Shown here: one piece after another, positions 1 through 64,000 of the stretch
Position numbering within the stretch: the first letter of the stretch is position 1
How the letters are laid out: every line of letters starts with the position of its first letter
From: Thermoplasmatales archaeon SW_10_69_26
GTDB lineage: Archaea > Thermoplasmatota > SW-10-69-26
Direction of reading: 5' to 3'
NCBI GenBank assembly: GCA_003009755.1
Contig: PXUB01000025.1
Coordinates: 14,205-78,204 of the forward strand
Length of the DNA: 64,000 nucleotides
The notes under the pieces: generated by a model
What the model saw: the letters and a program-made list of their open reading frames with translations, nothing else
Database searches by the model: none
What the model was told of the DNA's origin: nothing
Made by a program: the position numbers and the translations under genes

Positions 1-1254
1 TCCGACGACGACGCCGACGGGATCGCAGCCGCCGGCATCCTGACCCGTGCGCTGGACCGGGCCGCGATCCCGTTCCACCTGACCCTGGACCGGTTGCACG
101 TCGACGAGTACCGCGACCTGCAAAGCCACGACGCGGTGCTCTTGCTCGACCAGGGCTCCGGCGAGCTCGACGAGCTGGCCAACCACCCCGGCACCGTGAT
201 CGTGCTCGACCACCACCAGATCGAGGGCCGAGCCCCGCACGCTCTCCACGTGAACGCTCACATGGAGGGCATCGACGGGACCCACGACGCCTGCACGAGC
301 GCGATCGCGCTCCTGACGGCGCTCGAGCTCTCGCCGGACAACGTCGACCTGGCGCCGATCGCGATGGCCGGCATCGTCGGCGACCGCCAACACGTCCCCG
401 AGCTCGGCGAGATCAACAGCTCGATCGCGGACCGCGGCACCGACGAGGGTTCCCTGTCCATCGTCGAGGGCCTGGATCTGCCGCCGCGCGAGCCCTTGGC
501 CGACGCGCTGGCGACGAGCACGGACCCCTACCTGCCGACGATCGGCGGGCGTGCCTCGCGAGCCGCCGGGTTCCTCGAGGAGCTGGGCTTCGAGGCCGAC
601 CACCGGCTGGTCGACCTCGACGAGGACGCTCGCGGACGGCTCACCTCCGCCATCGTGGCTCACCTGGTGAAGCACGGGGCCGAGCCGGACGCGGTCGAGC
701 AAACCGCCGGCCAGCGCTACGAGGGCCAGGTCTGCGGTCGCCGGATGAGCGCCGGCCGGTTGGCGGCGATCTTCAACGCCTGCGAGCGCGAGGACGAACC
801 CTCGCTGGGTGTCGCGATCGCCCACGGCGACCGCGAGGCGCTGCGCGCCGGCGAACGCCACGTCGAACGCTACCGGGACAGCCTGCTCGAGGGCCTCGTC
901 CAGCTCGAGAACGACCCGCCGGAGGCGCGCGCCGCGATCCAGGCCTTCGACGCGATCGATCCCGAGCTCGTGGGCGCCCACTGCGGGTTGGGGATGACCT
1001 ACCTGTTCGACAAGGCCCGCCCGACGTTCGGGCTCAAGTCCAGCAACGGGAACCTGAAGATCAGCGGGCGCGCCACGCCCCAGCTCGTGGACGCCGGCGT
1101 CGATCTGGCCGAGGCGCTGGCCCAGGCCGCCGACGAGCACGACGGCAACGGCGGCGGGCATCCGATCGCGGCCGGCGCGATGATCCCCGCCGACCAGCGC
1201 GAGCCGTTCCTGGCTCGCCTCGACGAGCTCGTGGAGGCCCAGCTGCGTGGCTGA
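1..1254 (+). CDS. RecJ/Cdc45-like DHH-family phosphoesterase (5' end outside window)
   Basis: Frame open from base 1: SDDDADG (motif I), LLDQG, LDHH, GIVGDRQ and C-terminal DHHA1 GGGHPIAAG; followed by Pcc1 as in the common archaeal arrangement. Confidence 0.9.
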   Translation, partial: SDDDADGIAAAGILTRALDRAAIPFHLTLDRLHVDEYRDLQSHDAVLLLDQGSGELDELANHPGTVIVLDHHQIEGRAPHALHVNAHMEGIDGTHDACTSAIALLTALELSPDNVDLAPIAMAGIVGDRQHVPELGEINSSIADRGTDEGSLSIVEGLDLPPREPLADALATSTDPYLPTIGGRASRAAGFLEELGFEADHRLVDLDEDARGRLTSAIVAHLVKHGAEPDAVEQTAGQRYEGQVCGRRMSAGRLAAIFNACEREDEPSLGVAIAHGDREALRAGERHVERYRDSLLEGLVQLENDPPEARAAIQAFDAIDPELVGAHCGLGMTYLFDKARPTFGLKSSNGNLKISGRATPQLVDAGVDLAEALAQAADEHDGNGGGHPIAAGAMIPADQREPFLARLDELVEAQLRG

Positions 1255-1477
1255 GCGCCGCTTCGCCCTCGACTGGTCGCTGGAGATCGAGCACGAGCAC
1301 GCCGAGCAGCTGGCCGAGGCCCTGGCGCCGGAGACCGACGACCACGCCCGGCTCCGTGCCGAGGGCGATCGCCTCGTCCTCGAGGGCGAGGGCTCGGCCG
1401 GCGAGAGCCTGCACACGCTCGACGACGCGCTCGCCTGCCTGACCGGCGCCGTCGAGGTGCTCGACGAGACGGAGTGA
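1247..1477 (+). CDS. pcc1: KEOPS complex Pcc1-like subunit
   Basis: 76 aa, overlaps the DHH stop; ALAPE...SLHTLDDALACL resembles Pcc1; context fits. Confidence 0.7.
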   Translation: MAERRFALDWSLEIEHEHAEQLAEALAPETDDHARLRAEGDRLVLEGEGSAGESLHTLDDALACLTGAVEVLDETE

Positions 1478-1619
1478 CCGCCGCTCCCGCAGAGGACGGG
1501 CGCTGCTCGTCCCCGCCGGCCTCGTCCAGGTTTCCGCCGGGCAGGGTGGCGGCCAAGCCGGACGCGGTTTTCTGTCCCCCTCCGCCCACGGCCGCGCTCA
1601 CGAGTGGGGCAACTCCCAG

Positions 1620-2302
1620 TCAGGCAAAACGTCGACGCAGGAGTGTCGCTAGCGAGGGAGCCGGGACTGAGATCTCGCTGGTGGCTTCGTCGGGGAGCAG
1701 CGCCATCACGATGATGCCGCAGCCCAGGTGCCGAGCCCGATCCGTCCGTAGGCGTCGAAGATCGTGGAGTCGACCGGCAGGTCTCCGAGCCTGTCGATCT
1801 CTCGTTGAACGCCCGACTGGAAGGTTCGCCAAAGCCAGGCGAGTAGGAGCAAAGCCGCGCCGATGAGTTTCAGCGATCGTTGGCGCTGGGCGGCGGTGTC
1901 GAAGATGCCGCCCAAGGGGATCAACCCGACCGCGGCGAACCCGCCGATCAGGTGCACGAAGAATGCCCACGTGGCGACGAGCAACATGAGCGCGGCCGAC
2001 GAGAACCGCTCTCGACCCTCCTCGGCCAAGGTGCTCGTGGCCGGCATCTAGGCCAGCGAGAACCCGATCGGTACGAAGAACGCCCGGCCCCAGAAACGGG
2101 CTGTGCTCGGTATCAGGCCGACGAACGCGGCCGCGGGAATCGCTGCCGGGTCCGGTCTCAACAAGGCGTAGACGCCGAACGAGATGAACGCCATCCACGC
2201 GGCGGGCAGGTACTCGAACATCGGCTGCCAGCCAACCCCCGTGAGCTCTTGTACTTCGGCGAAGAGCAGGTGGTAGCCGTGTTCGTGCACGGCGCCGCGC
2301 AA
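1620..2302 (-). pseudogene. Disrupted multi-pass membrane protein
   Basis: ORFs 2048..2302 and 1706..2047 are in the same frame, separated by one TAG (2048-2050); the hydrophobic tail continues in another frame (LGCGIIVMALL) after ~1725. Confidence 0.55.
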
Positions 2303-2387
2303 GGGGAAAGCCCTCCTGGTCCCTCGTGTCTCCCGTCACCCAGTTGACGAACACGGTGTCTGTACGCTGGATGCCGGAGATGTATCC

Positions 2388-2685
2388 TCAGTGTACGTTT
2401 GCGTCGACGTGCATCATGTACTCGTCCCCGTCGCGCTCGCCGGTGACGAAGTAGTCGAACATCGCGCGGCCGAGGGTGACGAGCGCGGGGACCTCCTCGG
2501 GGATCCCGTTCTGATCGTTGAAGGTGTCCAGGTGGAGGACGAACCCGCTGGAGAACACGAACAGCAAGGCCAGGCCGAGGCCGAGCCCGGTGGCCAGTTT
2601 CTTGCAGGCGGCGCCGGACAGGCGCGAGGCATCCGGCTCGGGTAGGTTAGCCCTTCGGTTGGCTTCCTCGTCGCTGGCTTCCCAT
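2388..2685 (-). pseudogene. Membrane-protein fragment without start codon
   Basis: Unlisted minus frame reads WEASDEE...KKLATGLGLGLALLFVFSSGFVLHLD...MHVDANVH*, preceded by TGA. Confidence 0.35.
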
Positions 2686-2899
2686 CATACGCTTCCCGGT
2701 CGACGGAGCGAGCCCCACCATAGAGCGATGCAACGGGGTCGATCGGATTTCGCGAGTCCACCATCAGCGAGTTTTTCCTTGCTTTCTTTGAGATCCAACG
2801 GGCGAACAGAGGGTGTGCGCGGCGCCTTGGCGCTGGCCGTTTGGTTTCAGGGACCTGCTCTCCGGTTTCTGTATGCTTGGTCGCGTACATCCGGACGGG

Positions 2900-3082
2900 A
2901 TGGTTGGCGCCAGAGAGGAATTAGCGGCCATCGTTCAGGATCTCGGCGAAGCCGACGCGGAGTTGGTCCTGAGCTCCGTTCACCTGCTCCGGACTGAGAA
3001 CGGAAAAGCGGCTCGAGCTCTCCGTTCAGCACTCCTCGAGAGCCGTCGAGGAGGCCGCGACGGTGAACGCCCAGCACGTTGA
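2900..3082 (+). CDS. Small hypothetical protein (possible antitoxin-like remnant)
   Basis: MVGAREELAAIVQDLGEADAELVL amphipathic helices; C-terminus looks degenerate. Confidence 0.3.
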   Translation: MVGAREELAAIVQDLGEADAELVLSSVHLLRTENGKAARALRSALLESRRGGRDGERPAR

Positions 3083-3180
3083 CGGTCTCGCGTTCGAGGT
3101 GTAGCCCGACCGCGAGGAGGTGCGGGCGCCGGGAGGGGACACGGCCGTCCGGCCGGGCGATTGACCATTGTCAGACCGCC

Positions 3181-3681
3181 TCAGTCCTCGGCGGCTTCCT
3201 TGAGCCTCTCGTAGAGCTTCGGTGACAGGTAATAGCCGAGTTCGAGGAGTCGGTCCAGTCGGCGCTCGAAGCCCCCGCTCGTGAGATCGCCGCGGCGGGC
3301 AGACCTCAGCAACAGGAAGGGCGTGCTGACGGGCGAGAGGTCCAACGTCTTCGCCGCTTGGATGGCGGTCTTGTCGTCGAGGATCACCTCGTCGATCTCC
3401 CGTTCGAGGGCCAAGGCGAGCACGGAGGATTCCCCCTCGTGGATGTTGGCGAGGTTGTGGGGGAGCCGGTCGGGGTCGGCCTGGATGGGTTGGATCCGGC
3501 CTTGGTCGACGACCGTATTGATGAGGTCGATCTCGGCGTGCTGCTCGGGGTTGCGAGCCCGGATCTTGTCCAGAACGATCAGAGTGGTTGCGACAGGTTC
3601 GGGCAACAGATCGAGCTCGCCCAGCTTTCCCAGGAAGATGAGCGGAGAGGCGTTGACGACACTCTCGACGTCGGATCTCAC
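3181..3681 (-). CDS. PIN-domain toxin-like protein (DUF3368 family)
   Basis: VVNASPLIFL, HEGESSVLALA, VILDDKTA PIN motifs; overlaps the upstream antitoxin by 4 nt. Confidence 0.85.
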   Translation of the reverse strand: MRSDVESVVNASPLIFLGKLGELDLLPEPVATTLIVLDKIRARNPEQHAEIDLINTVVDQGRIQPIQADPDRLPHNLANIHEGESSVLALALEREIDEVILDDKTAIQAAKTLDLSPVSTPFLLLRSARRGDLTSGGFERRLDRLLELGYYLSPKLYERLKEAAED

Positions 3682-3974
3682 TCGAGTCCCTCGATCTGAT
3701 CCTCGAGGAGCCCTTCGTCGGTTCGAAGCCCGCGCCCGCGCGCCTGTAACTCCTGGAGGAAGGTGACGAGGTCGATCCCGGCCGAGGAGGCAGCCTGCCA
3801 GGCCGTGGTCCCTCCTCGCTGGTATCGTTCCACGGCCTGGTCGAGCGACAGGTCCTCGATGCCGCGTTCGAGAGCGCGCCGGATGACGGTGGACCGGTCC
3901 ACGTGCTCGTCATCGGCCATTTCGTCGAGGGCTTCGAGGAGGCCTTCTGGCAACCGAACGGTGGTCGTCGGCAT
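3678..3974 (-). CDS. Antitoxin: ribbon-helix-helix plus UPF0175-like domain
   Basis: MPTTTVRLPEGLLEALD...DRSTVIRRAL (RHH), then AVERYQRGGTTAWQAASSAG (UPF0175-like). Confidence 0.85.
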   Translation of the reverse strand: MPTTTVRLPEGLLEALDEMADDEHVDRSTVIRRALERGIEDLSLDQAVERYQRGGTTAWQAASSAGIDLVTFLQELQARGRGLRTDEGLLEDQIEGLE

Positions 3975-4195
3975 CGAATACGATATGTTCTACGTGAATG
4001 CATAAGGGTTGTGGCTGGCTCGATGCTTCGCAGTCGGGACCTGTGCTCGTTCTTAACGTCGAGTGGAGCAACCGGCCTGTGCCATTCCAGATCGAGGACG
4101 ACGGCCTGCGGACCTCCCTTGGACCCGGCTAGAGGGCCGCTGACAATGTCTTTCGGGTTTCAACGGTTCTTAGGCCTCGAGGGGACGACAGCAGG

Positions 4196-4551
4196 TCAGC
4201 GGAGCCTCCCGGCGCAACCTCGTGCAACTCCGACCCCGTCCAACTCGTCCTCGGCGGACTCATCCTCTGCGCCTCCGGCCTCACGTGGACGTGGGCGTTG
4301 GTCGAGGCACGGGTTGTACAGGGTCCGACACGGGCACAACGTCCAGCCTAACTCCTCGTGCTGGTCCTGCGAGAGGTACAGTCGGAGGTCCAGCGTGCGC
4401 GTGGGCATCAGGCGCCGAACCAATAGCTTCAACACCCACAAACCGTCGGGATTTTCCTGTCAAAGAGGGCGTCGAACCCACTCTCTTCCTCCGACCGGGC
4501 GGGCATACCCCCGGCCTAGAGGCCAGGGCCCTGCCCGCCCACAAAAGGTAG
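4196..4551 (-). mobile_element. Remnant of an IS200/IS605-family element (truncated tnpB N-terminus plus terminal hairpin)
   Basis: From ATG 4408: MPTRTLDLRLYLSQDQHEELGWTLCPCRTLYNPCLDQR resembles the OrfB HTH (RLYP...CR.LYN..L..R); long hairpin at 4497-4540 (GGGCGGGCA...GGCCT-AG-AGGCC...TGCCCGCCC). Confidence 0.6.
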
Positions 4552-4632
4552 GAAAGATACGAGGAGGAGAGGGGAGGAGGGGGCAGACTCCTCCCCGCCT
4601 CCTTGCGGAGGCCGGCGGTTGGTTTCGCCGGC
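4545..4632 (-). terminator. Putative terminator of the surface-protein gene
   Basis: GC hairpins followed on the minus strand by a long C/T tract (CTCCTCCCCTCTCCTCCTCG...CTTTT). Confidence 0.45.
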
Positions 4633-4642
4633 TTGAGCTCGG

Positions 4643-7600
4643 CTAGTTCTCCTGCTCTTGCATGTAGAACCAGCCGGCGGCGCCGATGACGGCGAGCACG
4701 ATCACGATCCACACCCATCCGGGGATGCCGCCGGGCTCGGTTTCGTCGGGCTCCTGGGCCTGCGAGGTTTCGTAGGACCAGTCTCGGGGCGCGCTGTTCC
4801 CGGCGCTGTCCTCGATCACCAAGCGCACGTCCATCGTCTCCTCGCTCTGCAGGTCCGAGGGGATCGATGCCGTCACGGTTCCGTCCTCGATCGACGCGGA
4901 GACGTCCTGACCGTTGATGGTCAGCGTCGTGTCCGTGATCGGGCAGCTGCCCTCCTCGATCGAGACCTCGATCGGCGTCGTCGGGTCGACGCCCGTTGCC
5001 CCGTCCAAGGGTTTCACCTGCAAGATCTGGGGTCCGTCGGGACAGGCCTCGGGTGAGACCGTGAACGTCCAGGTCTCTGTCGTGCTCTGCTTGGCGAAGT
5101 CCTGAACCGTGGCCTCGACGGTGTGCTCGCCCTCGGAGAGGTCGGTGGTGTGGATGTACTCGAACCCGTTCTCGTCGACCTGCAGATCGCCGGTCGTGCT
5201 ATCGCGCTGCTCTCCGTCGATCGTGAGCTCAAGCGTGTCGGGGTCCACGCCCTGGTTGTCCGACCAGTTGGCGCTGATCGTCGGCTTGACTTTCTCGATC
5301 GTCCCGGTGGGCTCCGTCGAGCTGATCGTCGGAGGCTCCACGTCGAGCGCGACGGCGAACACGGAGAAGCTTCCCGTCTGTGCGCTACAGCTTCCGCCAC
5401 TGCACTGCGTGGGCGTGGGTTGCCACTGGCCGGTGTCGTGCAGGAGCATCACCTGATCTTCGTTCGTGTTGGGCGGCTGATCGAACTCGATCGTCGCGTC
5501 GTCGACGTTCCCCTCGACGACGTTGCCGTCCGCGTCGACCATGTCGACCTGCATGTAGGAGAGCACGTCGGCTCCGCTGGGATCCGGCGGGGTGCCGGGC
5601 GGGGGCGACGAACTCGTCGTGATCTGTAGGCTGCAGCCCGTACAGACGTTGGCGAGGTTCACGGACACCGAGTTCACGCCCGGCGGGAGCCCTTGCGTGA
5701 CCGTCACCTGGGCGCCCTGCTGCCCGTTGAACGGCTGGTTGTTGCCCACCTGGACCTGTTGACCGGTCGGCGGCGCTGCACCGCCGCCTCCGCCACCGCC
5801 GCCACCTGCTTGGGTGACGGTGAACTGGATCCACGGCGTCGAGAACGCGGCGGATTGCTGTTTGAACGTGAGGATCGTCTCGAAGACCGAGTCGAATGCA
5901 GCTGTTAGGTTGTCCTCCTCGGCGATCAGGAAGTGGTCGTCCTGGATCTTGTCGTTTTGCCAGGCGGCTCGGACCTCGCTACCGAAGGAGCCGGCCGAAA
6001 CATCGCCCAGGCGCCGATCGGCCGAGTTCGCGGTGAGGCTCTGGTCGGCGTCGGCGTAAACCGTGTCGCTCGAGGAGTACGTCGCGTTCCCGTCTTCATC
6101 CAAGAAGTCCCATTGGTCGACCGCGAGGCCGGACGGCGGGGACGTGCTGAGCGTGTTGCCGACGGCACTGTCGCCGGACTGGACCGAGGTGCCCGCGTTC
6201 GAGCCGCTCAGATAGATGTCGCCCGCCGCGACGGAACCGGTTCCGCCGATGTCGACGAACACGTTATCGCCGACCGAGTACCCGTACTCGCTGTCTTCAT
6301 CGTGGTAGTCGACGAGCGTTCCGCTCGGCATTGCCGTGTACGGGTCGCCGAGGTCGCTGTCGCCTGTTTCGACTTGCGTGCCGGGATCCTCTCCACCTGC
6401 GGCAGTGAGGCGGAGGTCCGCCGTCGTGACGGCGCCGGAGTTGCACCCGCCAGCCGTCGCTGCGTACAACGGCTCACCGGAGTCGACTGCGGCGTCGTTA
6501 TCGTTGTCGACGAAACAGAGTGCGAAGCCGGGCGGGGAGCCGGCGAGCGCGGACCCGCGGTCGGCGTCGTGGTCGCGCTTGGGCTCGCTGGCCAGGTCCC
6601 ACATCAGCTCGCTGTCGGCCCCGCTGCTAAACGCGACGGAGAAGACGTCGATGTCGTTGTCCTTGGCGGCTTGCGCCTCCTTGCGGGGCTCGGATCCCTC
6701 GTTCTCTCCGCCGTCGGCCATGACGACCATGAAATCCTTGGCGTCGTCGCGGCCACTGTTGTTGAAGTCCTCGTGCGAGAGGCTGATCCCGGCACCGATC
6801 GCGGTGGAGCCGCCGGCCGAAATGTTGTCGATGGCCGTTTTCGTTTTACTGTGGTCCCCGGTCAGCGACTGCCGGAGCATCTCGTCACCGTCCGATTCGA
6901 AGGAGACGAGGCCCGACTGGTCGGCGGATCCGAGCTTGTCGACGAGGTCCTTGCCGGCCGTCCGGGCCTCGTCGATCGGGTCGCCGCTCATGCTGCCGGA
7001 TTCGTCGAGCACCAGCCCGACATCCGTCTCGCCTCCACCGCTGGTTTGAGCTTGACCCACGATCTCTGAGCTGGTCTCGGCCAACGCGGTCAGGTAGTAA
7101 TTTTCGCCCACGTCGAGCCGCGAGGCGGCGACATCGATCTCGTAGATCAAGTGGAGTGTGCCGTTCGTGTACCCGTAGCCGTAGCCGTAACCGAAATCGA
7201 CCTGGCTGCGGTCGCCGGTCTCATACCCGTATCCGTAACCGTAACCCTGCTTTTCGGAGACGGGAGAGCTTGTGTCGTACCCGTACCCGGTCTGGGTAGC
7301 CTTGCGCTCACCCTTCGTGAAGTATCCGGAGCTCAGCTCGTACCCGGCGGGCGCCTGATATCCGCTGGAGGTCTCCTGGAGGCCCTTAGTGAACGCGCCC
7401 ACGTTTTCGATGCGTGTGATGACGTCGGCTTTGCTCTGGTTATTGACGAGCGACAGCTCGGCACCTGAACACCCGGACTTGACCTCCATCTCGCAACGGA
7501 CCCCGGACACGAAGTCGGGATTGACCTTGTCCGTTCGGTTCGGATTTTGCTTCTCGAGGACAGCCTCGATCGAGTTGATCGGGATCCGCTCGCCCTCCTC

Positions 7601-7798
7601 GATCTCGAACTCCACGAAGTAGGTCTCCACCCCTGAAGCCTCGGAGGGTCCGGAAATCTCCCCCTCGATTCCCTGTGCTCCCTGGAAGAGCCCCACGAGC
7701 AGGCTCCCCACGAGAGCGGTAGCGCCGATGAACGTGAGTACTTTGAGCGTCCGTTTGGAGTAAGCCAAGCTCAATCCCAACTCTGGGAATCGTTGCAC
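4643..7798 (-). CDS. Large cell-surface protein: signal peptide, GYG-rich domain, vWA with inserted repeats, PGF-pre-PGF-like and Ig-like domains, C-terminal TM anchor
   Basis: N-terminal hydrophobic segment; GYGYGYGY tracts; MIDAS LDESGSM...GSTAIG...MADG; poly-Gly linker; SFSVFAV; C-terminal WVWIVIVLAVIGAAGWFY; true start may be TTG 7780. Confidence 0.85.
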   Translation of the reverse strand: MQRFPELGLSLAYSKRTLKVLTFIGATALVGSLLVGLFQGAQGIEGEISGPSEASGVETYFVEFEIEEGERIPINSIEAVLEKQNPNRTDKVNPDFVSGVRCEMEVKSGCSGAELSLVNNQSKADVITRIENVGAFTKGLQETSSGYQAPAGYELSSGYFTKGERKATQTGYGYDTSSPVSEKQGYGYGYGYETGDRSQVDFGYGYGYGYTNGTLHLIYEIDVAASRLDVGENYYLTALAETSSEIVGQAQTSGGGETDVGLVLDESGSMSGDPIDEARTAGKDLVDKLGSADQSGLVSFESDGDEMLRQSLTGDHSKTKTAIDNISAGGSTAIGAGISLSHEDFNNSGRDDAKDFMVVMADGGENEGSEPRKEAQAAKDNDIDVFSVAFSSGADSELMWDLASEPKRDHDADRGSALAGSPPGFALCFVDNDNDAAVDSGEPLYAATAGGCNSGAVTTADLRLTAAGGEDPGTQVETGDSDLGDPYTAMPSGTLVDYHDEDSEYGYSVGDNVFVDIGGTGSVAAGDIYLSGSNAGTSVQSGDSAVGNTLSTSPPSGLAVDQWDFLDEDGNATYSSSDTVYADADQSLTANSADRRLGDVSAGSFGSEVRAAWQNDKIQDDHFLIAEEDNLTAAFDSVFETILTFKQQSAAFSTPWIQFTVTQAGGGGGGGGGAAPPTGQQVQVGNNQPFNGQQGAQVTVTQGLPPGVNSVSVNLANVCTGCSLQITTSSSPPPGTPPDPSGADVLSYMQVDMVDADGNVVEGNVDDATIEFDQPPNTNEDQVMLLHDTGQWQPTPTQCSGGSCSAQTGSFSVFAVALDVEPPTISSTEPTGTIEKVKPTISANWSDNQGVDPDTLELTIDGEQRDSTTGDLQVDENGFEYIHTTDLSEGEHTVEATVQDFAKQSTTETWTFTVSPEACPDGPQILQVKPLDGATGVDPTTPIEVSIEEGSCPITDTTLTINGQDVSASIEDGTVTASIPSDLQSEETMDVRLVIEDSAGNSAPRDWSYETSQAQEPDETEPGGIPGWVWIVIVLAVIGAAGWFYMQEQEN

Positions 7799-7800
7799 CC

Positions 7801-7817
7801 TATTTTTACCTTTTCAA
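7801..7817 (-). promoter_or_regulatory. BRE/TATA-like promoter of the surface-protein gene
   Basis: Minus strand GAAAAGGTAAAAATA, a rare AT-rich island just upstream of the gene. Confidence 0.55.
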
Positions 7818-7876
7818 GACCCCGCAAACCGGCCTCGGTCCAGATCGGCGTCAGCGAAGGGGGGAGTCAACCCTAC

Positions 7877-8912
7877 GGAAGTGCTTCTCAGGGTGTCTCA
7901 TTAACCCCCTCTACGCCGCTGCCCCCAACTACCCCCGAGCGCTCGAGCTGATCGTTCGGTCCAGGCGGGTCTCAACGATGCCTCCAAGCGCCTTGTCGAG
8001 GACCTTGCCCGAAACGGGCGGTGGTTGAAGCGAAATGTGAATGCGTCCAGATAGGTTGCACGGTCCCGTCTTCCACGTGGCGTGCACCTCCTACAGCACG
8101 CGCTTGAGGCTGCTGAACGCCGTGTGGCTCCACGGCAAAACGTCGTGCATCTCTTCATCGCCGTCGGGCTGGCGGACCTCGCGATCGCAAGCCGCAAGCC
8201 CGTTGTAGCCGTCCCCGTCGTCTGTCTACAGCGTGGAGGACTCGTAGACGCGGGCTCGCACGGTAGGGTCCAGGTTGTCCCCCGCAGCGCCGGGCGCGCT
8301 TGGCAGGTGCAGTTACTGGCCTGATCGTGCTTGTTCTCGACGAGGGCGACCACGCACTGCCTGGTGGTTCCACGGCCCGAGGGATCGTCGGGGCGCTTGC
8401 CGCCCACGTAGGTTTCATCGGCTTCCACCACGCCGTCTAACGACCGCTGCTGGGCGCGTCTCAGGATGCGGTAGATTTTCTGGCGGACGTTGTGCGCGGT
8501 CTCCGCGTGCACGTCGAGCGTGCGGGCCAGCTCGGGCTCCGTGGTGCCCTTTGTCGTCTTGACGATGTGGTCGATCGCCAAGAACCAGGTCTACAGGTCG
8601 AGCTTGGTGTCCTGCCGGATCGTACCGGCGGTGACACTGGTTTGCTTGCGGCATTCGTAGCACTCGGACAAGTTGCGGGTCTGGGTGAAGCCCCGGTGCT
8701 CGTCCTCGCCGCACGCCGGGCACGTGAACCCGTCCTCGCCTCAGCGGTGCTCGCGGAGGAACTGCCAGCAGTCCTCGTCGCTGGGGTGCTCGTTCACGAG
8801 TTCGGTCGGGCTGGGCAACGCATCGGCCATGCTCCCGAAGACGGTCGGTGGAGGGGTGTGGGTTCAGTCCGGGGTGGCTCGGTACCACTGACACAAGCCG
8901 AGAAGCACTTCC
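7877..8912 (-). mobile_element. Decayed IS1595-family (ISXO2-like) insertion sequence
   Basis: Terminal inverted repeats GGAAGTGCTTCTC (7877-7889) and GAGAAGCACTTCC (8900-8912), extendable to 24 bp with 4 mismatches; transposase from ATG 8830 has CPACG...CYECRKQ zinc ribbon, VEADETYVGG, TDDGDGY, YLDAFTFRFN, with in-frame TGA/TAG stops and frameshifts. Confidence 0.9.
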
Positions 8913-9130
8913 TTACTAAGGGGTCGTCTTAGTGAAGGGTGCTAAACGCAGGCCACCACTGGCCACTTCTGAGTGAAGGTCCAAGTCGCCTTCTTCACTC
9001 AGACGAGCCTTCGTCTCGCTGACTCTAGGACCGTTGTCTCACCTCGTCGGGCGGCGAGCTTGAGGTGGACGACCGGGACGGGCTTGCCGCTCCGTGGGGG
9101 CTTCTCTGCCTGGGCGATGCCCCCGCCGGA

Positions 9131-10116
9131 TCAAGGGATAAGCTCATCCACCGGCAACGGGAGCGCCCGACACACCAGCGTGGGGTCGTGGGAGAGGCGG
9201 CCGGCGACGATGCCCGTGAGCCCCACGAGGTACCGGTAGGGGGCCGGGGATCCGCCCCCAGCCAGGTCGATGGTGCTCTCGCGGATGGCCACGTCCCCTG
9301 GGTCGTCGGGGATCGGTTCGACGTGCTCCAGGTTGTCGATGAACCCTTTCCCGTGGTAGAGGCGGATGAGAGCCTCTTTTCGCTGCTCGGACGGTCGCTG
9401 TTGGCTAAGGAACAGGCCCACCCAGAGATGGTTGGGGCAGTCGTAGAGCTGATCGTCGACCGGCAGGCAGTCGAGGGAGTGGTTTGCGGATAAGGGGGTC
9501 GAGAGAGCTGGCCGCGGGCTTGCATCGATTGGACGCCGTCGTCGCTGCGGCGAGCCATCGCGAGACCGGCCGGGTCCAGGACCGGGCGGTCGCGGATCCA
9601 CAGCTGGGCGAGGTGGACCGTCGTCGGGTCCGTTGCGAGGGACGTTCGCTCCTCGTCGCGGACCGGCCCGGAGCGAGTGTCTTGGCCGACCGGGTTGGCG
9701 TGCGTGTAGGCCCGGATGTCGTTGTCGTTGGTTTCGCGGACGGGCAGGTGGTGGACCTCGAGGTGCTCGCCACGACGGCTGAAGAGGTGATCCGCGTGGA
9801 TGCCTTGGAAGACGAAGACGTCTCCGGGTCGGTGGGTGGGATCCTGGCTCGTGGTGGGCCGGAGGGCGGTCCCCAGCAGGACGCGGGGCCAGGAATCGCC
9901 GGGCAGGTGGAGGATGTGGTACGGGACAGCCCCGACAACCGGCTTGCCGGTCTGGGTCACGGTTTCGTAGGGGCGGGGGAGGGCATGGTCAACCCCCTGG
10001 CACCCGATCTCCCGCAGGACGTAACTACCGTTCTCATCGTCGCTCGACTGGCGCGGCCCCGTACAGGCAACGAGACGGTCCGGACCTGAGCCCCCGCGAT
10101 TCCCCCTGGTACGCAC
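9131..10116 (-). pseudogene. Frameshifted hypothetical protein
   Basis: Two protein-like minus-strand frames (Y/W-containing, GC3-rich) switch near 9490-9550; no family recognised. Confidence 0.35.
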
Positions 10117-10234
10117 GCAGCCAAGATTTAGGCAGACATCCTATGACGGGAGCTTGCGGGGCGGAACACGCGAATTGCATCGCTCGCGGCGAAAATATCC
10201 TTTCCGGACGATGTTGGGTCTACTCGTCCGGTGG

Positions 10235-10558
10235 TTAGATCCCGCCCGGCAGCTCCGGCAGCGACTTGCTCTTCTTGACGTACTCCTTGCACTGGTCGAG
10301 GTGCTGGAGGAGCGCTTTGCGCTGGAAGCCCTCCTCGACCTCGTCCTGCAGCACGGCCTCGGCCTCGTTGGCGGAGGTGATCGCGCCGGCCGTGTTGCCC
10401 AGCGCCGCGTCGCGGTGGACCTCGGCGACGAGCAACAGCGAGCGCGCCAGCGCGTCGTTCTCCTCCTCCCAGGCCTCCCGCAGCTCGTCGTCCTGCGTCG
10501 CCCGCTGGTAGTTGCCGGACTCCATGTTCTCCAGGTAGTCGACAGATGGGACGGACAC
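10235..10558 (-). CDS. Small helical protein, weakly DUF309-like
   Basis: LREAWEEE...ARSLLLVAEVHRDAALGNTAGA...AEAVL pattern; acidic, good codon bias. Confidence 0.55.
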   Translation of the reverse strand: MSVPSVDYLENMESGNYQRATQDDELREAWEEENDALARSLLLVAEVHRDAALGNTAGAITSANEAEAVLQDEVEEGFQRKALLQHLDQCKEYVKKSKSLPELPGGI

Positions 10559-10811
10559 GGCGTCGGCGAAGGCAACACGAGGGGGATGAGGGTTTCGGGC
10601 GCCCCCGCTGGCCGGCGGGTTCGTTCAAGCGCTCGTGGCAAAGCTTAAGACGACTTGCGTGCAAGGATGGTGTGTCGAGGGAGTCGCCGTCTGTACCTCC
10701 CTGCCTCCCAACAGCCTCCCAAGCCTCCCAGCCTGTTGGCGGCTCCCTCACCCTCCTTCCTTCTTCGACGGCTACCTTCGGTGTAGCACCGATGGCCGAG
10801 ATCGGTGAGCC

Positions 10812-13800
10812 TCAGCTCGCGCCAGCTTGCTCGTGCGGTTCGGTCGACCAGGGGTCGTAGCGGGCCTCGCCCTCGATGTCGTCGCAGTCGGCGTGATCGG
10901 GGCCCTCCGAGCAGCCCCACCAGTTGTGGCGGGCGTCCGGCGTGGGTCCATCCTGGGTGTCGTCGACGAGCCCCACGTCGTTGCCGACGATGTCGTTGCG
11001 GTGCACCTCCTCGCCGGCGCCGGTCTCGGCGAGCACGATCGCTTCCTCGTTGCCGGTCAGGCGGTTGTGGACGAGGCGGTTGGCCTGCTGGTCACCATCC
11101 AGCCAGATCCCCTGCTCGGCGCCATCGATCGTGTTGTTGTGGATCCGGCTCGCGGCCGCATCCTCGGCCACGAGCGCTCGCTGGCCCTCCTCCAGCCGTG
11201 AGCCCTGGATCGTCGAGGCGGTCAGGGCGTCGGCGTGGATCCCGATCGCGTTGCCTTCGGCGTGAAGCCCGGCGAGGTGGGCGTCGACGGCGTCGGACAG
11301 CTCGATCCCGACCGTCGCGTTGCGCACGGTGACGTTCTCGATGCGCAGTCCCTCGCTGGCGAGCACCTGCACCGGAGCGGCCACCTCCTCGAAGACCGCG
11401 CCGGTCAGCGTGACGTTGGTCGCGTCCGCGAGGAGAAGCTGGCCCACGGGGCCCTCGATCTCGCGGCCCTCGACCCCGGATCGGAGGATCAGCGGCTCGC
11501 CGGCGACCGTGTCGCCGGTGGCCTGATCGGTCCCCCTCAGCGTGGCTTCGTCCAGGTCGACGCCCGTGGAGAAGGCGTTGCCGCTCAGGGCCAACCCGTC
11601 CGTCGAACGTGCCTGGAGCCCCGAGAGCTGGCTGTCCACCTCGTTGTCGATCAACGTCGGTGCAGAGGCACCGGCCAGCCGGATGCCGACGTCACCGCCG
11701 GTGATCCGGTTGGCTTCGAGGTGGGGCTGCTCGACGCCGCGCAGGCGGGCGCCGGTGGCCGCCTCGAGCTGGCTGTCCTCGAGGGTCAGACCGCGGCCAT
11801 CCTCGACGGTCAGGCCGCGGTCCGCCTGCTCGACGGCCACCGCCTGCAGGCGGGCCGCGTCGACGTCGTTCAGGGCGATCCCGTCGAGGGCACCCTCGAC
11901 CGTCACGCGCGTCAGCTCGGGGGCTCGGCTCCGCTCGAAGAGGAGGCCGGCCGCGTCGGCGGACAGGTTGGTGTCGGTGACGGTAGCGGCGTCGGTCGAG
12001 CGGGCCAGCACGCCGACCGAGGCGTTCTCCACCTGGAAGCCCTCGACGGTCGTGTTGCCGGTGTCCGCGAGGACGAGTCCAGCCATCGCCTCGCTCACGC
12101 GGCCGTCGTGGATCCGCGTGCGCTGGCTGCCGTCGGCGACCAAGGCCACACCAGTGTCCGTCAGCGTCGGGGCCTGGACGGTCACGTCCTCGCTGGCGAG
12201 AACCTGGATCGGCTCCGTCACGTTCCCGATCGTCGGGCGTTGCACGGTCACGTTGGTCGCGTCGGCAAGGATCACCTGGCCGGCCGGCCGCTCGACGGTG
12301 GTGTCGGCTACGTCGAGGAGGTAGCGGACCGGTTCGCCGTTCACGGTGTTGTCGGCGATCGCGTGGCGGTGGTCGTCCTCGTCGTCGACGACGACGCTGA
12401 GGCCGGATCGCATCGCGTTGCCCGTGACGGTGGACGCCGTGGAGGTCCCCAGGGTCACGTCGCGGCGGTTGTCGGTGAGCGCGTTGTCGGTGACGGTCGT
12501 GCCGTTCGACCGCAACACGTAGATGCCGACGAAGGCGCTGCCGGACACGTCGTTGGCGTGGATCGTGGTCGAGGCCTCGGGGCCCTCGTCCCAGACGGTG
12601 AGTCCGTGCCAGTAGCTGTCCTCGATCGTGTTGGCCTCGATCGTGACCTCCTGGGCGTTCCCGTTCACGCCGATCCCGCCCCGGAACACGGATCGGGTGT
12701 GAGCGCCCCAGCCGTTGTGGCGGACGAGGTTGTCCTCGACGAGGACCGCCTCGCTGCGAGCGACGATCACACCGCTTCGGTCGTTGTCGAGGATGCGGTT
12801 GCTGCGGATCACGACTTCGTCGGCGCCGTTGGCCCAGACGCCGCTTCGCCCGTTGTTCGTCACCGTGTTGTTGCGGACGAGGATGTCGCGGCCGTGCTCG
12901 AGCTCGATGCCGCGGTTGTGGTTGCCGGTGAGCGTGTTGTTCTCGATGCGGACGCCCTCGGTCACGGTCTCGCCCTCGTAGGCTTCGATCGCGTCGTTGG
13001 AGCGGGTTACCACGTTGTCGCGGATCGCGATCGAGGACCCGGCCTCGAAAGAGACGCCGAACAGCGAGTTCTCGTCGATGTCGTTCCCGGTCACGAGCGT
13101 TCCCTGGGTCCCCTCGAGGCGCAGGCCGGACCGGAAGTCGTACAGGACGTTGTCGCGAACCTCGGTGTCCTCGGTCCCGAGGAGGTGGATGGCTCGCGAG
13201 GCGAACGAGGGGCCCTCGAGCAGCTCGTTGCCTTCGACCTCGGCGGCGGCCGTGTCGGCGACCCGGACCGCTGTGCCGTCGTAGTTGTGGAGGACGTTGG
13301 CGACGATCGCGGCCCCGTCGCTGTCGGTCACCTTGATCCCGTCATCCTTGGCCGCGGCGTTGGCCCGATCGTTCGGGGCTGACAGCTCGTTCCCACGCAC
13401 GGTCAGCCCGTAGGCCCCGCTGGCTTCGATCCCCTCGTTGGTCCACTTGATCGCGTTCGTCTCGACCGTGAGGTTGCGCGCCTGGTCGACGTCGACGCCG
13501 TGCTGGACGTCGTGGATGTGGTTGGCCCGAACGGTGACGTTGTCGGCGTCCTCGAGGTGGATCCCACGCTCCAGCTGGGTGAGGTCGTTTCCGCGGATGA
13601 TGACGTGGGCGCTGGTGTCGGCGAGGTGGATACCGGTGGTCCCCGTCCGGGCGCCGACCCAGAAGAAGGAGACGCTGGCTCGCCGGCCCTCGATGCACCA
13701 ACCCTCGATCACGTAGGGATCGTCCTCGGTGCCCTCACCGTCGACGACGCCGCTGCCGGGCCGGGGGACGTCGTCGCCCGCCGCGTTCTCGATGGCGAAG

Positions 13801-14168
13801 CCCGTGGGACCCTGGTCCCCGACGACGACGATCGGCGGATGCGATCGGCAGTCGGTCGCCGCCGATGGCGCCTGCAGACCCTCCTCATCTCGTTCCCCGA
13901 TCGGGTCCGCGTGGATCGAGGGAGCTTGCTCCCGAGGGGCCGAGCACGAGGAGGCGCAGCCGGGAGTGGGCGAGGCCGACGGAGGCTCGCAGGCGAGCGG
14001 TGCTCGCAGGCCAAGCACGCTGGGGGCGGGCGTCTGCGGGCAGCGTGAGCTCTCGCCCTCGGTCGGGGCCAGCCGGTCGGCGGTCCCCGGCGTTTCGCCG
14101 GCGGCCGGGGTCGCGGCGAACAGGAGAGCGAGCGCGAGCACGAGAGCGATCAGGAGCTTGCGAGTCAT
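10812..14168 (-). CDS. Secreted right-handed parallel beta-helix (NosD/pectin-lyase-like) protein
   Basis: Signal peptide MTRKLLIALVLALALL; many GIxL...xxNxI repeats; GTEDDPYVIEGW; C-terminal DARHNWWG; ATGA overlap with upstream gene. Confidence 0.88.
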   Translation of the reverse strand: MTRKLLIALVLALALLFAATPAAGETPGTADRLAPTEGESSRCPQTPAPSVLGLRAPLACEPPSASPTPGCASSCSAPREQAPSIHADPIGERDEEGLQAPSAATDCRSHPPIVVVGDQGPTGFAIENAAGDDVPRPGSGVVDGEGTEDDPYVIEGWCIEGRRASVSFFWVGARTGTTGIHLADTSAHVIIRGNDLTQLERGIHLEDADNVTVRANHIHDVQHGVDVDQARNLTVETNAIKWTNEGIEASGAYGLTVRGNELSAPNDRANAAAKDDGIKVTDSDGAAIVANVLHNYDGTAVRVADTAAAEVEGNELLEGPSFASRAIHLLGTEDTEVRDNVLYDFRSGLRLEGTQGTLVTGNDIDENSLFGVSFEAGSSIAIRDNVVTRSNDAIEAYEGETVTEGVRIENNTLTGNHNRGIELEHGRDILVRNNTVTNNGRSGVWANGADEVVIRSNRILDNDRSGVIVARSEAVLVEDNLVRHNGWGAHTRSVFRGGIGVNGNAQEVTIEANTIEDSYWHGLTVWDEGPEASTTIHANDVSGSAFVGIYVLRSNGTTVTDNALTDNRRDVTLGTSTASTVTGNAMRSGLSVVVDDEDDHRHAIADNTVNGEPVRYLLDVADTTVERPAGQVILADATNVTVQRPTIGNVTEPIQVLASEDVTVQAPTLTDTGVALVADGSQRTRIHDGRVSEAMAGLVLADTGNTTVEGFQVENASVGVLARSTDAATVTDTNLSADAAGLLFERSRAPELTRVTVEGALDGIALNDVDAARLQAVAVEQADRGLTVEDGRGLTLEDSQLEAATGARLRGVEQPHLEANRITGGDVGIRLAGASAPTLIDNEVDSQLSGLQARSTDGLALSGNAFSTGVDLDEATLRGTDQATGDTVAGEPLILRSGVEGREIEGPVGQLLLADATNVTLTGAVFEEVAAPVQVLASEGLRIENVTVRNATVGIELSDAVDAHLAGLHAEGNAIGIHADALTASTIQGSRLEEGQRALVAEDAAASRIHNNTIDGAEQGIWLDGDQQANRLVHNRLTGNEEAIVLAETGAGEEVHRNDIVGNDVGLVDDTQDGPTPDARHNWWGCSEGPDHADCDDIEGEARYDPWSTEPHEQAGAS

Positions 14169-15490
14169 GGGGAACCACCTCCAAGACCGGCACAAGCGAC
14201 CGCCTTCGCAGGCGCGAACACGTAGGCGCTGCCGGCCTCGAACCCGTTGGCGTTGTTCTTCCCGGGTTCGCCGACGAGGACGCGCTCGTCGTCGATCGCG
14301 GCCTGCCAGGAGGTCGAGGCCCCGTCGGCGGCGCGCAGCTTGGATCTCTGCTCCCAGCCGTCCTCGCCGTCGGCGAAGACGTAGCCGGCGCCGGCGCGGG
14401 GACCGAGGGCCCGATCCGCGAGGCGCGTGTGGGGGTTACCGGCGCCGACGACGGCGCGATCCCCATCGAGGGCCACCGAGGTGCCCAGGGCCTCGTCTTC
14501 GTTCCCGTCCTCGGCCAGGAGTTTGGCCTGCGCTGCCCACCCAGCGGTCTCCCGGGTGAAGACGTGAGCGGCGCCGGCTTCCGGGGCCTTCTCGCCGTCT
14601 CCGGCTTCGCCGACGAGAGCTGTGTCGCCGTGGAGCGCAACGGCCGATCCGAAGAAGGTGCCTCCGTCCGTGTCGGGGGAGACCAGCTCGGTCGCACGCT
14701 GCCAGCCGTCCGCGGTGCGCTCGTAGACGAAGGCCTTGCCGGCGTACGTTTGACCGTCGACGTCGGCGGACGAGTCCCCGACGAGCGCGGTGTCCCCGTC
14801 GATGGAGAAGCTGGTTCCGAAGCTATCGGCACCGTTGTCCAGGTGGGCCGCCTCGAGCCAGACGCCGGAGGCGTGTTGCTCGAGCACGTGAACCGACGAA
14901 GACGAGTAGGCATCGCGGGAACCGACCAGGATCGTATCCCCGTCGACGTCGACGTCCTGTCCGATGCGAGCGGAGCCGTCCGTAGCCACGGACACGCGAG
15001 CCTGTTGCGTCCAGTCGCCGGACGCTTGGCGCTCGAACACGAACACGGCCCCTCGACGGTCGTCTCCGACATGGCCGGGCGCTCCGACCACGAGGCGATC
15101 GCCGTCGAGGGCGAGGTCCTGGCCGAAATGCGAGCCGCTGTGGCTCCAGGCCGGTTGGATCTTCGCCGCTTCGACCCAGCCTCTCCTGTCCGTGTGTTCG
15201 TACATGTACACGGCCCCGGCGTCCTCACCGTCGGCGTCGTCAGCGTAGGGGGCTCCCACGAGGGCTCGGTCGTCCTGGATGGCCAGCCCCGTCCCGAAGC
15301 GGTCGCCCTCGTCGTGGAAGGCGAGCGGGGACTGGCCCTCGCCGTCGCTGGCCATGAGGGTCCCCTCTTGGACGTAGTCGTCCTGGACGGAGGCCTGCAC
15401 GAGGGGGACGGTGGCGACGGTGGCCAGCAGCCCCGCGATCACTGCAGCAAGGAGAGCGTACCTCTGGCTGGCATCACGGCTTCCCACCAC
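14165..15490 (-). CDS. Secreted FG-GAP repeat beta-propeller protein
   Basis: Repeated FGxxxAxDGDxALVGAP...GAVYVF units; N-terminal signal. Confidence 0.9.
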   Translation of the reverse strand: MVGSRDASQRYALLAAVIAGLLATVATVPLVQASVQDDYVQEGTLMASDGEGQSPLAFHDEGDRFGTGLAIQDDRALVGAPYADDADGEDAGAVYMYEHTDRRGWVEAAKIQPAWSHSGSHFGQDLALDGDRLVVGAPGHVGDDRRGAVFVFERQASGDWTQQARVSVATDGSARIGQDVDVDGDTILVGSRDAYSSSSVHVLEQHASGVWLEAAHLDNGADSFGTSFSIDGDTALVGDSSADVDGQTYAGKAFVYERTADGWQRATELVSPDTDGGTFFGSAVALHGDTALVGEAGDGEKAPEAGAAHVFTRETAGWAAQAKLLAEDGNEDEALGTSVALDGDRAVVGAGNPHTRLADRALGPRAGAGYVFADGEDGWEQRSKLRAADGASTSWQAAIDDERVLVGEPGKNNANGFEAGSAYVFAPAKAVACAGLGGGSP

Positions 15491-15606
15491 GCGACTGGCT
15501 TCTCGCCGATGCAGGCCTCCCGACCTCTCCCCGGAATGGTCTCACCCGATCCTAAACGTTTGGGTCGAGGTGCCAACGCGGAGGGCGGCGAGACGCCAGG
15601 TCAGGC

Positions 15607-16905
15607 TCACTTCGGCTGCTCGGTGCCCCACGTCTCGATGGCCTTGGCCGCCTCCTTGCTGTCCTGCGTGATGGCGTCCAGGCTGTCGCCGCGCATCGTT
15701 CCGTCGATTACGTCGCGCAGGGCTTTGGCGCCGGCGGTGGAGCCGTCGGGGTGGCCGTGGATGCCGCCGCCGAGCTGGATGACGACGTCGGGCCCGTAGA
15801 GGTCGATCATGTCCGGCACGATTCCGGGGTGCAGGCCGCCGCTGGCGACCGGGAACGCCGGCTTGATCGAGCCCCAGTCCTGGCCGAGCAGGTTGTCGCG
15901 GGGATCGGTGTGGGCCTCGCGGAGCTGGTCCATGTTGGCGACGACCTCGTTCTCGGGGCTGACGAGCTTGCCGATGACGGTGCCGGTGTGGAGCTGGTCG
16001 ACGCCGACGAGGCGGAGCAGCTTCGCCAGGCAGTACATCGCCATGCCGTGGTCCTCGATCTTGGTGAACATCGCGTGCATGGCGCGGTGGGCGTGGATCG
16101 CCAGGTCGAGGTCGCCGGTGGCTTCGCGGATGGTTTGCAGGCCGGCGAACCCGGTCGTGACGACGTCCACCATCGCGTACTCGAACCCGTGCTCGGCCAC
16201 GAGGCGGGCTCGCTCGATCGCCTCGTTCGTCTCGGCGGTCACGTTGATCAACGCGGATTTGGTCTCGCCGGTCTCGGCCTCGGCGCGTTCGCGTTGGCGA
16301 GCCAGGTGCTCGACGCGTTTCGCGAAGTTGTTGAACGACTGGCTGGTGAGGTTCTCGTCGTCCTTGATCAGATCGACCCCGCCGACCCAGGCCTCGTAGC
16401 CGCGCTCGGCGTGCTGTTCGGGGGTCCAGCCGAGCTTGGGTTTGGGGACGGTCGCCGTCGGCGGGCGCTCGGGGATCCCCAGCTCGTCCCGGATGCCCTC
16501 GATGCCGAGGTGGGGGCCGGGGTGAGCCTCGCGGATCTCCTGGGGGATGCGAAGATCCAGCAGGCGCAGGCGGGCGACGGCCTTCATGCCGAAGATGTTG
16601 CCGGCGACGCCGCTGAGGATCTGGGGGACGTTGGCGGCTTCCCACAGCTCGACGGGGTAGCGGACCTTGCAGGTGCCGGCCTCCTCGTCCCAGTCGTAGC
16701 ACATCGCCTTCAGGTCGGGCACGCGATCCGGCATCTGGGCCAGCGTCGTCCACGTGCCCACGCTGGATTCGCTGGCGATGCGGCCGAGCGCCTCGAGCGT
16801 GCTGGTGTCCTCGTCCGGTGTGAACGAGAACAGGGCCAACAGGTCCCCATCACGCGGCTCCGCGTCCCGGTCCACGAACTCGTCGTACCACTCGGTCCCG
16901 GCCAT
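15607..16905 (-). CDS. rbcL: Form III ribulose-1,5-bisphosphate carboxylase
   Basis: ESSVGTW, GNIFGMK, KPKLG, GVDLIKDDENL, HAHRAMH, LHTGT-VIGKL, VASGGLHPG, GGGIHGHP all present. Confidence 0.95.
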   Translation of the reverse strand: MAGTEWYDEFVDRDAEPRDGDLLALFSFTPDEDTSTLEALGRIASESSVGTWTTLAQMPDRVPDLKAMCYDWDEEAGTCKVRYPVELWEAANVPQILSGVAGNIFGMKAVARLRLLDLRIPQEIREAHPGPHLGIEGIRDELGIPERPPTATVPKPKLGWTPEQHAERGYEAWVGGVDLIKDDENLTSQSFNNFAKRVEHLARQRERAEAETGETKSALINVTAETNEAIERARLVAEHGFEYAMVDVVTTGFAGLQTIREATGDLDLAIHAHRAMHAMFTKIEDHGMAMYCLAKLLRLVGVDQLHTGTVIGKLVSPENEVVANMDQLREAHTDPRDNLLGQDWGSIKPAFPVASGGLHPGIVPDMIDLYGPDVVIQLGGGIHGHPDGSTAGAKALRDVIDGTMRGDSLDAITQDSKEAAKAIETWGTEQPK

Positions 16906-17087
16906 GCGTCCATCTACGGGGTTCGCGCCTTTTGCGAGTGTCGGTGGCGGAACGGGCCCCGACCCGGCCCGAGCCCTCGAAAGGAGCTCTCCAAGCCATC
17001 CCTCGGAGGGACAGAGCCCAGCTGCGCGAGAGCGCCAGGACCCTCGGGGACAGGTTTATCCGCTGGGGTATCCCAAAAGGGGAGCGT

Positions 17088-18749
17088 ATGGATTCTGGCG
17101 GTCTCACTCTTTCTTGTCAGTTCATCGACCTCGATCTCGGGGGGAACCAGGTCGTCCTCCACGCCGACGACGCCGAGGAGATCGGGGTTCACCCTCAGCA
17201 CCGCGTGCACGTCCGGTTCGGCGACGAGAGCTTGGTCGCCGTCGTCGACACGACCTCCTCGGTCGTGGAGCCCGGTCGGATCGGGGTCTTCCCCGGCGTG
17301 GCCGACGACCTGGGCCTGGAAGCGGATGCCCAGCTCGAGGTGCAGCCGGCCGAGAAGCCCGAAAGCGTCGAGTTCATCCGGAAGAAGATGAACGGGCGCG
17401 AGCTCGACACCGACGAGATCGCGCGCCTCGTCGAGGACATGGTGCAGGGCTCGTTGACCGACATCGAGCTGTCGGCCTACGTGACCAGCGTCGAGATCCA
17501 CGACATGAACATCCGGGAGACGACGGACCTGACCCGGTCGATGGTGGAGACCGGCGAGGTCATCGACTTCCACGACCCGATGATCTTCGACAAGCACAGC
17601 ATCGGGGGCGTGCCCGGGAACAAGATCACGCTGCTCGTCGTGCCGATCGCCGCCGCGGCCGGTCTGCCGATCCCGAAGACCAGCTCGCGCGCGATCACCG
17701 GCGCGGCTGGCACCAGCGACGTGATGGAGGTCTTCTGCGACGTCAAGCTCACCGCCGAGCGGATCCGTTCGATCACGAACGACGTCGGCGGCGTCATGGC
17801 CTGGGGCGGCGCGGTCAACCTCGCCCCGGCCGACGACATCATCATCCGCGTCGAGCACCCCCTCTCGCTGGATCCGCGCTCGCTTCTACTGGCCAGCGTG
17901 ATGGCGAAGAAGCGGGCGGTCGGCGCCAAGCACGTCGTCATCGACATCCCGATGGGCCCCGGCTCGAAGATCGCGACGATGGAGGAGGCCAAGAGCCTGG
18001 CGCGGGACTTCATCGCGCTCGGCGACCGGCTCGGCATGCAGGTCGAGTGCGCGATCACCTACGGTGGCCAGCCCGTCGGCAAAACCGTCGGCCCCGCCCT
18101 CGAGGCCAACGAGGCGCTGCGCGCGCTGCGCGGCGACCCCGACGTGCCCGAGAGCTTCACGAAGAAGGCCACCGCGATCGCGGGCATCCTGCTCGAGATG
18201 GGCGGCCTGGCCCGCCGCGGGCGGGGCCAACAGGAGGCCCAGCGCCTGCTCGAGGACGGCTCGGCGCTCGAGACGTTCTCCGAGATCGTGCAGGCTCAAG
18301 GCGGCCCCGAGCCCGAGCTGCAACCGGTGGGCGACCACACGTGGGAGCTCGTCGCCGACAAGGACGGCTACGTCGCCGGCGTCGGGAACCGCGACATCGT
18401 GGCGATCACGCGCAGCCTGGGGGCGCCCAAGGTCAAGGGCGCCGGCGTCGAGCTGCCGAAGAAGGAGGGCGACAGCGTCGAGGAGGGCGAGACGCTGCTC
18501 AAGCTGTACGCCGAGTCCGAGTACAAGCTCGAGGCCGCCCGCAAGCTCGCGACGTCGAAGGACCCGGTCACCGTCGAGGGTATGCTGTTGGAGCGCGTCC
18601 CCGAGTTCCGTGAGATCGGTGACGAGCCCAGCGGACCCGGGCCCGACCCGTCCGCGGACGGCAACGGCGGGATCCGTCAGGTAGCGCCGGAGGCCGACGA
18701 CGACAACGAAGCGGACACCGAGGCCGAGACGGCCGCCGACGGCAGCTGA
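17088..18749 (+). CDS. deoA: AMP phosphorylase (archaeal thymidine phosphorylase family)
   Basis: N-terminal barrel extension, DKHSIGGVPGNK, PKTSSRAITGAAGT, NLAPADD; divergent from RuBisCO. Confidence 0.93.
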   Translation: MDSGGLTLSCQFIDLDLGGNQVVLHADDAEEIGVHPQHRVHVRFGDESLVAVVDTTSSVVEPGRIGVFPGVADDLGLEADAQLEVQPAEKPESVEFIRKKMNGRELDTDEIARLVEDMVQGSLTDIELSAYVTSVEIHDMNIRETTDLTRSMVETGEVIDFHDPMIFDKHSIGGVPGNKITLLVVPIAAAAGLPIPKTSSRAITGAAGTSDVMEVFCDVKLTAERIRSITNDVGGVMAWGGAVNLAPADDIIIRVEHPLSLDPRSLLLASVMAKKRAVGAKHVVIDIPMGPGSKIATMEEAKSLARDFIALGDRLGMQVECAITYGGQPVGKTVGPALEANEALRALRGDPDVPESFTKKATAIAGILLEMGGLARRGRGQQEAQRLLEDGSALETFSEIVQAQGGPEPELQPVGDHTWELVADKDGYVAGVGNRDIVAITRSLGAPKVKGAGVELPKKEGDSVEEGETLLKLYAESEYKLEAARKLATSKDPVTVEGMLLERVPEFREIGDEPSGPGPDPSADGNGGIRQVAPEADDDNEADTEAETAADGS

Positions 18750-18796
18750 CCGCGCCGGACGTTCAGCTTCATGTAGGGGACGCTTGCTCGGCCCCC

Positions 18797-19111
18797 GTGG
18801 TCCTGTGCTGGGTCCTGTGGGGGTTCATCGCCGCCGCCAACGTCGGCGGCTACGTCGCCACGAGCTACGACAAGCGCGCCGCCCGCCTCTCCAGCCGGGC
18901 GAACCCGCCCGACCGGATCCCAGAGAAGCTGTTGTGGGCGCTGGCTGCCTTCGGCGGGTTCCCGGCGATGATCTACGCCATGCACCGTGTGCGGCACAAG
19001 ACCCGCAAGAAGCGGTTCCTCCTCGTCTTCTTCACGGCCGCCTTCGTGTCCACGATCGTGTGGGCTGGCTGGCTGTCGGTCACCGGGTGCCTGCCCTACG
19101 AGCTGTTCTAG
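18797..19111 (+). CDS. DUF1294 family membrane protein
   Basis: YDKRAA...RIPEKLLWALAAFGG...RHKTRKKRF signature. Confidence 0.85.
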   Translation: MVLCWVLWGFIAAANVGGYVATSYDKRAARLSSRANPPDRIPEKLLWALAAFGGFPAMIYAMHRVRHKTRKKRFLLVFFTAAFVSTIVWAGWLSVTGCLPYELF

Positions 19112-19211
19112 GCTGCCGGTCTTAGTCAGCTTGAGCTCTCGCGCCGGTCTGAGCGTTTCCACCGCCTGAGGCCGATCGAGAGCTGAACCCAAGCACAGCC
19201 GGCAGTCTGGG

Positions 19212-19783
19212 TCAAAGCTGCGGCAGCTGGCCCTCGATCGCCAGCCAGTGCAGACCGGAGAGGACGAGGACGCCGATCGCCAGCAGCCAGTGCACGATCC
19301 GCCACCGCATGCGACCCCAACGATCCTCGAAGTAGGGCCGCCACCACCCGGTGACGAAGAGCGCGAGCAGGTAGACGGTGGCAATCGCGCCCGACAACCA
19401 GCCCACGAACTCCGCCAACAGCACGAGCTCGACCGTGTGGAGCAAAGCAAGGCCCAGGGCCACCGTCGACGTCCAGATGTGGATGTCGATACGCCACCGT
19501 CGTAGGAGCCGGATCGGTCGGGTCAAGGCGACCCGGTCCGGGCCCAGCCGAGGAAGAAGGTCCCGGCGATCAAGCCCAGCGAGCCCCAGCCGGCCCAGCC
19601 CCCGCCGATCTCCTCCAACAGATCCTCCTCTTCGCCGCCAGCGGCCTCCTCCTCGCCGTCTGCGACCATGCCGAGCCCCGCGCCGATCAGGCTGGCGGCG
19701 ACGACCACGATCGCCGCGATGGCGAGGGACCGGTCCGTCTGACGGCCAGCGTGGTCACGATCCTCGGAGCTCGCGGCGGCCAT
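19212..19783 (-). pseudogene. Heme-b-binding (ferric reductase/cytochrome b-like) membrane protein, frameshifted near 19530
   Basis: ORFs 19523..19813 and 19212..19526 join into one TM protein with a 1-nt shift; two H-x13-H pairs (IHIW...LLH, VHWL...GLH). Confidence 0.6.
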
Positions 19784-19901
19784 CGGCGGCATCGAGAGGT
19801 CACCGACCGGCAAGAACGTTGCGATGGTGGCGGACGGCGTCGCTGCTGCGAGGGGCGGGGACGATGGACAGATTCAACTCCGACGCTCGTCTTGGGCCCT
19901 C

Positions 19902-21239
19902 GTGGCGTCTCGGCAGATCGGACTGCTCGTCCTCGTCGGCCTCCTGCTCGTTCCCGCCGTCACCGCCCAGGCCACCGGTTCGCCGGTGTACGTCGCGGAC
20001 GTCGAGGGGACCGTCACACGGGGGACGGCGCTGCAGATCGAGGACGCGCTCGAGCAGGCCGAGGAAGCCGACGCGCCGCTGGTGATCCGGCTGGATACGC
20101 CCGGCGGGCTCGTCGAGTCCACGCTGGAGATCGACCGCGCGATCGCCCGCAGCGATGTCCCGGTGCTCACCTACGTCCGCGAGGGCGGCTGGGCGCAATC
20201 GGCGGGCACGTTCATCTTCCTGATGGGCCACCCCAACGGGATGGGGCAGGGGACCCAGATCGGGAGCGCCCAACCGATCGTGCAATCGCAAAGCGGCGGC
20301 ACGCAGAACGCCTCCGAGAAGGTCACCAACGCGCTGGTCGAACGCATTCGCACGATCGCCGACCGCCACGATCGCGACCCCGACGTCGCCCAGCAGTTCA
20401 TCACCCGCAACCTGAACCTCAACGCCAGCGAGGCGCAGCGCCGGGGCATGAGCAACCACACCGTCGGCGACCTCCGCGGGTTCCTCGAGGCGGTCGACGG
20501 CCGGCAGGCCAACGTCGGCGAGGCCACCGTCGAGCTCGACACGGCCGACGCCGAGATCCGTTACGTCGAGGAGGGGCTTTTGGTCCAGGTCGTGGAGATC
20601 GTCGGCAACCCGCAGGTCGCCTTCGTGTTGTTCCTGATCGGTCTCTACGGCGTCATCTTCGGCTTGGCCGCCCCCGGAACCCTGGTCCCGGAGACGATCG
20701 GGGCCCTGGCCCTGGTGATGGGCCTGATCGGGCTGGGGTTGTTCGACGCCGGCACCAGCGGGTTGCTGTTGATCCTGCTGGCCTCGGCCTTCTTCGTCGC
20801 CGAGGTCCTCACGCCCACGCATGGCGTGTTAGCGACAGCTGGGGCGATCGCGCTCGTGCTGGGAGCGATCTTCCTGCTGGACGAGCCCCTGCTGTCGCGG
20901 GACTACCTGCAACGCTTCCAGATCGTGGCCGTGATCTCGGCGATCGTCTCCGGCGGCGTCGCCTTGGGCGGTGTGGCCTTGGCGGTGCGGACCCGCGGCC
21001 AACCGACGCGCGACGAGGTGGAGGGCCGGGAGGCCGAGACGCTGACCCGGCTGGACCCGGAGGGTCAGGTTGCCTTCCGCGGCGAACGCTGGGGTGCCGT
21101 GACCGAGCACGGGCCGATCCCGCAGGATCGAACGGTCGTCATCGAGGCTCGCGAGGGCCTCACGCTGACAGTACGGGAACCGGACCCGCCCGCCGAGCAG
21201 ACCGGGCGCGGCGACGACCTCGCCGCCGAGGACGACTAG
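19902..21239 (+). CDS. nfeD: NfeD family membrane-bound ClpP-class serine protease
   Basis: LDTPGG, AQSAGT (Ser), IGSAQP, EKVTN (Lys), TM bundle, C-terminal OB domain (GERWGA). Confidence 0.92.
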   Translation: MASRQIGLLVLVGLLLVPAVTAQATGSPVYVADVEGTVTRGTALQIEDALEQAEEADAPLVIRLDTPGGLVESTLEIDRAIARSDVPVLTYVREGGWAQSAGTFIFLMGHPNGMGQGTQIGSAQPIVQSQSGGTQNASEKVTNALVERIRTIADRHDRDPDVAQQFITRNLNLNASEAQRRGMSNHTVGDLRGFLEAVDGRQANVGEATVELDTADAEIRYVEEGLLVQVVEIVGNPQVAFVLFLIGLYGVIFGLAAPGTLVPETIGALALVMGLIGLGLFDAGTSGLLLILLASAFFVAEVLTPTHGVLATAGAIALVLGAIFLLDEPLLSRDYLQRFQIVAVISAIVSGGVALGGVALAVRTRGQPTRDEVEGREAETLTRLDPEGQVAFRGERWGAVTEHGPIPQDRTVVIEAREGLTLTVREPDPPAEQTGRGDDLAAEDD

Positions 21240-21241
21240 CC

Positions 21242-21589
21242 TCACTTCACGTACGTGAAGCAGGTCCAGCCGTCCGAGGACTCGACATCGAGAAGGCGGT
21301 TCTCCATCAACACGTCGTCGTTGGCTTGCCGCCAGGCGTCGGCCTCGTCCGAGGGCACGCAGTCTTGCACCTCGTCACCCGGGTCCTTGTCGTCGTGGTC
21401 GTCCTCCGCGTAGGCGGCTTGGGAACCGGCGTCGGTGCCACCTCCGCCGGCCCACGTCACGGCGCCCGCCACCGCCACGGTCAGCACACCCAAGCCCACG
21501 AGCGCGATCCCGAACTTCGTCGTGATCTCCTTGACGTTCGGATCGTTCAGGAGGACGTAGCGTTGCATGATCTCCTCGATGTCGACCAA
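21242..21589 (-). CDS. Small single-TM hypothetical protein
   Basis: One TM helix, acidic ectodomain with two Cys; good codon bias. Confidence 0.65.
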   Translation of the reverse strand: MVDIEEIMQRYVLLNDPNVKEITTKFGIALVGLGVLTVAVAGAVTWAGGGGTDAGSQAAYAEDDHDDKDPGDEVQDCVPSDEADAWRQANDDVLMENRLLDVESSDGWTCFTYVK

Positions 21590-21710
21590 ACCGATCCCTC
21601 ACCCCCGCCTCGCCAGGTCCCGCGGTTAAACGTGGGGGCCAGGACACCCGACCGAGGCCGCGAGACCGCGGGGCGCCAAGCCTTTTCAGCGGGACCCGTG
21701 ATAGGGGACC

Positions 21711-22631
21711 ATGGGGTTGAGCGCGCTTCTCATCTCGCAAGGGACGTGGACCTTCGCCGCCATCGTCATCGGGTTCGTCGCCCTGCTCTTCGTCGCCTCG
21801 GCGATCAAGATCGTCAAGGAGTACGAGCGGGGCGTGATCTTCCGGCTGGGTCGGCTGATCGGAGCCAAGGGTCCCGGCCTGTTCTTCATCATCCCGATCT
21901 TGGACAAGATGGTCAAGGTCGACCTCCGCGTGATCACGCACGACGTGCCGATCCAGGAGGTCATGACCGTCGACAACGTCCCGGTCTCGGTGAACGCGGT
22001 CGTCTACTACCGCGTCATGGAGCCCGAGGACGCCACCGTCGAGGTCGAGGACTACCGGATGGCGACGAGCCAGATCGCGCAGACCACGCTGCGCAGCGTC
22101 GTCGGCAAATCCCAGCTCGACGAGTTGCTCGCCGAGCGCGAGAAGATCAACGAGGAGCTGCAGGAGGTCATCGACGACGCCACCGACCCGTGGGGCATCA
22201 AGGTCTCCGCCGTCGAGATCAAGGACGTCGAGCTCCCGCAGGACATGCGTCGCGCCATGGCCGCCCAAGCCGAGGCCGAGCGCGAGCGCCGCGCCCGCGT
22301 GATCTCCGCCGAGGGCGAACAGCAGGCCGCCGAGCGGCTCAAGGAGGCCTCGCAGACGATGGCCGAGGGCAAGGGTTCGCTGTACCTGCGCACGCTGCAG
22401 ACGATCCAGGAGACCGCCAGCGAGCAGGGCACCAACACGGTGATCCCGCTCCCGATCGAGTTCCTGAAGGCGCTGAACCCCAACGACGGCGGCAGCCTGC
22501 CGCTGATGGGGTCCGGTGGGGGCGACGACGACGGGGAAGACGATGACGGGGGAACCGAGCCCCTCGAGGACATCGTTGACGACGACACCGGCGCCGAGGA
22601 GCTCGTCGAAGAGGAGAACGCGGGGACCTGA
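21711..22631 (+). CDS. Stomatin/SPFH (slipin) family protein
   Basis: EYERGVIFRLGR, GPGLFFIIP, AQTTLRSVVG, AEAERERRA. Confidence 0.95.
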   Translation: MGLSALLISQGTWTFAAIVIGFVALLFVASAIKIVKEYERGVIFRLGRLIGAKGPGLFFIIPILDKMVKVDLRVITHDVPIQEVMTVDNVPVSVNAVVYYRVMEPEDATVEVEDYRMATSQIAQTTLRSVVGKSQLDELLAEREKINEELQEVIDDATDPWGIKVSAVEIKDVELPQDMRRAMAAQAEAERERRARVISAEGEQQAAERLKEASQTMAEGKGSLYLRTLQTIQETASEQGTNTVIPLPIEFLKALNPNDGGSLPLMGSGGGDDDGEDDDGGTEPLEDIVDDDTGAEELVEEENAGT

Positions 22632-22705
22632 CCCCGCTCACGATAGCATCGGCCGAGGACGCGTGGGCGCCCCCGGCCTCGGGCGGCCACCGTCCCGGTC
22701 GACGG

Positions 22706-22944
22706 TCAGGGACCGAAGGGTCCGGGGGCATTGGGCCCCTGGTCCTCCGTCGGGGCGATCAGATCCAGCTGGTCGGGGTTGAAGGCGCGGTCGCCTCCCT
22801 CCCCCACAGCTCGACCAGCACGCGGTTGTCCCGGTCGAAGTCGAGCACGAGACCCTGCTCGTCCCACAGGGTCTCGTCGACCTCCGGGTTCGGGCGCACG
22901 CGGACGGCATCTCCGACGCTGAGACGCACGTGTATCTCACCCAC
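22706..22944 (-). CDS. Small SH3/KOW-like protein, apparent 1-nt indel in a G run
   Basis: LSVGDAVRV...GLVLDFD...VLVEL; adding one G at 22801-22805 gives WGEGGDRAFNPDQLDLI, a typical SH3-barrel ending. Confidence 0.5.
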
Positions 22945-23031
22945 AGATGTCTTGCATGGCCAACCCTGATGAAGGCTCGCTGGCCCGTCACATCGACGAC
23001 GTTCAGATGCGGGTCCGTTTGTGGGCCGTTC

Positions 23032-24231
23032 TCAGGCGCTTTCGCCGCCCATGCGGGCGTCCGCGTGGGCGAGCGCGACGTCCGCGGCCTGATACAGCAG
23101 GTGCAGATCGGGCTCGGGTCGGGCGCGGGCGTAGTCGGCGAACTCGCCGCGCAGCGCCAACAGGTCCGCGTGGCCCTCCTCGACCGTGTCGGGATCGGCC
23201 CCAGGGCCCAGGTGGCGAGCGATCGTGGCCCGCAGGCGTTCGATCTTGACGGCGGCGAAGCCAGGCGGCATCGGGTTGTCGACGAGCGGCACGAGCTCGG
23301 GCTCGCCGCCCTCGCCGGGGGGGCCCTGGAAGCCGCCGGCTTCGAGGCCGCGGATCGCGTTCTCGAGGTGGGCGAGCTCGGGCGCCTCGTGGAGGGGCGT
23401 GGCCAGCGGTTCGCCGCAGGCGGCCACACCTTCGACGTCGAAGAGGCCGCGGCCGTCGCCGCGGAGGCCGTCGAGGAACCGGCGGGGCAGCGCCTCGCCC
23501 TCCTCGGTCTCCGCTTCGCGCCAGGCCAGCCGGGAGAGGTCGCCGACGGGCAGCTCGGCACGCAGAGCCAACGCCAGACCGGAGGGCGGCGGCGGATCGG
23601 GATCGTCGCCGGTGGGCCACAGGTAGCCGGCACCGCCACCGGCGAGCACGGTCGTCTCGGCGCGGTGCGTGGTGCACTCCTCGCCGTCGACGAGCACGGC
23701 CCCGGAGACGCCCTCCTCGGCGTCGCCGATCAAGCGCACGGCGACGGTCGTCTGGTCCACGGCGGCGCCCTCGCGCTGCAAGCGATCGAGGATCGCCTCG
23801 CGCAGGTTGCGGGCCCAGGCTTCGTCGTTGGGGACGTCCAGCTCCTCGAGCCACCGTCGGACGCGACGGGCGCGGAAGCCGAACACCTGGGCCTCCTCGG
23901 GGGCGGGAACCTCGCTGCGCTTGATGAGCTCGCGGGCCTGGGGCACCGGGTCCTCGGGGATCGGCGGGACGTCGGGGACGTCCTGGGCGCCCTGGACGAG
24001 CAGGCGGGTGCGGGCGCCCGATCGCACGGCGGCGAGGGCGGCGGCTGCGCCGGCCAGGTCGCCACCGACGACGAGCACGGACCGGTCGCGGGGACGGTCG
24101 GCGTCGGTCTCCTCGTCCGAGCCGAGGGTCATGCCGCCCAGCATGCCGCCGGGGCCTTCGCGGTCGCCGACGATGGCGCCGACGGCGTCCCCAGACGAGG
24201 ACGGCGACGGGTGTTGATCGGGGTCCGCCAT
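23032..24231 (-). CDS. Degenerate L-aspartate oxidase (NadB)-like protein, probable pseudoenzyme
   Basis: VLVVGGDLAG, TVLAGGGAG, GLALALRA, DVEGVAACGE, PLH and a C-terminal helical domain are colinear with NadB; catalytic motifs and capping domain missing; 4 nt downstream of nadA. Confidence 0.75.
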   Translation of the reverse strand: MADPDQHPSPSSSGDAVGAIVGDREGPGGMLGGMTLGSDEETDADRPRDRSVLVVGGDLAGAAAALAAVRSGARTRLLVQGAQDVPDVPPIPEDPVPQARELIKRSEVPAPEEAQVFGFRARRVRRWLEELDVPNDEAWARNLREAILDRLQREGAAVDQTTVAVRLIGDAEEGVSGAVLVDGEECTTHRAETTVLAGGGAGYLWPTGDDPDPPPPSGLALALRAELPVGDLSRLAWREAETEEGEALPRRFLDGLRGDGRGLFDVEGVAACGEPLATPLHEAPELAHLENAIRGLEAGGFQGPPGEGGEPELVPLVDNPMPPGFAAVKIERLRATIARHLGPGADPDTVEEGHADLLALRGEFADYARARPEPDLHLLYQAADVALAHADARMGGESA

Positions 24232-24235
24232 GCGA

Positions 24236-25363
24236 TCACGACCCGATCTCGAGCATGCGGTCCAGCGCGACGCGGGACCACTCGCGGTCCTCCTCGTCGA
24301 CGCGGACGCGGTTGATCACGTTGCCCTTGACCAGCTCCTCGAGCACCCAGGTCACGTAGTTGGGGTCGATCTGGCGCATCGCGTTGCAATCCAGGCAGGC
24401 GTCGCCGCACAGCTGGATGACCTGCTTGGCCTCGGGCGTGTTGCGCTGCAGGTGCTCGATGAGGTGCTTCTCGGTGCCGATCGCGATCGTGGTGTCATCC
24501 TCGGCCTCGTGCACGAAGTCGATGATCTGGCCCGTCGAACCGGCGAAGTCGGCGGCGTCGACGACCTCGCGCGGGCACTCGGGGTGGACGATGATCTCGC
24601 CGTCCGGGTAGCGCTCGCGCATGCCGGCCACGTGCTCGAGGGAGAACCGGTCGTGGACCTGGCACATGCCATCCCACAGGATGAAGCGGGCGTCCTCGAC
24701 GGCCTCCCGAGAGGTGCCGCCGAACTCGGGGTGCCAGGGGTTCCACTTCACCCAGTCCTCGTCGCGGAAGCCCAGGTCGTAGGCGGTGTTGTGGCCGAGG
24801 TGCTTGTCCGGCATGAACAGGATCTTGCGCCCGGAGTCCAGCGCCCACTCGAAGATCTCGTCGGCGCTCGAGCTCGTGCAGATCGCCCCGTCCATCCGGC
24901 CGGTGAAGGCCTTGAGGTCGGCGTAGCTGTTCATGTAGGTGACGGGCACGATCTCGTCGGGGTCGAGCACCTGGGTGAGGTCGTCCCAGGCTTGGCGAAC
25001 CTGCACCATCTCGGCCATGCCGGCCATCGGGCAGGCGGCCTCGCGGCTCGGGATGATGACGTTGCGTTCGCCGCCGGTAAGGATGTCGGCCGTCTCGGCC
25101 ATGAACGTGACGCCGCAGAAGACGATGTTCTCGACCTCGGCGTCACGGGCGCGCTTGGAGAGGGAGAAGGAATCACCCGTGAAGTCCGCCAGCTCGTAGA
25201 TCTCCTCGTGCTGGTAGTTGTGCCCCAAGATGAGGGTCGAGTCGCCCAGGCAATCGCGGGCGCGCTCGATGCGCTCGGCTCGTTCCCCCGGGCCCAGATC
25301 CCGGTAGGGTTCCGGTAGCTGGGCGAAGTGGGCGTACCGGAACAGGTTCAGCGTCTCGGCCAT
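24236..25363 (-). CDS. nadA: Quinolinate synthase
   Basis: ILGHNYQ, FCGVTFMAE, ACPMA, YMNS, CTSS, PDKHLG, CQVH, HPEC, CNAM (three cluster Cys). Confidence 0.95.
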   Translation of the reverse strand: MAETLNLFRYAHFAQLPEPYRDLGPGERAERIERARDCLGDSTLILGHNYQHEEIYELADFTGDSFSLSKRARDAEVENIVFCGVTFMAETADILTGGERNVIIPSREAACPMAGMAEMVQVRQAWDDLTQVLDPDEIVPVTYMNSYADLKAFTGRMDGAICTSSSADEIFEWALDSGRKILFMPDKHLGHNTAYDLGFRDEDWVKWNPWHPEFGGTSREAVEDARFILWDGMCQVHDRFSLEHVAGMRERYPDGEIIVHPECPREVVDAADFAGSTGQIIDFVHEAEDDTTIAIGTEKHLIEHLQRNTPEAKQVIQLCGDACLDCNAMRQIDPNYVTWVLEELVKGNVINRVRVDEEDREWSRVALDRMLEIGS

Positions 25364-25437
25364 CGCATGGAGCCAGCCGACCGGAGCCTAAAGGCGTTGG
25401 GTTGGGGGAAATCCGTTCGCCCTCGGGAGCGCTGGCT

Positions 25438-25492
25438 CGAAGAATTTTCGCTCGCGCCCGCGACCACGAAGCTGCCTGCGGTGGCAAGCTTC
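25438..25492. promoter_or_regulatory. Candidate operator sites in the nadA/sod divergent promoter region
   Basis: Imperfect palindrome CGAAGAATTTTCG (25438-25450) and inverted repeat GAAGCTGCC...GGCAAGCTTC (25468-25492). Confidence 0.3.
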
Positions 25493-25550
25493 CCCACCCC
25501 GAGCGAACATCTATAACGTCTGTTGCCTTGCCCTATACGAGGCGGTCGAC

Positions 25551-26153
25551 ATGACTGACTACACGCTGGACGAGCTTCCCTACGACTACGACGCGCTGGA
25601 GCCCCACATCAGCGAGCAGGTGCTCAAGTGGCACCACGACCGACACCACCAGGGCTACGTTGACGGGTGGAACAGCGCCGAGGAGACGCTCGAGGAGAAC
25701 CGCGAGTCCGGCGACTTCTCTTCGAGCGGGTCCGCCCTCCGCAACGTGACCCACAACGGGTGCGGTCACATCCTGCACGCGCTGTTCTGGCACAACATGA
25801 GCCCCACCGGCGGCGACGAGCCCACCGGCGCGATCGCCGACCGCATCGAGGCGGACTTCGGCAGCTACGAGGCCTGGGAAGGTGAGTTCCGCGCCGCAGC
25901 CAGCGAGGCCTCCGGCTGGGCGCTCCTCGTCTACGACAGCTTCTCCAACCAGCTCCGCAACGTGGTCGTCGACAAGCACGACCAAGGCGCGCTCTGGGGC
26001 TCGCACCCGATCCTCGCCTTGGACGTGTGGGAGCACTCCTACTACCACGACTACGGCCCCGACCGCGGCGACTTCGTCGACGCGTTCTTCAACGTCGTCG
26101 ACTGGGAGGAGCCCCGCTCGCGGTACAAGCAGGCCGTCTCCCTGTTCGAGTAA
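25551..26153 (+). CDS. sod: Fe/Mn superoxide dismutase
   Basis: LPYDYDALEPHIS, WHHDRHH, HILHALFW, DVWEHSYY. Confidence 0.97.
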   Translation: MTDYTLDELPYDYDALEPHISEQVLKWHHDRHHQGYVDGWNSAEETLEENRESGDFSSSGSALRNVTHNGCGHILHALFWHNMSPTGGDEPTGAIADRIEADFGSYEAWEGEFRAAASEASGWALLVYDSFSNQLRNVVVDKHDQGALWGSHPILALDVWEHSYYHDYGPDRGDFVDAFFNVVDWEEPRSRYKQAVSLFE

Positions 26154-26170
26154 GCGCATCCCGCGCTCTT

Positions 26171-26214
26171 GGCCTCCCCGCGAGGAGAGGCCCGCTTTCC
26201 TCTTCTTCTCTTCC
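26171..26214 (+). terminator. Putative sod terminator
   Basis: GGCCTC...GAGGCC hairpin followed by CTTTCCTCTTCTTCTCTTCC. Confidence 0.55.
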
Positions 26215-26240
26215 GCCCGCCAGCGACGCCGCCACCCAGC

Positions 26241-27263
26241 TTAGCCGCGCTCGCCGGCGTTGAGCCCGGCGCGCTCGGCGACGTCGTACACCTCGGTGCG
26301 GGCATCGCGCAGCGAGGCGCGCTTGACGACGTAGCCCAGCTCGGTCAGCTTGCCGAGGCTCGATCGCACGGTGCGGGACGTGAGCCCGGACTGGCGAGCG
26401 ATCTCGGAGGGCGTCATCGGGCCCTCGTACTCCAACAGCTTGTAGATGAACCGGGCCGAGGGCGGGGCATCGGCCAGCTCGCTGCCGATCTCGCGTTTCA
26501 GCCGGACGCGGCCGAGCAGGTGGCCGTGCTCGCGCTCGGACAACCGCACCAGCGTCAGCCGGCGGCCGGTGCCCTTGATCGTGACGTCCTCGTCGATCGA
26601 GACCCGGCGGTGACCGTCGACGACGAGCTCGACGCCGGAGCCGCTCTCGGGGTTGGCCAGCGTGATCATGGAGGCGCTGGGCGACACGATCGGGGGATGG
26701 TCCTCCTCGCTGCAGACGGGCACGACGGTCAACACGTCGGCGGCGGACAGGACCGCGGGTCCGCCGGCAGACAACGCGTAGGCGGTCGACCCGGTCGGGG
26801 TGCACACGATCGTGCCGTCGCCGCGGTCGTGCCACAGCAGCTCGCCGTCGACCTTGACGTCGACGTCGAGGAACGTGCCGTTCTGCTGGGGCAACACGGC
26901 GGCCTCGTTGAGCGCCAGCCAGCGCTCGTCGCCGACCTCGCACTCCATGCGCAGCGTCTGCGTGCGCCCCGATCGACCCTCGGCCAGGGCTCGGGCGACC
27001 TCCTCGGCCTCGCCGGCCTGGGCCTCGGCGAGCACGCCCAGGCCCTCGTTGGACAAGAGCAGGACCGGCGGCGGGTCGGGCAGCTCGGCCAACCGCGACA
27101 GGAAGAATCGGGTCTCGCCGACGAGCGTCAGCACGTCGGTCTCGGCGTCGACGGCATCGGTGACGGTCAGCTCGTGCTCGGCGAACGCCTCCCGCACCTG
27201 GCCGCCGTCCTCGCGGGCTCGCTCGTGGGCCTCGACCGCGACGCGCACGTTCCCCGGGCACAT
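26241..27263 (-). CDS. NAD kinase-like domain fused to C-terminal winged-helix HTH
   Basis: ALNEA and GDGTIVCTPTGSTAYALSAGGP retained; GGDG replaced by VGETR; C-terminal PPSARFIYKLLEYEGPMTPSEIARQSGLTSRTVRSSLGKL wHTH. Confidence 0.85.
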   Translation of the reverse strand: MCPGNVRVAVEAHERAREDGGQVREAFAEHELTVTDAVDAETDVLTLVGETRFFLSRLAELPDPPPVLLLSNEGLGVLAEAQAGEAEEVARALAEGRSGRTQTLRMECEVGDERWLALNEAAVLPQQNGTFLDVDVKVDGELLWHDRGDGTIVCTPTGSTAYALSAGGPAVLSAADVLTVVPVCSEEDHPPIVSPSASMITLANPESGSGVELVVDGHRRVSIDEDVTIKGTGRRLTLVRLSEREHGHLLGRVRLKREIGSELADAPPSARFIYKLLEYEGPMTPSEIARQSGLTSRTVRSSLGKLTELGYVVKRASLRDARTEVYDVAERAGLNAGERG

Positions 27264-27329
27264 CGTCGGCCCCCTTGAGGCCTGCGCCCGCGGGCGAACG
27301 GTCAAGCCGCCGAAGCCGCGTGAGCCCAC

Positions 27330-28184
27330 ATGGTCGGACGTTGGAAGCTGCTCGGCTGGGCCGGAGCCGGCCTGCTGACGTTGGTCGTGCTAGCGCCCGC
27401 CGGGATGCTGTGGATGCTGTTGCATCCGCCCCAGGCCGGCGGCACGACGACGCCGGTCGAGCTGGGGCTGGCGGCCGAGCATCGGCGGTTGACGACCGAG
27501 GACGGTGTCGAGCTGGATGCCTGGGTCGTCGAGGCCGCCAACGAGACCGACTCGGCGATCGTGGTCGCCCACGGCTACCCGGCCAGCAAGGCCGACGTGC
27601 TGCCGGCGGTGGCCTTCCTTGCAGGAGACCATCACCTCGTGCTGGTCGACCACCGCGGGTTGGGTGACAGCGAGGGCTCGACGACGCTGGGCATCGAGGA
27701 ACCGTTGGACGTGCAGGCCGGCATCGAGGCGGCGCGCGCGATCGCGGGCGTCGACCGCGTCGGGTTGCTCGGGTTCTCGATGGGTGGCGCCGCGGCGATC
27801 CAGGCGGCCGACGACGCCGACGTGGACGCGCTCGTGGCGCAAGCCGCCTACGCGGACCTGGGCGATCTTGCGGCCGGTAGCTTCGAGGGCCTGGGCCCGC
27901 TGGCCCACCCGATGGGTGCCCTGATGCTGTTCTACGGCGAGCTGGCCGGCCTCGACCCCGACCGCGCCCGCCCCGTGGAGGACATCGGGGACGTCGAGGC
28001 GCCGATCTTGTTGATCCACGGCAGCGAGGACGAGACGATCGACGCCGACCACGGCCGTCGGCTGGCCGAGGCCGCCCCCGAGGCCGAGCTGTGGATCGTC
28101 GACGGCGGCACGCACGGCGCCGCCGCGTTGAACCCCGGGTGGGGGGACCGCGTGGGCGCGTTCTTCGACGACGCGCTCGAGTGA
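27330..28184 (+). CDS. Membrane-anchored alpha/beta hydrolase
   Basis: HGY, DHRGLGDS, GFSMGG nucleophile, IHGSEDET, GTHG. Confidence 0.9.
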   Translation: MVGRWKLLGWAGAGLLTLVVLAPAGMLWMLLHPPQAGGTTTPVELGLAAEHRRLTTEDGVELDAWVVEAANETDSAIVVAHGYPASKADVLPAVAFLAGDHHLVLVDHRGLGDSEGSTTLGIEEPLDVQAGIEAARAIAGVDRVGLLGFSMGGAAAIQAADDADVDALVAQAAYADLGDLAAGSFEGLGPLAHPMGALMLFYGELAGLDPDRARPVEDIGDVEAPILLIHGSEDETIDADHGRRLAEAAPEAELWIVDGGTHGAAALNPGWGDRVGAFFDDALE

Positions 28185-28447
28185 GAGGGGCAAGCAGGGG
28201 ACGGCAGAGGCAGCGGGACACAGCAGAGGCTCTGTCCCCCCGTTCCTCGTCGTTCTCCGCCTCGTGCGTTTCGGCCTCCGATCCCCTGCATGCTTCCCGC
28301 CGTCCAACCTTCCCGCGATGGCGTTGCCTCCCCCTCTCCGTTCCTCGAGCCTCCGTCCCGCTGTGGTCGAGGTCGCCGCTTGGCTGTCCTCCCCCCCGGC
28401 CCTCCCCTCGTCCTCTCCTTCTTGTATGAGGAGCGGATGCCCGGGTG

Positions 28448-30397
28448 ATGCCCGTCAGCTTCGAGGCCCGCGCACGAGAGGGCCTGTCCCGTCGGGGGAC
28501 GATGGAGACCCCGCACGGGCCCGTGGACACGCCGGCGATGATGCCGGTGATCAACCCCAACCGCACGCTGATCGAGCCCCAGCGGATGGCCGAGGACTTC
28601 GGCGCTCAGATCCTCATCACGAACGCCTACATCATCCGCAAGGACGAGGACCTGCGCGAGCAAGCCCGCGAGGAGGGCGTGCACGCCCTGATCGATTGGG
28701 ACCGGCCCCTGGTGACGGATTCGGGCACCTTCCAGGACTACGTTTACGGCGAGATCGACCTCGAGCCCGACGAGATCCTCGCCTTCCAGCGCGAGATGGG
28801 CTCGGACGTCGGCACGATCCTCGACGTCTTCAGCCCGCCGGACCGCACGCACGAGGAGGCCGACCAGGAGGCCGACGACACGCTGTTGCGCGCCGTGGAC
28901 GCGGTCGACCACGCCGGCGACATGGCGCTCAACCTGCCCGTGCAGGGCGGCACCTACCCCGACCTGCGCGAGGCGGCCGCCCGCGACGTCTCCCGCCTCG
29001 AACCGCCCGGTGGTGCCCTGCACCCGATCGGTGGCGTCGTCCCCCTCATGGAGGACCAGCGCTACGTCACGCTCACGAAGGCGATCTTGGGCGCCCAGCG
29101 CGGCCTGCACGCCGGCCGCCCGGTGCACCTGTTCGGCGCCGGCCACCCGCACATGCTGGCCCTGGCGGTCTACCTCGGGTGCGATCTGTTCGACTCGGCC
29201 GCCTACGCCAAGTACGCCGACGACGACCGGCTCGTGTTCCCCTGGGGCACCGTCGGGCTCGACGAGCTCGACGAGCTGCCCTGCACGTGCCCCACCTGCC
29301 GCGAGCGCACCGCCGGGGACCTCGAGGCCTTGCCCGACGACGAGCGCGTGCAGGCGCTGGGCGAGCACAACCTGCACGTCACGATGGCCGAGATGCGCCG
29401 CATCCGGCACGCCCAGGACAGCGGCCGCCTGCTCGAGCTGGTGCTCGAGCGCATCAGCGCGCATCCGGCCTTGGACGCCTGCCGGCACGTGCTGGCCGAC
29501 CACGTCGACCAGCTGGAGGCTCGCGAGCCGGTCTCCCACCACCGCGCGGTGACCCTCGTCGACCACGGCCTCGACTGGCATCCCCAGCCCGAGCGGGCGA
29601 TGGACCGGGTCGACCGCCGGCTGGACCCCCGCGGCCCCCTCACGCTGCTGGATGCGGTCGACCGTCCGTTCACGGCGAACGCCACCGACGAGGTGCAGGC
29701 GATGCGCGCCCGCGGCGTGCACCCGTTCTTCCCGTCCCGGCTGGGCCCGGTGCCCTTCGACCTCGACGAAGCCTACCCGTTCTCCCAGTGCCGGGAGGGA
29801 CCGATCACGGAGCCGGTCGTCGAGGCCAGCCGCGAGCAGCTCGACCAACTGGCCGAGGCGTGGGACGTCGACGTCCTCGCACCTGAGACGGCCCGCCAGC
29901 GGCCGGCGGAGGACGAGGTGGATCTGACGGCCGAGCGCGTGGCCGCGACCGCCAGCTACCAGTTCGGGCCCCAGGCCGGCCGACGCCTGCTGGCGGGCGA
30001 GGTCGCGATCGAGACCTCCCCGCGCACGGGGCGTGTGCGGACCGTGGAGACCGACGGCGAGCACGTGCTCTCGCGCCGCGCCTACGACGGCCTGTTCACG
30101 CTCAAGCTCGCCGGCGCTCGCCGCATCCACGAGTGGTTGCCGCGCCCGTTCATGCGCGTCCGCGTCGACGAGGAGTCGGCCCCGTTCAACGCGGCCGGCA
30201 AATCGGTGTTCGCCAAGTTCGTGCTCGGCGTTCAAAAGGGCCTGCGCCCCGGCGAGGAGTGCCTGGTGGTGGACCCCGACGACGAGCTCGTGGGCTGCGG
30301 GCAGCTGCGGGTCAGCCCGGCCGAGATGAAGGACATGGGCAGCGGGCCGGCCGTCGACGTGCGGGAGGGCATCGGCAAGGACACCTACCGGGGCTGA
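28448..30397 (+). CDS. tgtA: Archaeosine tRNA-guanine(15) transglycosylase
   Basis: TPAMMPV, TDSGTFQ, PVQGG, HLFGAGHP, DLFDSAAY, CTCPTC...HN zinc site, C-terminal PUA. Confidence 0.95.
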   Translation: MPVSFEARAREGLSRRGTMETPHGPVDTPAMMPVINPNRTLIEPQRMAEDFGAQILITNAYIIRKDEDLREQAREEGVHALIDWDRPLVTDSGTFQDYVYGEIDLEPDEILAFQREMGSDVGTILDVFSPPDRTHEEADQEADDTLLRAVDAVDHAGDMALNLPVQGGTYPDLREAAARDVSRLEPPGGALHPIGGVVPLMEDQRYVTLTKAILGAQRGLHAGRPVHLFGAGHPHMLALAVYLGCDLFDSAAYAKYADDDRLVFPWGTVGLDELDELPCTCPTCRERTAGDLEALPDDERVQALGEHNLHVTMAEMRRIRHAQDSGRLLELVLERISAHPALDACRHVLADHVDQLEAREPVSHHRAVTLVDHGLDWHPQPERAMDRVDRRLDPRGPLTLLDAVDRPFTANATDEVQAMRARGVHPFFPSRLGPVPFDLDEAYPFSQCREGPITEPVVEASREQLDQLAEAWDVDVLAPETARQRPAEDEVDLTAERVAATASYQFGPQAGRRLLAGEVAIETSPRTGRVRTVETDGEHVLSRRAYDGLFTLKLAGARRIHEWLPRPFMRVRVDEESAPFNAAGKSVFAKFVLGVQKGLRPGEECLVVDPDDELVGCGQLRVSPAEMKDMGSGPAVDVREGIGKDTYRG

Positions 30398-30478
30398 GGG
30401 GCACATCTCAGCCTGGCTCAGGGACGATCGCGTGGGCTGGGCAAGGGTTCACAAGCAGGCGTCCGGCAAGCGGGAGGC

Positions 30479-31030
30479 ATGCAGCCCGAGGATGAACTGC
30501 GAGCCGACCACATGGCGATCCGGCGAGGCGCAAAGGTGCTCGAACACCTGGCCCACCACCTCCGCGAGGGCCACGGCGTCCGCAACACGGACATGTTCAC
30601 GCTCGTCGACCTGCTCGACCGCGCCGCCGGCGAGGACCACCACGGCAAGGAGGAGCAGATCCTGTTCGCGTTCCTGCGCGAGAGGCGCACGCGGTTCGGG
30701 TTCGACGGGCTGCGCAGCTTCCACGAGGACCACGACGAGCTGGGGGATCTGCTGGCCGACCTCCGCGAGCTCGTCGGCCCAGCCTGCGAGGGGGACCAGC
30801 GGGCCCGGCAACGGTTGGACAAGATGGCCACCCGCTACCGTGAGGCGACCCGCGATCACTTGCGCCGGGAGGAGCAGACGTTCCTCGACCGGCTGCACGA
30901 GAACCTGAGCACCGACGAGATCCAGGATCTCGCCGACCGGTTGGCCGCCTTCGACGGGGCGCCGAAGGCGCGGGACCGCCTCGAGGATCGATCGGATCGG
31001 CTCGCGAACGGCTACGAGGACGCCTTCTGA
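30479..31030 (+). CDS. Hemerythrin (HHE) domain protein
   Basis: LRADH, HHGKEEQILF, EDHDE, HLRREEQTF. Confidence 0.85.
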   Translation: MQPEDELRADHMAIRRGAKVLEHLAHHLREGHGVRNTDMFTLVDLLDRAAGEDHHGKEEQILFAFLRERRTRFGFDGLRSFHEDHDELGDLLADLRELVGPACEGDQRARQRLDKMATRYREATRDHLRREEQTFLDRLHENLSTDEIQDLADRLAAFDGAPKARDRLEDRSDRLANGYEDAF

Positions 31031-31031
31031 G

Positions 31032-31745
31032 TCACTCCCGGAACAGCAGTTGCGTGTGCCCGACGCCGATCACGTCCCCGTGCGACAGCCCTCGGCGCTC
31101 GCCCAGGCCCAGCCGGTCGCCGTTCAGGGAGACCCGAGCCCGCGCCGAGCGGAGATCCAGCAGCGTGTAGGTGTCGTCCTGGATCTCGATCTCGGCCGCC
31201 TGGTCGTCGACGAACCGGCTCTCGGGGAGGGGGACGTCGGCCTTGGGCTGGCTGCCGAGGATCCAGCCGCGGCGGCGGTCGGCCTCGAGCGTGCCCAGGC
31301 GGAACCGGCGGCCGACCTCGAGGCCGTGGACGACGACGAGGTGGGGTCCGGGCCCGGTCGGTTCCGGCTCCCACTCGATCGGCGAGGGATCGGGATCCTC
31401 GGGGTGGACGGACGGGTTGCCGTGGGCGGACAGCTCGCGCAAGGCCTCGGCCAGCGCCCACAGGGGTGCCTGGTCGATCCGGTAGGCGTTCTTCACGCGG
31501 CCGCCCTCGCGGACGCGCTGGGCGCGCACGATGCCGGCCTCCTGCAGCTGGTTGAGGTGGTAGCGCACCCCCTGACGGGTGAGACAGCGGGTGCGGTTCC
31601 CGTTGCGGCCGTCGTGGTCGACCGGCGTGAGCTCGATCTCGTCCAGCGTGCAGGCGTCCTGGAGCTGGGACAGAAGGCTCAGACGGTTCGCGAACGCGAG
31701 CGCTTCGAGGCTCTCCAGGATCCAGTCGGTGGCTTCCTCCCCCAT
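31032..31745 (-). CDS. ArsR-like HTH plus FHA-like domain regulator
   Basis: LEALAFANRLSLL...TRQGVRYHLNQLQEAGIV; C-terminal LVVVHG...WILGS...LLDLRS...VSLNG...LSHGDVIGVG. Confidence 0.8.
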   Translation of the reverse strand: MGEEATDWILESLEALAFANRLSLLSQLQDACTLDEIELTPVDHDGRNGNRTRCLTRQGVRYHLNQLQEAGIVRAQRVREGGRVKNAYRIDQAPLWALAEALRELSAHGNPSVHPEDPDPSPIEWEPEPTGPGPHLVVVHGLEVGRRFRLGTLEADRRRGWILGSQPKADVPLPESRFVDDQAAEIEIQDDTYTLLDLRSARARVSLNGDRLGLGERRGLSHGDVIGVGHTQLLFRE

Positions 31746-32122
31746 GGCGCAGGACGAGGCCCGTGACGAGGTTTGAACGCTCGCGCGAAGATCTTCGATC
31801 ACCGATGGATGTCCTACCGCAGGAGGAACCGGGGGCTGCAGCCGGTCCCCAGCTCCGTCGGGATCAGAGGCCTGGTAGTGCAACGGTTGGCTTGACACGT
31901 GGACGTTTGCCGGTGACAAACGAGGGCCAGCGAACCCAACCGCCCCACCGGGCGCGGGCAAGGTCGGCTGAGTGGTGTCGGCTGGGCGCCGTGCAGGGGA
32001 ACGAGCACCTGCTCGAAGGAAGCAACGATTTGGACTGAAACGCCCATTCTTGGCCGCTTGCGCGGCTCTTTCCCCAAATGTTCATCCCTCTCGAAGGCCC
32101 TGGTTGCGGTGGTTGCGTTCCG

Positions 32123-32821
32123 ATGGCTCCATTGGCTCCCGATACCGAGGTCGAACAGCAGGTCGAGATGAGCGTCGAACTGTCGTGCCACCAGATCGGC
32201 TTCTCGCCGCCGCCGTACGATTGCCACCTCCGGTTGCTGGATCTGGAGGACAGCTGGGTGGGGTACGCGTGGAGCCACGGAGCAGCGATCGATGCGTTCC
32301 ATCGGTGGTTGGCCCGCAACCTCGATCTCGAGCGCACGCGGCTGCAGGAGACCTCGCGCCGCGTGCTGATCGCGCACTTCGAGACCCCGCCTCGCTCCTT
32401 CCAGCACTTGCTCGACCGGGCCGACATGCGGCTGGCGCTGCTGCGGGCCGACGGCTCGGCGGCGTTGAGCGTCGCCGGTGCGCGCTCGGACGTCCGCGAG
32501 CTGTTGGACGCGCTGGAGAACAGCTCGTCGAACGTCGAGGTGACCGACGTCCGCATGCCCTCCGAGTCCCGCCCGGACACGTTGCTCACCACCGAGCAGC
32601 ACCGGGCGATCGGGACCGCCTTCGAGGAGGGCTACTTCGACGTACCTCGCCGCGTGCGGTTGGCCGATCTGGCCGAGCGGTTGGGCACGAGCACGAGCGC
32701 GCTGTCCGAGACGCTTCGCCGGGGATTGTACCGGCTCGTGGAAGCCCACCTGACGGTGCCGGTGGAGGGCGCCCACGAGAACCTGCAGGCCGCCAAGGCC
32801 CAAGCCGACGTCCACGCCTGA
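32123..32821 (+). CDS. Bat/HTH_10-type transcriptional regulator
   Basis: LTTEQHRAIGTAFEEGYFDVPRRVRLADLAERLGTSTSALSETLRRG. Confidence 0.88.
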   Translation: MAPLAPDTEVEQQVEMSVELSCHQIGFSPPPYDCHLRLLDLEDSWVGYAWSHGAAIDAFHRWLARNLDLERTRLQETSRRVLIAHFETPPRSFQHLLDRADMRLALLRADGSAALSVAGARSDVRELLDALENSSSNVEVTDVRMPSESRPDTLLTTEQHRAIGTAFEEGYFDVPRRVRLADLAERLGTSTSALSETLRRGLYRLVEAHLTVPVEGAHENLQAAKAQADVHA

Positions 32822-32878
32822 GCGAGGGCCCGCTGAGCCCGAGCCTCGCGCCGTCCTCAGTCGGCTTCCCCCTCGGCG

Positions 32879-33206
32879 GTGAAGCGGACCGCGCTCGTGC
32901 TCGCGCCGATCCTGGCCATCTCGACCGCGTTGGCCGGCTGCATCGGTGACCCCGATGCGCCGGTCGACGCGGCCGGCGACGAGACCGCCACCGACACCTC
33001 CGATCCCCGGACCCCGGAGACGAACGGGAGCGGGTCCCAGGCTCACCTGGCCGGAGTCGCAGGGCAACGCCTCGCTGCCCACGGACATGACCGACGTCGA
33101 GCACTGCGAGGTGTTCGGGCAGGCCCGCGAGCGCGCCCAGCAGACGCTGGCCGAGCACGGAATCCACGAGCCGGCCGACCTGTCGGCGGTGACGCCGGCT
33201 CGCTGA
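32879..33206 (+). pseudogene. Lipoprotein fragment with frameshift near 33040
   Basis: Lipobox LAGC; protein-like sequence continues in another frame (LTWPESQGNASLPTDMTDVEHC...). Confidence 0.45.
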
Positions 33207-33276
33207 GCCGGTCGTGTTGGGCCCGGGCCGAACGGTTACCGATGGCATATCCAAGGGGAGAGCTCATCGGGCCACG

Positions 33277-33744
33277 ATGCGAACGACGCCGATCCTGGCC
33301 GCGGCCCTCCTGTTGGCCGCAGCGCTCGTGGGATGCCTGGAGCCGTCCCCATCCTCGCCCCCGACGGGTCCGATCGCCTTCGAGACGGTCGAGAAGGGGC
33401 AAGGCTCCGGCGTCGAGGACCGAAAGGCGCTGGAGATCCGCAACGACACTGCCGTCTTCAACCTCTGGGTCCGCCACGATCCCGCCACGAACGACCACCC
33501 CGACCCCCCGGCGGTCGACTTCTCGCAGAAGACCGTGCTCGCCGTTTTCGAGGGCCTTGACGCCTCCACGTGCCGATCGGCCGAGGTGACGAACGTCACC
33601 GGCCTCGACAACGGCACGATCCAGGCCGAGTGGAACCTCACGCCCGTCGCGGAGGAGGCGTGCGAGGGGGGCAACGGCTCGGCGTTCCACATGGTCGCGA
33701 TCGACCGATACGACGCCGAGATCGCCTTCGTGCTCGAGGACTGA
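33277..33744 (+). CDS. Lipoprotein, PrcB C-terminal-like domain
   Basis: Lipobox LVGC; PPAVDFSQKTVLAVF motif; two further Cys. Confidence 0.7.
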   Translation: MRTTPILAAALLLAAALVGCLEPSPSSPPTGPIAFETVEKGQGSGVEDRKALEIRNDTAVFNLWVRHDPATNDHPDPPAVDFSQKTVLAVFEGLDASTCRSAEVTNVTGLDNGTIQAEWNLTPVAEEACEGGNGSAFHMVAIDRYDAEIAFVLED

Positions 33745-33817
33745 GACACCCGGCCGACCCCGGCTCCACCGGAAACGGCCCCGACCAGCTATACCCGGGC
33801 CCTCCCTTGGCGGCCCC

Positions 33818-34387
33818 ATGGCCTCCTACCAGACGAAGCTCAAGATCGGGCGCAAGCTCGAGGGGGTCGACACCGACACCGCCTCGGACAACCAGATCTC
33901 CCTGCTCCTCCGCTACGACGAGGAGACGGGTGCCGAGGACCACGTCAGCGTGTCGATCGAGTCCGACGCGATGACCGTCGACGACGTCTTCGGGCTGCTC
34001 GCGTTCCTGGACGAGCGCGGCGTCCTCACCTCCAGCGAGTGCAAGACCTGGCTCCACCAGTCCAAGGCCAGCCGCGAGGAGCACGGCGGCACGACGGAGT
34101 GGGCCGGCGAGGACCTCGAACGCAAGGTCTCGATGGCGAAGAAGGGCCTGCGGACCCGGTCCGGGGGCGAGGAGGGCAGCGAGCGCGCTCGCAAGCAGGC
34201 GCTGGTCAAGGTCAACGAGCTCGAGCGCGAGCTCGGCGAGCTCAAGGCCACGCTGCGCGGCTCCGACGAGGACGATGACGCCGGCGAGCCCGAGACCGGC
34301 GCGACGAGCGTCGGCGAGAGGGACGAGCCCGATGCCGACGGGTCCGAGACCGACGACAGCGGTCCGACCCCGCCGAACGCGTTGTGA
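33818..34387 (+). CDS. Hypothetical protein with coiled-coil and acidic tail
   Basis: Strong codon bias; TATA-like CTATAC ~30 nt upstream. Confidence 0.75.
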   Translation: MASYQTKLKIGRKLEGVDTDTASDNQISLLLRYDEETGAEDHVSVSIESDAMTVDDVFGLLAFLDERGVLTSSECKTWLHQSKASREEHGGTTEWAGEDLERKVSMAKKGLRTRSGGEEGSERARKQALVKVNELERELGELKATLRGSDEDDDAGEPETGATSVGERDEPDADGSETDDSGPTPPNAL

Positions 34388-34414
34388 GGAGCGGCCGCGG
34401 CGACGTCGGCGGGG

Positions 34415-34810
34415 TCACCCGTCGACGTCGAGGTCGGCGTCGACCTCGATGCCTTGCTCTTGGAAGAGCTGCTCGGCGACCTCCCAGGCGGTCCGCATGT
34501 GGGGGATGAAGATCGAGCCGCCGACGACGAGCGCGACGTTGAGCGCGTCCATCACCTCGTCCGGCTGGGCCTCGTGCTCGGTGATCAACACGTCGAGGTG
34601 GTAGGCGATGCAGTCGTTGCATCGCAGCACGCAGCTGGCGACCAGCCCCATCCACTCCTTCGTGGTCGCGTCCAGCGCGCCGTCCTCGTAGGCGCGCGAG
34701 TCGAGGTTGAAGAACCGCTTGACGCCGAGGTGATCTTGGCCGAGGATCTTGTCGTTGGCTCGCTCGCGGGCCTCGCGGAACTCGTCCACGTCCATGTGCT
34801 CGTGGCTCAT
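34415..34810 (-). CDS. Carboxymuconolactone decarboxylase/AhpD-like protein
   Basis: GALDATTKEWMGLVAS..LRCNDCIAYH (CxxC...H). Confidence 0.85.
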   Translation of the reverse strand: MSHEHMDVDEFREARERANDKILGQDHLGVKRFFNLDSRAYEDGALDATTKEWMGLVASCVLRCNDCIAYHLDVLITEHEAQPDEVMDALNVALVVGGSIFIPHMRTAWEVAEQLFQEQGIEVDADLDVDG

Positions 34811-34889
34811 CACCGGGGCAGGCCGGTCGTGGACGAAAGCCTTGGCCTCGACCCGCCCGCTTTTCAACCCCGGGTCGTCTGTCGCGGCG

Positions 34890-35387
34890 ATGCGCTCGGA
34901 AAAGATCGAGGCGAACCTCGACACGATCGAGGAGTGGCTGACCCACGACCGGTTCCAGGTGACGGAGGTCGAGGACCCGCAAAGCCACGTGACCCTGGAG
35001 GCCGAGCGCGCCGAGGACTTCACCTACTCGATCGTGCACCCCGACCCCGACGCCGATCACGTCTTCGTGGGCCTGGCGCTCCCGGGCGAGGCCATCGACG
35101 AGGCTCTGGCGGACGCCACCGAGGAGGAGACCGAGGTCTTCCTGGCCGACCTGCGGTTCGGGCTGCTCGGCATGGACGTCGAGTTCGAGGGGCTGGAGGT
35201 CGGCACCCCGCGCGTCACGCTGTTCATCCCGGCCTACTTCGACGGGCTCTCCAAAGACCGGTTCATGGAGAAGCTGCGCAAGGTGAAGAACGCCGGCCTG
35301 TTCCTCGAGTGGTCGCTGGCCCCCGTCGAGGAGGAGCTCGATCGCTCGCCCGACCCGGCCGCGGGCGGGGACCGGTACATCCGGTGA
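34890..35387 (+). CDS. DUF2299-like archaeal protein
   Basis: IEEWL...FLADLRFGLL...YFDGLSKDRFM pattern. Confidence 0.65.
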   Translation: MRSEKIEANLDTIEEWLTHDRFQVTEVEDPQSHVTLEAERAEDFTYSIVHPDPDADHVFVGLALPGEAIDEALADATEEETEVFLADLRFGLLGMDVEFEGLEVGTPRVTLFIPAYFDGLSKDRFMEKLRKVKNAGLFLEWSLAPVEEELDRSPDPAAGGDRYIR

Positions 35388-35511
35388 CCCGTCGGACCCG
35401 CCCGCGAGGATCGCGTGGGCGGGGCTAGACTGTCGCTGCTCGTCCTGCCCGTGCTCGGCAAGCTGATCGGGGATCGGGTCCGAGCCGACCTCCGCCTGAG
35501 GGATCGATCGA

Positions 35512-36817
35512 TCAGTCCTGCTCGCCCTCGTCCTCGTCGTCGCCAGCGTCGAGCCCTTCGCCGAGGACGTCGGCGTCCATGTAGGGCGCGAGCGCGTCGG
35601 GCACGTCGACGGTGCCGTCGGCGTTCTGGTTGTTCTCGAGGATGGCGACCATCGCGCGACTGGTGGCGATCGCGGTCGCGTTGAGGGTGTGGGCGGTCTC
35701 CTTGTCGCCACCGTGCTTGCCGGCGCGCCTGGTAGTCGGTGCAGTTGCTGCAGGAGACGACCTCGCGGTAGGACGCGGTGCGGGGACTGTAAACCTCGAT
35801 GTCGTACTTCTTGGCGGCGACGGTGCCGATGTCGCCGGTGCAGACGTTCACGACGCGGTAGGGTAGATCCAGCGCGTCGAAGAGGTGCTCGGCGTTGGCC
35901 AAAAGCTCCTCGTGGATCTCCCAGGAGTCCTCGGGTTCGCAGAAGACGAACTGCTCGACCTTCTGGAACTGGTGCATGCGGAACAGGCCCTTCGTGTCGA
36001 TGCCGTGGGAGCCGATCTCGCGACGGAAGCAGTTCGAGAGCCCGGCCATGCGGATCGGGAGATCGTCCTCGTCGACGATCTCGTCCATGTACATCGCGCC
36101 CAGCGGGTGCTCGCTGGTGGCGATCAGGTACTCGTCGTGGTCCTCGACCTTGTACATCACGTCCTCGAAGTCGGCGAGGTCGGTGACGCCCTCGTAGGGC
36201 TGGCGTCGCATCATCAACGGCGTGGTGACCTGCTCGTAGCCTTGCTCGACGAGGTGGTCGAGCGCGAACCGCTGCAGGGCGCGATCGAGCTCGACGAGGT
36301 CGCCTTTCAGGTAGGCGAACCCGGCGCCGGAGACCTTGGCGGCGCGCTCGAAGTCGGCCAGGTCCTGGCGCTCGATCAGCTCGCCGTGGGGCAGCAGGTC
36401 GTGGTCGGGGACCGTGGGGTCGCCCACGCGGCGAACCTCCTGGTTGTCGTCCTCGTCCTCGCCCTTGGGGACGCTGTCGTGGAGGAGGTTGGGCAACCGG
36501 AGGAGGCCTTCGTCGCGGGTGTCCTTGGCCCGCTCGACGTCCTGCTCGACCTCGGTGATCTCCTGGCTGAGCGCCTCGGCGCGCCGTTGGACCTGTTCGG
36601 CTTCCTCGTCCTCGCCCTCGCGCTTGAGCTCGCCGATGCGTTCGCCGAGCTGGTTGCGCTCGTGGCGGAGCTCGTCCAGCCGGTTGCGGCCCTCGCGCCA
36701 GGTGTCGTCGGCCGCGATCACGGAATCCAGGCGCTCGAGGAGCTCGGGGTCCTCGCGGCGGCGGAGGTTCTCGCGGACGCGGTCGGTCTCCTCCCGGATC
36801 ACCGAGATGTCGAGCAT
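35512..36817 (-). CDS. serS: Seryl-tRNA synthetase (frameshift at ~35720)
   Basis: MLDISVIRE coiled-coil arm, [42 protein letters not shown]; motif 3 ([12 protein letters not shown]) lies in another frame. Confidence 0.92.
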
Positions 36818-36950
36818 CGTTCCCGCCAGGCCCGCGAGAGCCAAAGGGTTTGCCGTTCCTGTCGCCCGGTTTGTCGCCCGCGTGCAAACCGAACGATGAA
36901 GTGGTTTCCCGCTCACTTTGAAACCTGTCGAGAGGCCTGGAGGGTCCACG

Positions 36951-38210
36951 ATGCGAATCCACACCGTACTGGTAGCCGCGCTCATGCTCACCGCCGGTTG
37001 TGTCGGAACAGCCCAGGACGACACCGAGACCGAACCGGCGTCCACGCCGACCTCGGACGCCAACGAGACGACCAGGCGCGAGGAGACGCGCACGTTCACC
37101 TACGAGCAGAACGTGGGCCTCACGGTCACCGACGCCGAGGCGCAGGTCGGAACGATGGGGACCCCCAGCCTGGCTCCCGCGATCGGCGACATGGAGCTGA
37201 CGCTCTCCTGGAACGAGCCCGCGAACGGGTTCGCGCTCGACGTAGAGCTGGCCGACGGATCCACCACCCGGGTCGAGGCCCCCGACGATCCCAGCGCCAC
37301 GAGCACCGGCGCCGAGATCTCGGTCGACGGCCAACCTGCCGGCACGTACCAGTTCGACCTCGTGGCCCCCGACGGCACCACCGTCTCCGACACGGTCACG
37401 CTTGAGGGCACGGTCACGATCGTGCTCGGCGAGACCGCCTCCGACGAGGTGTCCACGAACGACGTCGAGACCGAACGCACCGACGACGGGTGGCTCGCGA
37501 CCCAGACCTTCGAAGACACCGGTCAACCCGGGTCCCAAGCAGACCTCGACGCCGACACCGTGAACGGTGCGATCGAGCTGGCCGGAAGCGCCGACGAGGC
37601 CCGCGCCGTCGTCACCGCGTACGCGGAGGCCGACAGCGAAGACGAGGCGATCGACCGCGTCCAGGACATCCAGGTCACCGTCCGTGTCCAAGACGGCGAG
37701 GTCACCGCCAGGGCGGAGGTGCCCGACGACGACTGGGAGGACCGCGGCGCGAACGTCGACGCCGACGTCACCGACGAGACCACGCTGGGCGGCGAAGCGG
37801 ATACGACGAACGGCGCGATCACGCTCGACGAGAGCCGCGTGACCGGGATCAGGCTCGACACGACGAACGGACCGATCCAGGGTTCGGTCAGTCCCAGCGA
37901 CCGGATCGAGGCCGGCACGACGAACGGCGCGATCGAACTCGACGTCGAGCCCACGGAATCGGCGGAACTCGAGATGGGGACCACGAACGGCGCGATCGAG
38001 CTGGGCCTCACCGAAAACGAGGACATCGCGTACGAGGTCGACGCCAGCACCACGAACGACCGCATCAGCGAGGCTATGGACGAAGCCGAACTCGAGCGCC
38101 AAGGCGAGGGCCAGGCCACGCTCGTCACCGAGAACGGCGAGGCCCGCCCCATCCAGGTCACCGGCGAGACCGACACCACGAACGGCGCGATCGCGTTCCA
38201 GGGACGCTGA
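36951..38210 (+). CDS. Lipoprotein with DUF4097-like adhesin repeats
   Basis: Lipobox TAGC; repeated TTNGAI motifs. Confidence 0.8.
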   Translation: MRIHTVLVAALMLTAGCVGTAQDDTETEPASTPTSDANETTRREETRTFTYEQNVGLTVTDAEAQVGTMGTPSLAPAIGDMELTLSWNEPANGFALDVELADGSTTRVEAPDDPSATSTGAEISVDGQPAGTYQFDLVAPDGTTVSDTVTLEGTVTIVLGETASDEVSTNDVETERTDDGWLATQTFEDTGQPGSQADLDADTVNGAIELAGSADEARAVVTAYAEADSEDEAIDRVQDIQVTVRVQDGEVTARAEVPDDDWEDRGANVDADVTDETTLGGEADTTNGAITLDESRVTGIRLDTTNGPIQGSVSPSDRIEAGTTNGAIELDVEPTESAELEMGTTNGAIELGLTENEDIAYEVDASTTNDRISEAMDEAELERQGEGQATLVTENGEARPIQVTGETDTTNGAIAFQGR

Positions 38211-38228
38211 CGCGACCGGTCCCGCGAG

Positions 38229-38669
38229 TCACGGGCCGTCGATCTCCCGCTCGGTCAGCTCGCGCTCGAGCACGTCCCCCATCTCGTCGACGTGCACGGG
38301 GAACAGGCCGATCACGTCGTAGCCGTGCTCCTCGTAGATCTCCATCTTCTCCGCCATGCGGTCCTCGTAGCTGGCCTGGCCAGCCATGCCCCAGTACTCG
38401 ATCAGGACGTCCGTGCCCTCGAGGCGGAAGTCCGGCGTGAGGCCGCCGGCCACGGTCGGCTCGTAGACGTAGGCGATGCCCTCGCGGGTCAGCCAGTTGG
38501 CGATCCGTTGTTCGCCCTTGCTGGCCACCCAGGGACCCTCGCGGGTGGGCAGCGGGCGCCCAGGGGGGTGGTCCTCGCCGTCGGGCTCCTCGACGTGGGC
38601 CAACAGCCAGAGGCCGGCGACGAGCGCGAGCCCGACGCCGATCGCCGCGAGGAGCGCGAGGGCGACCAC
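38229..38669 (-). CDS. Membrane-anchored PD-(D/E)XK nuclease-like protein
   Basis: N-terminal TM; SKGEQRIANWL...YEP...PDFRL...LIEYWG. Confidence 0.7.
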   Translation of the reverse strand: MVALALLAAIGVGLALVAGLWLLAHVEEPDGEDHPPGRPLPTREGPWVASKGEQRIANWLTREGIAYVYEPTVAGGLTPDFRLEGTDVLIEYWGMAGQASYEDRMAEKMEIYEEHGYDVIGLFPVHVDEMGDVLERELTEREIDGP

Positions 38670-38994
38670 GGTCGACCAGGCCCGGGGCCGACGAAACCGT
38701 TTGGGCCGGGCAGAGAGTTGGACGCTTGCGCCGAAACGATGCAGACGCGGCCAGCCGGCTGCCTGTCACGATGGAGCTGCGGATCGTAGTTCTCGTCGCC
38801 GCGTCGCTCGTCGGCCCCGAGCTGGCGCTGGGTTGGGAGGCGTCGGCCAACGGGTTCCCGCGCGCTCACGGTCCCGAGGGTCCAGCGACGCATCGACGTC
38901 TCCAGCGGCGGCCCTGGGGCCGACCGGCGGCGTCGACCTGCTCGCCGCGTCGACGAACGGCGACGGGGCCGTCCGGGGACGCTGACGCCCAGCC

Positions 38995-40539
38995 TCACTC
39001 GGACGCCGTGGGCGGGTGCCCGTCGGGGTCCTCGGCATCGTCGAGCTCCTCGCGGGGGAGATCCTCGGCCAGCGGGTCCTCGCCTTCGCCCTCCCAGATC
39101 GTGCGTTGGGGGAACGGGATCGTGATGTCGCGTTGGCGGAACCCCTCGTCGATGCGGTTGCGGATCTCGCTGGCGATGCGGAACCGCTCGGGCACCTCAT
39201 TGATGTAGAAGGCCAGCCGGAAGCGCAGCCCGTTGTCGCCGAACGCCTCGAAGAACAGGCGCGGCTCGGAGCCCGAGCCGGAGAGGACGTCGGGGTGCTC
39301 GTTGACCTCGTCGAGGATGACCTCGCGGACCTCGGCCAGCGGCGAGCCGTAGGCGACGGAGAGGTCGAGGTGGATCCGGTAGCGGCGGTCGGGGTAGGCC
39401 AGGTTCGTGACGCGGGAGTTCTCGAGTTCGTTGTTGGGGGCCACGATCATCTCGTGGTTGCGGTAGTAGTACAGGCGGGTGCTGCGCAGCCCGATGCGGT
39501 CGACCCGGCAGACCTCGCCCGTGTCGAGCCGGATCTCGTCGCCCTCGCGGAAGGGCTGATCCATCAGGATGAACAGGCCGCTGAACAGGTTGGCCAGCGT
39601 CGGGCCCAGCGAGTTCGACAACACCAACCCGATCACGACACCGCCGGCCACCAGCCAGCCGAGATCGATGCCGACGCTTTGCAAGACGTAGAACAGCGCG
39701 AAGGCGCCGATCCCGGCGAGCAGCACCTTGCGCAGCACAGGGATGGCGACCTCCTCCCACCTCGTGCCGGTGCGAGGTTGCCCGCGACTTCCGTAATACA
39801 GCAACAAGCTGTCGGCCACGCGGTAGCCGAGGAACGCCAAGGAGACCGCGAAGGCGGCCGTGAGCACGCTTCCGAACGTGCCCGGGATCCCCTCGGGCGG
39901 GGCCAGCCGCCAGGTGTACTTGATGCCGGCGACGACGAGCGTGATGAACAGCGGGCCGTCGATCCGGTCGAGGACCTTGCTGCGCAGGCCTTTCGGGATG
40001 AACGTCATCCCGCGGTCGACCGCGACGTCGTTCATCCGCATCACGGCGAACGCCAGCGTGAGCCAGGTCACCATCTCGAGCGCGAACACGCCGGTCGGGC
40101 CGTCGACCGGGGACGGCAGCGGGTTCTCCCAGCGGTCGAACACCAGCGCCGGCGCCTCGACGGCCGCGATCAGGTTCACGGTATGGCGTTCGGTGGTGGC
40201 GTCGGCCTGGTCGACGAGCGTGATCTGGATCTGACCTTCGTGGCGGCCGGCGCCCAGCGCTTGTCCGTCGGCGAGGACGGTGAGGTTCCTGGTCTCGTTC
40301 GCGGCCAACGTGAACTCGGACGGGGCCACCGACAGGCCCTCCTGGACGCCCTCGCCGAGCTGGGCCTGACCGAACAGGTCACGGTCGACGGGGTTCCGCA
40401 GCTCGATCTCCTGCTCGGCGGCCTCGCCGGTCAACACCTCGAACCGGAGCTCGGTCGGGCTGACGAACGTCTGACCGAGGGCTGGCGCTGTGACGACGAG
40501 GAGGATGCCCAGCGCCAGCAAGCACCGCCTGAGCCGCAC
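38995..40539 (-). CDS. mscS: MscS mechanosensitive channel with extracellular Ig-like N-terminus
   Basis: LANLFSGLFILMDQPFREGD, IGLRST, PNN, VAYGS, IPFPQR. Confidence 0.9.
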   Translation of the reverse strand: MRLRRCLLALGILLVVTAPALGQTFVSPTELRFEVLTGEAAEQEIELRNPVDRDLFGQAQLGEGVQEGLSVAPSEFTLAANETRNLTVLADGQALGAGRHEGQIQITLVDQADATTERHTVNLIAAVEAPALVFDRWENPLPSPVDGPTGVFALEMVTWLTLAFAVMRMNDVAVDRGMTFIPKGLRSKVLDRIDGPLFITLVVAGIKYTWRLAPPEGIPGTFGSVLTAAFAVSLAFLGYRVADSLLLYYGSRGQPRTGTRWEEVAIPVLRKVLLAGIGAFALFYVLQSVGIDLGWLVAGGVVIGLVLSNSLGPTLANLFSGLFILMDQPFREGDEIRLDTGEVCRVDRIGLRSTRLYYYRNHEMIVAPNNELENSRVTNLAYPDRRYRIHLDLSVAYGSPLAEVREVILDEVNEHPDVLSGSGSEPRLFFEAFGDNGLRFRLAFYINEVPERFRIASEIRNRIDEGFRQRDITIPFPQRTIWEGEGEDPLAEDLPREELDDAEDPDGHPPTASE

Positions 40540-40650
40540 GACCGGTCCCACAGGGTCGGCGCTTATGAACATGCGGGGTCCGGCGAGCGCCGGGCTCGAT
40601 GGTCCAGCGGGCAGGAACGCTTATGTGCCGCCAGCGGGGCTGGTGACCTC

Positions 40651-41991
40651 ATGCGAGTTGCCGTCGGTCTCGCTTTGGTCCTGCTCGCGCCCGGGTTCGC
40701 CGGTTGCGTCGGGACGACGAGCGAGGAGGGGATCGATGCCGCCAGCCAGGACGCCGTGAACGCCTCCGACGAGCTCGAGGACGTCCAGGAGGCGCTGGAC
40801 GCCGGCGAGCCCTCGGCCAACGTCGACGTGCTCGGCGCGTGGAAGAACGGCGTGAGCGAGGAGGCCGACCCCCACCAGGACAAGATCTTCGTGGACCGGG
40901 GCGACAAGGTCGCGATCCTCGACGTCTCCAAGAAGGACGACCCCGAGAAGGTCGGCGAGATCGCCGACCTGCCGACGGCGCTCGACGTCAAGGTCAGCGA
41001 CGACGGCAACTACGCCTTCATCGGAGACGACACGTCCGGCAGCACGGAGGCGACCGGCGGCACCGGGCCCTTCACCGGTGGCGTCTACGTGTTCGACGTC
41101 TCCGATCCGCGCTCGCCCGAACGCGTCGCCTACGCCCCCGTCGGCGCCGACCGCGGCCCCCACATGGTGTACTACCAGCAGACCGGGGACGGGCGAGAGC
41201 TGGTGTTCTCCGCCAGCGGCAACGACGTGACGATCCACGAGTTCGACCGGGACGCCGACGAGCTCGAGGAGCTGGCCAGCTACGAGCCCGGTCAGCTCGC
41301 CCAGGACCGCGACCCCAACCGCGTGGGGGCGCTGTACAACCCGCAGGCCTGGCTGCACGACATGTTCGTCATGGAGGAAGAGGACGGCACGCTCATGATG
41401 TACGTGGCCGCCTGGGACGCCGGCTTGCACATCGTCGACGTGACCGACCCCGGCTCGCCCGAGCAGCTGGGCACCTGGAGCGACTTCGGCGACGACGAGG
41501 CCGGCAACCTGCACACAGTCGCCACCGACTGGATCGGCGACCGCCGGATCACCGTCGGATCGGTCGAGGTCGGCTTCGCCGTCGTGGGCGGCACGCTTTA
41601 CGCCACCGGCGACGAGAAGTCCGTCACGTACGTCTGGGACACGACCGATCCCGACCAGCCCGAGCTGCTCGGCACGTGGACCAACCCGGTCGATCCGACG
41701 AGCGGGCGCGACTACGCGCCCGACGAGGAGATCTCGAGCACGCACAACCTCCAGCTCGAGAACGGGCGCATCTACCAGGCTCACTACGACCTGGGGGTTT
41801 GGGTGATCGACGTCTCCACGCCCGCCCACCAGTCCGACCCGGCCACGGTCGGCTACCATTACACGGACGAGATGGGCACCTGGGACGTCGTGCTCAACGA
41901 CGGCGTGATGTACACGAGCGGCGACGTGGGCGTGAAGGCGCTGACGTTCGCCCTCGACGAGCCCGGCAACGGTCTGTTCAGCCGGGCCTGA
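40651..41991 (+). CDS. LVIVD-repeat lipoprotein
   Basis: Lipobox FAGC; GVYVFDVSDP, GLHIVDVTDP, GVWVIDVS; His in PH/LHD/LH/THN. Confidence 0.85.
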   Translation: MRVAVGLALVLLAPGFAGCVGTTSEEGIDAASQDAVNASDELEDVQEALDAGEPSANVDVLGAWKNGVSEEADPHQDKIFVDRGDKVAILDVSKKDDPEKVGEIADLPTALDVKVSDDGNYAFIGDDTSGSTEATGGTGPFTGGVYVFDVSDPRSPERVAYAPVGADRGPHMVYYQQTGDGRELVFSASGNDVTIHEFDRDADELEELASYEPGQLAQDRDPNRVGALYNPQAWLHDMFVMEEEDGTLMMYVAAWDAGLHIVDVTDPGSPEQLGTWSDFGDDEAGNLHTVATDWIGDRRITVGSVEVGFAVVGGTLYATGDEKSVTYVWDTTDPDQPELLGTWTNPVDPTSGRDYAPDEEISSTHNLQLENGRIYQAHYDLGVWVIDVSTPAHQSDPATVGYHYTDEMGTWDVVLNDGVMYTSGDVGVKALTFALDEPGNGLFSRA

Positions 41992-41994
41992 TGC

Positions 41995-44037
41995 TCACGT
42001 GGGCCGGCGGAGGACCGCGGCCCCCGCGAGCGCAGCGGCGAGCACCGCCAGGCCAGCCGCGGGGGTGTCCTGCGTGTCGTCCCCGTCGGTCGTGTTGGCC
42101 GTCGTGTTGTCCGAGGGTTCGGGGTCCCCGTCCGTCTGCGGCGTCGGATCGTCGGCGTCCCGCGGGTCCGAGCCTTGCTCGCACTCGATCCCGTTCGGGA
42201 TGCCGTCCCCGTCGTCGTCCGTGGTCGGGGTCGAGCTCGCCTCGTAGGGGTCCGAGCACTGCTCGAGCTCGACGTCGGTGGCGAGGCCGTCGCCGTCGGG
42301 GTCGCCCCACTCGTTGGGCGTGTGGGGTTGGGGATCGCGGGCGTCGGGCACGCCGTCGTCGTCGCTGTCGAGCACGACCTCGACCGAGACGGGTTCGCTC
42401 CAGTTGCCGGTGGCGTGGCTGTTCGAGGCGCGGACACGGAAGAAGTACGTGCCGTCTCCGTCGACGCGCACCGTCTCGTTCGCGTCGCTGCCGGCCTCGA
42501 TGATCTGGGTCGCGTTCGTGGACTCGCCGCGCCGCTGTTGCTCGATCTGGTAGACGATCGGACCCTCGACAGGGGCCCAGTTGATCGTGAACAGGCCGTC
42601 GCTGTCGCGGTTGGTGCCCTCGAGGCCGGTGGGGGCTTGGATCTCGGGCGTGTCGGGTTGGAAGGCGTCGGTGTTCACGAGGAACGGGAACCGGGTGCTG
42701 GCCTCGCCGGCGGGCCCGGAGGCGTTGACGACGAGGTGGTGGCGGCCGTCCTCGACGTCGCTGGTGTTGACGGTGAGCTTCCACCAGGGCCCGCTGGGAG
42801 CGGCCTGCTGGACGGAGCCGTTGGCTTCCACGTGGCCGGTGACGTCGCTGGCGGGGTCCGCGCTGCGGTCGAGCACGCCGACGAGGAACCGTTGGTCGGT
42901 GCCCGGCTGAGCCAGCCGTCCCGGCTTGGGATCGAGCACGCGCACCAGCGGACCCTCTCCCGGTGTGACCTCGACGACCGTGCCGTTGTGGCCGACGGCC
43001 AGCGCACGGGAGCCGTCGTGGGCGAACGCGCACCCCAGCAGGTCGGGTCCCTGGTGGACGAGCGGGGCCCACATGCGGTCGTCGGCGTACCCGAGCACGT
43101 CCTGCTCGAGCCCGGTCACGAGCGCGTACTCGCCCTCGGGGTGCCAGTCGATGCAGGTCGCTGGGCCGGCGGGTTTGCCCGCGCCCATGTACCGGTAGCT
43201 GTGGTCGTGGCACTCCGAGCGGTTCTCGTGGTCGTGGCAGTCCAGCCGGTCGGCCGACCACGTCATGAAGCTGGCGCCGGGACCGTCGCGGCCGGCGAAC
43301 GTGGCGAAGGTGCCGTTGGGGGCGAACGAGATCGCGTTGAGGAGGGCGTCGCCGCGCTGGAAGCGCCCGTAGATGGCGACGTTGTCCTCTCGCGTCATCT
43401 CGGCGTAGCCGTTCGTGCGCCAGACGGTGCCCAGCACGGCGTCGTCCTCGCGCTGGACGGCGGCCTCGACGAGCGCGTAGTCGGAGGCGGGGTTGAAGTC
43501 GATCGAGCGGAAGAAGGCGCCCTCGCCGCTGTGCACGACCTCGAGCGAGCCGTTGGCGTCGACGCGCAGCAGGCTGGATCCGCTGACGAGCGCGAAGCTG
43601 TCGTCGGAGCTGAACGAGGTGCCGAGGCCGTAGAAGGTCAGGTTGCGGTCGTCGTCGGCGAAGCGGCTTTCCTCCCACACGTCGCGGTAGTCGCCGGGTT
43701 GGCCGTACAGGATCGTGTCGCGCAGCCCGACGACGACCTGGGTGCCATCCGAACGGACGTCGACGTCGACCAGAGCCGGCCCGGACCGGTTGTAGACCTC
43801 CTCGAGACCGGTCCCGGGCGTCCACTCGGCGATCAGGCTGTGCGTGGTGTCACCGTCCTCCCAGGCGCCGACGAGCGTGGCCTGCGTCTGGTTGGGATGG
43901 AAGGCGACCGATCGCCAGGTGACCGAGTCGCCGGTGTCGCTTCGTTGCACCTCGTCGTCGGGCGAGGGCGCCTGATGGAAGGCGGCCGCCGTCGGGACGA
44001 GCAGGAGGAACAGCACGAACAGCGCGAACGCCCGCAC
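41995..44037 (-). CDS. Surface protein: WD40-like propeller, FN3, Ca-binding DxDxDG repeats, PGF-CTERM-like tail
   Basis: SVAFHP/IDFNP/ISFAP/IDWHP repeats; YFFRVRASN..WS; DSDDDGVPD; TPAAGLAVLAAALAGAAVLRR. Confidence 0.8.
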   Translation of the reverse strand: MRAFALFVLFLLLVPTAAAFHQAPSPDDEVQRSDTGDSVTWRSVAFHPNQTQATLVGAWEDGDTTHSLIAEWTPGTGLEEVYNRSGPALVDVDVRSDGTQVVVGLRDTILYGQPGDYRDVWEESRFADDDRNLTFYGLGTSFSSDDSFALVSGSSLLRVDANGSLEVVHSGEGAFFRSIDFNPASDYALVEAAVQREDDAVLGTVWRTNGYAEMTREDNVAIYGRFQRGDALLNAISFAPNGTFATFAGRDGPGASFMTWSADRLDCHDHENRSECHDHSYRYMGAGKPAGPATCIDWHPEGEYALVTGLEQDVLGYADDRMWAPLVHQGPDLLGCAFAHDGSRALAVGHNGTVVEVTPGEGPLVRVLDPKPGRLAQPGTDQRFLVGVLDRSADPASDVTGHVEANGSVQQAAPSGPWWKLTVNTSDVEDGRHHLVVNASGPAGEASTRFPFLVNTDAFQPDTPEIQAPTGLEGTNRDSDGLFTINWAPVEGPIVYQIEQQRRGESTNATQIIEAGSDANETVRVDGDGTYFFRVRASNSHATGNWSEPVSVEVVLDSDDDGVPDARDPQPHTPNEWGDPDGDGLATDVELEQCSDPYEASSTPTTDDDGDGIPNGIECEQGSDPRDADDPTPQTDGDPEPSDNTTANTTDGDDTQDTPAAGLAVLAAALAGAAVLRRPT

Positions 44038-44444
44038 GAGCCCGTCAGGGCGACCGCCGGGAGTTAAGGCTTGCGGAGAGGGCGCACAGCCGGTCGAGAA
44101 GGGAACAGCGGGGAAGAGGGCCAGAGCCCTCACACAGAGACCCAAAGGCACGGAGGAGAGGGAAGGCCAGGATGGGACGAAGGAGGCGGTCGGCGGTGCG
44201 CGTGGGCGGGTCGGCTGGCGAGTTCCTTCGGGAAGGTGTCGAGGGAGGTGGGCAGCGATCGCAGAGGTGGGCCGCTGGGCCGAGCAACCCCGTGCTTGTT
44301 CGTCCGCGACCGACCCGCCTCCGGTGGCCGACCAGATTCGGTCGCTCGGCTTCCTTTGCCCTTCCCTGCCTTGCGGCGCTCACGCTGACCCCCTGCCGTC
44401 TCCTCTGTGAACGTTTATGAACGGGAAGGGGGCTCGCCGCGTCG

Positions 44445-46850
44445 ATGCCCCAGCGCTCGCCGCAGATCGAGGAGAAAGCTTGGGACGTCGACCTGGAGGA
44501 GGACGTCCTGGCGGATCTTCGCGACGAGCCCGTCGACCACGTCGACCCCACGCAAGCCCCGGCCGAGTCGGTGTTCGTCATCGACACGCCCCCGCCGTAC
44601 CCGAGCGGGACCTGGCACATCGGCGCGGTCGCCCAGTACAGCCTGATCGACGTGATCGCTCGCAGCAAGCGGATGAGCGGCGAGCGCGTCCTGTTCCCCT
44701 GGGGACTGGACCGCAACGGGATCAACATCGAGCAGGTCGTCGAGGAGGAGTCCGGCAAGCCCCTGCAGGAGTGGGACCGGGCCGAGTTCGTCGACGAGTG
44801 CCGCGATGCGATCCAGGAGAACAGCGAGAGCCTCGAGCGGACGGCGAAGCGCATCGCGATGAGCTGCAACTTCGAGGACACCTACCGCACCGACGACCCC
44901 GAGTACCGCGCCCTGACGCAGAAGGGCTTCATCCAGCTGTGGAAGGACGGCGCGATCACCGAGGACCTGCGCCCGAACAACTACGATCCCGAGCTGGGGA
45001 CCACGATCGCCGACGCCGAGGTGTTCTACGAGGAGCGCGAGACCGATCTCGTCCACGTCAAGTGGACCGTGAAGGAGTCCCAGGAGGAGATCGTGATCGC
45101 GACGACGCGGCCCGAGCTCATCTGCGCCTGCCAGGCCGTGATCGTCAACCCCGACGACGAGCGCTACCAGCACCTCGTCGGCAAGCACGCCGAGCTGCCG
45201 CTGTACGACCGCACGGTCGAGATCCGCGAGCACCCCCACGTCGACCCCGAGTTCGGGACCGGCACGATGATGGTGTGCTCCTACGGGGACCAGGCCGACG
45301 TGCGCCTGTTCCGCGAGCTGGATCTGGATCCGATCAAGGCGATCGACCAGACCGGCGAGATGACGGAGGCCGCCGGACCCTACGCCGGGCTCGCCGTCGA
45401 GGACGCCCGCGAGAAGATCAAGGAGGATCTCACCTCCAAGGACCTCGTCGCGGAGACCGAGCGCGTCGAGCAGCAGTTCCCGATCAGCGAGCGCTCCGAC
45501 GCCGCCGTCGAGATCGTGCCGATCGAGGAGTGGTACGTCTCGCAGACCGACGTCAAGGACGAGATGCGGCGCATCGCCGAGGAGATGGACTTCCATCCCG
45601 ACAAGCACCGCCAGCTGCTGCTGGACTGGATCGACACCGTGTCCATCGACTGGCCGGTGTCCCGGCGCCGCTACTACCACACCGAGATCCCGATCTGGTA
45701 CCTCGAGGACGAGGACGGCGAGGCCGACTACGTCGTCGTCCCGCCCGAGGGCCCCTACTACAAGCCCTGGCAGGAGGACCCGCCCGAGGACAGCATGGTG
45801 TACGACCGGGAGACGCGCGAGAAGCGCGGTCGCCTGGACGCCTTCCTCGAGGAGTACGACGGGTTGACGGTGCGCGGCGAGGAGAAGGTGTTCGACACCT
45901 GGATGGACTCCAGCCAGTCGAACCTCTTCATCACCGGCTGGCACGAGGACGAGGCGGCCGGCTTCTTCAAGGAGAACTTCCCCGTGGCCCTGCGCCCGCA
46001 GGGTCGCGACATCGTCCGCACCTGGCTGTACTACACGGCGCTCAAGTCCCACCTTCTCGAGGACGACCAGCCGTTCGAGAACGTCTGGATCACCGGCCTC
46101 GGCATGGACGAGCACGGGCGCAAGATGAGCAAGTCGCTGGGGAACGTGATCGAGCCCAGCGAGGTGCTCGACGAGTACGGCGCCGACGCCTTCCGGTTCT
46201 GGATCGCCAGCGAGTGCACGATCGGTGACGACTACCGTGTCCGAGAGGAGAAGATCGAGGGCGCGCGCAAGTTCATCACCAAGCTGTACAACGTCGCCCG
46301 GTTCCTGTCGATGTTCGAGCCGCCCGAGGAGCCGGCCGATCCGGCCACGCACGACGTCAACGCCTGGATCCGTGCCGAGTTCAACGAGACGCGCGACACT
46401 TGCCTGGAGGGCTACGAGGAGTTCGACCCCTTCGAGCCGGCGAACGCGATCCGCGACTTCGTCTGGAACCTCTTCGCGCCCCACTACATGGAGATGGTCA
46501 AGTCCCGCGCCTACGACGACGACTGGGACACGATCCGCACCCTCCAATCCGTCGTCAAGGGTACGATCGAGCTGCTGGCTCCCATCGCCCCGATCGTCAC
46601 CTACCAGCTGTACCGCGAGCTCTACGGCGAGAACGTGCACGAGCAGTCCTTCCCCGACCCGCTCGAAACGGCCGACCCCGGGCTGGCGGATCTGACCGAG
46701 ACGGTCACCGAGTTCAACAGCGACGTGTGGAGCGAGAAGAAGGAGATGGGCATCTCGCTGGGCTCCTCGATCGAGGGCGTGACCGTGCCGGACGAGCTGG
46801 CTCCCTTCGAGCCCGATCTCGTCGACATGCACGGCCTCGAGGACGCCTGA
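44445..46850 (+). CDS. valS: Valyl-tRNA synthetase (archaeal type)
   Basis: IDTPPPYPSG, HIGA, ATTRPE, DWPVSR, DTWMDS, QGRDIVRTW, KMSKS. Confidence 0.96.
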   Translation: MPQRSPQIEEKAWDVDLEEDVLADLRDEPVDHVDPTQAPAESVFVIDTPPPYPSGTWHIGAVAQYSLIDVIARSKRMSGERVLFPWGLDRNGINIEQVVEEESGKPLQEWDRAEFVDECRDAIQENSESLERTAKRIAMSCNFEDTYRTDDPEYRALTQKGFIQLWKDGAITEDLRPNNYDPELGTTIADAEVFYEERETDLVHVKWTVKESQEEIVIATTRPELICACQAVIVNPDDERYQHLVGKHAELPLYDRTVEIREHPHVDPEFGTGTMMVCSYGDQADVRLFRELDLDPIKAIDQTGEMTEAAGPYAGLAVEDAREKIKEDLTSKDLVAETERVEQQFPISERSDAAVEIVPIEEWYVSQTDVKDEMRRIAEEMDFHPDKHRQLLLDWIDTVSIDWPVSRRRYYHTEIPIWYLEDEDGEADYVVVPPEGPYYKPWQEDPPEDSMVYDRETREKRGRLDAFLEEYDGLTVRGEEKVFDTWMDSSQSNLFITGWHEDEAAGFFKENFPVALRPQGRDIVRTWLYYTALKSHLLEDDQPFENVWITGLGMDEHGRKMSKSLGNVIEPSEVLDEYGADAFRFWIASECTIGDDYRVREEKIEGARKFITKLYNVARFLSMFEPPEEPADPATHDVNAWIRAEFNETRDTCLEGYEEFDPFEPANAIRDFVWNLFAPHYMEMVKSRAYDDDWDTIRTLQSVVKGTIELLAPIAPIVTYQLYRELYGENVHEQSFPDPLETADPGLADLTETVTEFNSDVWSEKKEMGISLGSSIEGVTVPDELAPFEPDLVDMHGLEDA

Positions 46851-46862
46851 GGGGGACCCACG

Positions 46863-47480
46863 ATGACGGAAGCGCTGCGATCGGCGACACGCTGGATGGC
46901 CGCGGCCACCGCCATCGCCGCCGTCGCCTTCGGCTTGCTCACCGCCGGCCAGCTCGACCTCGCGACGTACGCGGGCCTGGCGGGCGCCCTCCTGTACGCG
47001 CTCGCCGGTCTCCGCATCGATCGCGCACTGGCGGACCGGGACGCCGGGGACCGCATCGACTACCCGTTCCCCCTCGGCCAGCGCGGCCGTCGGCTCGCTT
47101 GGACGGCGCTCGTGGCGGCCATCGGCATCGCCGGCTTCACGTTCGCTGCCCCCGTGTCGGTCGCTCTCCTCGGGGATCTGGGCCTGATCCTGGCCGGCGC
47201 CGGGGCCCTGCTGGCGCCGCCGATGGTGGTCATGGTCGCGATCTGGACCGCCGACGGGCTCTCCCTGCGCAGCGGTCACGAGGCCCCAGGCGACCCACTG
47301 ATCGGGGCGGCCGGCGCGCTCGCGCTGGCGCTCGTGTTGGCCGTGGTCACCGCCACCACCCAGTTCCAGGCCAGCTTCGTGCTGCTGGCGGCTTTCGGCG
47401 GTCTCGTGCCGGCCCTGTTCACGCTGTGGAGCCTGATCCGGCTCGACCAGGCGCTGGCCACCCTTGTCCCCTCAGCTTAA
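46863..47480 (+). CDS. Multi-pass membrane protein
   Basis: About six hydrophobic segments; directly follows valS. Confidence 0.7.
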   Translation: MTEALRSATRWMAAATAIAAVAFGLLTAGQLDLATYAGLAGALLYALAGLRIDRALADRDAGDRIDYPFPLGQRGRRLAWTALVAAIGIAGFTFAAPVSVALLGDLGLILAGAGALLAPPMVVMVAIWTADGLSLRSGHEAPGDPLIGAAGALALALVLAVVTATTQFQASFVLLAAFGGLVPALFTLWSLIRLDQALATLVPSA

Positions 47481-47508
47481 CCAGGCGCGAGGCGTTGGGC
47501 CCGCGACC

Positions 47509-50076
47509 GTGCCCGCCGACCACCGCCTACCCACGACCGTGCGGCCCACCCGCTACGAGCCCCACCTGGAGGTCGGGCTCGCGGCCGACACCTTCGAGGG
47601 CCGCGTCACGATCGACGTGGTGATCGAGGACCGTTGCTCGAGGATCGAGCTGCACGCCGACGGTCTCGAGGCCCAGGCGATCGAGCTCGCCACCGACGAG
47701 GCTACGATCGAGCCCGAGCTGCGCGAGCAGCCCGATGATCGCTGGATCCTCGACCTCCCGCGCACCCTCGAACCCGGCGAGGCGACGCTGTCGATCACCT
47801 ACGAGGGCGAGATCGGCGACGACATGACCGGCCTGTACCGGTCGGAGGCCGGCGAGGAACGCTGCCTGGTCACCCAGTGCGAACCCTCGGACGCGCGCTC
47901 GGTGTTCCCCTGCTTCGACGAACCCACGTTCAAGGCCGAGATCGCCTGGCGGATCCGCGCCGACGAGGATCAACAGGTGCTGGCCAACGGCTCCCTGGCC
48001 GAGACGCGCGAGCACGAGGATGGCACCGCCACGCGCGTGTTCGATGCCACGCCGCCGATCGCCAGCTACCTGGCGGCGATGGCCGTGGGCGACTTCGAGG
48101 CGAGTGACCCCGTCGACCACCACGGCGTCCCGTTCCGCGTGTGGGCGCTGACCGACGCCGAGGAGCTCGGCCAGCGAGCCCGCGACCAGGCCGCGCGGTT
48201 GACGAGCTGGTTCGAGGCGTACTTCGAGCAGCCCTACCCCTACGCGACGTACGACCAGTTGGCCGTGCCGAGCTTCAGCTTCGGCGCGATGGAGAACGTC
48301 GGCCTCGTCGTCTTCCGCAAGCCCCTGCTGTTGCTCGATCGCGAGATGTCGACCTGGGACGAGGAGAAGGCGCTGGACCGCGTCGTCGCGCACGAGCTGG
48401 CGCACATGTGGTTCGGCAACCTCGTCACGATGGCCTGGTGGGACGACTTGTGGCTCAACGAGGCCTTCGCCGAGTGGATCGCCCACGAGGCCCTCGACCA
48501 GCTCGAACCCGGTCACGAGATCTGGCACGCCTTCCGCCAGCGGACCGACCAGGCCCTGGCCACGGACGCGCTGGACAGCACGCACGCCATCTACCACCCC
48601 GTGCAGACGCCGGCCGAGGCCATGGAGATGTTCGACGCCATCACGTACGGCAAGGGATCGGCCGTGATGCGCATGCTCGAGGCCTACCTCGGGCCCGAGA
48701 CCTTCCGCCAGGGCCTGGCCAGCTACATCGAGACCTTCGCCGAGGACAACGCCCGCGGCAGCCAGCTGTGGGACCACCTGGCCCAGGCCAGCGACGAACC
48801 CGTCACCGAGATCATGCGGGCCTGGGTCACCCAGCCCGGCCACCCCTGCGTGGCGATGCGGTTGGTGGACGAGGGCGTCGTCGAGCTGACCCAACGCCAC
48901 CACCGGGCGCGGCGGACGACGACGCTGCAGGCGGCCACGTGGCCGGTGCCGGTCGTGCTCCGGTGGGCCGACCGGGCCGGCGTCCACGAGACGAGCGTGC
49001 TCCTCGAGGGCGAAAGCACCGAGATCGAGCTCGACCCCGCGGGGGAGATCGCCTGGCTGGTGGGCAACGCCGACCAGGGCGGTTTCTACCGCGTCGACCA
49101 CGGCCCCGAGCTGGGTCAGCGCCTGCGCGCCAACGTCCGCGAGCTCTCGCCCGCCGAGCGGTGGGGCCTGATCCGGGACAGCTTCTCCCTGGTCAAGGCC
49201 GGCCGCCGGTCGATGGACGACCACCTGAGGCTCGTCGACGAGACCGCCACGGGCCAGGCGCACTTCGCGTTCGTGGACGATCTCGTCGGCCACGTCCGCG
49301 AGCTCGAGCGCATGCTCGAGACCCACGGCGACGCCGAGGCGCTGGCCGGGTTCCGCTCCTGGGTGATGGCCGCCTTCGGGTCCGCGCTCGAGGAGCTGGG
49401 CACCCACGCCAAGCCCGGCGAGAAGCCGGCCCGCCGCCACCGGCGAGGCACCGTCCTGATGGCCCTCGCCGGCATCGGGGGCGACGAGGCGACCCTCGAC
49501 CCCGTGCTCGAGCAAGCCGAGACCGAACGCAGCGACCCCGAGGAGATCGATCCCGAGCAGGCCCAGGTGGCCGTGCGCGTGGCCGCCCGCCACGGCGACC
49601 ACGGGACCTTCGAGACGTTCCGCGAGACCTATCTGGCCCGCCGAGATACAGGGGACCCGCCCCAGCAGGTCGAAGGCTACCTCCACAGCCTTCCGCTGTT
49701 CCGCGAGGACGAGAGCCTCGAGGCCCTGCTGGGCATGGTGGCCGACGGCGAGATCCCCCAACAGTCGATCGGGCCGCTGCTGGAGACGATGCTCACGCAA
49801 CCCCACGCCCAGGGGGCCGCGCTCGACCACGTCGAGGCCCACGCCCAGGACCTGCTGGAGACGACCGGGCCGGCCTGGATCGCCCGCATCGTCGAGGCGA
49901 TCGGCCACGTCGGCGGCGACCGACGTCAGCAGGCCCGCGCGTTCCTCGAGGGCGAGATCGGCGAGATCGCGCCCGAGAGCACCGAGCGCGCGCTGGAACG
50001 CCTCGATCAGAGCGAGGAGCTGGCCGAGGCCGGCGTGGCCGAGGAGCTGGCCGCCTGGGCGCGCGAGCACGCGTGA
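47509..50076 (+). CDS. M1 family aminopeptidase (PepN/tricorn-interacting factor-like)
   Basis: FPCFDEP, GAMEN, HELAH-x18-E (WLNEAFA), YGKG, ERAP1-like C-terminus. Confidence 0.95.
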   Translation: MPADHRLPTTVRPTRYEPHLEVGLAADTFEGRVTIDVVIEDRCSRIELHADGLEAQAIELATDEATIEPELREQPDDRWILDLPRTLEPGEATLSITYEGEIGDDMTGLYRSEAGEERCLVTQCEPSDARSVFPCFDEPTFKAEIAWRIRADEDQQVLANGSLAETREHEDGTATRVFDATPPIASYLAAMAVGDFEASDPVDHHGVPFRVWALTDAEELGQRARDQAARLTSWFEAYFEQPYPYATYDQLAVPSFSFGAMENVGLVVFRKPLLLLDREMSTWDEEKALDRVVAHELAHMWFGNLVTMAWWDDLWLNEAFAEWIAHEALDQLEPGHEIWHAFRQRTDQALATDALDSTHAIYHPVQTPAEAMEMFDAITYGKGSAVMRMLEAYLGPETFRQGLASYIETFAEDNARGSQLWDHLAQASDEPVTEIMRAWVTQPGHPCVAMRLVDEGVVELTQRHHRARRTTTLQAATWPVPVVLRWADRAGVHETSVLLEGESTEIELDPAGEIAWLVGNADQGGFYRVDHGPELGQRLRANVRELSPAERWGLIRDSFSLVKAGRRSMDDHLRLVDETATGQAHFAFVDDLVGHVRELERMLETHGDAEALAGFRSWVMAAFGSALEELGTHAKPGEKPARRHRRGTVLMALAGIGGDEATLDPVLEQAETERSDPEEIDPEQAQVAVRVAARHGDHGTFETFRETYLARRDTGDPPQQVEGYLHSLPLFREDESLEALLGMVADGEIPQQSIGPLLETMLTQPHAQGAALDHVEAHAQDLLETTGPAWIARIVEAIGHVGGDRRQQARAFLEGEIGEIAPESTERALERLDQSEELAEAGVAEELAAWAREHA

Positions 50077-50141
50077 GCCGGTAGGATCGCCGGCCCCTCC
50101 CGGCGAAGGGCTTTCACGGGGTCGGCCCCTGGTCGCGGCGG

Positions 50142-50963
50142 ATGAGGGAGGCCGCCCAGACCCAGGACGAGCCCACCCAGCCGACCAGCTGGCAGCGGGT
50201 GCCGCCTGCCGACGCCGACGCGCTCGTCGTCGGCGCCCCCTTCGACGGCACCAGCGGCGGCCGCCCCCGCCAGGCGCGAGCGCCCGACCTGTTGCGCTCG
50301 GCGCTGGAGCTCGCCGAGACCGACGACGGAGCGCCGGTGTGGGACGCGGGCGACGTGCTCGTGGACCCCATCGAGCCGGAGCCGACCTTGGCCCGGTTGG
50401 AGGCCACGATCGAGCGAGCCTGCGCGCAGGCGCCATCGGCGCTGCCGGTCGTGCTCGGTGGCGAGCACACGGTCTCGCTGGCAGCGGTCCGGGCCCTGCA
50501 GCCGGCCTCGATCGTGTCCCTGGACGCCCACCCCGACCTGTGGGACGACCAGCACGGCCGCTCGATCGCGCAGGGCACCTGGCTGCGGCGGGCTTGCGAG
50601 CGCTCGGACGCCGAGGTCGTGGTGCTTGGCGCGCGAGCCGCCCGCGGCGCCGAGACCGAGGCGATGGAGGAGCTGGGCGTGCGGACCGAGCTGCCGGCCA
50701 AGCTGCCCGAGCCCGTGTACCTGACGGTCGACATCGACGTCCTCGACCCCCAGCAGGCACCCGGCGTGGTCTGGCCCGAGCCGGACGGGCCGGGCCTGGA
50801 CGAGGTCGCCGAGCTCGTCGGGGCGGTGGCTGGTGACCACGAGTTGGCCGGCGTCGACCTGGTGGAGGTGAACGCGGCCGGTCCCGGGCCGACGGTCGAC
50901 GCGGCGGCCCACCTCCTGCAGCAGGCCTTGGCGGCCGCTGGCGGCGACGCTGGGACGCGGTGA
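50142..50963 (+). CDS. Agmatinase/arginase family ureohydrolase
   Basis: GAPFD, GGEHTVS, LDAHPDL, DIDVLDP, DLVEVN. Confidence 0.88.
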   Translation: MREAAQTQDEPTQPTSWQRVPPADADALVVGAPFDGTSGGRPRQARAPDLLRSALELAETDDGAPVWDAGDVLVDPIEPEPTLARLEATIERACAQAPSALPVVLGGEHTVSLAAVRALQPASIVSLDAHPDLWDDQHGRSIAQGTWLRRACERSDAEVVVLGARAARGAETEAMEELGVRTELPAKLPEPVYLTVDIDVLDPQQAPGVVWPEPDGPGLDEVAELVGAVAGDHELAGVDLVEVNAAGPGPTVDAAAHLLQQALAAAGGDAGTR

Positions 50964-50998
50964 GAGGAAGAGGAGAGGAAGGCGGGGCCCGGCCCCGC
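50964..50998 (-). terminator. Putative pdhAB terminator
   Basis: GCGGGGCC-C-GGCCCCGC hairpin, then CTTCCTCTCCTCTTCCTC on the minus strand. Confidence 0.55.
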
Positions 50999-51016
50999 TA
51001 GCGAGGGAGGCCCGGG

Positions 51017-52045
51017 TCAGAAGTCCACGGTCTCGACGATGCCTTCCTTGATGCGGGGCACGTCGGGCATGTAGGCTTGCTCGCGAGCGAGCAGCGGGGT
51101 CTGCACGTCGGGCGCGGTGACGCGCTTGACGGGCGCCTCGAGGTGCAGCACGGCCTCGTCCATGATGCGGGCGCTGATCTCGGAGGCGATGCCGAGCGTG
51201 CGGTGGGCCTCCTGCACGACCACGCAGCGGCCGGTGTCTTCGACGCTGTCGACGATCGTCTCGCTGTCGAGCGGGGACACGGTCGGCAGGTCGATCACGG
51301 TCGCCGAGATGTCGTGCTCCTCCTCGAGTTCGGCGACGGCCTGGCGCGTGCGGTAGAGCATGTGGCCGAAGGCGACGACGGTGACGTCCTCGCCCTCCTC
51401 GAGCACCTGCGCAGGCCCGATGTCGGGCAGCTGGTCGGTGTCGACGTCCTCCTCGGGCACGGGCTCGCGGAACTTGCGGTACAGGGCCTTCGGCTCGAGG
51501 AAGACGACCGGATCCTCCGAGCGGATGCTGGCCTTGAGGTAGGCCCAGGTCTGCTGCGGGCTGCGGGGGATGACGACCGTGAGCCCGGGCGTGTGGATCC
51601 AGTACGTCTCGCGGGACTCGCTGTGGTGCTCCAGCGCGCGCACGCCGGCGCCGTAGGGCATCCGAATCGTGACGGGCACGTTCATGCCGCCCTGGGTGCG
51701 CTTGCGGAAGCGCGCCAGGTGGGATTCGATCTGGTGGAAGGCCTGGTAGCTGAACCCGCTGAACTGGAGCTCGGGCACGGGCCGCATGCCGTTGATCGCG
51801 AGGCCGACCGCGGTGCCGATGATGCCGGTCTCGGCCAGCGGCGTGTCGACGACGCGGTCCTCGCCGTACGTCTCGACGAGGCCGTCGGTGGCGCGGAAGA
51901 TGCCGCCGTCCCAGCCGACGTCCTCGCCCATGATCATGACGCGGTCGTCGCGCGCCAGCTCCTGGTCGTGGGCCTCACAGATGGCCTCGACCATCGTCAT
52001 CTCGCTCGTCTCGACGTCCTGGGTCAGCTGGGTGGCCTTAGCCAT
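51017..52045 (-). CDS. pdhB: 2-oxoacid (pyruvate-type) dehydrogenase E1 beta
   Basis: GEDVG..GGIFRAT, DTPLAE, LEHHSES, FLEPK. Confidence 0.92.
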   Translation of the reverse strand: MAKATQLTQDVETSEMTMVEAICEAHDQELARDDRVMIMGEDVGWDGGIFRATDGLVETYGEDRVVDTPLAETGIIGTAVGLAINGMRPVPELQFSGFSYQAFHQIESHLARFRKRTQGGMNVPVTIRMPYGAGVRALEHHSESRETYWIHTPGLTVVIPRSPQQTWAYLKASIRSEDPVVFLEPKALYRKFREPVPEEDVDTDQLPDIGPAQVLEEGEDVTVVAFGHMLYRTRQAVAELEEEHDISATVIDLPTVSPLDSETIVDSVEDTGRCVVVQEAHRTLGIASEISARIMDEAVLHLEAPVKRVTAPDVQTPLLAREQAYMPDVPRIKEGIVETVDF

Positions 52046-53147
52046 GGTGATCACCCCACACATCGTGGCGGTCCCAGTAGTCGGTGAACTCCTCGCGCTG
52101 CTGGGCGAGGTAGGGCGGCTCGTCGGAGTAGGCGAAGTCGAACATGTCCTCGGGGTCGCCCAGCTCCTCGGCCTTGTCCTCGAAGGTCTCGACGGCTTCG
52201 GCGATCTCTTCGGTGACCTCCTCCTCGATCGTGTCGTGGTCGCCCTCGTCGAGGACGTCCTTCTCGAGCAGGTAGGTGCGGAAGCGGTCGATGGGGTCGC
52301 GTTCGCGCCACGGCTCGACGTCCTCCTCGTCACGGTACTTGGTCGGGTCGTCGGCCGTGGTGTGAACGTTCATGCGGTAGGTGATCGCCTCGATCATCGT
52401 CGGGCCGTCGCCGGCGCGGGCGCGATCGACGGCGCGCTTGGTGGCGTGGTAGACGCCGAGGATGTCGTTGCCGTCGACCTGGATGCCCGGCATACCGTAG
52501 GCGTGGGCCTTCTGGGCCAGCGTGTCGGAGGCCGTCTGGCGCTCGCGGGGGACGCTGATCGCCCACTGGTTGTTCTGGCAGAGGAACACCGTCGGCGTCT
52601 CGAAGACGCCGGCGAAGTTCATCGCCTCGTGGAAGTCGCCCTCGCTGGTGGACCCGTCGCCGAAGTACGTGATCGTGACGCGGTCGTTGCCCTTCAGCTT
52701 GGACGCCCAGGCGATCCCGGTGGCGTGGCAGGTCTGGCTGGCGATCGGGATCGCGATCGGGGTCTGGTTCTCCTCGCCGGTGAGCTCCATGCCGTGCTCG
52801 TACCCGGCGGCGTACAGCAGATCGTCTTCGACCTCGAGACCGCGCCAGAGGTTCGCCGTGAGCTCGCGGTAGCTTTGCACGAACCAGTCGTCGTCCCGCG
52901 TGGCGTAGATGCTGCCCAGTTGGGCGGCCTCCTGGCCGTGGGAGGGCGCGAACGTGCCGATGCGCCCCTGGCGCTGGAGCTTCATCCGACGTTCGTCGAA
53001 CTTGCGGGACTTGACCATGGTCCGGTAGAGGTCGACGAGATCGCTGCTCGGGATCTGGGGTTCGAGCTCCTCGTCGACGTTCCCGTCCTGGTCGAGGATC
53101 TGGATGTACGGGATCTCGGACGGTGTGTCGACCTGTTCGATGGGCAA
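52038..53147 (-). CDS. pdhA: 2-oxoacid (pyruvate-type) dehydrogenase E1 alpha
   Basis: QRQGRIG, GQEA, GDGSTSEGDFHE...NN TPP motif, HTTADDP; GAGGTGAT RBS upstream of TTG. Confidence 0.92.
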   Translation of the reverse strand: MPIEQVDTPSEIPYIQILDQDGNVDEELEPQIPSSDLVDLYRTMVKSRKFDERRMKLQRQGRIGTFAPSHGQEAAQLGSIYATRDDDWFVQSYRELTANLWRGLEVEDDLLYAAGYEHGMELTGEENQTPIAIPIASQTCHATGIAWASKLKGNDRVTITYFGDGSTSEGDFHEAMNFAGVFETPTVFLCQNNQWAISVPRERQTASDTLAQKAHAYGMPGIQVDGNDILGVYHATKRAVDRARAGDGPTMIEAITYRMNVHTTADDPTKYRDEEDVEPWRERDPIDRFRTYLLEKDVLDEGDHDTIEEEVTEEIAEAVETFEDKAEELGDPEDMFDFAYSDEPPYLAQQREEFTDYWDRHDVWGDHHG

Positions 53148-53343
53148 ACGATCACCTCAGTGATCGGGAACGGGTTCCTGGGCGGCCCCCTGCTCCTCGT
53201 CGGCGGGTGCGCGTCGTCCGTCCCTGGGGCTCCATCGGCTCCACCTCGTCGAACGTCCGCGAGCAGGCGCGGGGCCGCCTCACAGGTACCCGACCGTCGA
53301 TGGGGCTGGGGTAGAAAAACCCTCCCGTCCGTTGAGGCCCGCG

Positions 53344-53589
53344 TCAGGCCGTCCCGGTCGGGGCCGAGGTCATCGGGGCCGAGTCGCCGTGCACCTTCTC
53401 CCAGAAGTAGTAGGAGCCGACCGCCATCAGGACCGCCAGCGTCAACGAGCCGATCCGTCGCCGCATGATCAGCGGGAACGCGAGACCGAGCCCGATCCCG
53501 ATCGCCTTGAACGGCTCGCCTTCGGAGATCCGCTCGCCCACGGTGAGCCCCGTGGCCATCGCGTCGAGGCCGCGCATGAGGGCCTTCAT
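53344..53589 (-). CDS. Small membrane protein
   Basis: MKALMRGLD...two hydrophobic stretches. Confidence 0.5.
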   Translation of the reverse strand: MKALMRGLDAMATGLTVGERISEGEPFKAIGIGLGLAFPLIMRRRIGSLTLAVLMAVGSYYFWEKVHGDSAPMTSAPTGTA

Positions 53590-53645
53590 ACACGATCGAA
53601 TAGGCGTTGCCTCAGCCAAAAAACCCCCACAAGGCGAGCCTGCGG

Positions 53646-53903
53646 TCAGGCCGTCGGCGGCCACGCGGCGTACGTCGTGGTCGAGCCTCGCCGGCCCAGG
53701 GTCTCCACCTGGAAGCTCGTCAGCCCGTCGCGCACCTCGGTCTCGGGGAGATCGGTCACGACGAGGAACATCCACCGCGAGCTGCGTCGGGCCGAGCCCC
53801 GTCGTCGAGGCACGGCGAAGCACTCCACGCGGGCCTGCTCGGCGCCGGCTCCCAGCGAGAACTCGATGCTGGCCGCCCGTTCCTTGGCCGTGATCGCGTC
53901 CAT
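53646..53903 (-). CDS. Small hypothetical protein
   Basis: MDAITAKERAASIEF...WMFLVVTDLPE, plausible composition. Confidence 0.4.
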   Translation of the reverse strand: MDAITAKERAASIEFSLGAGAEQARVECFAVPRRRGSARRSSRWMFLVVTDLPETEVRDGLTSFQVETLGRRGSTTTYAAWPPTA

Positions 53904-54078
53904 CGTCCACGATGGGGACCCCGATCGGTTGTCAATCCCCACCCGGGAGGGGGGTGACCGAACGATCCGGGCTCGTGGCGGGGTAGCATGGGTCGAAACC
54001 GTCGGCCGTGGTGTTTCGGCAGTGGTCGAGACCCGAACGAGAACAGCTAAGTGTCCGCCGGCAGACGGTGGTTCTCCG

Positions 54079-54660
54079 ATGGCGCCTGTCGGAACCATGA
54101 CGGGAGCAAGCACCTCGATGGTGGTCACCTGGCTCGAGGAGCGCCAGGGCTCCCGGTCCGTGGACGCGCTGTTCGACCGTTTGGACGAGCATCGCGGCCG
54201 CGAGGTGTCCCGCCAGGGCGTCCACTCGGCCTCCGAGATCGAGTACGACCTCCACACCGCGATCCTGGAGGAGGTCGCCGACATCGCCGACGCCGACGAC
54301 GACCTGCTGCGGGAGATCGGTCGCGACGGCGCCGACAACATCGAGCAGGTCATCCCGGGGGCCGGCACGATCCTCAAGCTGGCCAACCCCCAACGCCTGC
54401 TGAACCGCGCCCGCACGCTTTGGGGAACCTACGCCGACTTCGGCGACGTCGAGGTGCTGGCGATGGACGACGGGAACGCGACGCTGCGGATCTACGGGTT
54501 CCCGAAACACGATCACTTCTGCCGTACGCTGGAGGGCCTGTTCGAGGGCCTCGTCGAGCGCGCCGGCGGCGAGGACGTCGAGGTGCGCGAGATCGAGCAC
54601 GACGTCGAGCGCGGCTGCGTGTTCGAGGGCACCTGGACCGACGATTCCGGGTTCTTCTGA
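54079..54660 (+). CDS. H-NOX/V4R-like small-ligand-binding protein
   Basis: LREIGRDGA...LW..Y.DFG...FCRTLEGLFEG...GCVFEGTW. Confidence 0.65.
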   Translation: MAPVGTMTGASTSMVVTWLEERQGSRSVDALFDRLDEHRGREVSRQGVHSASEIEYDLHTAILEEVADIADADDDLLREIGRDGADNIEQVIPGAGTILKLANPQRLLNRARTLWGTYADFGDVEVLAMDDGNATLRIYGFPKHDHFCRTLEGLFEGLVERAGGEDVEVREIEHDVERGCVFEGTWTDDSGFF

Positions 54661-54723
54661 GACCGGCCCCTGTCGGACCACCGGTTGGCCTATAAGCCCC
54701 GGCTTGTTTGCCGGTCGTGGTTC

Positions 54724-56460
54724 ATGCGGGGAGCGGACGGATCTGACACGGGCGAGTCAGCCGACCAGATCCCCGACCACCTGTCCGCCTCCCGGGCTGA
54801 GGCGCAGACGCGCGAGGCGGGCGAGGAGACCGAACCGGTCTCCAAGATCCAGCGCACGGTCGAGATCCTGCGCACGCTGCAGGACCACAACTTCTTCCAG
54901 CTGATCAAGGAGCTCAGCCAGGCCGAGCGCGAGCGCGGCGTGCGCGGGACGGAGCTGCGCGTCCCGGCGGGGGTGCCCGAGCGCATGCGGCGGTTGCTCG
55001 AGGATCTGGGTCCAACGTTCATCAAGCTCGGACAGCTGATGGGCACCCGGCCCGACCTCGTCCCGAAGGCCTTCGCCGACGAGTTCCGCCACCTGTACGA
55101 CAAGACGAAGCCGACCCCGTACCGGCAGATCAAGCGCGTCGTCGAGGACGAGCTCGATCGCCCGATCGACGACGTCTTCGCCACCTTCGAGCGGGAACCG
55201 GTCGCCAGCGCCTCGATCGGTCAGGTGCACTTCGCGGAGCTGCAGAACGGCGACCGGGTCGCGGTCAAGGTCCAGCACCCCGGCATCCACGAGCGCGTGG
55301 CCCGGGACTTCGAGATCCTGGAACCGATCGTGAGCTTCGTCGAGCGCGTGTTCGCCGGCTCCCGCATCTGGCAGCCCCAGGCCCACCTCGAAGAGATGCG
55401 CGTGATGCTGGGCAAGGAGCTGGACTACACCTACGAGGCCCGCAACCACCAGCGCGTCTTCGAGAACTTCGAGGACGATCCCAACGTCAAGATCCCCGAG
55501 ATCCACTGGGAGCACTCCGGCCGGCGGGTGCTCACGCTCGAGTACGTCGACGGGATCAAGCTCGAGGATCTCGACGAGGGCGCGATCCCGTCCCTGGACG
55601 GCGAGAGCGTGGCCGAGGTGCTCACCACCTCGATGGCGGAGATGATCTTCGACCACCGGCTGTTCCACGCCGACCCCTCGCCCGGCAACGTGTTGATCCT
55701 CGACTCGAACACGATCGCCTACCTCGACTTCGGGGCCGTCGGGTACGTCCCCCGCCGCCGCGCCGAGCGCGTGCTCGGCCTGCTCGTCGGCTTCCAGCGC
55801 GACGACCTGGAGATGGTGGCCCAGAACCTCATCGATCTGTGCAACAAGGTCGGCCCCTTCGAGCCCGGCCCGTTCAAGAACGACCTCGAGCAGATCATGG
55901 AGTTCCACGACCGCGAGCGCGCTTCGCCGGGCAACCCCGAGATGCTGGACATGATCATCGACACGGCCGAGGACCACAACCTCCGCCTGCCGCCGGACTT
56001 CATGCTCATCACGCGCTCCCTGTTCCAGTTCGAGGGCATGTGCCGCCGGCTGGACCCCAACTACGAGCTGATCGAGACGCTGGGGCCCTACATCCAGCAG
56101 CGCCTGTTCGAGCGCTACCTGTCCCCCGAACGGCAGAAGGACGCCCTCATCGACATCGGGATCCAGGGCGCCGAGCTCGTGAAGAACGCGCCCGGCCGCA
56201 TCAACACGATCTTGCGCAAGCTCGAGCAGGACGAGCTCAGCGTCAACGTGGAGCTGGGCGGCCTCGATGCCTACCAGGAGCACCAGCGCGGCAACGTGCT
56301 GCGCGCCAGCTTGGCCGCCATCACGGCGTCGCTGCTCTTGGCCGTCGCGTTGATCATGGCGCTGGGACGCAGCGGCGAGCTGGGTCGGTTCGCGCTCGTG
56401 GCCGCGATGCTGGTCTTGACCTGGATCTTCGTGATGATCTGGCTCGAGCCCGACGAGTGA
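54724..56460 (+). CDS. ABC1/UbiB (AarF) family atypical kinase
   Basis: LGPTFIKLGQ, ASASIGQVH, VAVKVQ, FHADPSPGN, YLDFG; two C-terminal TMs. Confidence 0.93.
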   Translation: MRGADGSDTGESADQIPDHLSASRAEAQTREAGEETEPVSKIQRTVEILRTLQDHNFFQLIKELSQAERERGVRGTELRVPAGVPERMRRLLEDLGPTFIKLGQLMGTRPDLVPKAFADEFRHLYDKTKPTPYRQIKRVVEDELDRPIDDVFATFEREPVASASIGQVHFAELQNGDRVAVKVQHPGIHERVARDFEILEPIVSFVERVFAGSRIWQPQAHLEEMRVMLGKELDYTYEARNHQRVFENFEDDPNVKIPEIHWEHSGRRVLTLEYVDGIKLEDLDEGAIPSLDGESVAEVLTTSMAEMIFDHRLFHADPSPGNVLILDSNTIAYLDFGAVGYVPRRRAERVLGLLVGFQRDDLEMVAQNLIDLCNKVGPFEPGPFKNDLEQIMEFHDRERASPGNPEMLDMIIDTAEDHNLRLPPDFMLITRSLFQFEGMCRRLDPNYELIETLGPYIQQRLFERYLSPERQKDALIDIGIQGAELVKNAPGRINTILRKLEQDELSVNVELGGLDAYQEHQRGNVLRASLAAITASLLLAVALIMALGRSGELGRFALVAAMLVLTWIFVMIWLEPDE

Positions 56461-56463
56461 GGC

Positions 56464-57414
56464 TCACCTGGCGTGGGCGCGCAGGTCGTAGGCGACCTCC
56501 TCGCCCTCGCCCGGCTCGTCGAGGCCGACGTCGACCGTGAGGTTGCCCTCCTCGAGGCCGTCCCAGCGGGCTTGGAACCGCTCGGCGCTGTGCTGGCTGG
56601 CCGCAGGCGGCCCGATCGAGGTCCCCTCGCGGGTGAGGTGGGCCGACAAGCGGGCCTGATCGGAGCCGTTCCACGACAGCTCGAGGGCCAAGCTTTTCCC
56701 GTCCTCGGGCACGGTGACCTCGTGCGTGGCGTTGGGCTGGCCGGCCGAAAGCTGGCCCTCGAACGTCTCCGTGCGCGGGCTCGTCTGCGCCTGGGTCCGG
56801 TTGGCGACCTCGCCCGTGCGAGCGTCCACGAACCGCGTCTCCTGGGCGCCCTGGCCGTGGCTGGAGGCGCGCACCTGCCAGCGTGGCCCCTCGCTCGTGC
56901 CGCCGAGCGTGTAGAAGACGGCCGCGTCGCTGGCCGCCACGATGCGATCGGCCGCCTCGCTGTCGTCGAGCAGCCGTTGCACGGCGTCGGTGCTGTCGAT
57001 CGAGACGTTGCCGACCGGCTGGGCGCCGGGCCCGGCCGGTTGGGCGCCCTCGTCCATCCAGGCGACCTCGTCGGCACTGACGCGCACCGATCGCGTCTCG
57101 TTGCCCGCGATGAACACCATCACCCACTGGGGGGCGCGCCCGTCGCCGGGCAGCGGGTCGGCGTGCAGCGGGAACGACTCGCGCTGGTCCCCGGTCCGCT
57201 CGCGCTGCATGGCCGGGCTGTCCTCGCCGCCCTCGAACCCGGAGAGCACGAGCAGCTCGGCTTCGTCTTGCCAGTCCCTCACCGTGGGTTCGGCGCTCTC
57301 GAGGGCCTCGCGAGCCGACAACGGCTCGGGCGCAGCGTCCGATTCGCTTGCGCACCCGGCGAGGCCGACGGTGACGACGAGCAGGGCCAGCCCGGCAGCG
57401 ACGGTCGCGCGCAT
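56464..57414 (-). CDS. Lipoprotein
   Basis: Lipobox LAGC; PepSY-like FVDARTGEV. Confidence 0.75.
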   Translation of the reverse strand: MRATVAAGLALLVVTVGLAGCASESDAAPEPLSAREALESAEPTVRDWQDEAELLVLSGFEGGEDSPAMQRERTGDQRESFPLHADPLPGDGRAPQWVMVFIAGNETRSVRVSADEVAWMDEGAQPAGPGAQPVGNVSIDSTDAVQRLLDDSEAADRIVAASDAAVFYTLGGTSEGPRWQVRASSHGQGAQETRFVDARTGEVANRTQAQTSPRTETFEGQLSAGQPNATHEVTVPEDGKSLALELSWNGSDQARLSAHLTREGTSIGPPAASQHSAERFQARWDGLEEGNLTVDVGLDEPGEGEEVAYDLRAHAR

Positions 57415-57504
57415 CGAGCAGGCGCACCGCGCGGGTGGGCTTGGGTCTTTCGCCCCCGGCCTCGTCACGGGCTAGGTTGAAGACCGCGGGCGCGATGGAG
57501 ACGC

Positions 57505-58473
57505 GTGCACCGGCGTCTCGTCCTCGCGCTCGCACTCCTGCTCGCCCCCGTCGCCGGCTGCCTCGGCGGCGACGGGACCGATGCCGCCACCGACGGGACG
57601 GAGGAGGACACGGCCGAGGACGACACCGAGGGGTTGAGGGTGCCCGGGTGGTCGCTGGGGGACCACTGGACCTACCGGACCGGCGACGGCGAGGAGCAGA
57701 CGTGGGCCGTGACCCGGGATGCGGGGAGCGACTGGATCGTGGACACCGACAGCCGGGATGCCGCGTTCTTCGACGCCCGCTCCGACGTGAGCTTCTTCGG
57801 CGAGCGCCGGAAGGCGGATCTGGCCGGCAGCCAAGGGGATGCGAACGTTCGCTTCTTCGACTGGCCGCTCGTCGAGGACAAGACCTGGACGACGACCTGG
57901 GACGGCGTCGAGCGGGAGATCACGGTCGACCGCATCGAGGACGGCACCGCCTACCTCACCGCCCGCCAGAACGACCGGGTGGCCGTCGAGTACACCTACG
58001 ACAGCGAGGCCGGCAACTTCGGGACCTACACGTTCCTCGACGAGAACGGGACCGAGGTGTTCACCGCCGAGCTGGCGGCCAGCGGCGCCGACTACGGGGG
58101 CACGCTCGTCCGCTGGGACCTGACGACGGCCCTCGAGCGCGCCGGCGGCTTCGGCGCCGAACCGGAGAGCTTCGGGTTCGGCTTCGACGTGCCCGAGAAC
58201 GCGAGCGACATCTGGCTGGCCATGGCGATCGATTGCCCCAGCGGCAGCTACGATTTCGGGTTCGAGTCCAGCGACGAGACCGGAGGCGGCTCGTCCTACG
58301 GCGCCTCGGACACGTGCCCGGCGGAGGCCGACGTGGCCGGGCCGGTCGTCGAGGATCCCGCCCCCGGCGAGTACCGCGGCGGGTTCACCGGGACCTCGCC
58401 CGAGGCCGAGGGGACCTACAGCTTCACGGTGTACGTGCGCACCCTCGTCGAGATCACCGTCGGCGACGGTTGA
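57505..58473 (+). CDS. Lipoprotein
   Basis: Lipobox VAGC; PGWSLGDHWTY, FFDWPL. Confidence 0.75.
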   Translation: MHRRLVLALALLLAPVAGCLGGDGTDAATDGTEEDTAEDDTEGLRVPGWSLGDHWTYRTGDGEEQTWAVTRDAGSDWIVDTDSRDAAFFDARSDVSFFGERRKADLAGSQGDANVRFFDWPLVEDKTWTTTWDGVEREITVDRIEDGTAYLTARQNDRVAVEYTYDSEAGNFGTYTFLDENGTEVFTAELAASGADYGGTLVRWDLTTALERAGGFGAEPESFGFGFDVPENASDIWLAMAIDCPSGSYDFGFESSDETGGGSSYGASDTCPAEADVAGPVVEDPAPGEYRGGFTGTSPEAEGTYSFTVYVRTLVEITVGDG

Positions 58474-58561
58474 CCTGTCGACCGTCGGGGTGTGCCTGAG
58501 CGCCAGTGACAGGCGGGGGTTTTCGCTTGCGGTCGAGCACGTCCATCGTGGAGGCTCTCGC

Positions 58562-59842
58562 TTGGCGATCGACCGCGCCGGACCGCTTGCGGCTTGGGCT
58601 TTGGTGCTCGTCCTCGCCACCGTCGCCGCGACAGCGGTCGCCGACCCCCGCGTCGAGGAGCCTCTGGGACCGCCCTCCGTGCCGACGATGGCCTCGCTCG
58701 GGGACCCCCTCGCGGCCGCGCTCCACGCCGACCTGGGGTCGACGGCAAAGGCGACGCCCGCCGAGCCGACCCCGGCAAGCGACTGCAAGCCCCACCCTCC
58801 GATCGAGATCACCGAGGACCGGGGATCTCGCGGGTTCGTCTCGACGCTGCCGGCCGGCGGAGAGACGCTGCATCGGCCCGGAAGCGGGGTCGTGGCCGGC
58901 AACGGCACCGCCGAGAACCCCTACACGATCGAGGGCTGGTGCATCGTGCCGACGGTTCGCCCCGCCGAGGGCCCACCGGTGCCTCGCCGTTCCGGCATCA
59001 CGATCGAGGCCACCAGCGCCCACGTCGTGATCCGCGACACCGTGATCGACGGACGACCGGGCGGTGGGACCGCCCCCGACGACCATCGCCAACCGGTCGG
59101 GATCGAGATCGCGGACGCCGCGAACGTCACGATCGAGGGCAACGAGATCGTGCACAACCGCCGGAACGTGCGCGTCCTCGAGGCCGACGGCGTCCACGTC
59201 GCGGGGAACACGATCGCCGACGGAGACCAGGGGATCCACGTCGCCGCATCGACCGGCGCGACGATCGCGAGCAACGCGATCCGCGGCCACGACCGTGGCA
59301 TCCACCTCGCGGACGCCGGGCGCGCCGTCGTCGAGGCCAACACGCTCGCGGCGAACGAGGACGCCCTCTATGCGGTCTCGTCGCCGCAGCCCCGGATCGT
59401 GGGGAACGCGATCGAGGGCAACGCCGACGGGATCGACCTCCGCCACGTAGCCTCGGCGCACATCGCCCGCAACCGGATCGTGGACAACAGCTTCGACGGC
59501 GTCGAGCTGTACCGATCCGACGACGCTCGCCTGCAGGACAACGTGATCGAGCGGAACGTGGTCGGCGTGCTCGCGGTCCGCTCCTCGCCGGTCCAGCTCG
59601 CGCACAACAACGTGGTATCCAACGCGAACGCCGGGCTGTCCGCCTGGATGGACGCCCACGTGAACGCGACCCGCAACTGGTGGGGCCACGCCTCGGGACC
59701 CACCGGCGACGTGCGCGATGCCTGCACGGGCGATCCGATCGACGGCGAGGGGGGACAGATCTCGACCCTGTCCGGTGGCGAGGCCTGCCTGCGCCCCTGG
59801 CGAACGAGCCCGAACCCGGCCGCCGGTCCCCCGTCGCGTTAG
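58562..59842 (+). CDS. Secreted parallel beta-helix (NosD-like) protein, paralogue of 10812..14168
   Basis: HPPI...RPGSGVV.G.GT...PY.IEGWCI and NWWG...PW shared with the first copy; start uncertain. Confidence 0.82.
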   Translation: MAIDRAGPLAAWALVLVLATVAATAVADPRVEEPLGPPSVPTMASLGDPLAAALHADLGSTAKATPAEPTPASDCKPHPPIEITEDRGSRGFVSTLPAGGETLHRPGSGVVAGNGTAENPYTIEGWCIVPTVRPAEGPPVPRRSGITIEATSAHVVIRDTVIDGRPGGGTAPDDHRQPVGIEIADAANVTIEGNEIVHNRRNVRVLEADGVHVAGNTIADGDQGIHVAASTGATIASNAIRGHDRGIHLADAGRAVVEANTLAANEDALYAVSSPQPRIVGNAIEGNADGIDLRHVASAHIARNRIVDNSFDGVELYRSDDARLQDNVIERNVVGVLAVRSSPVQLAHNNVVSNANAGLSAWMDAHVNATRNWWGHASGPTGDVRDACTGDPIDGEGGQISTLSGGEACLRPWRTSPNPAAGPPSR

Positions 59843-60330
59843 CGCTGGTAGGCCTCCAGCCACGGCGGCGGCTCTCGCCGCGTCCACGTGAACAGGCCCT
59901 GCTTGTCGTTGGCGTAGTACAGACGGTAGGCGTCGACGACGGTCTCGGCCTCCCACTCGCCGGTCAGGTGAGGCGGGGGTCCGGCCTCGCCTGGCCAATC
60001 CAGGGCCGCCACCTGGTCGAGATCCAGGCGCTGCACCTTGGCCCACGAGCCGTGCGTTCGGTCGTGGTTGTCCCACCGGTGGCGCCATTCCTGGTGGCAT
60101 GCCTCGACGTAGCCGTGCAGCCGGTGCCAGTTGTCGGGGTGCTCGGCGGCCCACAGCGGCAGCGGGTGGTTCCGGTGGGTGACGGGCAGGTCCTCGTCCG
60201 GGTAGCCGCGGATCGCGAGCGCGGTCGTGAGCGTCAGGTGGTTCTCCAGGAGCGAGGAGAGCACGTGCTTGTCCACCAGCCAGGCGGCGGCCTGCTGGAC
60301 GTCCTCGTCGAGCCAGAACGCGTTGACCAT
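59839..60330 (-). CDS. Pyrimidine dimer DNA glycosylase (T4 endonuclease V-like) family protein
   Basis: MVNAFWLDED...DKHV...LE...THRNHP..LW...EW.HR...AYRLYY...WT.R.PP.W. Confidence 0.8.
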   Translation of the reverse strand: MVNAFWLDEDVQQAAAWLVDKHVLSSLLENHLTLTTALAIRGYPDEDLPVTHRNHPLPLWAAEHPDNWHRLHGYVEACHQEWRHRWDNHDRTHGSWAKVQRLDLDQVAALDWPGEAGPPPHLTGEWEAETVVDAYRLYYANDKQGLFTWTRREPPPWLEAYQR

Positions 60331-60615
60331 GGAGATGGTACCTTCCCGGGACCTCGCTCGCTGGGCGGCCCCTGCGGAGGAAGGCCTCCACGCTAAAAGG
60401 TACGAGGGTCGCCAGCGACGCAGGATCCAAGCTCTCGAGATTGGACGCTGTCGGATCGTGACCGAACGGGATCCTCGCCTGACGGTCATCGGGGGGTCGC
60501 ATCGGTGCAAGCGAGGTCGGCCCCCGTCGACGACCCGCAGTGGTTTGCCTCCCAGGCCTACCGACCTTGACACGCCTAGGCCGACGCGAGCGGTTCGGCA
60601 ACCCCCGCCGGCAGC

Positions 60616-61491
60616 TTAGAACTCCACGGAGTCGCCGTCCTCGAGCTTCTCCATGAAGGCGTCGAAGACCTCCTCGTCGGCCTCCATCTCCTCGCCCTTG
60701 CGGCGTTGCTCCTCCATGATCTCCTTCATGCGCTCCTTCTCGGCCTCCTCCTGGCCGCGAAGCTCCTCGAGCTCCTCGATGAGCTCGACGGCGCGCTCGT
60801 GGTAGTGGTCGGCGCGCTCCTGGTACTCGACGGACTCCTCGTGGTGCTGGTCGGCCTGGGCCTTGATCTGGTCGGCCTGCTCGTAGTAGGGATCGAGCTT
60901 CTCGTGCACCTCGTCGGAGCGCTGGGACAGCTCGACGAGCCTCTCGTGGTGCTCGTCGGCGCGCTCGTAGAGCTCGTCGATCTTGGCGTCGAGGTCGTCC
61001 AGGTCGTCGAGGATGTCTTCGCCCTCGTCGACGGTCTCCTCGAGCTCGGCCTCCTCCCGGCGGAGGTCCTGCAGCTCGTCCACGAGATCGCGCTCGTCCT
61101 CGGGGCTCATGGGTTCGGTCTGCTGCTTGGTCTCGAGCTCCTGGATGCGGGAGCCGATCTCCTCCAGGCGGCCCTTGGCCTCGGTCGGCAGCTCGTCCTG
61201 CTTGCCGTCGCGGCGGTCGCGCAGCTGTTGGGCCTTCTCCTGCAGCTCGTCGCGCTTGGCTTTGTGCTCTTGGACCTTCTCGTTGATCTCGTCGCGCTTG
61301 TCCCGCAGCTCCTGAGCGTCGTCGAGGATCTCGCTGCGGCGGTCGTTGAGCTTGTCGCGCTGATCTCGGGCCTCGCGGGCCGCCTGGTTGAGCTCGTTGC
61401 GTTTGCTCGTCAGGCGGTTGAGCCGCTCTTCGGCGTTCTGGATGCGCTCGCGGCGCTCTTGGCTTTCGTCGTCAGGCGGTGTCTCGATCAC
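60616..61491 (-). CDS. Archaeal coiled-coil protein (COG1340-like)
   Basis: KRNELN/QRDKLN/KRDEIN heptads, QQTEPMSPEDE, ADEHHE, EKLEDG C-terminus. Confidence 0.8.
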   Translation of the reverse strand: MIETPPDDESQERRERIQNAEERLNRLTSKRNELNQAAREARDQRDKLNDRRSEILDDAQELRDKRDEINEKVQEHKAKRDELQEKAQQLRDRRDGKQDELPTEAKGRLEEIGSRIQELETKQQTEPMSPEDERDLVDELQDLRREEAELEETVDEGEDILDDLDDLDAKIDELYERADEHHERLVELSQRSDEVHEKLDPYYEQADQIKAQADQHHEESVEYQERADHYHERAVELIEELEELRGQEEAEKERMKEIMEEQRRKGEEMEADEEVFDAFMEKLEDGDSVEF

Positions 61492-62164
61492 GTCGTGCCC
61501 TCCCAACCTGCCGGGCGATGGTCGAGGCGCAAAGGCCCGCGGGGACGCCGGCGTCGATGTTGACAGCCAGCAGGGGTGCGCAGGATTGCAGCACGCTGGA
61601 CAAGGAGCTTTCCCCGCCACCGCCGTGCCCGTACCCGATGCTCGTCGGGACGGCCACGACCGGGGGATCGACGGAGGCGGCGAGCACGGTGGGCAAGGCA
61701 GCCTCGCGGCCGGCCACGCACACGTACACGTCGGGCTCGGTCTCCATCCCCGCCAGCGCGCGCTCGAGCCGGTGGGGCCCAGCCACGCCCACATCGTAGG
61801 CCCGCTGCGTGCGCGATCCGGTCAGCCGAGCCGTCAGGCGGGCCTCCTCGGCGACGCCGACGTCGCTCGTGCCGGCGGCGACGACCGCGACCCGACCGCC
61901 GTGGTCGGGCAGCTGGGCCTCGTCGGTGCGGAGCACCGCCAGCCGAGCCTCGTCGTGGTAGTCGGTCTCCCAAGCCTCACCCTCGACGAGGGAGACCCGG
62001 TCGGGGGTCAGGCGGGAGACGATCGCCCAGTCGGCCTCGTCCACGAACGCCTCGCACAGCTGTGCGAGGTGCTCGTCACGCTTGCCCTCGGCGAGGATGA
62101 CCTCCGGCGTGCCGGTGCGGTCCAGGCGCCGGGTGTCGAGGTCCCCGAACTGGCCGACGCGCAC
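61472..62164 (-). CDS. larB: LarB-like (PurE/AIR carboxylase family) protein
   Basis: LDTRR..RTG.PEVILAEGK, AGTSDVGVAEE, DVGVAG, VAGREAAL, VPTSIGYG, VNID. Confidence 0.88.
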   Translation of the reverse strand: MRVGQFGDLDTRRLDRTGTPEVILAEGKRDEHLAQLCEAFVDEADWAIVSRLTPDRVSLVEGEAWETDYHDEARLAVLRTDEAQLPDHGGRVAVVAAGTSDVGVAEEARLTARLTGSRTQRAYDVGVAGPHRLERALAGMETEPDVYVCVAGREAALPTVLAASVDPPVVAVPTSIGYGHGGGGESSLSSVLQSCAPLLAVNIDAGVPAGLCASTIARQVGRARRDRDTA

Positions 62165-62199
62165 GCCTGGAGGGACACCGTGGCCGTTGAAAAGCGTTC

Positions 62200-62558
62200 G
62201 GGGGTGGGCCTCCGTGAGGGCCCGCCCCGTCCGCGGTCGATCGGACCTCGGCGTCGGTTGCCACTATGACCGGATCGATGGTGAGCGTGCGCTTGCCGGT
62301 CGAGGCCTTGGCGCGCGCATCGCCCTCGTCGGCCTCGGCGTGGCCCTCGAGCTGAGCCTTCACCGCGGTGTTGTGGGCGCCGGAGCCCAGGTCTAGCTGG
62401 ACCCAGTTCAAGGCGTTGGCTTGCTTGGTCTCGAGGTAGCGCTCGATCGTCGCGTTGTCGTTCTCGACGTTCATCGCGCGGATCGTCACGTCGAGGGCCA
62501 GGCAAGGGGAGCCCGACCCCTCGTCGGCCGGTGCGCCGTCTCGCCACATCTCCCCCAC
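62200..62558 (-). pseudogene. Fragment of a hypothetical beta-rich protein
   Basis: YLETKQANALNWVQLDLGSGAH...GKRTLTID is protein-like but has no clean start or end. Confidence 0.3.
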
Positions 62559-62597
62559 CCCTGAACCTCAAATAACCTTGTGAACTACTACCATAGG

Positions 62598-63794
62598 ATG
62601 GGTCCGACCGATGCGCCGACGGTCGCAGACGCCGGGGAGGCCGAACGTCTCGAAGCGTTGCGGGAGCTGGGGTTGGATGGGGAGCCCGAGACGCCCGATC
62701 TGACGGGCATCCCCCAGCTCGCAGCGCAGGTCTGCGATCGACCGTGGGCGGGGGTGTCCCTCGTCCAAGAGGACACGCATCGGTTCATCGCGTCCAACGC
62801 TCCGTTCCCGGACGTGCTGCCCCGCAAGCAGTCGCTCTGCAGCCGGGCAATCGAGGCCGGTGGATCCTGCGTGGTGGTGAACGATATCACCGTCGAGCCC
62901 CCCTACGATCGGATCCCGATCCCCGAGGAGTACGGGCTCCGGTTCTACGCGGGGGCTCCCCTTCGGAGCCCGGGCGGTCACGAGCTCGGCACCGTGTGCG
63001 TCATGGACCAAGAGCCGGGATCCCTCGAGGAGCCCACGCGCCAGGCCTTGAGCACCCTGAGCAGCTTCGTGAGCCTGCACCTGGCGCTGCACCAGCGAAC
63101 GAACGAGCTCCAGGCGGTCAACGAGGAGCTGAGCCGGTTCACCTCGTTCGTGAGCCACGAGCTGACCGACCCCTTGAGCCAGATCCTGTCGAACCTGGAC
63201 ATGTTGACCGCGGACCTGGCCGAGGTCCCCGTCGAGCAGGACGTGCGCGAGCTCGCGCAGGAGGCCTTCGCCGGCGCGCGGTGGATGGATCGGCTCGTGA
63301 AGGACCTGTTGCGGTACGCGCAGACCAGCGATCGCCGCCTCGAGGTCGGCGAGGTCGACCTGCGAGCGACGGCCGAGGACGCGGCCGACATGCTCGAGCA
63401 CCGGATCGAGGGGGGAACAAGGGCGGTGCAGGTGGGCGATCTGCCGATGGTGCAGGCCGACGCCAACCTGTTGCGCCGCGTCGTCGAGAACCTCGTGCGC
63501 AACGCCCTCCAACACGGCGAACCGCCGGTCGAGATCCACGGCGAGGACGAGGGCGAGGCCTGGCGGATCTGCGTCGACGATCACGGCCCGGGCCTGTCCC
63601 GCGACGAACGGCAGGAGCTGTTCGAGCTGTTCGCGACCGGCGGCGGGTCTCGGTCGAGCAGCGGGATCGGGCTGGCGCTTTGCGAGCGCATCGTCCACCG
63701 GCACGGCGGCGACATCGGCGCCAAAGCGGCCCCCACCGGCGGAGCGCGGTTCTGGTTCACGTTGCCCAAAGACCCGGTCAGCGGCGCTCGGTGA
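62598..63794 (+). CDS. GAF sensor histidine kinase
   Basis: ERLEALRE, RFYAGAPL...LGTVCVMD GAF; SHEL H-box; NLVRNA, DHGPG, GIGLA. Confidence 0.92.
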   Translation: MGPTDAPTVADAGEAERLEALRELGLDGEPETPDLTGIPQLAAQVCDRPWAGVSLVQEDTHRFIASNAPFPDVLPRKQSLCSRAIEAGGSCVVVNDITVEPPYDRIPIPEEYGLRFYAGAPLRSPGGHELGTVCVMDQEPGSLEEPTRQALSTLSSFVSLHLALHQRTNELQAVNEELSRFTSFVSHELTDPLSQILSNLDMLTADLAEVPVEQDVRELAQEAFAGARWMDRLVKDLLRYAQTSDRRLEVGEVDLRATAEDAADMLEHRIEGGTRAVQVGDLPMVQADANLLRRVVENLVRNALQHGEPPVEIHGEDEGEAWRICVDDHGPGLSRDERQELFELFATGGGSRSSSGIGLALCERIVHRHGGDIGAKAAPTGGARFWFTLPKDPVSGAR

Positions 63795-64000
63795 ACGCCA
63801 TCGAGGTGTTGGCGGCGCCCGCAGCGCCCGTGCCCGCGACCGCAATGAGGCCGACGTCGCGATCGCCGAAGCCCTCCGTGCCGTCCTCGACGGCCTCGCG
63901 CACCGGGCGACCGTCGGCGATCTCGTGGTAAACCTGGTCGGCGAGCCGGTGGCGGGCGATCACCTCGCCGTGCCCGGTCGCGGCGACGGCGCCGGCCTCG
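63778..64000 (-). CDS. Isoaspartyl peptidase/L-asparaginase family (C-terminal part)
   Basis: GAVAATGHGEVI...GLIAV...NTSM. Confidence 0.8.
   Translation of the reverse strand, partial: EAGAVAATGHGEVIARHRLADQVYHEIADGRPVREAVEDGTEGFGDRDVGLIAVAGTGAAGAANTSMAFTERR

Follow-up and report, generated by a model that had tools for sequence, protein, structure and literature searches.

A candidate NAD kinase-fold, winged-helix regulator and a degenerate NadB homologue at the nadA locus of a Thermoplasmatota-type archaeon

Gene content of the nadA locus

The window, a 64,000-nt stretch of DNA from Thermoplasmatales archaeon SW_10_69_26, contains four neighbouring genes that a first-pass annotation had proposed as an NAD-control module, and all four were found as it had described them (Table 1): an intact, full-length nadA (TIGR00550 cut-off 262.9 bits); a NadB homologue, here termed NadB*, whose ATG lies 4 nt past the nadA stop on the same strand; a divergent sod, separated from nadA by a 187-bp spacer; and an NAD kinase (NADK)-like protein fused to a winged helix-turn-helix (wHTH) domain. 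The fusion had been placed two genes from nadA; it does lie close by, but with a single gene (sod) in between. Its start, MCPGN, coincides with the position at which the first-pass annotation ended (27263), giving a protein of 340 aa. For the 61-aa ORF that follows NadB*, tblastn gave matches (49–58% identity) immediately behind NadB* in each of the five family relatives (L010–L014), and the profile scans gave no family above cut-off. In an alignment of NadA (A4), seven cysteines are invariant over 15 class sequences, among them C111, C234 and C326, which, by their motifs, would be the Fe-S ligands.

Table 1 Features of the nadA locus, with positions counted from the first letter of the window
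Feature	Position	Strand	Details and basis
61-aa ORF, possible third operon gene	22759–22944	-	tblastn matches in family relatives
NadB* (NadB-like ORF)	23032–24231	-	399 aa; FAD-type domain and C-terminal helical domain
nadA (quinolinate synthase, intact)	24236–25363	-	375 aa; PF02445 315.3 bits, TIGR00550 304.8 bits
TATA-like CTTTAGG, inferred nadA promoter	25387–25393	-	sequence read and conservation
Candidate operator, 13-bp imperfect palindrome cGAAAATTCTTCg (cGAAA-ATT-CTTCg)	25438–25450		sequence read
sod (Mn/Fe superoxide dismutase, haloarchaeal type)	25551–26153	+	NF041312 377.8 bits
NADK-like and winged-helix fusion	26241–27263	-	340 aa; NAD_kinase_C, HTH_24 and MarR_2

The sod product exceeds the NF041312 cut-off of 300 bits and also matches PF00081 (111.6 bits) and PF02777 (101.9 bits). 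The cluster of NadA is oxygen-sensitive, and the position of sod had been read as a link to oxidative stress, under which a functional sod would be co-regulated with nadA as part of a full oxidative-stress module. Besides the established sensitivity of the NadA cluster, such a module could draw on the candidate operator, which lies in the shared spacer and precedes both start codons, that of nadA by 87 bp and that of sod by about 100 bp. However, sod adjoins nadA at one of the 17 class nadA loci, and the proposed link is therefore not supported. This sod is also a second copy in the genome and is patchily distributed, with an orthologue (83% identity) in one relative only, G001, where it lies on a different contig from nadA, and three family relatives have the fusion gene immediately upstream of nadA. 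A module that includes sod is very improbable, and the gene appears to be a neighbour by chance rather than a conserved part of the locus.

The NADK-like winged-helix fusion and the palindrome upstream of nadA

The fusion matches NAD_kinase_C (PF20143) at 78.4 bits (cut-off 23.7; 80.5 bits in the genome scan) and, in its wHTH part, HTH_24 (29.4 bits against 21.9) and MarR_2 (28.7 against 27). Its Pfam scan gave NAD_kinase_C and HTH families only, with Nudix, 3H/NiaR, NMN adenylyltransferase and RNam kinase absent. The AF2 model (pLDDT 86.9) comprises a two-domain NADK fold and a wHTH with helices at 268–280, 285–292 and 296–309 and strands at 312–316 and 324–328, and the best Foldseek matches are the NAD kinases 7mh7, 2i2f, 1suw and 1u0r (TMq 0.62–0.66).

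In canonical NAD kinases, the Asp of the GGDG motif is the catalytic centre, while the NE/D motif and the region-II Thr/Tyr recognise NAD, as described in PMC9763689. The corresponding region of the fusion reads V48-G49-E50-T51-R52, in agreement with the annotated loss of GGDG, and the catalytic Asp column is occupied by Thr both in an alignment of 26 fusions with five canonical NADKs (A1) and in a wider alignment of fusions. N119, E120 and T155–Y162 (TPTGSTAY) are kept; in A1, N119, T155-P-T-G-S159 and Y162 are invariant, and the GGDG block is degenerate in 26/26 fusions. In a phylogenetic tree, all 74 fusion NADK domains fall on one side of a branch from 44 canonical, mostly bacterial, NADKs (support 99.8). 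A genome search for a canonical NAD kinase recovered two further NADK-type genes with intact GGDG, on contigs C3 and C30, and each of five distant fusion-bearing genomes likewise encodes 2–3 NADK_C homologues.

The fusion could alternatively be a bifunctional enzyme-regulator comparable to RbkR, NadR or BirA, which would phosphorylate NAD and bind DNA with its substrate or product as effector. There is a precedent in RbkR, an archaeal kinase-wHTH protein that retains activity (PMC5397151). Outside the class, an Asp occupies the catalytic position (GxD[R/S/K]) in 38 of 57 fusions and GGDG is intact in 1/57, so bifunctionality may be a trait of the whole fusion family, and in the window protein some residual catalysis might come from Glu50, the neighbour of the lost Asp. 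Against this, the catalytic column holds Thr, Ser or Asn at 9/9 loci of the class, the fourth Gly of GGDG is gone in 54/57 fusions, the N-terminal NADK model PF01513 does not recognise the N-domain of the fusion yet matches the C3 and C30 paralogues, and these two GGDG-bearing genes meet the enzymatic need. Bifunctionality of the window protein is therefore unlikely. The first-pass suggestion of a dead-kinase sensor-regulator gains support from the kept NAD-recognition motifs and the two intact paralogues, together with the nadA linkage and the palindrome set out below: the 340-aa fusion is likely kinase-dead and is a candidate for the transcription factor through which the nadA operon responds to NAD(P).

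Across the class, the fusion was detected in 14 of 21 genomes, all 14 among the 17 with this type of nadA, and in 0/4 of those without it; it lies within 1.2 kb of nadA in ten of the 14. When the wHTH part alone served as query, 80 loci were obtained, 60 of them with NADK-like fusions. At 17 of these 60 there is a nadA within 3.5 kb (ten of them outside the class, in Nitrososphaeria and in Baldr-, Thor- and Brockarchaeota-type lineages), and at 43 no nadA was found within that distance; the Thorarchaeota locus L036 is one more fusion-nadA linkage outside the class. The survey of gene neighbourhoods proposed earlier thus uncovered conserved fusion-nadA linkage both in relatives and in several archaeal phyla. 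The fusion was not found in two family genomes, G001 (88% complete) and G004 (75% complete), which nevertheless keep nadA-NadB*, suggesting that the regulator is dispensable.

The pattern GG[A/C]A[A/G]-N3-[C/T]T[G/T]CC describes a palindrome found upstream of nadA in 14 of the 17 class genomes; its outermost bases deviate in three f1 genomes, the present one among them, and it is missing upstream of nadA in G001 and G004. The core of the window's own site, GAAAWTYCTTC, has no second occurrence in the 2.8-Mb genome besides that listed in Table 1. The AT-spacer form is present at nadA in five class genomes and nowhere else in four of them; in the fifth, G011, there are two further AT-rich-spacer matches. 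Palindromes were also found in nadA/fusion spacers of other phyla. Over 81 loci (529,445 bases), the cross-phylum consensus GGCAANNNTTGCC was matched 30 times with at most one mismatch, and no fewer than 17 matches fall in spacers beside a fusion, nadA or NiaP-like MFS transporter gene; at L149 and L150, for example, a perfect site precedes a PcaK/BenK-type MFS transporter gene adjoining the fusion gene. The window palindrome differs from GGCAANNNTTGCC at five of the ten specified positions and is tied to it only via intermediates, such as GGAAA-N3-TTGCC in G008 and G010. The TATA-like CTTTAGG, which would represent the nadA promoter and possibly give rise to a leaderless transcript, lies 24–30 nt before the nadA ATG, in a block (AACCCAACGC-TTTAGG/ATATAGG/TTTAAA) conserved in the five family relatives.

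The palindrome may be bound by another factor, or may be no operator at all, in which case the wHTH of the fusion would have some other function and the fusion-nadA linkage would reflect a shared metabolic theme only. The TATA-like box follows about 54 bp downstream of the centre of the palindrome, a placement other than the classical one for an archaeal repressor, and both this genome and haloarchaea encode short proteins that consist of a wHTH alone, with the helix type of the fusion. In contrast, site and fusion are found together in five lineages, and neither was found in the same two family genomes, G001 and G004. Moreover, the site abuts the TATA-like box or start of the fusion gene itself in G012, L036, L169 and L178, as expected for autoregulation; in G012 it occupies the divergent 123-bp spacer that separates the fusion gene from nadC(-nadA-nadB). 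Both alternatives are quite improbable, and the fusion is the putative ligand of the palindrome.

The degenerate NadB homologue and the supply of iminoaspartate

NadB* scores 27.8 bits against the NadB model TIGR00551 (cut-off 452.75), and its description as a catalytically stripped homologue holds. When it is aligned with a full-length NadB of the same class, a gap takes the place of the capping domain, and all six active-site residues listed for E. coli NadB (His244, Thr259, Arg290, His351, Glu121 and Ser389; PMC10249383) are gone: when mapped via a 1chu alignment, the first four fall in gaps, Glu121 is replaced by Val and Ser389 by His. Arg386 of NadB is also replaced. The FAD dinucleotide-binding signature consists of GxGxxG and an acidic residue after strand 2; in NadB* the motif is broken (G56-G-D58-L-A-G61, with Asp for the second Gly) and the acidic residue ending strand 2 is Gln (...LLVQ). 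Neither change is seen in the mini NadB forms of sister families.

NadB* is under purifying selection, with dN/dS of 0.12–0.48 (15 pairs from six genomes) against 0.16–0.34 for NadA (ten pairs). A NadB-derived ORF lies no more than 3 kb from nadA in 15 of the 17 class genomes, the remaining two loci ending at contig edges, and in G012 a full-length NadB takes the position of NadB*. Iminoaspartate itself is likely supplied by NadX (aspartate dehydrogenase), which the genome search for a canonical nadB or nadX located on another contig, beside nadC. Of 41 related genomes, 34 encode NadX; it is absent from the three that have full-length NadB (G012, G025 and G026).

The annotated role of NadB*, that of a partner to NadA without catalysis of its own, is supported in part, by the loss of catalytic parts, the purifying selection, the adjacency to nadA and a complex model that passes its controls, with binding a prediction. 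The proposed complex modelling of NadA with NadB* gave a score of 0.81 (runs 0.80, 0.81 and 0.88), compared with 0.09 for the best of three controls, with at least 75% of contacts agreeing between runs and a partner pLDDT of at least 88. Of 80 solved complexes, 58 reach the mark set for such models, as do 2 of 110 mismatched pairs, counts that hold only roughly here because the model was built on small, unpaired alignments. The predicted interface on NadB* comprises residues 315–332, 354–370 and 384–391, within the C-terminal domain, which is the most conserved part of the protein, and it takes in 9 of the 13 columns of this domain that do not vary between NadB*, full NadB and the mini forms. 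The C-terminal domain of NadB* thus probably still clamps onto NadA.

Alternatively, NadB* could be a decaying relic or an enzyme of new activity rather than a partner of NadA. Its FAD-type domain retains a complete fold (Z about 31 to NadB and SdhA): the AF2 model (pLDDT 86.9) aligns with E. coli NadB (1knp, VIA-align) over 341 residues, spanning model residues 50–399, with Z 31.6 and rmsd 3.2 Å, and reaches a Foldseek TMq of 0.66. The sister-family mini forms, with their intact GxGxxG, may bind flavin, and association with NadA is a prediction of the complex model. However, the dN/dS values argue against decay, the loss of the six listed catalytic residues and the broken dinucleotide motif of this family speak against an enzyme, and the most conserved domain is the very one predicted to contact NadA. 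Either fate is rather unlikely, and a non-catalytic subunit of NadA remains the preferred role for NadB*.

Proposed model and relation to known systems

Taken jointly, an NADK-fold regulator of the nadA operon, NadB* as a NadA-docking pseudoenzyme and an incidental sod form a model that we hold with moderate confidence. The archaeon, of Thermoplasmatota type and high GC, would have the core of its de novo NAD synthesis at this locus, under regulation. The sensor of the fusion would be an NAD kinase fold that kept its NAD-recognition residues and lost its catalytic Asp; with NAD(P) as the putative effector, the protein would dimerise, use its winged helix to bind the 13-bp palindrome that precedes nadA, and set transcription of nadA-NadB*, and possibly of the 61-aa ORF, by NAD(P) level, through either repression or activation. 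NadB* would be the remnant of an ancestral L-aspartate oxidase, unable to oxidise aspartate, that was left after NadX took over iminoaspartate supply. Its retention would be due to continued docking of its C-terminal helical domain on the NadA face with C111, C234 and C326. In such a physical complex, as suggested by the structural model, NadB* would act as a non-catalytic subunit that either passes on an intermediate or shields the NadA site. The sod gene would be an accessory second copy that came to lie between nadA and the gene of the regulator in no other genome than this.

Parts of this arrangement have counterparts in known systems, and our literature search found no description of an NADK-fold/winged-helix regulator of this kind. 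NrtR, also found by comparative genomics, similarly turns an NAD-related enzyme fold into an effector domain joined to a winged helix and controls NAD synthesis genes, but it is bacterial, senses through a Nudix domain and has another domain order, whereas the present fusion has an NAD kinase fold without Nudix (PMC2330246). NiaR (YrxA) acts on nadABC-type operons via a palindromic operator and, in some lineages, on a PcaK/BenK-type MFS transporter, but it senses niacin, and its protein family and effector domain are unrelated to the fusion (PMC2330245). RbkR joins a cofactor-pathway kinase to a wHTH in several archaeal phyla and regulates biosynthesis and uptake genes, and often itself, through operators that vary by lineage; it differs in its kinase fold and pathway and in its retained kinase activity, while the class of the fusion has lost the catalytic Asp (PMC5397151). 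With canonical NAD kinases (PpnK/NadK; 1suw, 1u0r, 2i2f and 7mh7) the fusion shares the two-domain fold, the NE motif and the TPTGSTAY and SAGGP blocks, but its GGDG is broken, PF01513 does not match, a C-terminal wHTH has been added and it forms a separate clade. Similarly, NadB* resembles NadB (1chu, 1knp and 5kxj) in its FAD-type domain and C-terminal bundle (Z 30–32 over about 340 residues) and in following nadA directly, but has no capping domain, has its catalytic residues deleted or replaced and carries a broken GxGxxG.

More broadly, NADK-derived winged-helix proteins may be master NAD regulators across Archaea and the NadB C-terminal domain a NadA-docking module, a generalisation we advance tentatively and with some doubt. 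If it is true, such regulators would range over Thermoplasmatota, Thermoproteota including Nitrososphaeria, Asgard lineages and possibly DPANN, reading NAD(P) through the kinase pocket and acting at a GGCAA-N3-TTGCC operator at nadA, at niaP-like transporter genes and at their own gene. In this lineage the docking domain would then persist on its own, as a flavin-free pseudoenzyme subunit that links iminoaspartate made by NadX to NadA or else shields NadA on its cluster side.

Gene content of the locus and the wider NAD pathway

The genes that the first-pass annotation had placed side by side, nadA, sod and two odd proteins, were read correctly, as ORF calls and family scans agree, and the locus is a real, coherent feature. 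Its G+C content runs from 66 to 75% in the window, and the nearest homologues of the window proteins carry the labels of Thermoplasmatota or Thermoplasmata MAGs. Directly 3' of the NadB-derived gene (NadB*), a 61-aa ORF without a family-scan match above cut-off is conserved in place in each of the five family relatives (genomes of the same family), at 49-58% identity, and is a possible third member of the nadA operon.

Genes of the nadA locus, and forms of the palindrome upstream of nadA in this and related genomes (G numbers)
Feature	Position or genome	Strand	Basis or sequence
61-aa ORF	22759-22944	-	ORF call
NadB-like ORF (NadB*)	23032-24231	-	ORF call and family scan
nadA	24236-25363	-	ORF call; family scan agrees
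sod	25551-26153	+	ORF call; family scan agrees
NADK-like/wHTH ORF, 340 aa from MCPGN start	26241-27263	-	ORF call and family scan
alpha/beta hydrolase	27330-28184	+	ORF call
archaeosine tRNA-guanine transglycosylase-like gene	28445-30397	+	name read from translation alone
palindrome	25438-25450 (this genome)		CGAAAATTCTTCG
palindrome	G011, G013, G016		GGCAATTCTTGCC
palindrome	G006, G019		GGCAAATCTTGCC
palindrome	G018		GGCAAAAATTGCC
palindrome	G008		GGAAAATCTTGCC
palindrome, two inverted copies	G010		GGAAATCCTTGCC
palindrome	G002		GGAAAATTCTTCC
palindrome	G003, G005		TGAAAT[T/C][T/C]CTTCC

A genome search for a canonical nadB or nadX and a canonical NAD kinase, as the first-pass annotation had proposed, yielded no NadB above the TIGR00551 cut-off in this assembly, which is 95% complete. 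The sole other TIGR00551 match, a 629-aa SdhA-type frame on contig C4, was rejected as a canonical NadB (222.8 + 149 bits, below cut-off). An aspartate dehydrogenase (NadX; Asp_DH_C, 90.6 bits versus 27) and nadC lie 1.5 kb apart on contig C15, and two more NADK-type genes with an intact GGDG motif are found on contigs C3 and C30, so this genome can do without either odd protein in its ancestral role. A leader RNA such as a riboswitch was rejected for nadA, since Rfam models run over 22500-27600 at E values up to 1 gave no NAD riboswitch and a single unrelated sub-threshold match (24 bits versus 67.9). A scan of the nadA/sod spacer for bacterial-type promoters and terminators was empty, which says little as it held no archaeal promoter model.

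The proposed link between nadA and oxidative stress through sod is not supported. The window sod, a patchily distributed gene of haloarchaeal type (NF041312), appears to be an accessory gene that was inserted between nadA and the putative regulator gene, since it adjoins nadA in one of 17 loci of the class (the 21-genome set around this genome), namely here, its 83% orthologue occurs in G001 only, on a contig other than that of nadA, and it is the second sod of this genome (C15:39070-39657, 49% identical to the first) that is shared with family relatives, at 47-50% identity. The association with SOD is incidental, and the window sod may be under the influence of the shared spacer.

A winged-helix protein derived from NAD kinase

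The AlphaFold2 model of the NADK-like/wHTH protein (hereafter the fusion; pLDDT 86.9) comprises both NADK domains and a winged helix, joined by a linker of low confidence (245-258), and Foldseek searches with it returned NAD kinases only (TMq 0.62-0.66). Protein and genome searches used 26241-27206 as query (321 aa, without the first 19 residues), and alignments A1 and A2 the full 340-aa fusion. In A1 (26 fusions and five canonical NADKs) the Asn of the NE motif, the TPTGS block and Tyr162 are invariant; GGDG is degenerate in all 26 fusions, and in the window protein the column of its Asp holds Thr51, with Glu50 one position earlier. According to PMC9763689, the GGDG Asp is the catalytic centre of NAD kinase, and NE/D and region-II residues recognise NAD.

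The fusion family is large and archaeal. A search for homologues of near-equal length listed 77 full-length fusions, all metagenomic and annotated as NAD+ kinase, as MarR family regulator or as hypothetical. A locus scan with the whole-fusion alignment was dominated by canonical NAD kinases, via TPTGSTAY (fusions at 2 of 80 loci), and was redone with the wHTH part alone; the 80 loci returned comprised 60 with NADK-like fusions, labelled Thermoplasmatota, Nitrososphaeria, Thermoprotei, Brock-, Baldr-, Thor-, Njord-, Nano- and Parvarchaeota, and 20 with short proteins lacking the NADK part, all haloarchaeal. GGDG is kept in one of 57 complete fusions, and Asp stands at the catalytic position in 38; it is lost in the other 19 (nine of the window's class and 10 DPANN-type records). 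In a quick tree with 44 canonical NADKs, mostly bacterial, the fusion NADK domains form one clade (support 99.8). Two to three NADK_C homologues were found in each of five distant fusion-bearing genomes, which makes the fusion an additional paralogue in those as well.

The haloarchaeal wHTH-only proteins are mostly 86-148 aa long (up to 273 aa) and share the wHTH type of the fusion, PPSAKF..K.LEYEG...LRDAR..VY (loci L144-L147, L151, L154, L161, L162, L165, L172, L173, L180, L182, L188, L191, L195, L196, L201, L202 and L211). A similar small ORF is present in this genome at C20:33408-33626.

A neighbourhood survey of the four genes upheld the fusion-nadA part of the module that had been proposed, and not its sod part. 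Within the class the fusion occurs in 14 genomes and this nadA type in 17; all 14 fusion-bearing genomes have nadA, none of the four nadA-negative genomes has the fusion, and the two genes lie within 1.2 kb of each other in 10 of the 14. Three family relatives share the order fusion-nadA-NadB* on one strand; the first two genes are ~100 bp apart, without sod. In the related genome G012, the fusion is divergent from nadC, the head of a nadC-nadA-nadB operon that is split over two contigs. Beyond the class, nadA is found within 3.5 kb of the fusion at 10 of 51 loci, as well as at the Thorarchaeota locus L036; nine Thermoplasmatota loci of the wHTH-only scan probably belong to genomes already included in the class figures and were counted once. 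At three loci (L149, L150 and L037) the fusion adjoins the gene of an MFS transporter, of the aromatic-acid/H+ family (TIGR00895, 271 and 263 bits), the type to which PMC2330245 assigns the niacin transporter NiaP.

Four genomes of class families f3 and f4 (G007, G009, G015 and G017) have Asp_DH_C (NadX) matches. In these genomes this nadA type was unmatched at E <=1e-30 and the fusion was not found either; they may use a divergent NadA below the search threshold.

A 13-bp palindrome lies upstream of nadA in 14 of the 17 class genomes; in G001 and G004 it was not found there, and nor was the fusion in these genomes. In this genome its relaxed pattern turns up every 6 kb or so, for an expectation of ~0.7 matches in 17 upstream regions of 260 bp, and was observed in 15 of the 17, that of G012 being a chance match inside coding sequence. 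In G012, GGCAAAATTTGCC lies in the 123-bp nadC/fusion spacer, touching a TATA-like box. In this genome ~54 bp separate the palindrome centre from a TATA-like CTTTAGG downstream of it, which stands 24-30 nt before the nadA ATG. With 32 strict and ~440 relaxed sites here, degenerate forms are too common for a regulon reading, and the only clear outcome of the regulon search is the family-specific core, which occurs once in this genome, at nadA. An AT-spacer form is found at nadA in five class genomes and is exclusive to nadA in four of them, with two further AT-rich-spacer matches in G011.

The motif, with GGCAA-N3-TTGCC as consensus, recurs at fusion loci of other phyla, as GGCAATGATTTCC and GGCAACATTTGCC in the 139-bp nadA/fusion spacer of L036, two sites at L169, GGCAAAAATTTCC at L156 and L164, GGCAATA[A/G]TTGCA at L197, L200 and L206, GGCAATAATTGCC at L178, 25 nt ahead of the fusion start, and GGCAAAAATTGCC ahead of the NiaP-like gene of L149 and L150. 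A search of 529 kb allowing one mismatch gave 30 matches, at least 17 of them in spacers of the nadA/fusion/NiaP-like type. In comparative genomics, a joint pattern such as that of palindrome and fusion is what a transcription factor and its operator usually leave, and from it we infer binding. The dead-kinase sensor-regulator of NAD genes envisaged earlier gains from the degenerate GGDG, the kept NAD-recognition residues, the nadA linkage and the conserved palindrome, and, as far as sequence comparison reaches, the fusion is well supported as a putative regulator of NAD synthesis.

Other repeats were noted. At 25523-25532 (-) in the window, flanked by a TATA-like element and the start codon of sod, the direct repeat GGCAAGGCAA equals two cross-phylum half-sites and may be due to chance. 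In two family relatives (L023 and L024), an AT-rich palindrome unlike the nadA site, TTGATAATATCAA (the form in G003), lies ~150 bp upstream of the fusion start and is followed by GATTTAATAAC. On contig C15 of this genome, just upstream of nadX (L033:534-909), a 91-bp unit is repeated four times in tandem (91% matching), and the gene on its far side encodes a membrane protein; within the units, and in the flank to their left, are the words GGAAATTTTC and CGAAAATTTCCG, similar to half of the nadA palindrome.

Reduction of NadB* and its predicted pairing with NadA

The description of NadB* as a catalytically stripped NadB homologue was borne out. In its AlphaFold2 model (pLDDT 86.9; 11-43 disordered), residues 49-399 align to SdhA, FrdA and NadB at Z 30-33, with NadB the most identical (22%). 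The full-length NadB of G012, encoded directly after nadA (TIGR00551, 423.7 bits, full coverage), served as alignment reference, against which NadB* lacks the capping-domain segment. Mapping through this protein to E. coli NadB (1chu) covered the six active-site residues listed in PMC10249383, and all six are deleted (His244, Thr259, Arg290 and His351) or replaced (Glu121 by Val, Ser389 by His); the position of Arg386 (E. coli numbering) holds Glu. The dinucleotide motif here reads G-x-D-x-x-G; relatives have T, S or C in place of the D.

Shorter NadB-derived proteins of sister families (mini forms, 243-282 aa) keep GxGxxG but have no capping domain and an incomplete FAD domain; in G008, G014 and G018 the mini form is flanked by nadA and nadX. 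The reduced group is rare, with 14 proteins at E <=1e-30 among 1.84 billion representatives, 12 of them of at most 349 aa and two full-length NadB-like. Of 41 related genomes, 34 carry NadX and the three with full-length NadB lack it, so that NadB reduction goes with NadX. Judged from its dN/dS of 0.12-0.48 (15 pairs, six genomes), versus 0.16-0.34 for NadA, NadB* is not decaying; strong GC3 bias probably lowers dS for all genes.

A complex of NadA with NadB* was predicted with a score of 0.81 (runs 0.80, 0.81 and 0.88), where three controls reached at most 0.09; the runs share at least 75% of contacts, with partner pLDDT of at least 88. Among solved complexes, 58 of 80 reach the mark applied to such scores, as do 2 of 110 mismatched pairs; these counts are rough here because our own small alignments were used. 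No solved NadA-NadB complex is known to us, which makes it unlikely that the predictor was repeating a structure it had already seen. At the level of a model, the prediction supports binding of NadB* to NadA.

The predicted interface on NadB* lies in the C-terminal helical domain (315-332, 354-370 and 384-391), the part best conserved among NadB*, mini forms and full NadB, and its contact residues include nine of 13 invariant C-terminal columns (D318, P322, G324, F325, R332, G362, E363, R369 and A370). On NadA it would comprise 106-118, 231-239 and 319-331, around the invariant C111, C234 and C326, which from NadA motifs we take to be the cluster ligands. Of the earlier reading of NadB* as a non-catalytic partner of NadA, the loss of catalytic residues stands, and the partnership, now a concrete structural prediction, is plausible.

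Novelty and implications

No NADK-derived DNA-binding protein or archaeal NAD regulon factor appeared in full-text literature searches, whose coverage stops short of subscription journals; the NAD-regulon transcription factors in the literature searched are bacterial (NadR, NiaR and NrtR). In the portion available of a haloarchaeal annotation review, two NAD kinase paralogues are the sole NAD kinase mention, and the available sections of the RbkR paper (PMC5397151) name NadR, BirA and PutA as enzyme-regulator fusions, with 'NAD kinase' absent. A NAD regulator of the fusion type thus appears to be undescribed so far.

If this reading is true, the fusion family would represent a NAD regulon with a defined operator for Archaea and another case of an enzyme fold turned sensor, and its natural 'kinase-dead' and 'kinase-like' variants would lend themselves to study of the enzyme-to-sensor transition. 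NadB* also makes testable the old question of whether and how NadB meets NadA to pass on the unstable iminoaspartate, for which the complex model points to D318, P322, F325, R332, E363 and R369 of NadB* and to the NadA patch around the three invariant Cys.

Follow-up and report, generated by a model that had tools for sequence, protein, structure and literature searches.

Immediately downstream of nadA, this archaeon carries a gene whose product resembles L-aspartate oxidase (NadB) but whose catalytic motifs are gone. What, then, supplies NadA with iminoaspartate, and what is the leftover protein kept for? The locus lies within the window, by which we mean the whole 64,000-nt stretch of DNA that was analysed, and comprises the following features:

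23032..24231, minus strand: coding sequence of a reduced, catalytically dead NadB derivative (399 aa, P0001), identified by GC3, NCBIfam match, orthologues and fold
24232..24235, minus strand: 4-nt spacer between the nadA stop codon (TGA, 24238-24236) and the P0001 ATG, read from the sequence
24236..25363, minus strand: nadA, encoding a long-type quinolinate synthase (375 aa, P0002; Pfam NadA, 4.5e-94)

A NadB homologue stripped of its catalytic residues

The P0001 ORF extends over 399 codons, from an ATG at 24231 to a TGA at 23034-23032. Translation might instead begin at M30 or M34, a choice that leaves our conclusions unaffected. A preliminary description of this DNA, made from the letters alone, had drawn attention to the lack of internal stops. 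The frame is indeed open, but its openness is within chance: at a local G+C of 72-75%, the probability of encountering no stop is ~0.06 (position-specific composition), and 73 comparable stop-free stretches of at least 350 codons occur across the six frames of the window. It is the GC3 of 0.90, the orthologues and the pattern of conservation, rather than openness, that mark P0001 as a real, selected gene. An antisense ORF of 461 codons (22930-24315, plus strand; 461 aa) overlies it; we rejected this as a gene, as it has no Pfam match and its composition (GC1 0.87, GC3 0.80) is that of a shadow frame. The P0001 protein has a pI of 4.5 and contains 35 Arg versus 2 Lys. NadA is also Arg-rich (27 R, 8 K), as are the other proteins checked. 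P0002 itself scores 304.8 bits against TIGR00550, exceeding the cut-off of 262.9. A superoxide dismutase gene adjoins nadA at this locus.

Using E. coli NadB (L018:2421-4043) as our reference for motif comparison, we found that the losses previously read by eye are reproduced in the alignment with P0001. GSGAAG (15-20) has become GGDLAG, while AQGG (49-52) and the REGGHS loop (120-125, with E121) lie inside a deletion. Further along, QFHPT (242-246) reads AWRE, HYTCGG (351-356) reads RRFLDG and LHGANR (381-386) reads LHEAPE, and the capping domain, the stretch from QFHPT to HYTCGG, is swapped for ~15 poorly conserved residues. We take R386 to be an active-site residue of NadB, the 1knp entry being titled an R386L mutant. 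Others reported are E121, H244, T259, R290, H351 and S389 (PMC10249383). All seven are deleted or replaced in five of five family representatives, P0001 included; the same positions are kept in four of four aligned full-length NadBs (T259 being Ser in two). P0001 therefore cannot oxidise aspartate by the mechanism known for NadB.

The FAD motifs are degenerate throughout the family, with GG[DTSC]LAG at the first glycine motif, AGGG for ATGG, P-S/V/T-G for GDG, ACGE/Q for AIGE, and a shortened SNSLLE. In all orthologue rows covering the site, GxGxxG has lost its middle Gly to D, T, S or C, and P0001 has probably lost flavin binding. P0001 scores only 27.8 bits against TIGR00551 (cut-off 452.75), and its best NCBIfam match, L-aspartate oxidase NF005867, reaches 36.4 bits (cut-off 639). 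The Pfam FAD_binding_2 match (PF00890) covers residues 141-203 only, at 16.0 bits with a gathering threshold of 20.4; a precomputed PF00890 match exists for 8 of the 20 other orthologue clusters. All Pfam and NCBIfam matches of P0001 are far under their cut-offs, and we recognised no known catalytic motif in it.

Along the chain, the following parts can be distinguished:

24094..24231, minus strand: N-terminal low-complexity extension (residues 1-46), predicted to be disordered and missing from most orthologues
23986..24093, minus strand: Rossmann beta-alpha-beta remnant (residues 47-82) with the motif GG[D/T/S/C]LAG, from the alignment
23839..23892, minus strand: Arg-rich helix FRARRVRRWLEEL (residues 114-131), the most conserved block
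23482..23526, minus strand: stump of the deleted capping domain (residues 236-250), from alignment with E. coli and same-class NadB
23257..23331, minus strand: conserved linker PELVPLVDNPMPPGF (residues 301-325), D-x-P-[LM]-P-x-G-F, from the alignment
23035..23256, minus strand: C-terminal helical domain (residues 326-399) with the motif LRGEFADYARAR, from AF2 helices and alignments

The AF2 model of P0001 (pLDDT 84.2, pTM 0.83) agrees with the earlier claim that the FAD-domain strands and C-terminal helices are retained. Residues 49-399 superpose on 1knp (VIA Z 31.4; rmsd 3.3 Å over 345 residues, 22% identity, 1knp chain residues 8-510), and the C-terminal helices fall at 325-340, 347-370 and 374-395. 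In the Atlas, L-aspartate oxidase clusters come closest (TM 0.86 by query). Similar scores are obtained against SdhA/FrdA structures (Z 30-32.6, the highest for 6c12_A; Foldseek TM by query 0.62-0.69 across the superfamily). At the sequence level, residues 235-392 align with P0029, a full NadB of the same class, across the deletion (35% identity over 170 aa). P0001 shares with NadB (EC 1.4.3.16; 1CHU, 1KNP) the FAD-domain core, the C-terminal helices and linkage to nadA, which it directly follows. In contrast to NadB, it has no capping domain, AQGG or E121 loop, has lost the seven active-site residues and carries a degenerate GxGxxG. The retained parts also have the overall fold of the SdhA/FrdA flavoproteins (FAD_binding_2), from which P0001 differs in having neither a capping domain nor the C-terminal flavoprotein extension, and in its sub-threshold PF00890 score. 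The true SdhA of this genome is a separate protein of 629 aa.

Conservation, relatives and linkage to nadA

P0001 has 21 orthologues (280-405 aa, 57-99% identity), in whose alignment 89 columns are invariant. Conservation along the chain is patchy, as in a working protein. The Arg-rich helix, modelled by AF2 as a helix at 114-130, reaches a mean pairwise identity of 85% (9 of 18 columns invariant), followed by the Rossmann remnant (75%; 13 of 36) and the linker (74%; 11 of 25), the latter with a lower pLDDT of 67-75. The capping-domain stump is the least conserved ordered block (39%; 1 of 15). The N-terminal extension, whose residues 7-46 have a pLDDT below 50, averages 36% identity with 0 of 46 columns invariant; orthologues of 342-354 aa begin just ahead of the Rossmann strand.

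We estimated dN/dS at 0.13-0.48 for the P0001 family (15 pairs) versus 0.16-0.36 for NadA (10 pairs); these NG86 values are rough, because a GC3 of ~0.9 compresses dS and pS (0.44-0.67) is near saturation. For the same genome pairs, dN in the P0001 family is ~1.7 times that of NadA. Each of the six family genomes has this same reduced form, and related reduced forms occur in eight further genomes of the class. Together, the orthologues and their invariant columns, a dN/dS well below 1 and near that of NadA, and this distribution bear out the proposal that the gene is kept by selection. Nor do close relatives carry a full-length NadB at this position, which would have pointed to a decaying copy here; full NadB occurs only in one more distant family of the class. 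P0001 is a pseudoenzyme: it is homologous to an enzyme, has lost the catalytic residues and evolves under purifying selection. At least two of its orthologues carry the name 'aspartate oxidase' in one source.

The closest sequence relatives of P0001 are archaeal NadBs, and P0001 descends from NadB. Sister families carry smaller, nadA-linked reduced NadBs of ~255 aa, and one family has full NadB. The small forms (~255-290 aa; P0027, P0031, P0035; loci L012, L014, L015, L017) are homologous to P0001 (hhalign 99.9, E 7.8e-33, 262 columns), and the C-terminal domain of P0001 aligns with theirs at an hhalign probability of 99.9. The best match of the model built for them is E. coli NadB (Z 26.2). 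Like P0001, they have no capping domain, have lost the catalytic residues, show linkage to nadA and occur together with NadX. Unlike P0001, they have GxGxxG, ATGG and GDG intact, along with the acidic residue that follows strand 2, and they are without region 83-155, including the Arg-rich helix, and without the helix after the ACGE motif. The two types are thus alternative reductions of NadB, neither derivable from the other. The linker motif D-x-P-[LM]-P-x-G-F is common to the P0001 family, the ~255-aa forms and the full NadBs of the clade. Scanning contigs with a single peptide pattern from the ~255-aa alignment yielded 6 loci, a count that is a poor guide to the true range of these forms.

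In our tree, the reduced forms (nine long and nine of ~255 aa) group together (SH-aLRT 98), with the full-length P0026, P0029 and P0030 as their nearest relatives; this was a quick search with composition heterogeneity flagged and both reduced groups on long branches. After a long stem branch (1.67 changes per column), the branches inside the family are short.

At least three families retain the link to nadA, and several genomes have one to NadX. Among the five family genomes with NadA and the remnant on one contig, the two matches are ~20-25 nt apart in four and ~475 nt apart in the fifth (G003). The ~255-aa forms abut nadA in four genomes and lie on the same strand within ~2.5 kb in three; in the genus g5, two genes, one of them ferritin-like, intervene. 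Coupling of the remnant to nadA is therefore not universal, given these intervening genes and the gap in G003. No NadA fusions were found among relatives of 700-2000 aa, which is weak evidence.

NadX as the candidate source of iminoaspartate

A gene for a NadX-like L-aspartate dehydrogenase lies ~1 kb from nadC in the source genome. Its product scores 90.6 bits against Asp_DH_C (cut-off 27) and matches PDB 2dc1 end to end (5.8e-33), while remaining under two NCBIfam equivalog cut-offs (190.7 versus 267; 179.2 versus 206.55). From these matches, the protein probably acts as an L-aspartate dehydrogenase. The source genome (95% complete) contains no second NadB, its only other NadB-like match being SdhA: the 629-aa ORF on contig C4, considered as a hidden NadB, scores 938.7 bits against NF005866 (cut-off 819). 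Similarly, matches to TIGR00551 of ~380 bits in two relatives (569 and 586 aa) proved to be SdhA; this check covered G015 and G018, with L021 (G011) left out. The suggestion that iminoaspartate must come from elsewhere is supported by the absence of any other NadB and the presence of a NadX-like gene beside nadC.

Across the 21 genomes of the class, NadX accompanies reduced NadB in 14 of 14 genomes. We did not find it in G012 (89% complete), the sole class genome with full NadB, nor in G025 and G026, whose NadB scores above the curated cut-off. Four further class genomes have a short-type NadA adjoining NadX and no remnant, so the combination of NadX and NadA is evidently workable without it.

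Replacement of NadB by an aspartate dehydrogenase has been described for the Thermotogales (PMC2330245; PMC4699246). The source genome resembles such cases of NadX/NadB-II displacement (Thermotoga, many archaea) in having a NadX-like enzyme, here adjoining nadC. In the cases described, however, NadB is simply missing, whereas here a gutted NadB is kept beside nadA together with NadX.

Possible roles of the remnant

The explanation that we favour, with confidence that is evenly balanced, is that NadX took over catalysis and that the remnant has been retained to partner NadA without catalysing anything itself. The ancestor would have carried a nadA-nadB pair, as one family of the same archaeal class still does. 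In lineages that also bear NadX, the NAD(P)-dependent L-aspartate dehydrogenase, NadB would then have shed the capping domain, the residues for substrate binding and catalysis and most of its contacts to flavin, with the FAD-domain core and C-terminal helical domain kept by purifying selection and translationally coupled to nadA. NadX would make iminoaspartate, NadA would condense it with DHAP, and the remnant, performing no catalysis, would fill the place of NadB in the quinolinate synthase complex. Docking on long-type NadA may involve the Arg-rich helix, the D-x-P-[LM]-P-x-G-F linker and the C-terminal helices. The docked remnant would stabilise or protect NadA, and might position NadX for hand-over of the unstable imine.

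By synteny and co-occurrence, the remnant is a candidate binding partner of NadA, and it may bind NadX. The role of scaffold, allosteric partner or protector offered in the preliminary description fits the tight, conserved linkage to nadA and the co-occurrence with NadX. Pseudoenzymes can be retained as partners of active enzymes, and P0001 likewise is an enzyme homologue that has lost its catalytic residues, is under purifying selection and is tied to a pathway, its partner role being putative. The literature that we searched, mostly without subscription journals, yielded no truncated or dead NadB, or NadB pseudoenzyme, beside NadA. According to a review, NadB and NadA form a complex that is reversible (PMC4699246).

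One feature runs counter to a pure scaffold: the Rossmann element is among the best-conserved parts of the protein, more so than a structural role need require, so a ligand may still bind the remnant. P0001 might thus be a regulatory subunit that senses ligands: its Rossmann core would take up NAD, ADP-ribose, ADP or the ADP moiety of FAD as an adenine nucleotide and adjust NadA/NadX activity to the NAD pool, only the feedback side of NadB being preserved. E. coli NadB is inhibited by NAD, which competes with FAD. G56, G57, L59 and G61 are nearly invariant, ATGG and AIGE survive as AGGG and ACGE/Q, and the ~255-aa relatives have their nucleotide-binding motifs intact. We nevertheless think such sensing rather unlikely, as none of the covering rows keeps the central Gly of GxGxxG, AQGG falls in the deletion, GDG is without its Asp and SNSLLE is shortened. 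It is less probable still that, lacking a capping domain, the protein has acquired a new activity by which it converts or handles a substrate, such as a dicarboxylate (iminoaspartate, oxaloacetate, quinolinate) bound at a new arginine-rich site. Many arginines of this protein of pI 4.5 are invariant (R120, R122, R123, R126, R150, R153, R166, R224, R251, R294, R332, R334, R361, R369, R371 and R393), and a change of function would fit the long stem branch and the renewed constraint after it. Against this stand the lack of any known catalytic motif or above-threshold profile match, and the excess of Arg over Lys in NadA and the other proteins checked. Furthermore, helix 114-131 is missing from the ~255-aa sister forms, which makes a shared new active site unlikely.

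That P0001 is a functionless, slowly decaying relic of nadB, open only through the rarity of stops in a GC-rich genome, is very improbable. The open frame is itself uninformative and dN exceeds that of NadA, both as decay would have it. This explanation is, however, largely refuted by conservation: orthologues down to 57% identity share 89 invariant columns, dN/dS is low, constraint is strongly uneven along the chain, the AF2 fold is confident and compact, and the same form recurs in six of six family genomes, with related forms in eight more of the class. We give scarcely more than passing credence to a role outside NAD synthesis, such as helping to assemble, or partnering, another iron-sulfur protein or flavoprotein, with linkage to nadA merely historical. 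The fold matches SdhA/FrdA equally well (6c12_A, Z 32.6), a ferritin-like gene helps to part the g5 form from nadA, and the neighbouring superoxide dismutase gene could be counted on the same side. The retained links to nadA (at least three families) and NadX (several genomes) argue otherwise, and sequence and tree group P0001 with NadB, not SdhA.

The NadA-partner explanation can be taken further, tentatively and with the balance of probability against it. Reduced NadBs (~350 aa, and ~255 aa in sister families) might be obligate adaptors of a three-protein quinolinate synthase metabolon, with the C-terminal helical domain and D-x-P-[LM]-P-x-G-F linker as the NadA-docking module of the clade. 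They would recruit NadX, so that short-lived iminoaspartate passes directly to a long-type NadA unable to work or survive oxygen alone. If true, the long-suspected structural role of NadB would here have been split from its catalytic role.

In this archaeal lineage, NadB has been stripped of everything catalytic, a conserved core is retained beside nadA, and the imine probably comes from NadX. Where orthologues of the remnant are named 'aspartate oxidase', pathway reconstructions relying on the name would assign the first step of NAD synthesis to the wrong enzyme. To our knowledge, the NadA-NadB interface and the role of the C-terminal helical domain of NadB have not been defined to date. If the retained core binds NadA, it would locate that interface and offer a clean reagent for studying substrate channelling and the protection of the oxygen-labile cluster of NadA.

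A NadB-like gene behind nadA

The remnant, a 399-residue NadB derivative, begins 4 nt after the stop of nadA. Features of this part of the window are:

15607-17055, minus strand: form III RuBisCO large subunit
16824-18749, plus strand: AMP phosphorylase-like gene
23032-24231, minus strand: remnant (ATG at 24231, TGA at 23034-23032)
24236-25363, minus strand: nadA, quinolinate synthase, 375 aa (Pfam NadA, 4.5e-94; TIGR00550, 304.8 bits against a cut-off of 262.9)
25551-26153, plus strand: Fe/Mn superoxide dismutase, divergent from nadA
26241-27329, minus strand: NAD-kinase-like protein with a C-terminal winged helix-turn-helix, 362 aa (PF20143, NAD-kinase C-terminal domain, 5.2e-22)

The surrounding genes are archaeal in character. 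Neighbours include an archaeosine tRNA-guanine transglycosylase, a stomatin/NfeD pair and, back to back, form III RuBisCO and AMP phosphorylase, the archaeal AMP salvage pair. The NAD-kinase-like gene shares the strand of nadA and is separated from it, on the upstream side, by a single gene; its product falls far under the NAD kinase equivalog cut-off (88.6 against 326) and may be an NAD-linked regulator.

The preliminary description had stressed that the remnant's frame is intact. It is open over all 399 codons, but openness is weak evidence here: because the region is 72-75% G+C, open frames are cheap, with a probability of no stop over this length near 0.06 (position-specific composition) and 73 stop-free stretches of at least 350 codons in the window. 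An antisense frame of 461 codons spanning the whole gene (22930-24315, plus strand; GC1 0.87, GC3 0.80, no Pfam match) was rejected as a shadow frame, which high-GC genes typically carry. Instead, the remnant is a real gene by virtue of its GC3 of 0.90 and its 21 database relatives, all at E ≤6e-96.

Three public runs from two studies, all labelled halite metagenome, contain at least half of the sampled words of 22900-25500, and the best-matching run may be the source sample itself. Such an origin fits very acidic proteins, NadA and the remnant both having a pI of 4.5.

Catalytic features and fold

We aligned the remnant and four other members of its family with E. coli NadB (annotated K-12 record), eight relatives of shorter length and four NadBs of full length. 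All seven differences from the E. coli enzyme that had been read by eye, from altered GSGAAG and QFHPT motifs to deletion of the capping domain (between QFHPT and HYTCGG), are present in this alignment. NadB active-site residues are given as E121, H244, T259, R290, H351 and S389 in an excerpt of PMC10249383. The remnant scores 27.8 bits against the nadB model TIGR00551 (cut-off 452.75), 36.4 against the L-aspartate oxidase model NF005867 (cut-off 639) and 16.0 against PF00890, FAD_binding_2 (cut-off 20.4); on sequence grounds it can no longer be counted as a NadB, nor even as a member of Pfam FAD_binding_2.

The fold, by contrast, is kept, as had been proposed. A confident AlphaFold2 model built from the 21-sequence alignment reached a pLDDT of 84.2 and a pTM of 0.83, with values below 50 only at residues 7-46 and 397-399. 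Residues 49-399 superpose on SdhA/FrdA/NadB flavoproteins with Z of 30-32.6, among them E. coli NadB entry 1knp (Z 31.4, rmsd 3.3 Å over 345 residues, 22% identity), of which chain residues 8-510 are matched. This entry is titled as an R386L mutant, R386 being a further active-site residue. Foldseek returned the same flavoprotein families, and the nearest ESM Atlas structures belong to L-aspartate oxidase clusters (TM 0.86 by query). Failing every sequence-level membership test while keeping the NadB fold and gene position, the remnant is rated a pseudoenzyme derived from NadB.

Conservation, distribution and descent

Lengths of the 21 relatives run from 280 aa, in a fragment, to 405 aa, with identities of 57-99%; one source names at least two of them 'aspartate oxidase', and one relative carries the label Thermoplasmatota archaeon. 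Their alignment has 89 invariant columns, and conservation is patchy along the chain, as in a working protein:

Mean pairwise identity by remnant segment
1-46, N-terminal extension: 36%
47-82, Rossmann element: 75%
83-113, loop: 46%
114-131, Arg-rich helix: 85%
236-250, capping-domain stump: 39%
301-325, linker: 74%

Using the DNA of six family genomes, we calculated dN/dS (Nei-Gojobori) of 0.13-0.48 for the remnant (15 pairs) and 0.16-0.36 for NadA (10 pairs, same genomes), rough values as dS is compressed by GC3 near 0.9 and pS, at 0.44-0.67, is near saturation. At the amino-acid level the remnants are 58-83% identical and the NadAs 75-85%. The relatives, invariant columns and dN/dS indicate a protein under conservation rather than in decay. 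Full-length NadB in close relatives would have pointed to decay; instead, within a class sample of 21 genomes (the window's included), all six of the window's family carry the reduced form of ~345-400 aa (E ≤1e-176). The remnant match begins ~20-25 nt after the NadA match in four of the five family genomes that hold both on one contig, and the gap is ~475 nt in the fifth, G003; in G005 they are on separate contigs. Only three of 1.84 billion cluster representatives reached E ≤1e-30 in a profile search; full NadBs and shorter, ~255-aa forms came next, so the long form is a narrow family.

These shorter forms, of 255-290 aa, occur in eight genomes of two sister families (profile E 1e-10 to 3e-19), and a ninth, G020, has a fragment at a contig end near nadA. 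Long and ~255-aa alignments match by hhalign with a probability of 99.9 (E 7.8e-33, 262 columns). The ~255-aa forms likewise lack the capping domain and catalytic residues; in contrast to the long form, they have GxGxxG, ATGG and GDG intact together with an acidic residue following strand 2; region 83-155 and the helix behind ACGE are missing. A confident model (pLDDT 89, pTM 0.89) best matches E. coli NadB (Z 26.2, 254 of 255 residues). Usually they directly follow nadA, often near NadX (L-aspartate dehydrogenase): they abut nadA in four genomes (G008, G010, G011, G018) and lie within ~2.5 kb on the same strand in three genomes of genus g5. Outside the class, 20 phylum genomes gave no reduced form, only two weak partial matches (8e-5, 1.5e-4).

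Loci of ~255-aa forms and of ferritin-like genes
L012:1330-2121, L014:1294-2070, L017:1273-2013: ~255-aa form
L015:1486-2340, L016:1483-2250, minus strand: ~255-aa form
Proteins P0027, P0028, P0031-P0033, P0035-P0037, P0040: ~255-aa forms, 243-325 aa
L016:2369-2968, minus strand: ferritin-like gene
L023:2762-3361, L026:1969-2568: ferritin-like gene

The ferritin-like gene stands between nadA and the ~255-aa form in the g5 locus L016 (G019) and in look-alike loci L023 and L026. Oxidative-stress genes accompany nadA, superoxide dismutase in the window and the ferritin-like gene in these loci, an association that would be consistent with NadA's cluster being oxygen-sensitive. L023 has the gene order (nadA, unknown gene, ferritin-like gene, ~255-aa NadB) and 71% G+C of the archaeal g5 loci, and its 'Proteobacteria bacterium MAG' label or binning looks wrong.

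In one family of the class, that of G012, a full-length, motif-complete NadB directly follows nadA. This protein, P0029, scores best with TIGR00551 (423.7 bits) and shares 35% identity with the remnant across a 170-residue stretch that includes the deletion. In an IQ-TREE analysis of 52 rows (9 long reduced, 9 ~255-aa and, from P0026-P0075, 34 full-length matches of 470-620 aa), a branch with SH-aLRT 98 has both reduced groups on the same side; this was a quick search without bootstraps, composition heterogeneity was flagged, and the long branches are open to mutual attraction. Among full-length proteins, P0026, P0029 and P0030 lie closest to the reduced groups. The stem of the long-form group is 1.67 changes per column in length, and its internal branches are short.

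Iminoaspartate supply and a putative role

It had been proposed that iminoaspartate must come from elsewhere, and the genome bears this out. In this 95%-complete assembly the nadB model finds only the remnant and a 629-aa protein, which is SdhA rather than a second NadB (NF005866, 938.7 bits against a cut-off of 819), as are the ~380-bit matches checked in two relatives. The aspartate dehydrogenase C-terminal domain has a single match (90.6 bits, cut-off 27), near nadC:

G000:C15:16191-17084 (L004:901-1794), plus strand: NadX-like ORF, 297 aa, carrying the Asp_DH_C match
G000:C15:14397-15182, minus strand: nadC (253.5 bits against 198.4), ~1 kb from the NadX-like ORF

Two L-aspartate dehydrogenases of solved structure, 2dc1 (5.8e-33) and 1j5p (8.1e-25), match this ORF over its full length. 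Because it falls under the NCBIfam equivalog cut-offs (190.7 against 267; 179.2 against 206.55), its product is named NadX-like here, with a putative aspartate dehydrogenase activity. Asp_DH_C scores are ~89-93 bits in all six family genomes against 116-133 in 27 of the 28 other matching genomes, by which the family's NadX-like protein is divergent. In the window's genome its gene adjoins nadC, not nadA.

A NadX match above cut-off is present in all 14 class genomes with a reduced NadB. None was found in G012 (full NadB; 89% complete), nor in G025 and G026 of the wider phylum sample, whose NadB exceeds the curated cut-off. Across the phylum (G000-G040, PF02445) there are two NadA types: a short one (299-344-aa frames in most, 370-407 bits), often adjoining NadX, and a long one (375-445-aa frames in most, 284-324 bits), occurring with full or reduced NadB. 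Four class genomes (G007, G009, G015, G017) have the shorter type beside NadX and no remnant; their NadA scores 371-391 bits, where long-type NadA scores 284-324. The link between NadA type and NadB is not absolute, because G031 has a partial NadB-like match adjoining a short-type NadA.

In the simplest history, a long-type nadA-nadB pair would have come to coexist with NadX, this dehydrogenase would have taken over imine production, and NadB would then have been free to lose its active site, its core being kept long in at least three families. Such retention after active-site loss points to an additional, non-catalytic role linked to nadA. According to a review (PMC4699246), NadA and NadB associate reversibly in a complex, and an excerpt of PMC2330245 describes its displacement by aspartate dehydrogenase in Thermotogales. 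Given the retention pattern and these two precedents, we favour the remnant as a putative non-catalytic partner of NadA, possibly also positioning NadX. A nucleotide-sensing role is a live rival, as few segments are better conserved than the Rossmann element. Several observations weigh against certainty on a NadA partner: lineages with short NadA and NadX manage without a remnant, linkage to nadA is looser in genus g5 and in G003, and, as weak evidence, no NadA fusion appeared among the remnant relatives searched.

In the literature searched, no dead or truncated NadB retained next to NadA is described. With the remnant, nature has dissected out the structural role of NadB, and the protein provides a practical test for the transfer of an unstable intermediate between NadA and NadB, or NadA and NadX.

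Follow-up and report, generated by a model that had tools for sequence, protein, structure and literature searches.

A gene in a 64,000-nt stretch of an archaeal genome, referred to here as the window, raises the question of what a protein does when it resembles an NAD kinase (NADK) and ends in a DNA-binding domain. Translation from the ATG gives 340 residues; two GTG codons are alternative starts, and homologues begin at the residue matching the one at 27248 (Table 1). A NAD kinase fold followed by a winged helix-turn-helix (wHTH) had been proposed in an earlier note, and both parts were borne out. In Pfam, residues 118-229 matched PF20143 (NAD_kinase_C; E 6e-22, 78.2 bits against a cut-off of 23.7), residues 273-312 matched HTH_24 (29.6 bits, cut-off 21.9) and residues 279-322 matched MarR_2 (28.9 bits, cut-off 27), while HTH_11 scored 22.3, under its cut-off of 25. 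The AlphaFold2 model (mean pLDDT 89.3) showed a two-domain NADK body at residues 7-240 and, at residues 268-328, a winged helix of three helices and a beta-hairpin. The top Foldseek matches were all solved NAD kinases (7mh7, 2i1w, 1suw and others; E ~1e-21, TM to target 0.67-0.83). The model for the N-terminal NADK domain, PF01513, gave no Pfam match to the protein, although the fold is present, and the NCBIfam NADK models stayed far under their cut-offs (best 88.8 bits against 326).

Table 1. Features of the NADK-like/wHTH gene and the nadA locus (positions in the window)
Feature	Positions	Strand	Remarks
NADK-like/wHTH gene	26241..27263	-	340 aa from ATG 27263; GTG 27248 and GTG 27329 possible
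N-terminal NADK-like alpha/beta domain, ~residues 1-117	26913..27263	-	NADK-like fold, no PF01513
Degenerate GGDG site, V48-G49-E50-T51-R52	27108..27122	-	Thr51 at catalytic Asp position
NAD_kinase_C domain, residues 118-229	26577..26912	-	Pfam
NE motif	26904-26909	-	Inside NAD_kinase_C domain
GDG...TPTGSTAYALSAGGP	26757-26822	-	Inside NAD_kinase_C domain
Low-confidence, disordered linker, residues 247-257	26493..26525	-	Joins sensor to DNA-binding domain; AlphaFold2 model
Winged helix-turn-helix, ~residues 262-330	26274..26480	-	Pfam and AlphaFold2 model
Terminator-like hairpin	26182-26202		
Fe/Mn superoxide dismutase (sod)	25551..26153	+	Between regulator gene and nadA
Distal candidate operator cGAAAATTCTTCg	25438..25450	-	86 nt upstream of nadA ATG
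Proximal candidate operator GAACGGATTTCC (GAA-N5-TTCC)	25407..25418	-	31 bp from distal site; abuts BRE
Conserved promoter core CCAACCCAACG-CCTTTAGG (BRE/TATA-like)	25387..25405	-	~27 nt before nadA ATG
nadA (quinolinate synthase), proposed target	24236..25363	-	PF02445, E 4.5e-94
Short FAD-binding protein with weak likeness to L-aspartate oxidase (NadB)	23032..24231	-	Follows nadA

Examination of the sequence motifs showed that the nucleotide pocket is kept and the catalytic loop is not. The NAD-binding motifs listed in the earlier note were found intact, as N119-E120, G148-D149-G150 and T155-PTGSTAYALSAGGP-169, and N119/E120, D149/G150, TPTGSTAY (T155-Y162) and G167/G168 were invariant in the alignment of homologues. 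In the available text of PMC9763689, NE/D and the residues of conserved region II recognise the adenine, ribose and nicotinamide of NAD, and the Asp of GGDG is the catalytic centre of the enzyme. HMMER aligned residues 48-52 with VGGDG of the Archaeoglobus NADK (1suw/1z0s), so that the reading of this loop as VGETR holds; the Asp and both flanking glycines are absent (G-E-T-R). GGDG was present in all 41 stand-alone NADKs covering the region versus one of 77 fusions, and its loss is, as far as sequences can tell, specific to fusions. The one fusion bearing GGDG, P0075, looks chimeric.

The same NADK-wHTH architecture was found in at least 77 further proteins (32-86% identity) and in 35 further cluster representatives; because it recurs in this way, the fusion is neither a chance event nor a frameshift artefact. 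A fusion clade was recovered in the tree, with weak support (0.078). At least 80 related loci were retrieved with the generic words TPTGST/SAGGP; among the matches listed, 78 were ordinary NADKs and the only fusions were one from Thorarchaeota (L004) and one from Nitrososphaerales (L005). Public names for the fusions are 'NAD+ kinase', 'NAD(+)/NADH kinase' or 'MarR family regulator'.

The catalytic position differs between the branches of the family. Members of the main Thermoplasmatota fusion clade carry Asn, Ser or Thr there, whereas 30 of the 35 wider representatives keep Asp at this third position (GGDG in three, GGD[SR] in four), and an acidic residue directly follows the invariant Gly in 73 of the 77 fusions. 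The label of pseudo-kinase in the earlier note thus stands for the clade of the window protein and not necessarily for the family as a whole, and the retained acidic residues would leave room for residual or altered kinase activity. These acidic-residue counts would fit a bifunctional enzyme-regulator, comparable to RbkR, NadR or BirA, in which NAD would be phosphorylated via E50 or another residue, nadA would be regulated as well, and NAD, ATP and NADP, as substrate or product, would set DNA binding. RbkR, an archaeal kinase-wHTH fusion, retains its activity according to the available text of PMC5397151, and in a Nitrososphaerales MAG a fusion reading VGGDR is the sole NADK_C match above cut-off, in an assembly of only 1.3 Mb. 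Fusions that keep GGDG or an xxD loop may, judged from these motifs, be bifunctional NAD kinase/regulators, and in some lineages they may be the only NADK.

For the window protein, several observations argue against a retained kinase function. Besides its altered loop and the poor fit to PF01513 and the NCBIfam NADK models, it is not the only NADK of its genome. A canonical, GGDG-bearing NADK (VPVGGDGTILW) is encoded on contig C3 (241.6 bits to NF002255), where it adjoins an IMPase/NADP-phosphatase-like gene, and a third NADK-like paralogue is also present. A separate, better-scoring NADK_C locus likewise occurs in two relatives (G029 and G080) and in a Thorarchaeota genome. By contrast, 96 of 119 genomes have RbkR as their sole RibK, according to the available text of PMC5397151. 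A bifunctional window protein therefore seems unlikely, and we infer that the GDNA and GETR loops at the Thermoplasmatota end of the series mark kinase-dead sensors that exist beside a true NADK.

The signature PPSA...RTVR...SLRDAR of the DNA-binding domain was invariant across phyla; the recognition helix keeps RTxR and the wing keeps SLRDAR from Thermoplasmatota to Thorarchaeota and Nitrososphaerales. A word search with the wHTH region (residues 252-335) returned 16 close fusions only. The wHTH profile gave 593 matches at E <= 1e-10, including small stand-alone wHTH proteins and fragments, and 97 of its 145 new top matches were 140 aa or shorter. Closest to the DNA-binding domain are small stand-alone archaeal wHTH proteins (~80-130 aa, PPSA...RTVRYA...D.RQ), which have no sensor domain; some of the short matches may be gene fragments. 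Matches in three 'non-carrier' genomes (G088, G118 and G070) were considered as truncated fusions and rejected, being small stand-alone paralogues; the one in the sister genome G088 is 95 aa long.

A homodimer modelled with NAD scored 0.45 against 0.00 for the best control, a mark reached by 20 of 30 proteins solved as one-chain pairs and by one of 23 solved as single chains, although this pass may reflect likeness only, since NADK dimers are solved structures. Contact agreement between runs was at least 80%, the partner pLDDT was 81-82, and the predicted interface lay in the NADK C-domain (residue 138 and residues 156-198).

The genomic setting points to NAD synthesis as the process under control. 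Among the 14 carrier genomes of the class, 10 have the fusion gene directly upstream of nadA, on the same strand and within ~1.2 kb; in the Thorarchaeota MAG (locus L004) the two genes are divergent. In three genomes (G007, G058 and G108) they are found on different contigs or 15 kb apart. The sod gene that separates them in the window is an insertion seen in this genome only, and the nadB-like gene is probably co-transcribed with nadA. The distance from the promoter core to the nadA ATG suggests a leaderless or near-leaderless mRNA. A sigma-70 promoter scan found nothing, and the sigma-70 model is irrelevant to an archaeon. The proteome of the window genome is acidic, and sequencing runs in which this DNA occurs carry the label halite metagenome.

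Upstream of nadA, candidate operators accompany the fusion gene. Over the 250 nt that precede nadA, the palindrome GGMAR-N3-YTKCC matched exactly in 13 of 18 carriers and, when one mismatch was allowed, in 17 of 18, and it occurred in none of six genomes without the fusion gene, compared with 15 exact and 366 one-mismatch occurrences in 4000 background windows; these counts overstate independence because the pattern was set after the sites had been viewed and the carriers are kin. In the window's family-level group, a pair of GAA-N5-TTCC boxes, near -87 and -55, is common to four carrier genomes. The distal site of the window is a diverged variant that fails GGMAR-N3-YTKCC by two mismatches, both at outer positions. 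Two exact copies of its core, GAAANTTCTTC, are present in the 2.8-Mb genome, one of them at the distal site itself. Sites lie ~50 bp upstream of TATA in the window's family (f1) and the neighbouring f2, ~13 nt upstream of TATA in f24, and directly against the two TATA boxes in Thorarchaeota. A location ~50 bp upstream of TATA is not the classical position of an archaeal repressor.

These sites bear on a simpler account, in which the synteny is inherited, the AT-rich box is a nadA promoter element and the winged helix has some other purpose. The carrier genomes are indeed kin, the f1 box resembles promoter elements in being AT-rich within a genome of 70% G+C, and the core motif is not significant in the window alone (one match in 64 kb versus 0.22 expected; at least one in 18 of 100 shuffles). 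The family-wide motif, however, is a palindrome with G/C arms, unlike a TATA box. It persists in G007, G058 and G108, where the fusion gene is unlinked or distant, and two copies stand between the divergent fusion gene and nadA in another phylum, the Thorarchaeota. Moreover, two sister genomes without the fusion gene keep the BRE/TATA and have neither GAA-N5-TTCC box. The absence of any regulatory link is thus very improbable, and it is most likely, from comparison of these genomes, that the fusion protein controls nadA, the first committed gene of NAD synthesis.

Scans for further sites gave little. The window site did not rank within the top 25 of its own genome when scored with a weight matrix derived from the sites of f2, f5 and Thorarchaeota, and the top matches (C15:19655, C31:22366, C1:110723 and others) were set aside, as their flanking genes have no evident NAD link. 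A one-mismatch scan with the f1 core found 19 further places, 12 of them in ORFs and none beside a recognised NAD gene. The loose pattern GGCARNNNYTGCC was not enriched genome-wide (7-42 sites per genome per strand, below the reversed-pattern control). In G058, one extra site of strict appearance follows an RbkR-like gene and precedes an unrelated small gene. AT-rich GGAAATTTTC elements between nadC and nadX on contig C15 were rejected as operators, since they have a different spacing and form a four-copy tandem repeat of ~97 bp. The window showed no site in front of the regulator gene itself, and none that convinced was found at nadC/nadX; a single operon may therefore make up the regulon.

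The effector is not readable from the sequence, and the pocket could sense ATP/ADP, ADP-ribose, NaAD or another dinucleotide, or the protein could be a Rex-like NADH/NAD+ redox sensor with nadA as one of several targets. Thr in place of Asp, together with Arg52 in the loop, could change the surroundings of the 2'-position, and sod, between the regulator gene and nadA, shares the box-bearing intergenic region. Yet it is the residues for recognition of NAD (adenine, ribose and nicotinamide) that are invariant, the conserved genomic partner is nadA and not redox genes, sod is at this place in the window genome only, and the genome scans gave no convincing further sites. We consider such a ligand or redox role improbable, somewhat more so than a bifunctional enzyme. 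A sensor of NAD(P) would fit the pocket as it is conserved, and the Asp-to-Thr/Asn change and Arg52 may have retuned it from the substrate NAD to the product NADP(H).

With NAD kinase (NadK/PpnK; PF01513 and PF20143; 1suw, 2i1w, 1u0t, 7mh7) the window protein has in common the two-domain fold, intact NE, DG and conserved region II (TPTGSTAY...GGP) motifs and a predicted dimer via the C-domain; it differs in GETR for GGDG and in ~90 additional residues of linker and wHTH. RbkR is alike in being an archaeal one-component regulator that joins a cofactor-pathway kinase to a MarR-like wHTH, and in controlling genes for the synthesis of that cofactor via palindromic operators that vary between lineages, identified by comparative genomics (PMC5397151, available text). 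[quoted passage not shown] RbkR has an unrelated kinase fold (CTP-dependent RibK) and an N-terminal wHTH, whereas the wHTH of the window protein is C-terminal; RbkR is active and usually the only RibK, as far as the available text goes, while the window protein has no catalytic loop and coexists with a true NADK.

NadR, NiaR, NrtR and Rex have the logic proposed here, in which nadA/nadB/nadC are controlled by a transcription factor with an enzyme-like or nucleotide-binding effector domain. According to the accessible portions of PMC2330245 and PMC2330246, NrtR also joins a winged helix to a sensor derived from an enzyme (Nudix). No Nudix, 3H, NMNAT/AAA_28, ribosylnicotinamide kinase or Rex domain was among the 20 Pfam matches of the window protein at E <= 1, which agrees with the earlier view that it is distinct from NadR, NiaR, NrtR and Rex. 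To our knowledge, the NAD-biosynthesis regulators NadR, NiaR, NrtR and NadQ, as well as Rex, are bacterial; the window protein is archaeal. A literature search found no description of an archaeal NAD-biosynthesis regulator or of an NADK-wHTH protein. If our reading holds, the NADK-derived protein would be a previously undescribed kind of NAD regulator.

Taken together, four independent lines, namely the separate NADK, the linkage to nadA, the palindrome that tracks the gene and the fusion-specific loss of GGDG, support, at the level of genome comparison, the proposal that the protein is an NAD(P)-sensing transcription factor. Our preferred reading, to which we would give a probability of about 0.7, is that the protein regulates the nadA operon in response to NAD(P), as a dimer or tetramer, and is kinase-dead in the window clade, with wider relatives that may be bifunctional. 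It would be a one-component transcription factor whose sensor is a duplicated archaeal NAD kinase; the sensor would still have its pocket for NAD(P) and the dimer interface of NADKs after loss of the GGDG phosphoryl-transfer loop, and the C-terminal winged helix would provide the output. A dimer, possibly a dimer of dimers, would bind the palindromic sites (GGMAR-N3-YTKCC family-wide, GAA-N5-TTCC in the window's genus-level group) just upstream of the BRE/TATA of the nadA-(nadB-like) operon. As the sensor would keep the NADK oligomer, a tetramer could bridge the two operators. Occupancy of the pocket by pyridine nucleotide would alter DNA binding and so tune de novo NAD synthesis to the NAD(P) pool, with plentiful NAD(P) leading to less nadA transcription. 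We infer the loss of catalysis, the direct binding of the motif, the sign of the regulation and the identity of the ligand, be it NAD+, NADH, NADP+ or NADPH.

The full picture, a first dedicated archaeal family of NAD-homeostasis factors with a bifunctional-to-kinase-dead series, a bridging tetramer and a retuned pocket, is more tentative, and the chance that all of these hold jointly falls a little short of even. If the reading is true, the database names would need correcting, because each, kinase or MarR regulator, tells half of the story, and a compact NAD(P)-binding DNA switch would be a starting point for an NAD(P) biosensor. NAD kinase would join the few enzymes that have become ligand sensors, such as the Nudix domain of NrtR, the RibK of RbkR and the biotin ligase of BirA, and the family would offer a natural pseudo-enzyme series in which a catalytic pocket became a sensing pocket. 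The protein would then be the first dedicated regulator for archaeal NAD metabolism.

The translated regulator gene was compared with domain and structure libraries. Most homologues align to begin at an alternative GTG (27248), and the longest version of the reading frame begins at GTG 27329. Pfam assigned residues 118–229 to NAD_kinase_C (78.2 bits, cut-off 23.7) and residues 273–322 to a winged helix (HTH_24, 29.6 bits, cut-off 21.9; MarR_2, 28.9 bits, cut-off 27), with no match to PF01513, the N-terminal NAD kinase (NADK) model. An AlphaFold2 model built on an alignment of 30 rows (mean pLDDT 89.3, pTM 0.72) showed an NADK-like body, a low-confidence linker (residues 247–257), and a winged helix of three helices and a hairpin. 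NAD kinases filled the top of the Foldseek list against the PDB throughout (E ~1e-21; 7mh7, 8kgc, 2i1w, 1suw, 1u0t, 1yt5 and others). The NAD kinase fold joined to a winged helix-turn-helix domain (wHTH), as described in an earlier note, is borne out by these results. The best score to NCBIfam NADK equivalogs was 88.8 bits, against cut-offs of 211–493; by catalytic motif and curated cut-offs, the protein lies outside the NADK enzyme family.

In NADKs, according to a review (PMC9763689), catalysis centres on the Asp of GGDG, which faces the 2′-OH, and adenine, ribose and nicotinamide are recognised by the NE/D motif together with conserved region II (its Thr and Tyr). HMMER paired V48-G49-E50-T51-R52 of the window protein with VGGDG of the Archaeoglobus enzyme, so the VGETR reading of the earlier note holds. 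The status of GGDG across homologues, a check suggested in that note, was determined in an alignment of 120 proteins, with P0082 (stand-alone) and P0070 (fused) left out as truncated at the loop. All 41 stand-alone NADKs covering the loop had GGDG, as opposed to 1 of 77 HTH-fused proteins; this one, P0075, aligned to the query along just 64% of its length and was placed among NADKs in the tree. The loop read GE[TS]R (13 proteins), GDTR or GASR in the window's clade, GD[NST]x in the main Thermoplasmatota clade, and GDD[RS] in four low-G+C members. The NAD-binding motifs NE, DG and TPTGSTAY...GGP, previously reported as intact, were present in the window protein and retained in essentially all aligned proteins. 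Their retention and the loss of GGDG indicate that the fusions conserve the NAD pocket but not the phosphoryl-transfer loop, with the caution that an acidic residue directly follows the invariant Gly in 73 of the 77.

A profile of the linker and wHTH, searched against 1.84 billion representatives, returned 2032 matches at E ≤ 1e-3, 593 of them with E ≤ 1e-10. The best 150 matches included 145 new proteins, comprising 35 fusions of 300–400 aa, 97 stand-alone wHTH proteins or fragments of at most 140 aa, 11 of intermediate length (mostly fusion fragments), and 2 longer than 400 aa. Of the 35 further fusions, 3 had GGDG and 4 had GGD[SR], and 30 kept Asp at the third loop position. This suggests that the family as a whole may include active, bifunctional members, with the window's clade at the degenerate end. 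In a FastTree phylogeny of the NADK domain (120 sequences), 77 fusions formed one clade with no stand-alone NADK within it; its sister was the canonical NADK of the window's own genome, at a node support of only 0.078. Small stand-alone wHTH proteins, including one of 95 aa from genome G088 (locus L166; also in L167 and L168), have the signature of the fusion DNA-binding domain, PPSA...GPLT...RTVRYA...D.RQ, and are probably the donor family of its wHTH.

Fusion homologues (E ≤ 1e-25) occurred in 19 of 301 genomes sampled from the phylum, the window's genome included, and only in five families, four of them from the same class. Source names for the Thermoplasmatota MAG homologues were 'NAD+ kinase', 'NAD(+)/NADH kinase', 'MarR family transcriptional regulator' and 'winged helix-turn-helix transcriptional regulator'. 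Outside the phylum, fusions were found in one Thorarchaeota and one Nitrososphaerales MAG.

For the earlier note, a fusion that was the genome's only NADK would have counted against its reading. The assembly (G000; 2.82 Mb, 49 contigs, 95% complete) contains three NADK_C loci, fusion included. The best, on contig C3, reads VPVGGDGTILW and scores 241.6 bits to an archaeal NADK model, and the fusion is therefore not the only one. Directly before it lies an IMPase/FBPase-type gene; as separate genes, the two correspond to the two halves of NF010678, the model for a bifunctional NADP phosphatase/NAD kinase, the IMPase/FBPase-type gene to its phosphatase half. The third locus encodes an NADK-like paralogue of 372 aa that has GGDG. 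G029, G080 and the Thorarchaeota genome likewise contain a separate NADK_C locus with a better score, and none was seen in G046 (89% complete). In the Nitrososphaerales MAG (1.3 Mb), the fusion was the sole NADK_C match above cut-off.

On the minus strand of the window, the regulator gene is followed by nadA (quinolinate synthase) and a FAD-binding ORF. Its match to models of L-aspartate oxidase reached only 36 bits (cut-offs >450); relatives have shorter versions (260–360 aa) behind nadA, and the ORF may be a reduced NadB. An aspartate dehydrogenase (NadX) gene is also present, on contig C15. Superoxide dismutase (sod) occupies the regulator–nadA interval in this genome only, shares with nadA the 187-bp intergenic region holding the candidate boxes, and might be co-regulated with it. 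Within the class, nadA was found in 21/21 genomes and the fusion in 14/21. In 10 of these 14 (G000, G046, G113, G128, G052, G103, G029, G093, G076, G123), nadA lay at most ~1.2 kb downstream of the fusion on the same strand; in G108 it was 15 kb off, and in G007, G058 and G064 on another contig. The Thorarchaeota fusion gene and nadA are divergent, sharing 139 bp. In the five genomes of a second family (f24), the two genes are unlinked and the regulator gene converges with that of an MFS transporter (L108–L112); on the Nitrososphaerales contig, the neighbouring transporter is of MFS/Sugar_tr type and divergent from the regulator gene. That these carry niacin, a vitamin, is only a thought. Elsewhere in the window, genes for a form III-like RuBisCO large subunit and a thymidine/AMP-phosphorylase-like protein are divergent, a pair we take to belong to the archaeal AMP salvage pathway.

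Features in the window, on other contigs of its genome, and at loci of related genomes
Feature	Location	Strand	Remark
Fusion ORF	window 26241..27263	-	340 aa from ATG
sod, Fe/Mn superoxide dismutase	window 25551-26153	+	between regulator gene and nadA
Distal candidate box cGAAAATTCTTCg	window 25438-25450	-	about -87 upstream of nadA
Second candidate box GAA-N5-TTCC	window 25407-25418		31-32 bp downstream of distal box
nadA	window 24236..25363	-	PF02445, E 4.5e-94
FAD-binding ORF	window 23032-24231	-	399 aa, weakly like L-aspartate oxidase; co-linear with nadA
Thymidine/AMP-phosphorylase-like gene	window 16932-18749	+	
RuBisCO large subunit, form III-like	window 15607-16905	-	
IMPase/FBPase-type gene	L001 254-1108 (G000 contig C3)		adjoins canonical NADK
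Canonical NADK	L001 1120-1917 (G000 contig C3)		
Tandem units	G000 contig C15:15796-16200		
MFS/Sugar_tr transporter	L005 1835-3229	-	Nitrososphaerales contig
RbkR-like gene	L165 438-1121	+	G058
Stand-alone wHTH	L166 1453-1740	-	G088

A 13-bp palindrome-like box precedes every nadA linked to a fusion gene. The pattern GGMAR-N3-YTKCC, written after the sites were seen, was searched in the 250 nt preceding nadA; G064 (nadA follows nadC) and G027 (relevant nadA copy missing from the set) were left out. Among the 18 carriers with the region captured, it matched exactly in 13 and with one mismatch allowed in 17; it matched in 0 of 6 non-carriers. Random 250-nt windows matched at 15/4000 exactly and 366/4000 with one mismatch. 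An exact match also occurred in G070, where no fusion was found and nadA has just 420 bp of contig before it. Candidate sites were kept despite unlinked genes in G007, G058 and G108.

Only the window's own genome, among the carriers, failed the pattern at one mismatch. In its three closest relatives, the distal box is in the same place (~−87), as GGAAAATTCTTCC, tGAAATTTCTTCC and tGAAATTCCTTCC, and all four genomes share the second box, which abuts a conserved promoter core, CCAACCCAACG-CCTTTAGG. In two sister genomes without the fusion gene, the core is present and both boxes are absent. The exact core GAAANTTCTTC has two copies in the 2.8-Mb genome, both strands counted; within the 64-kb window alone, the core motif match was not significant, and a matrix from other families' sites did not rank the window's own site highly in the genome. 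Paired sites ~29–31 bp apart also occur in G052 and Thorarchaeota. The neighbouring family has weak second half-sites at +31, and f24 a single site only ~13 nt upstream of a TATA-like box; site position relative to the promoter gave no clear verdict between repression and activation.

Other repeats were noted. Four tandem ~97-bp units on contig C15, between a membrane-protein gene (beside nadC) and nadX, each have a GGAAATTTTC- or GGAAATCTCC-type element; these were not counted as operators. At L108, L111 and L112 of f24, the region ~60–90 nt upstream of the regulator gene contains a perfect and conserved inverted repeat (GGTTGCCCGG-N-CGGGCAACC; arms TTGCC/GGCAA in everted order), which may serve autoregulation or form a hairpin. 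In G058, a strict GGCAATCCTTGCC site closely follows an RbkR-like gene (judged by eye from an HTH and a riboflavin-kinase-like N-terminus), probably by coincidence.

A homodimer modelled with two NAD scored ~0.45 in three runs (0.44–0.46), with no more than 0.00 in any of three controls, a mark of 0.45 being reached by 20/30 proteins solved as same-chain pairs and 1/23 solved as single chains. Contact agreement between runs was at least 80%, partner pLDDT 81–82, and the modelled interface comprised residue 138 and residues 156–198 of the NADK C-domain. Because solved NADKs are dimers or tetramers, this result may reflect likeness to NADKs only. A dimer, as predicted, is what a palindromic operator would require.

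By logic, the closest analogue is RbkR, described in PMC5397151 as an archaeal riboflavin kinase with a wHTH and lineage-variable operators. The window protein, however, has another fold and domain order, has apparently lost catalysis, and coexists with the true enzyme. The closest bacterial parallel is NrtR, with a Nudix-derived sensor and winged helix for NAD genes (PMC2330246). No effector domain of NadR, NiaR, NrtR or Rex was found in the window protein by Pfam, consistent with its proposed distinctness from them. Neither an NADK-wHTH regulator nor an archaeal NAD regulator was found in the full-text literature searched, most subscription journals being outside its scope.

Taken as a regulator of nadA, a reading to which we assign a probability of about 0.7, the window protein is clearly favoured to be a sensor only over being bifunctional. 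A small archaeal wHTH would have been joined to the C-terminal end of a duplicated archaeal NADK; in the window's lineage, the catalytic loop would have been lost but the dinucleotide pocket and dimer interface retained. The dimer would read GGMAR half-sites through the RTxR helix and SLRDAR wing, which are invariant, and the boxes, three helical turns apart beside the nadA promoter, would be held by two dimers, or perhaps one tetramer. By altering DNA binding, ligand occupancy would set the transcription level of nadA and the nadB-like gene. The fusion would then belong with the one-component regulators of cofactor synthesis that derive from enzymes.
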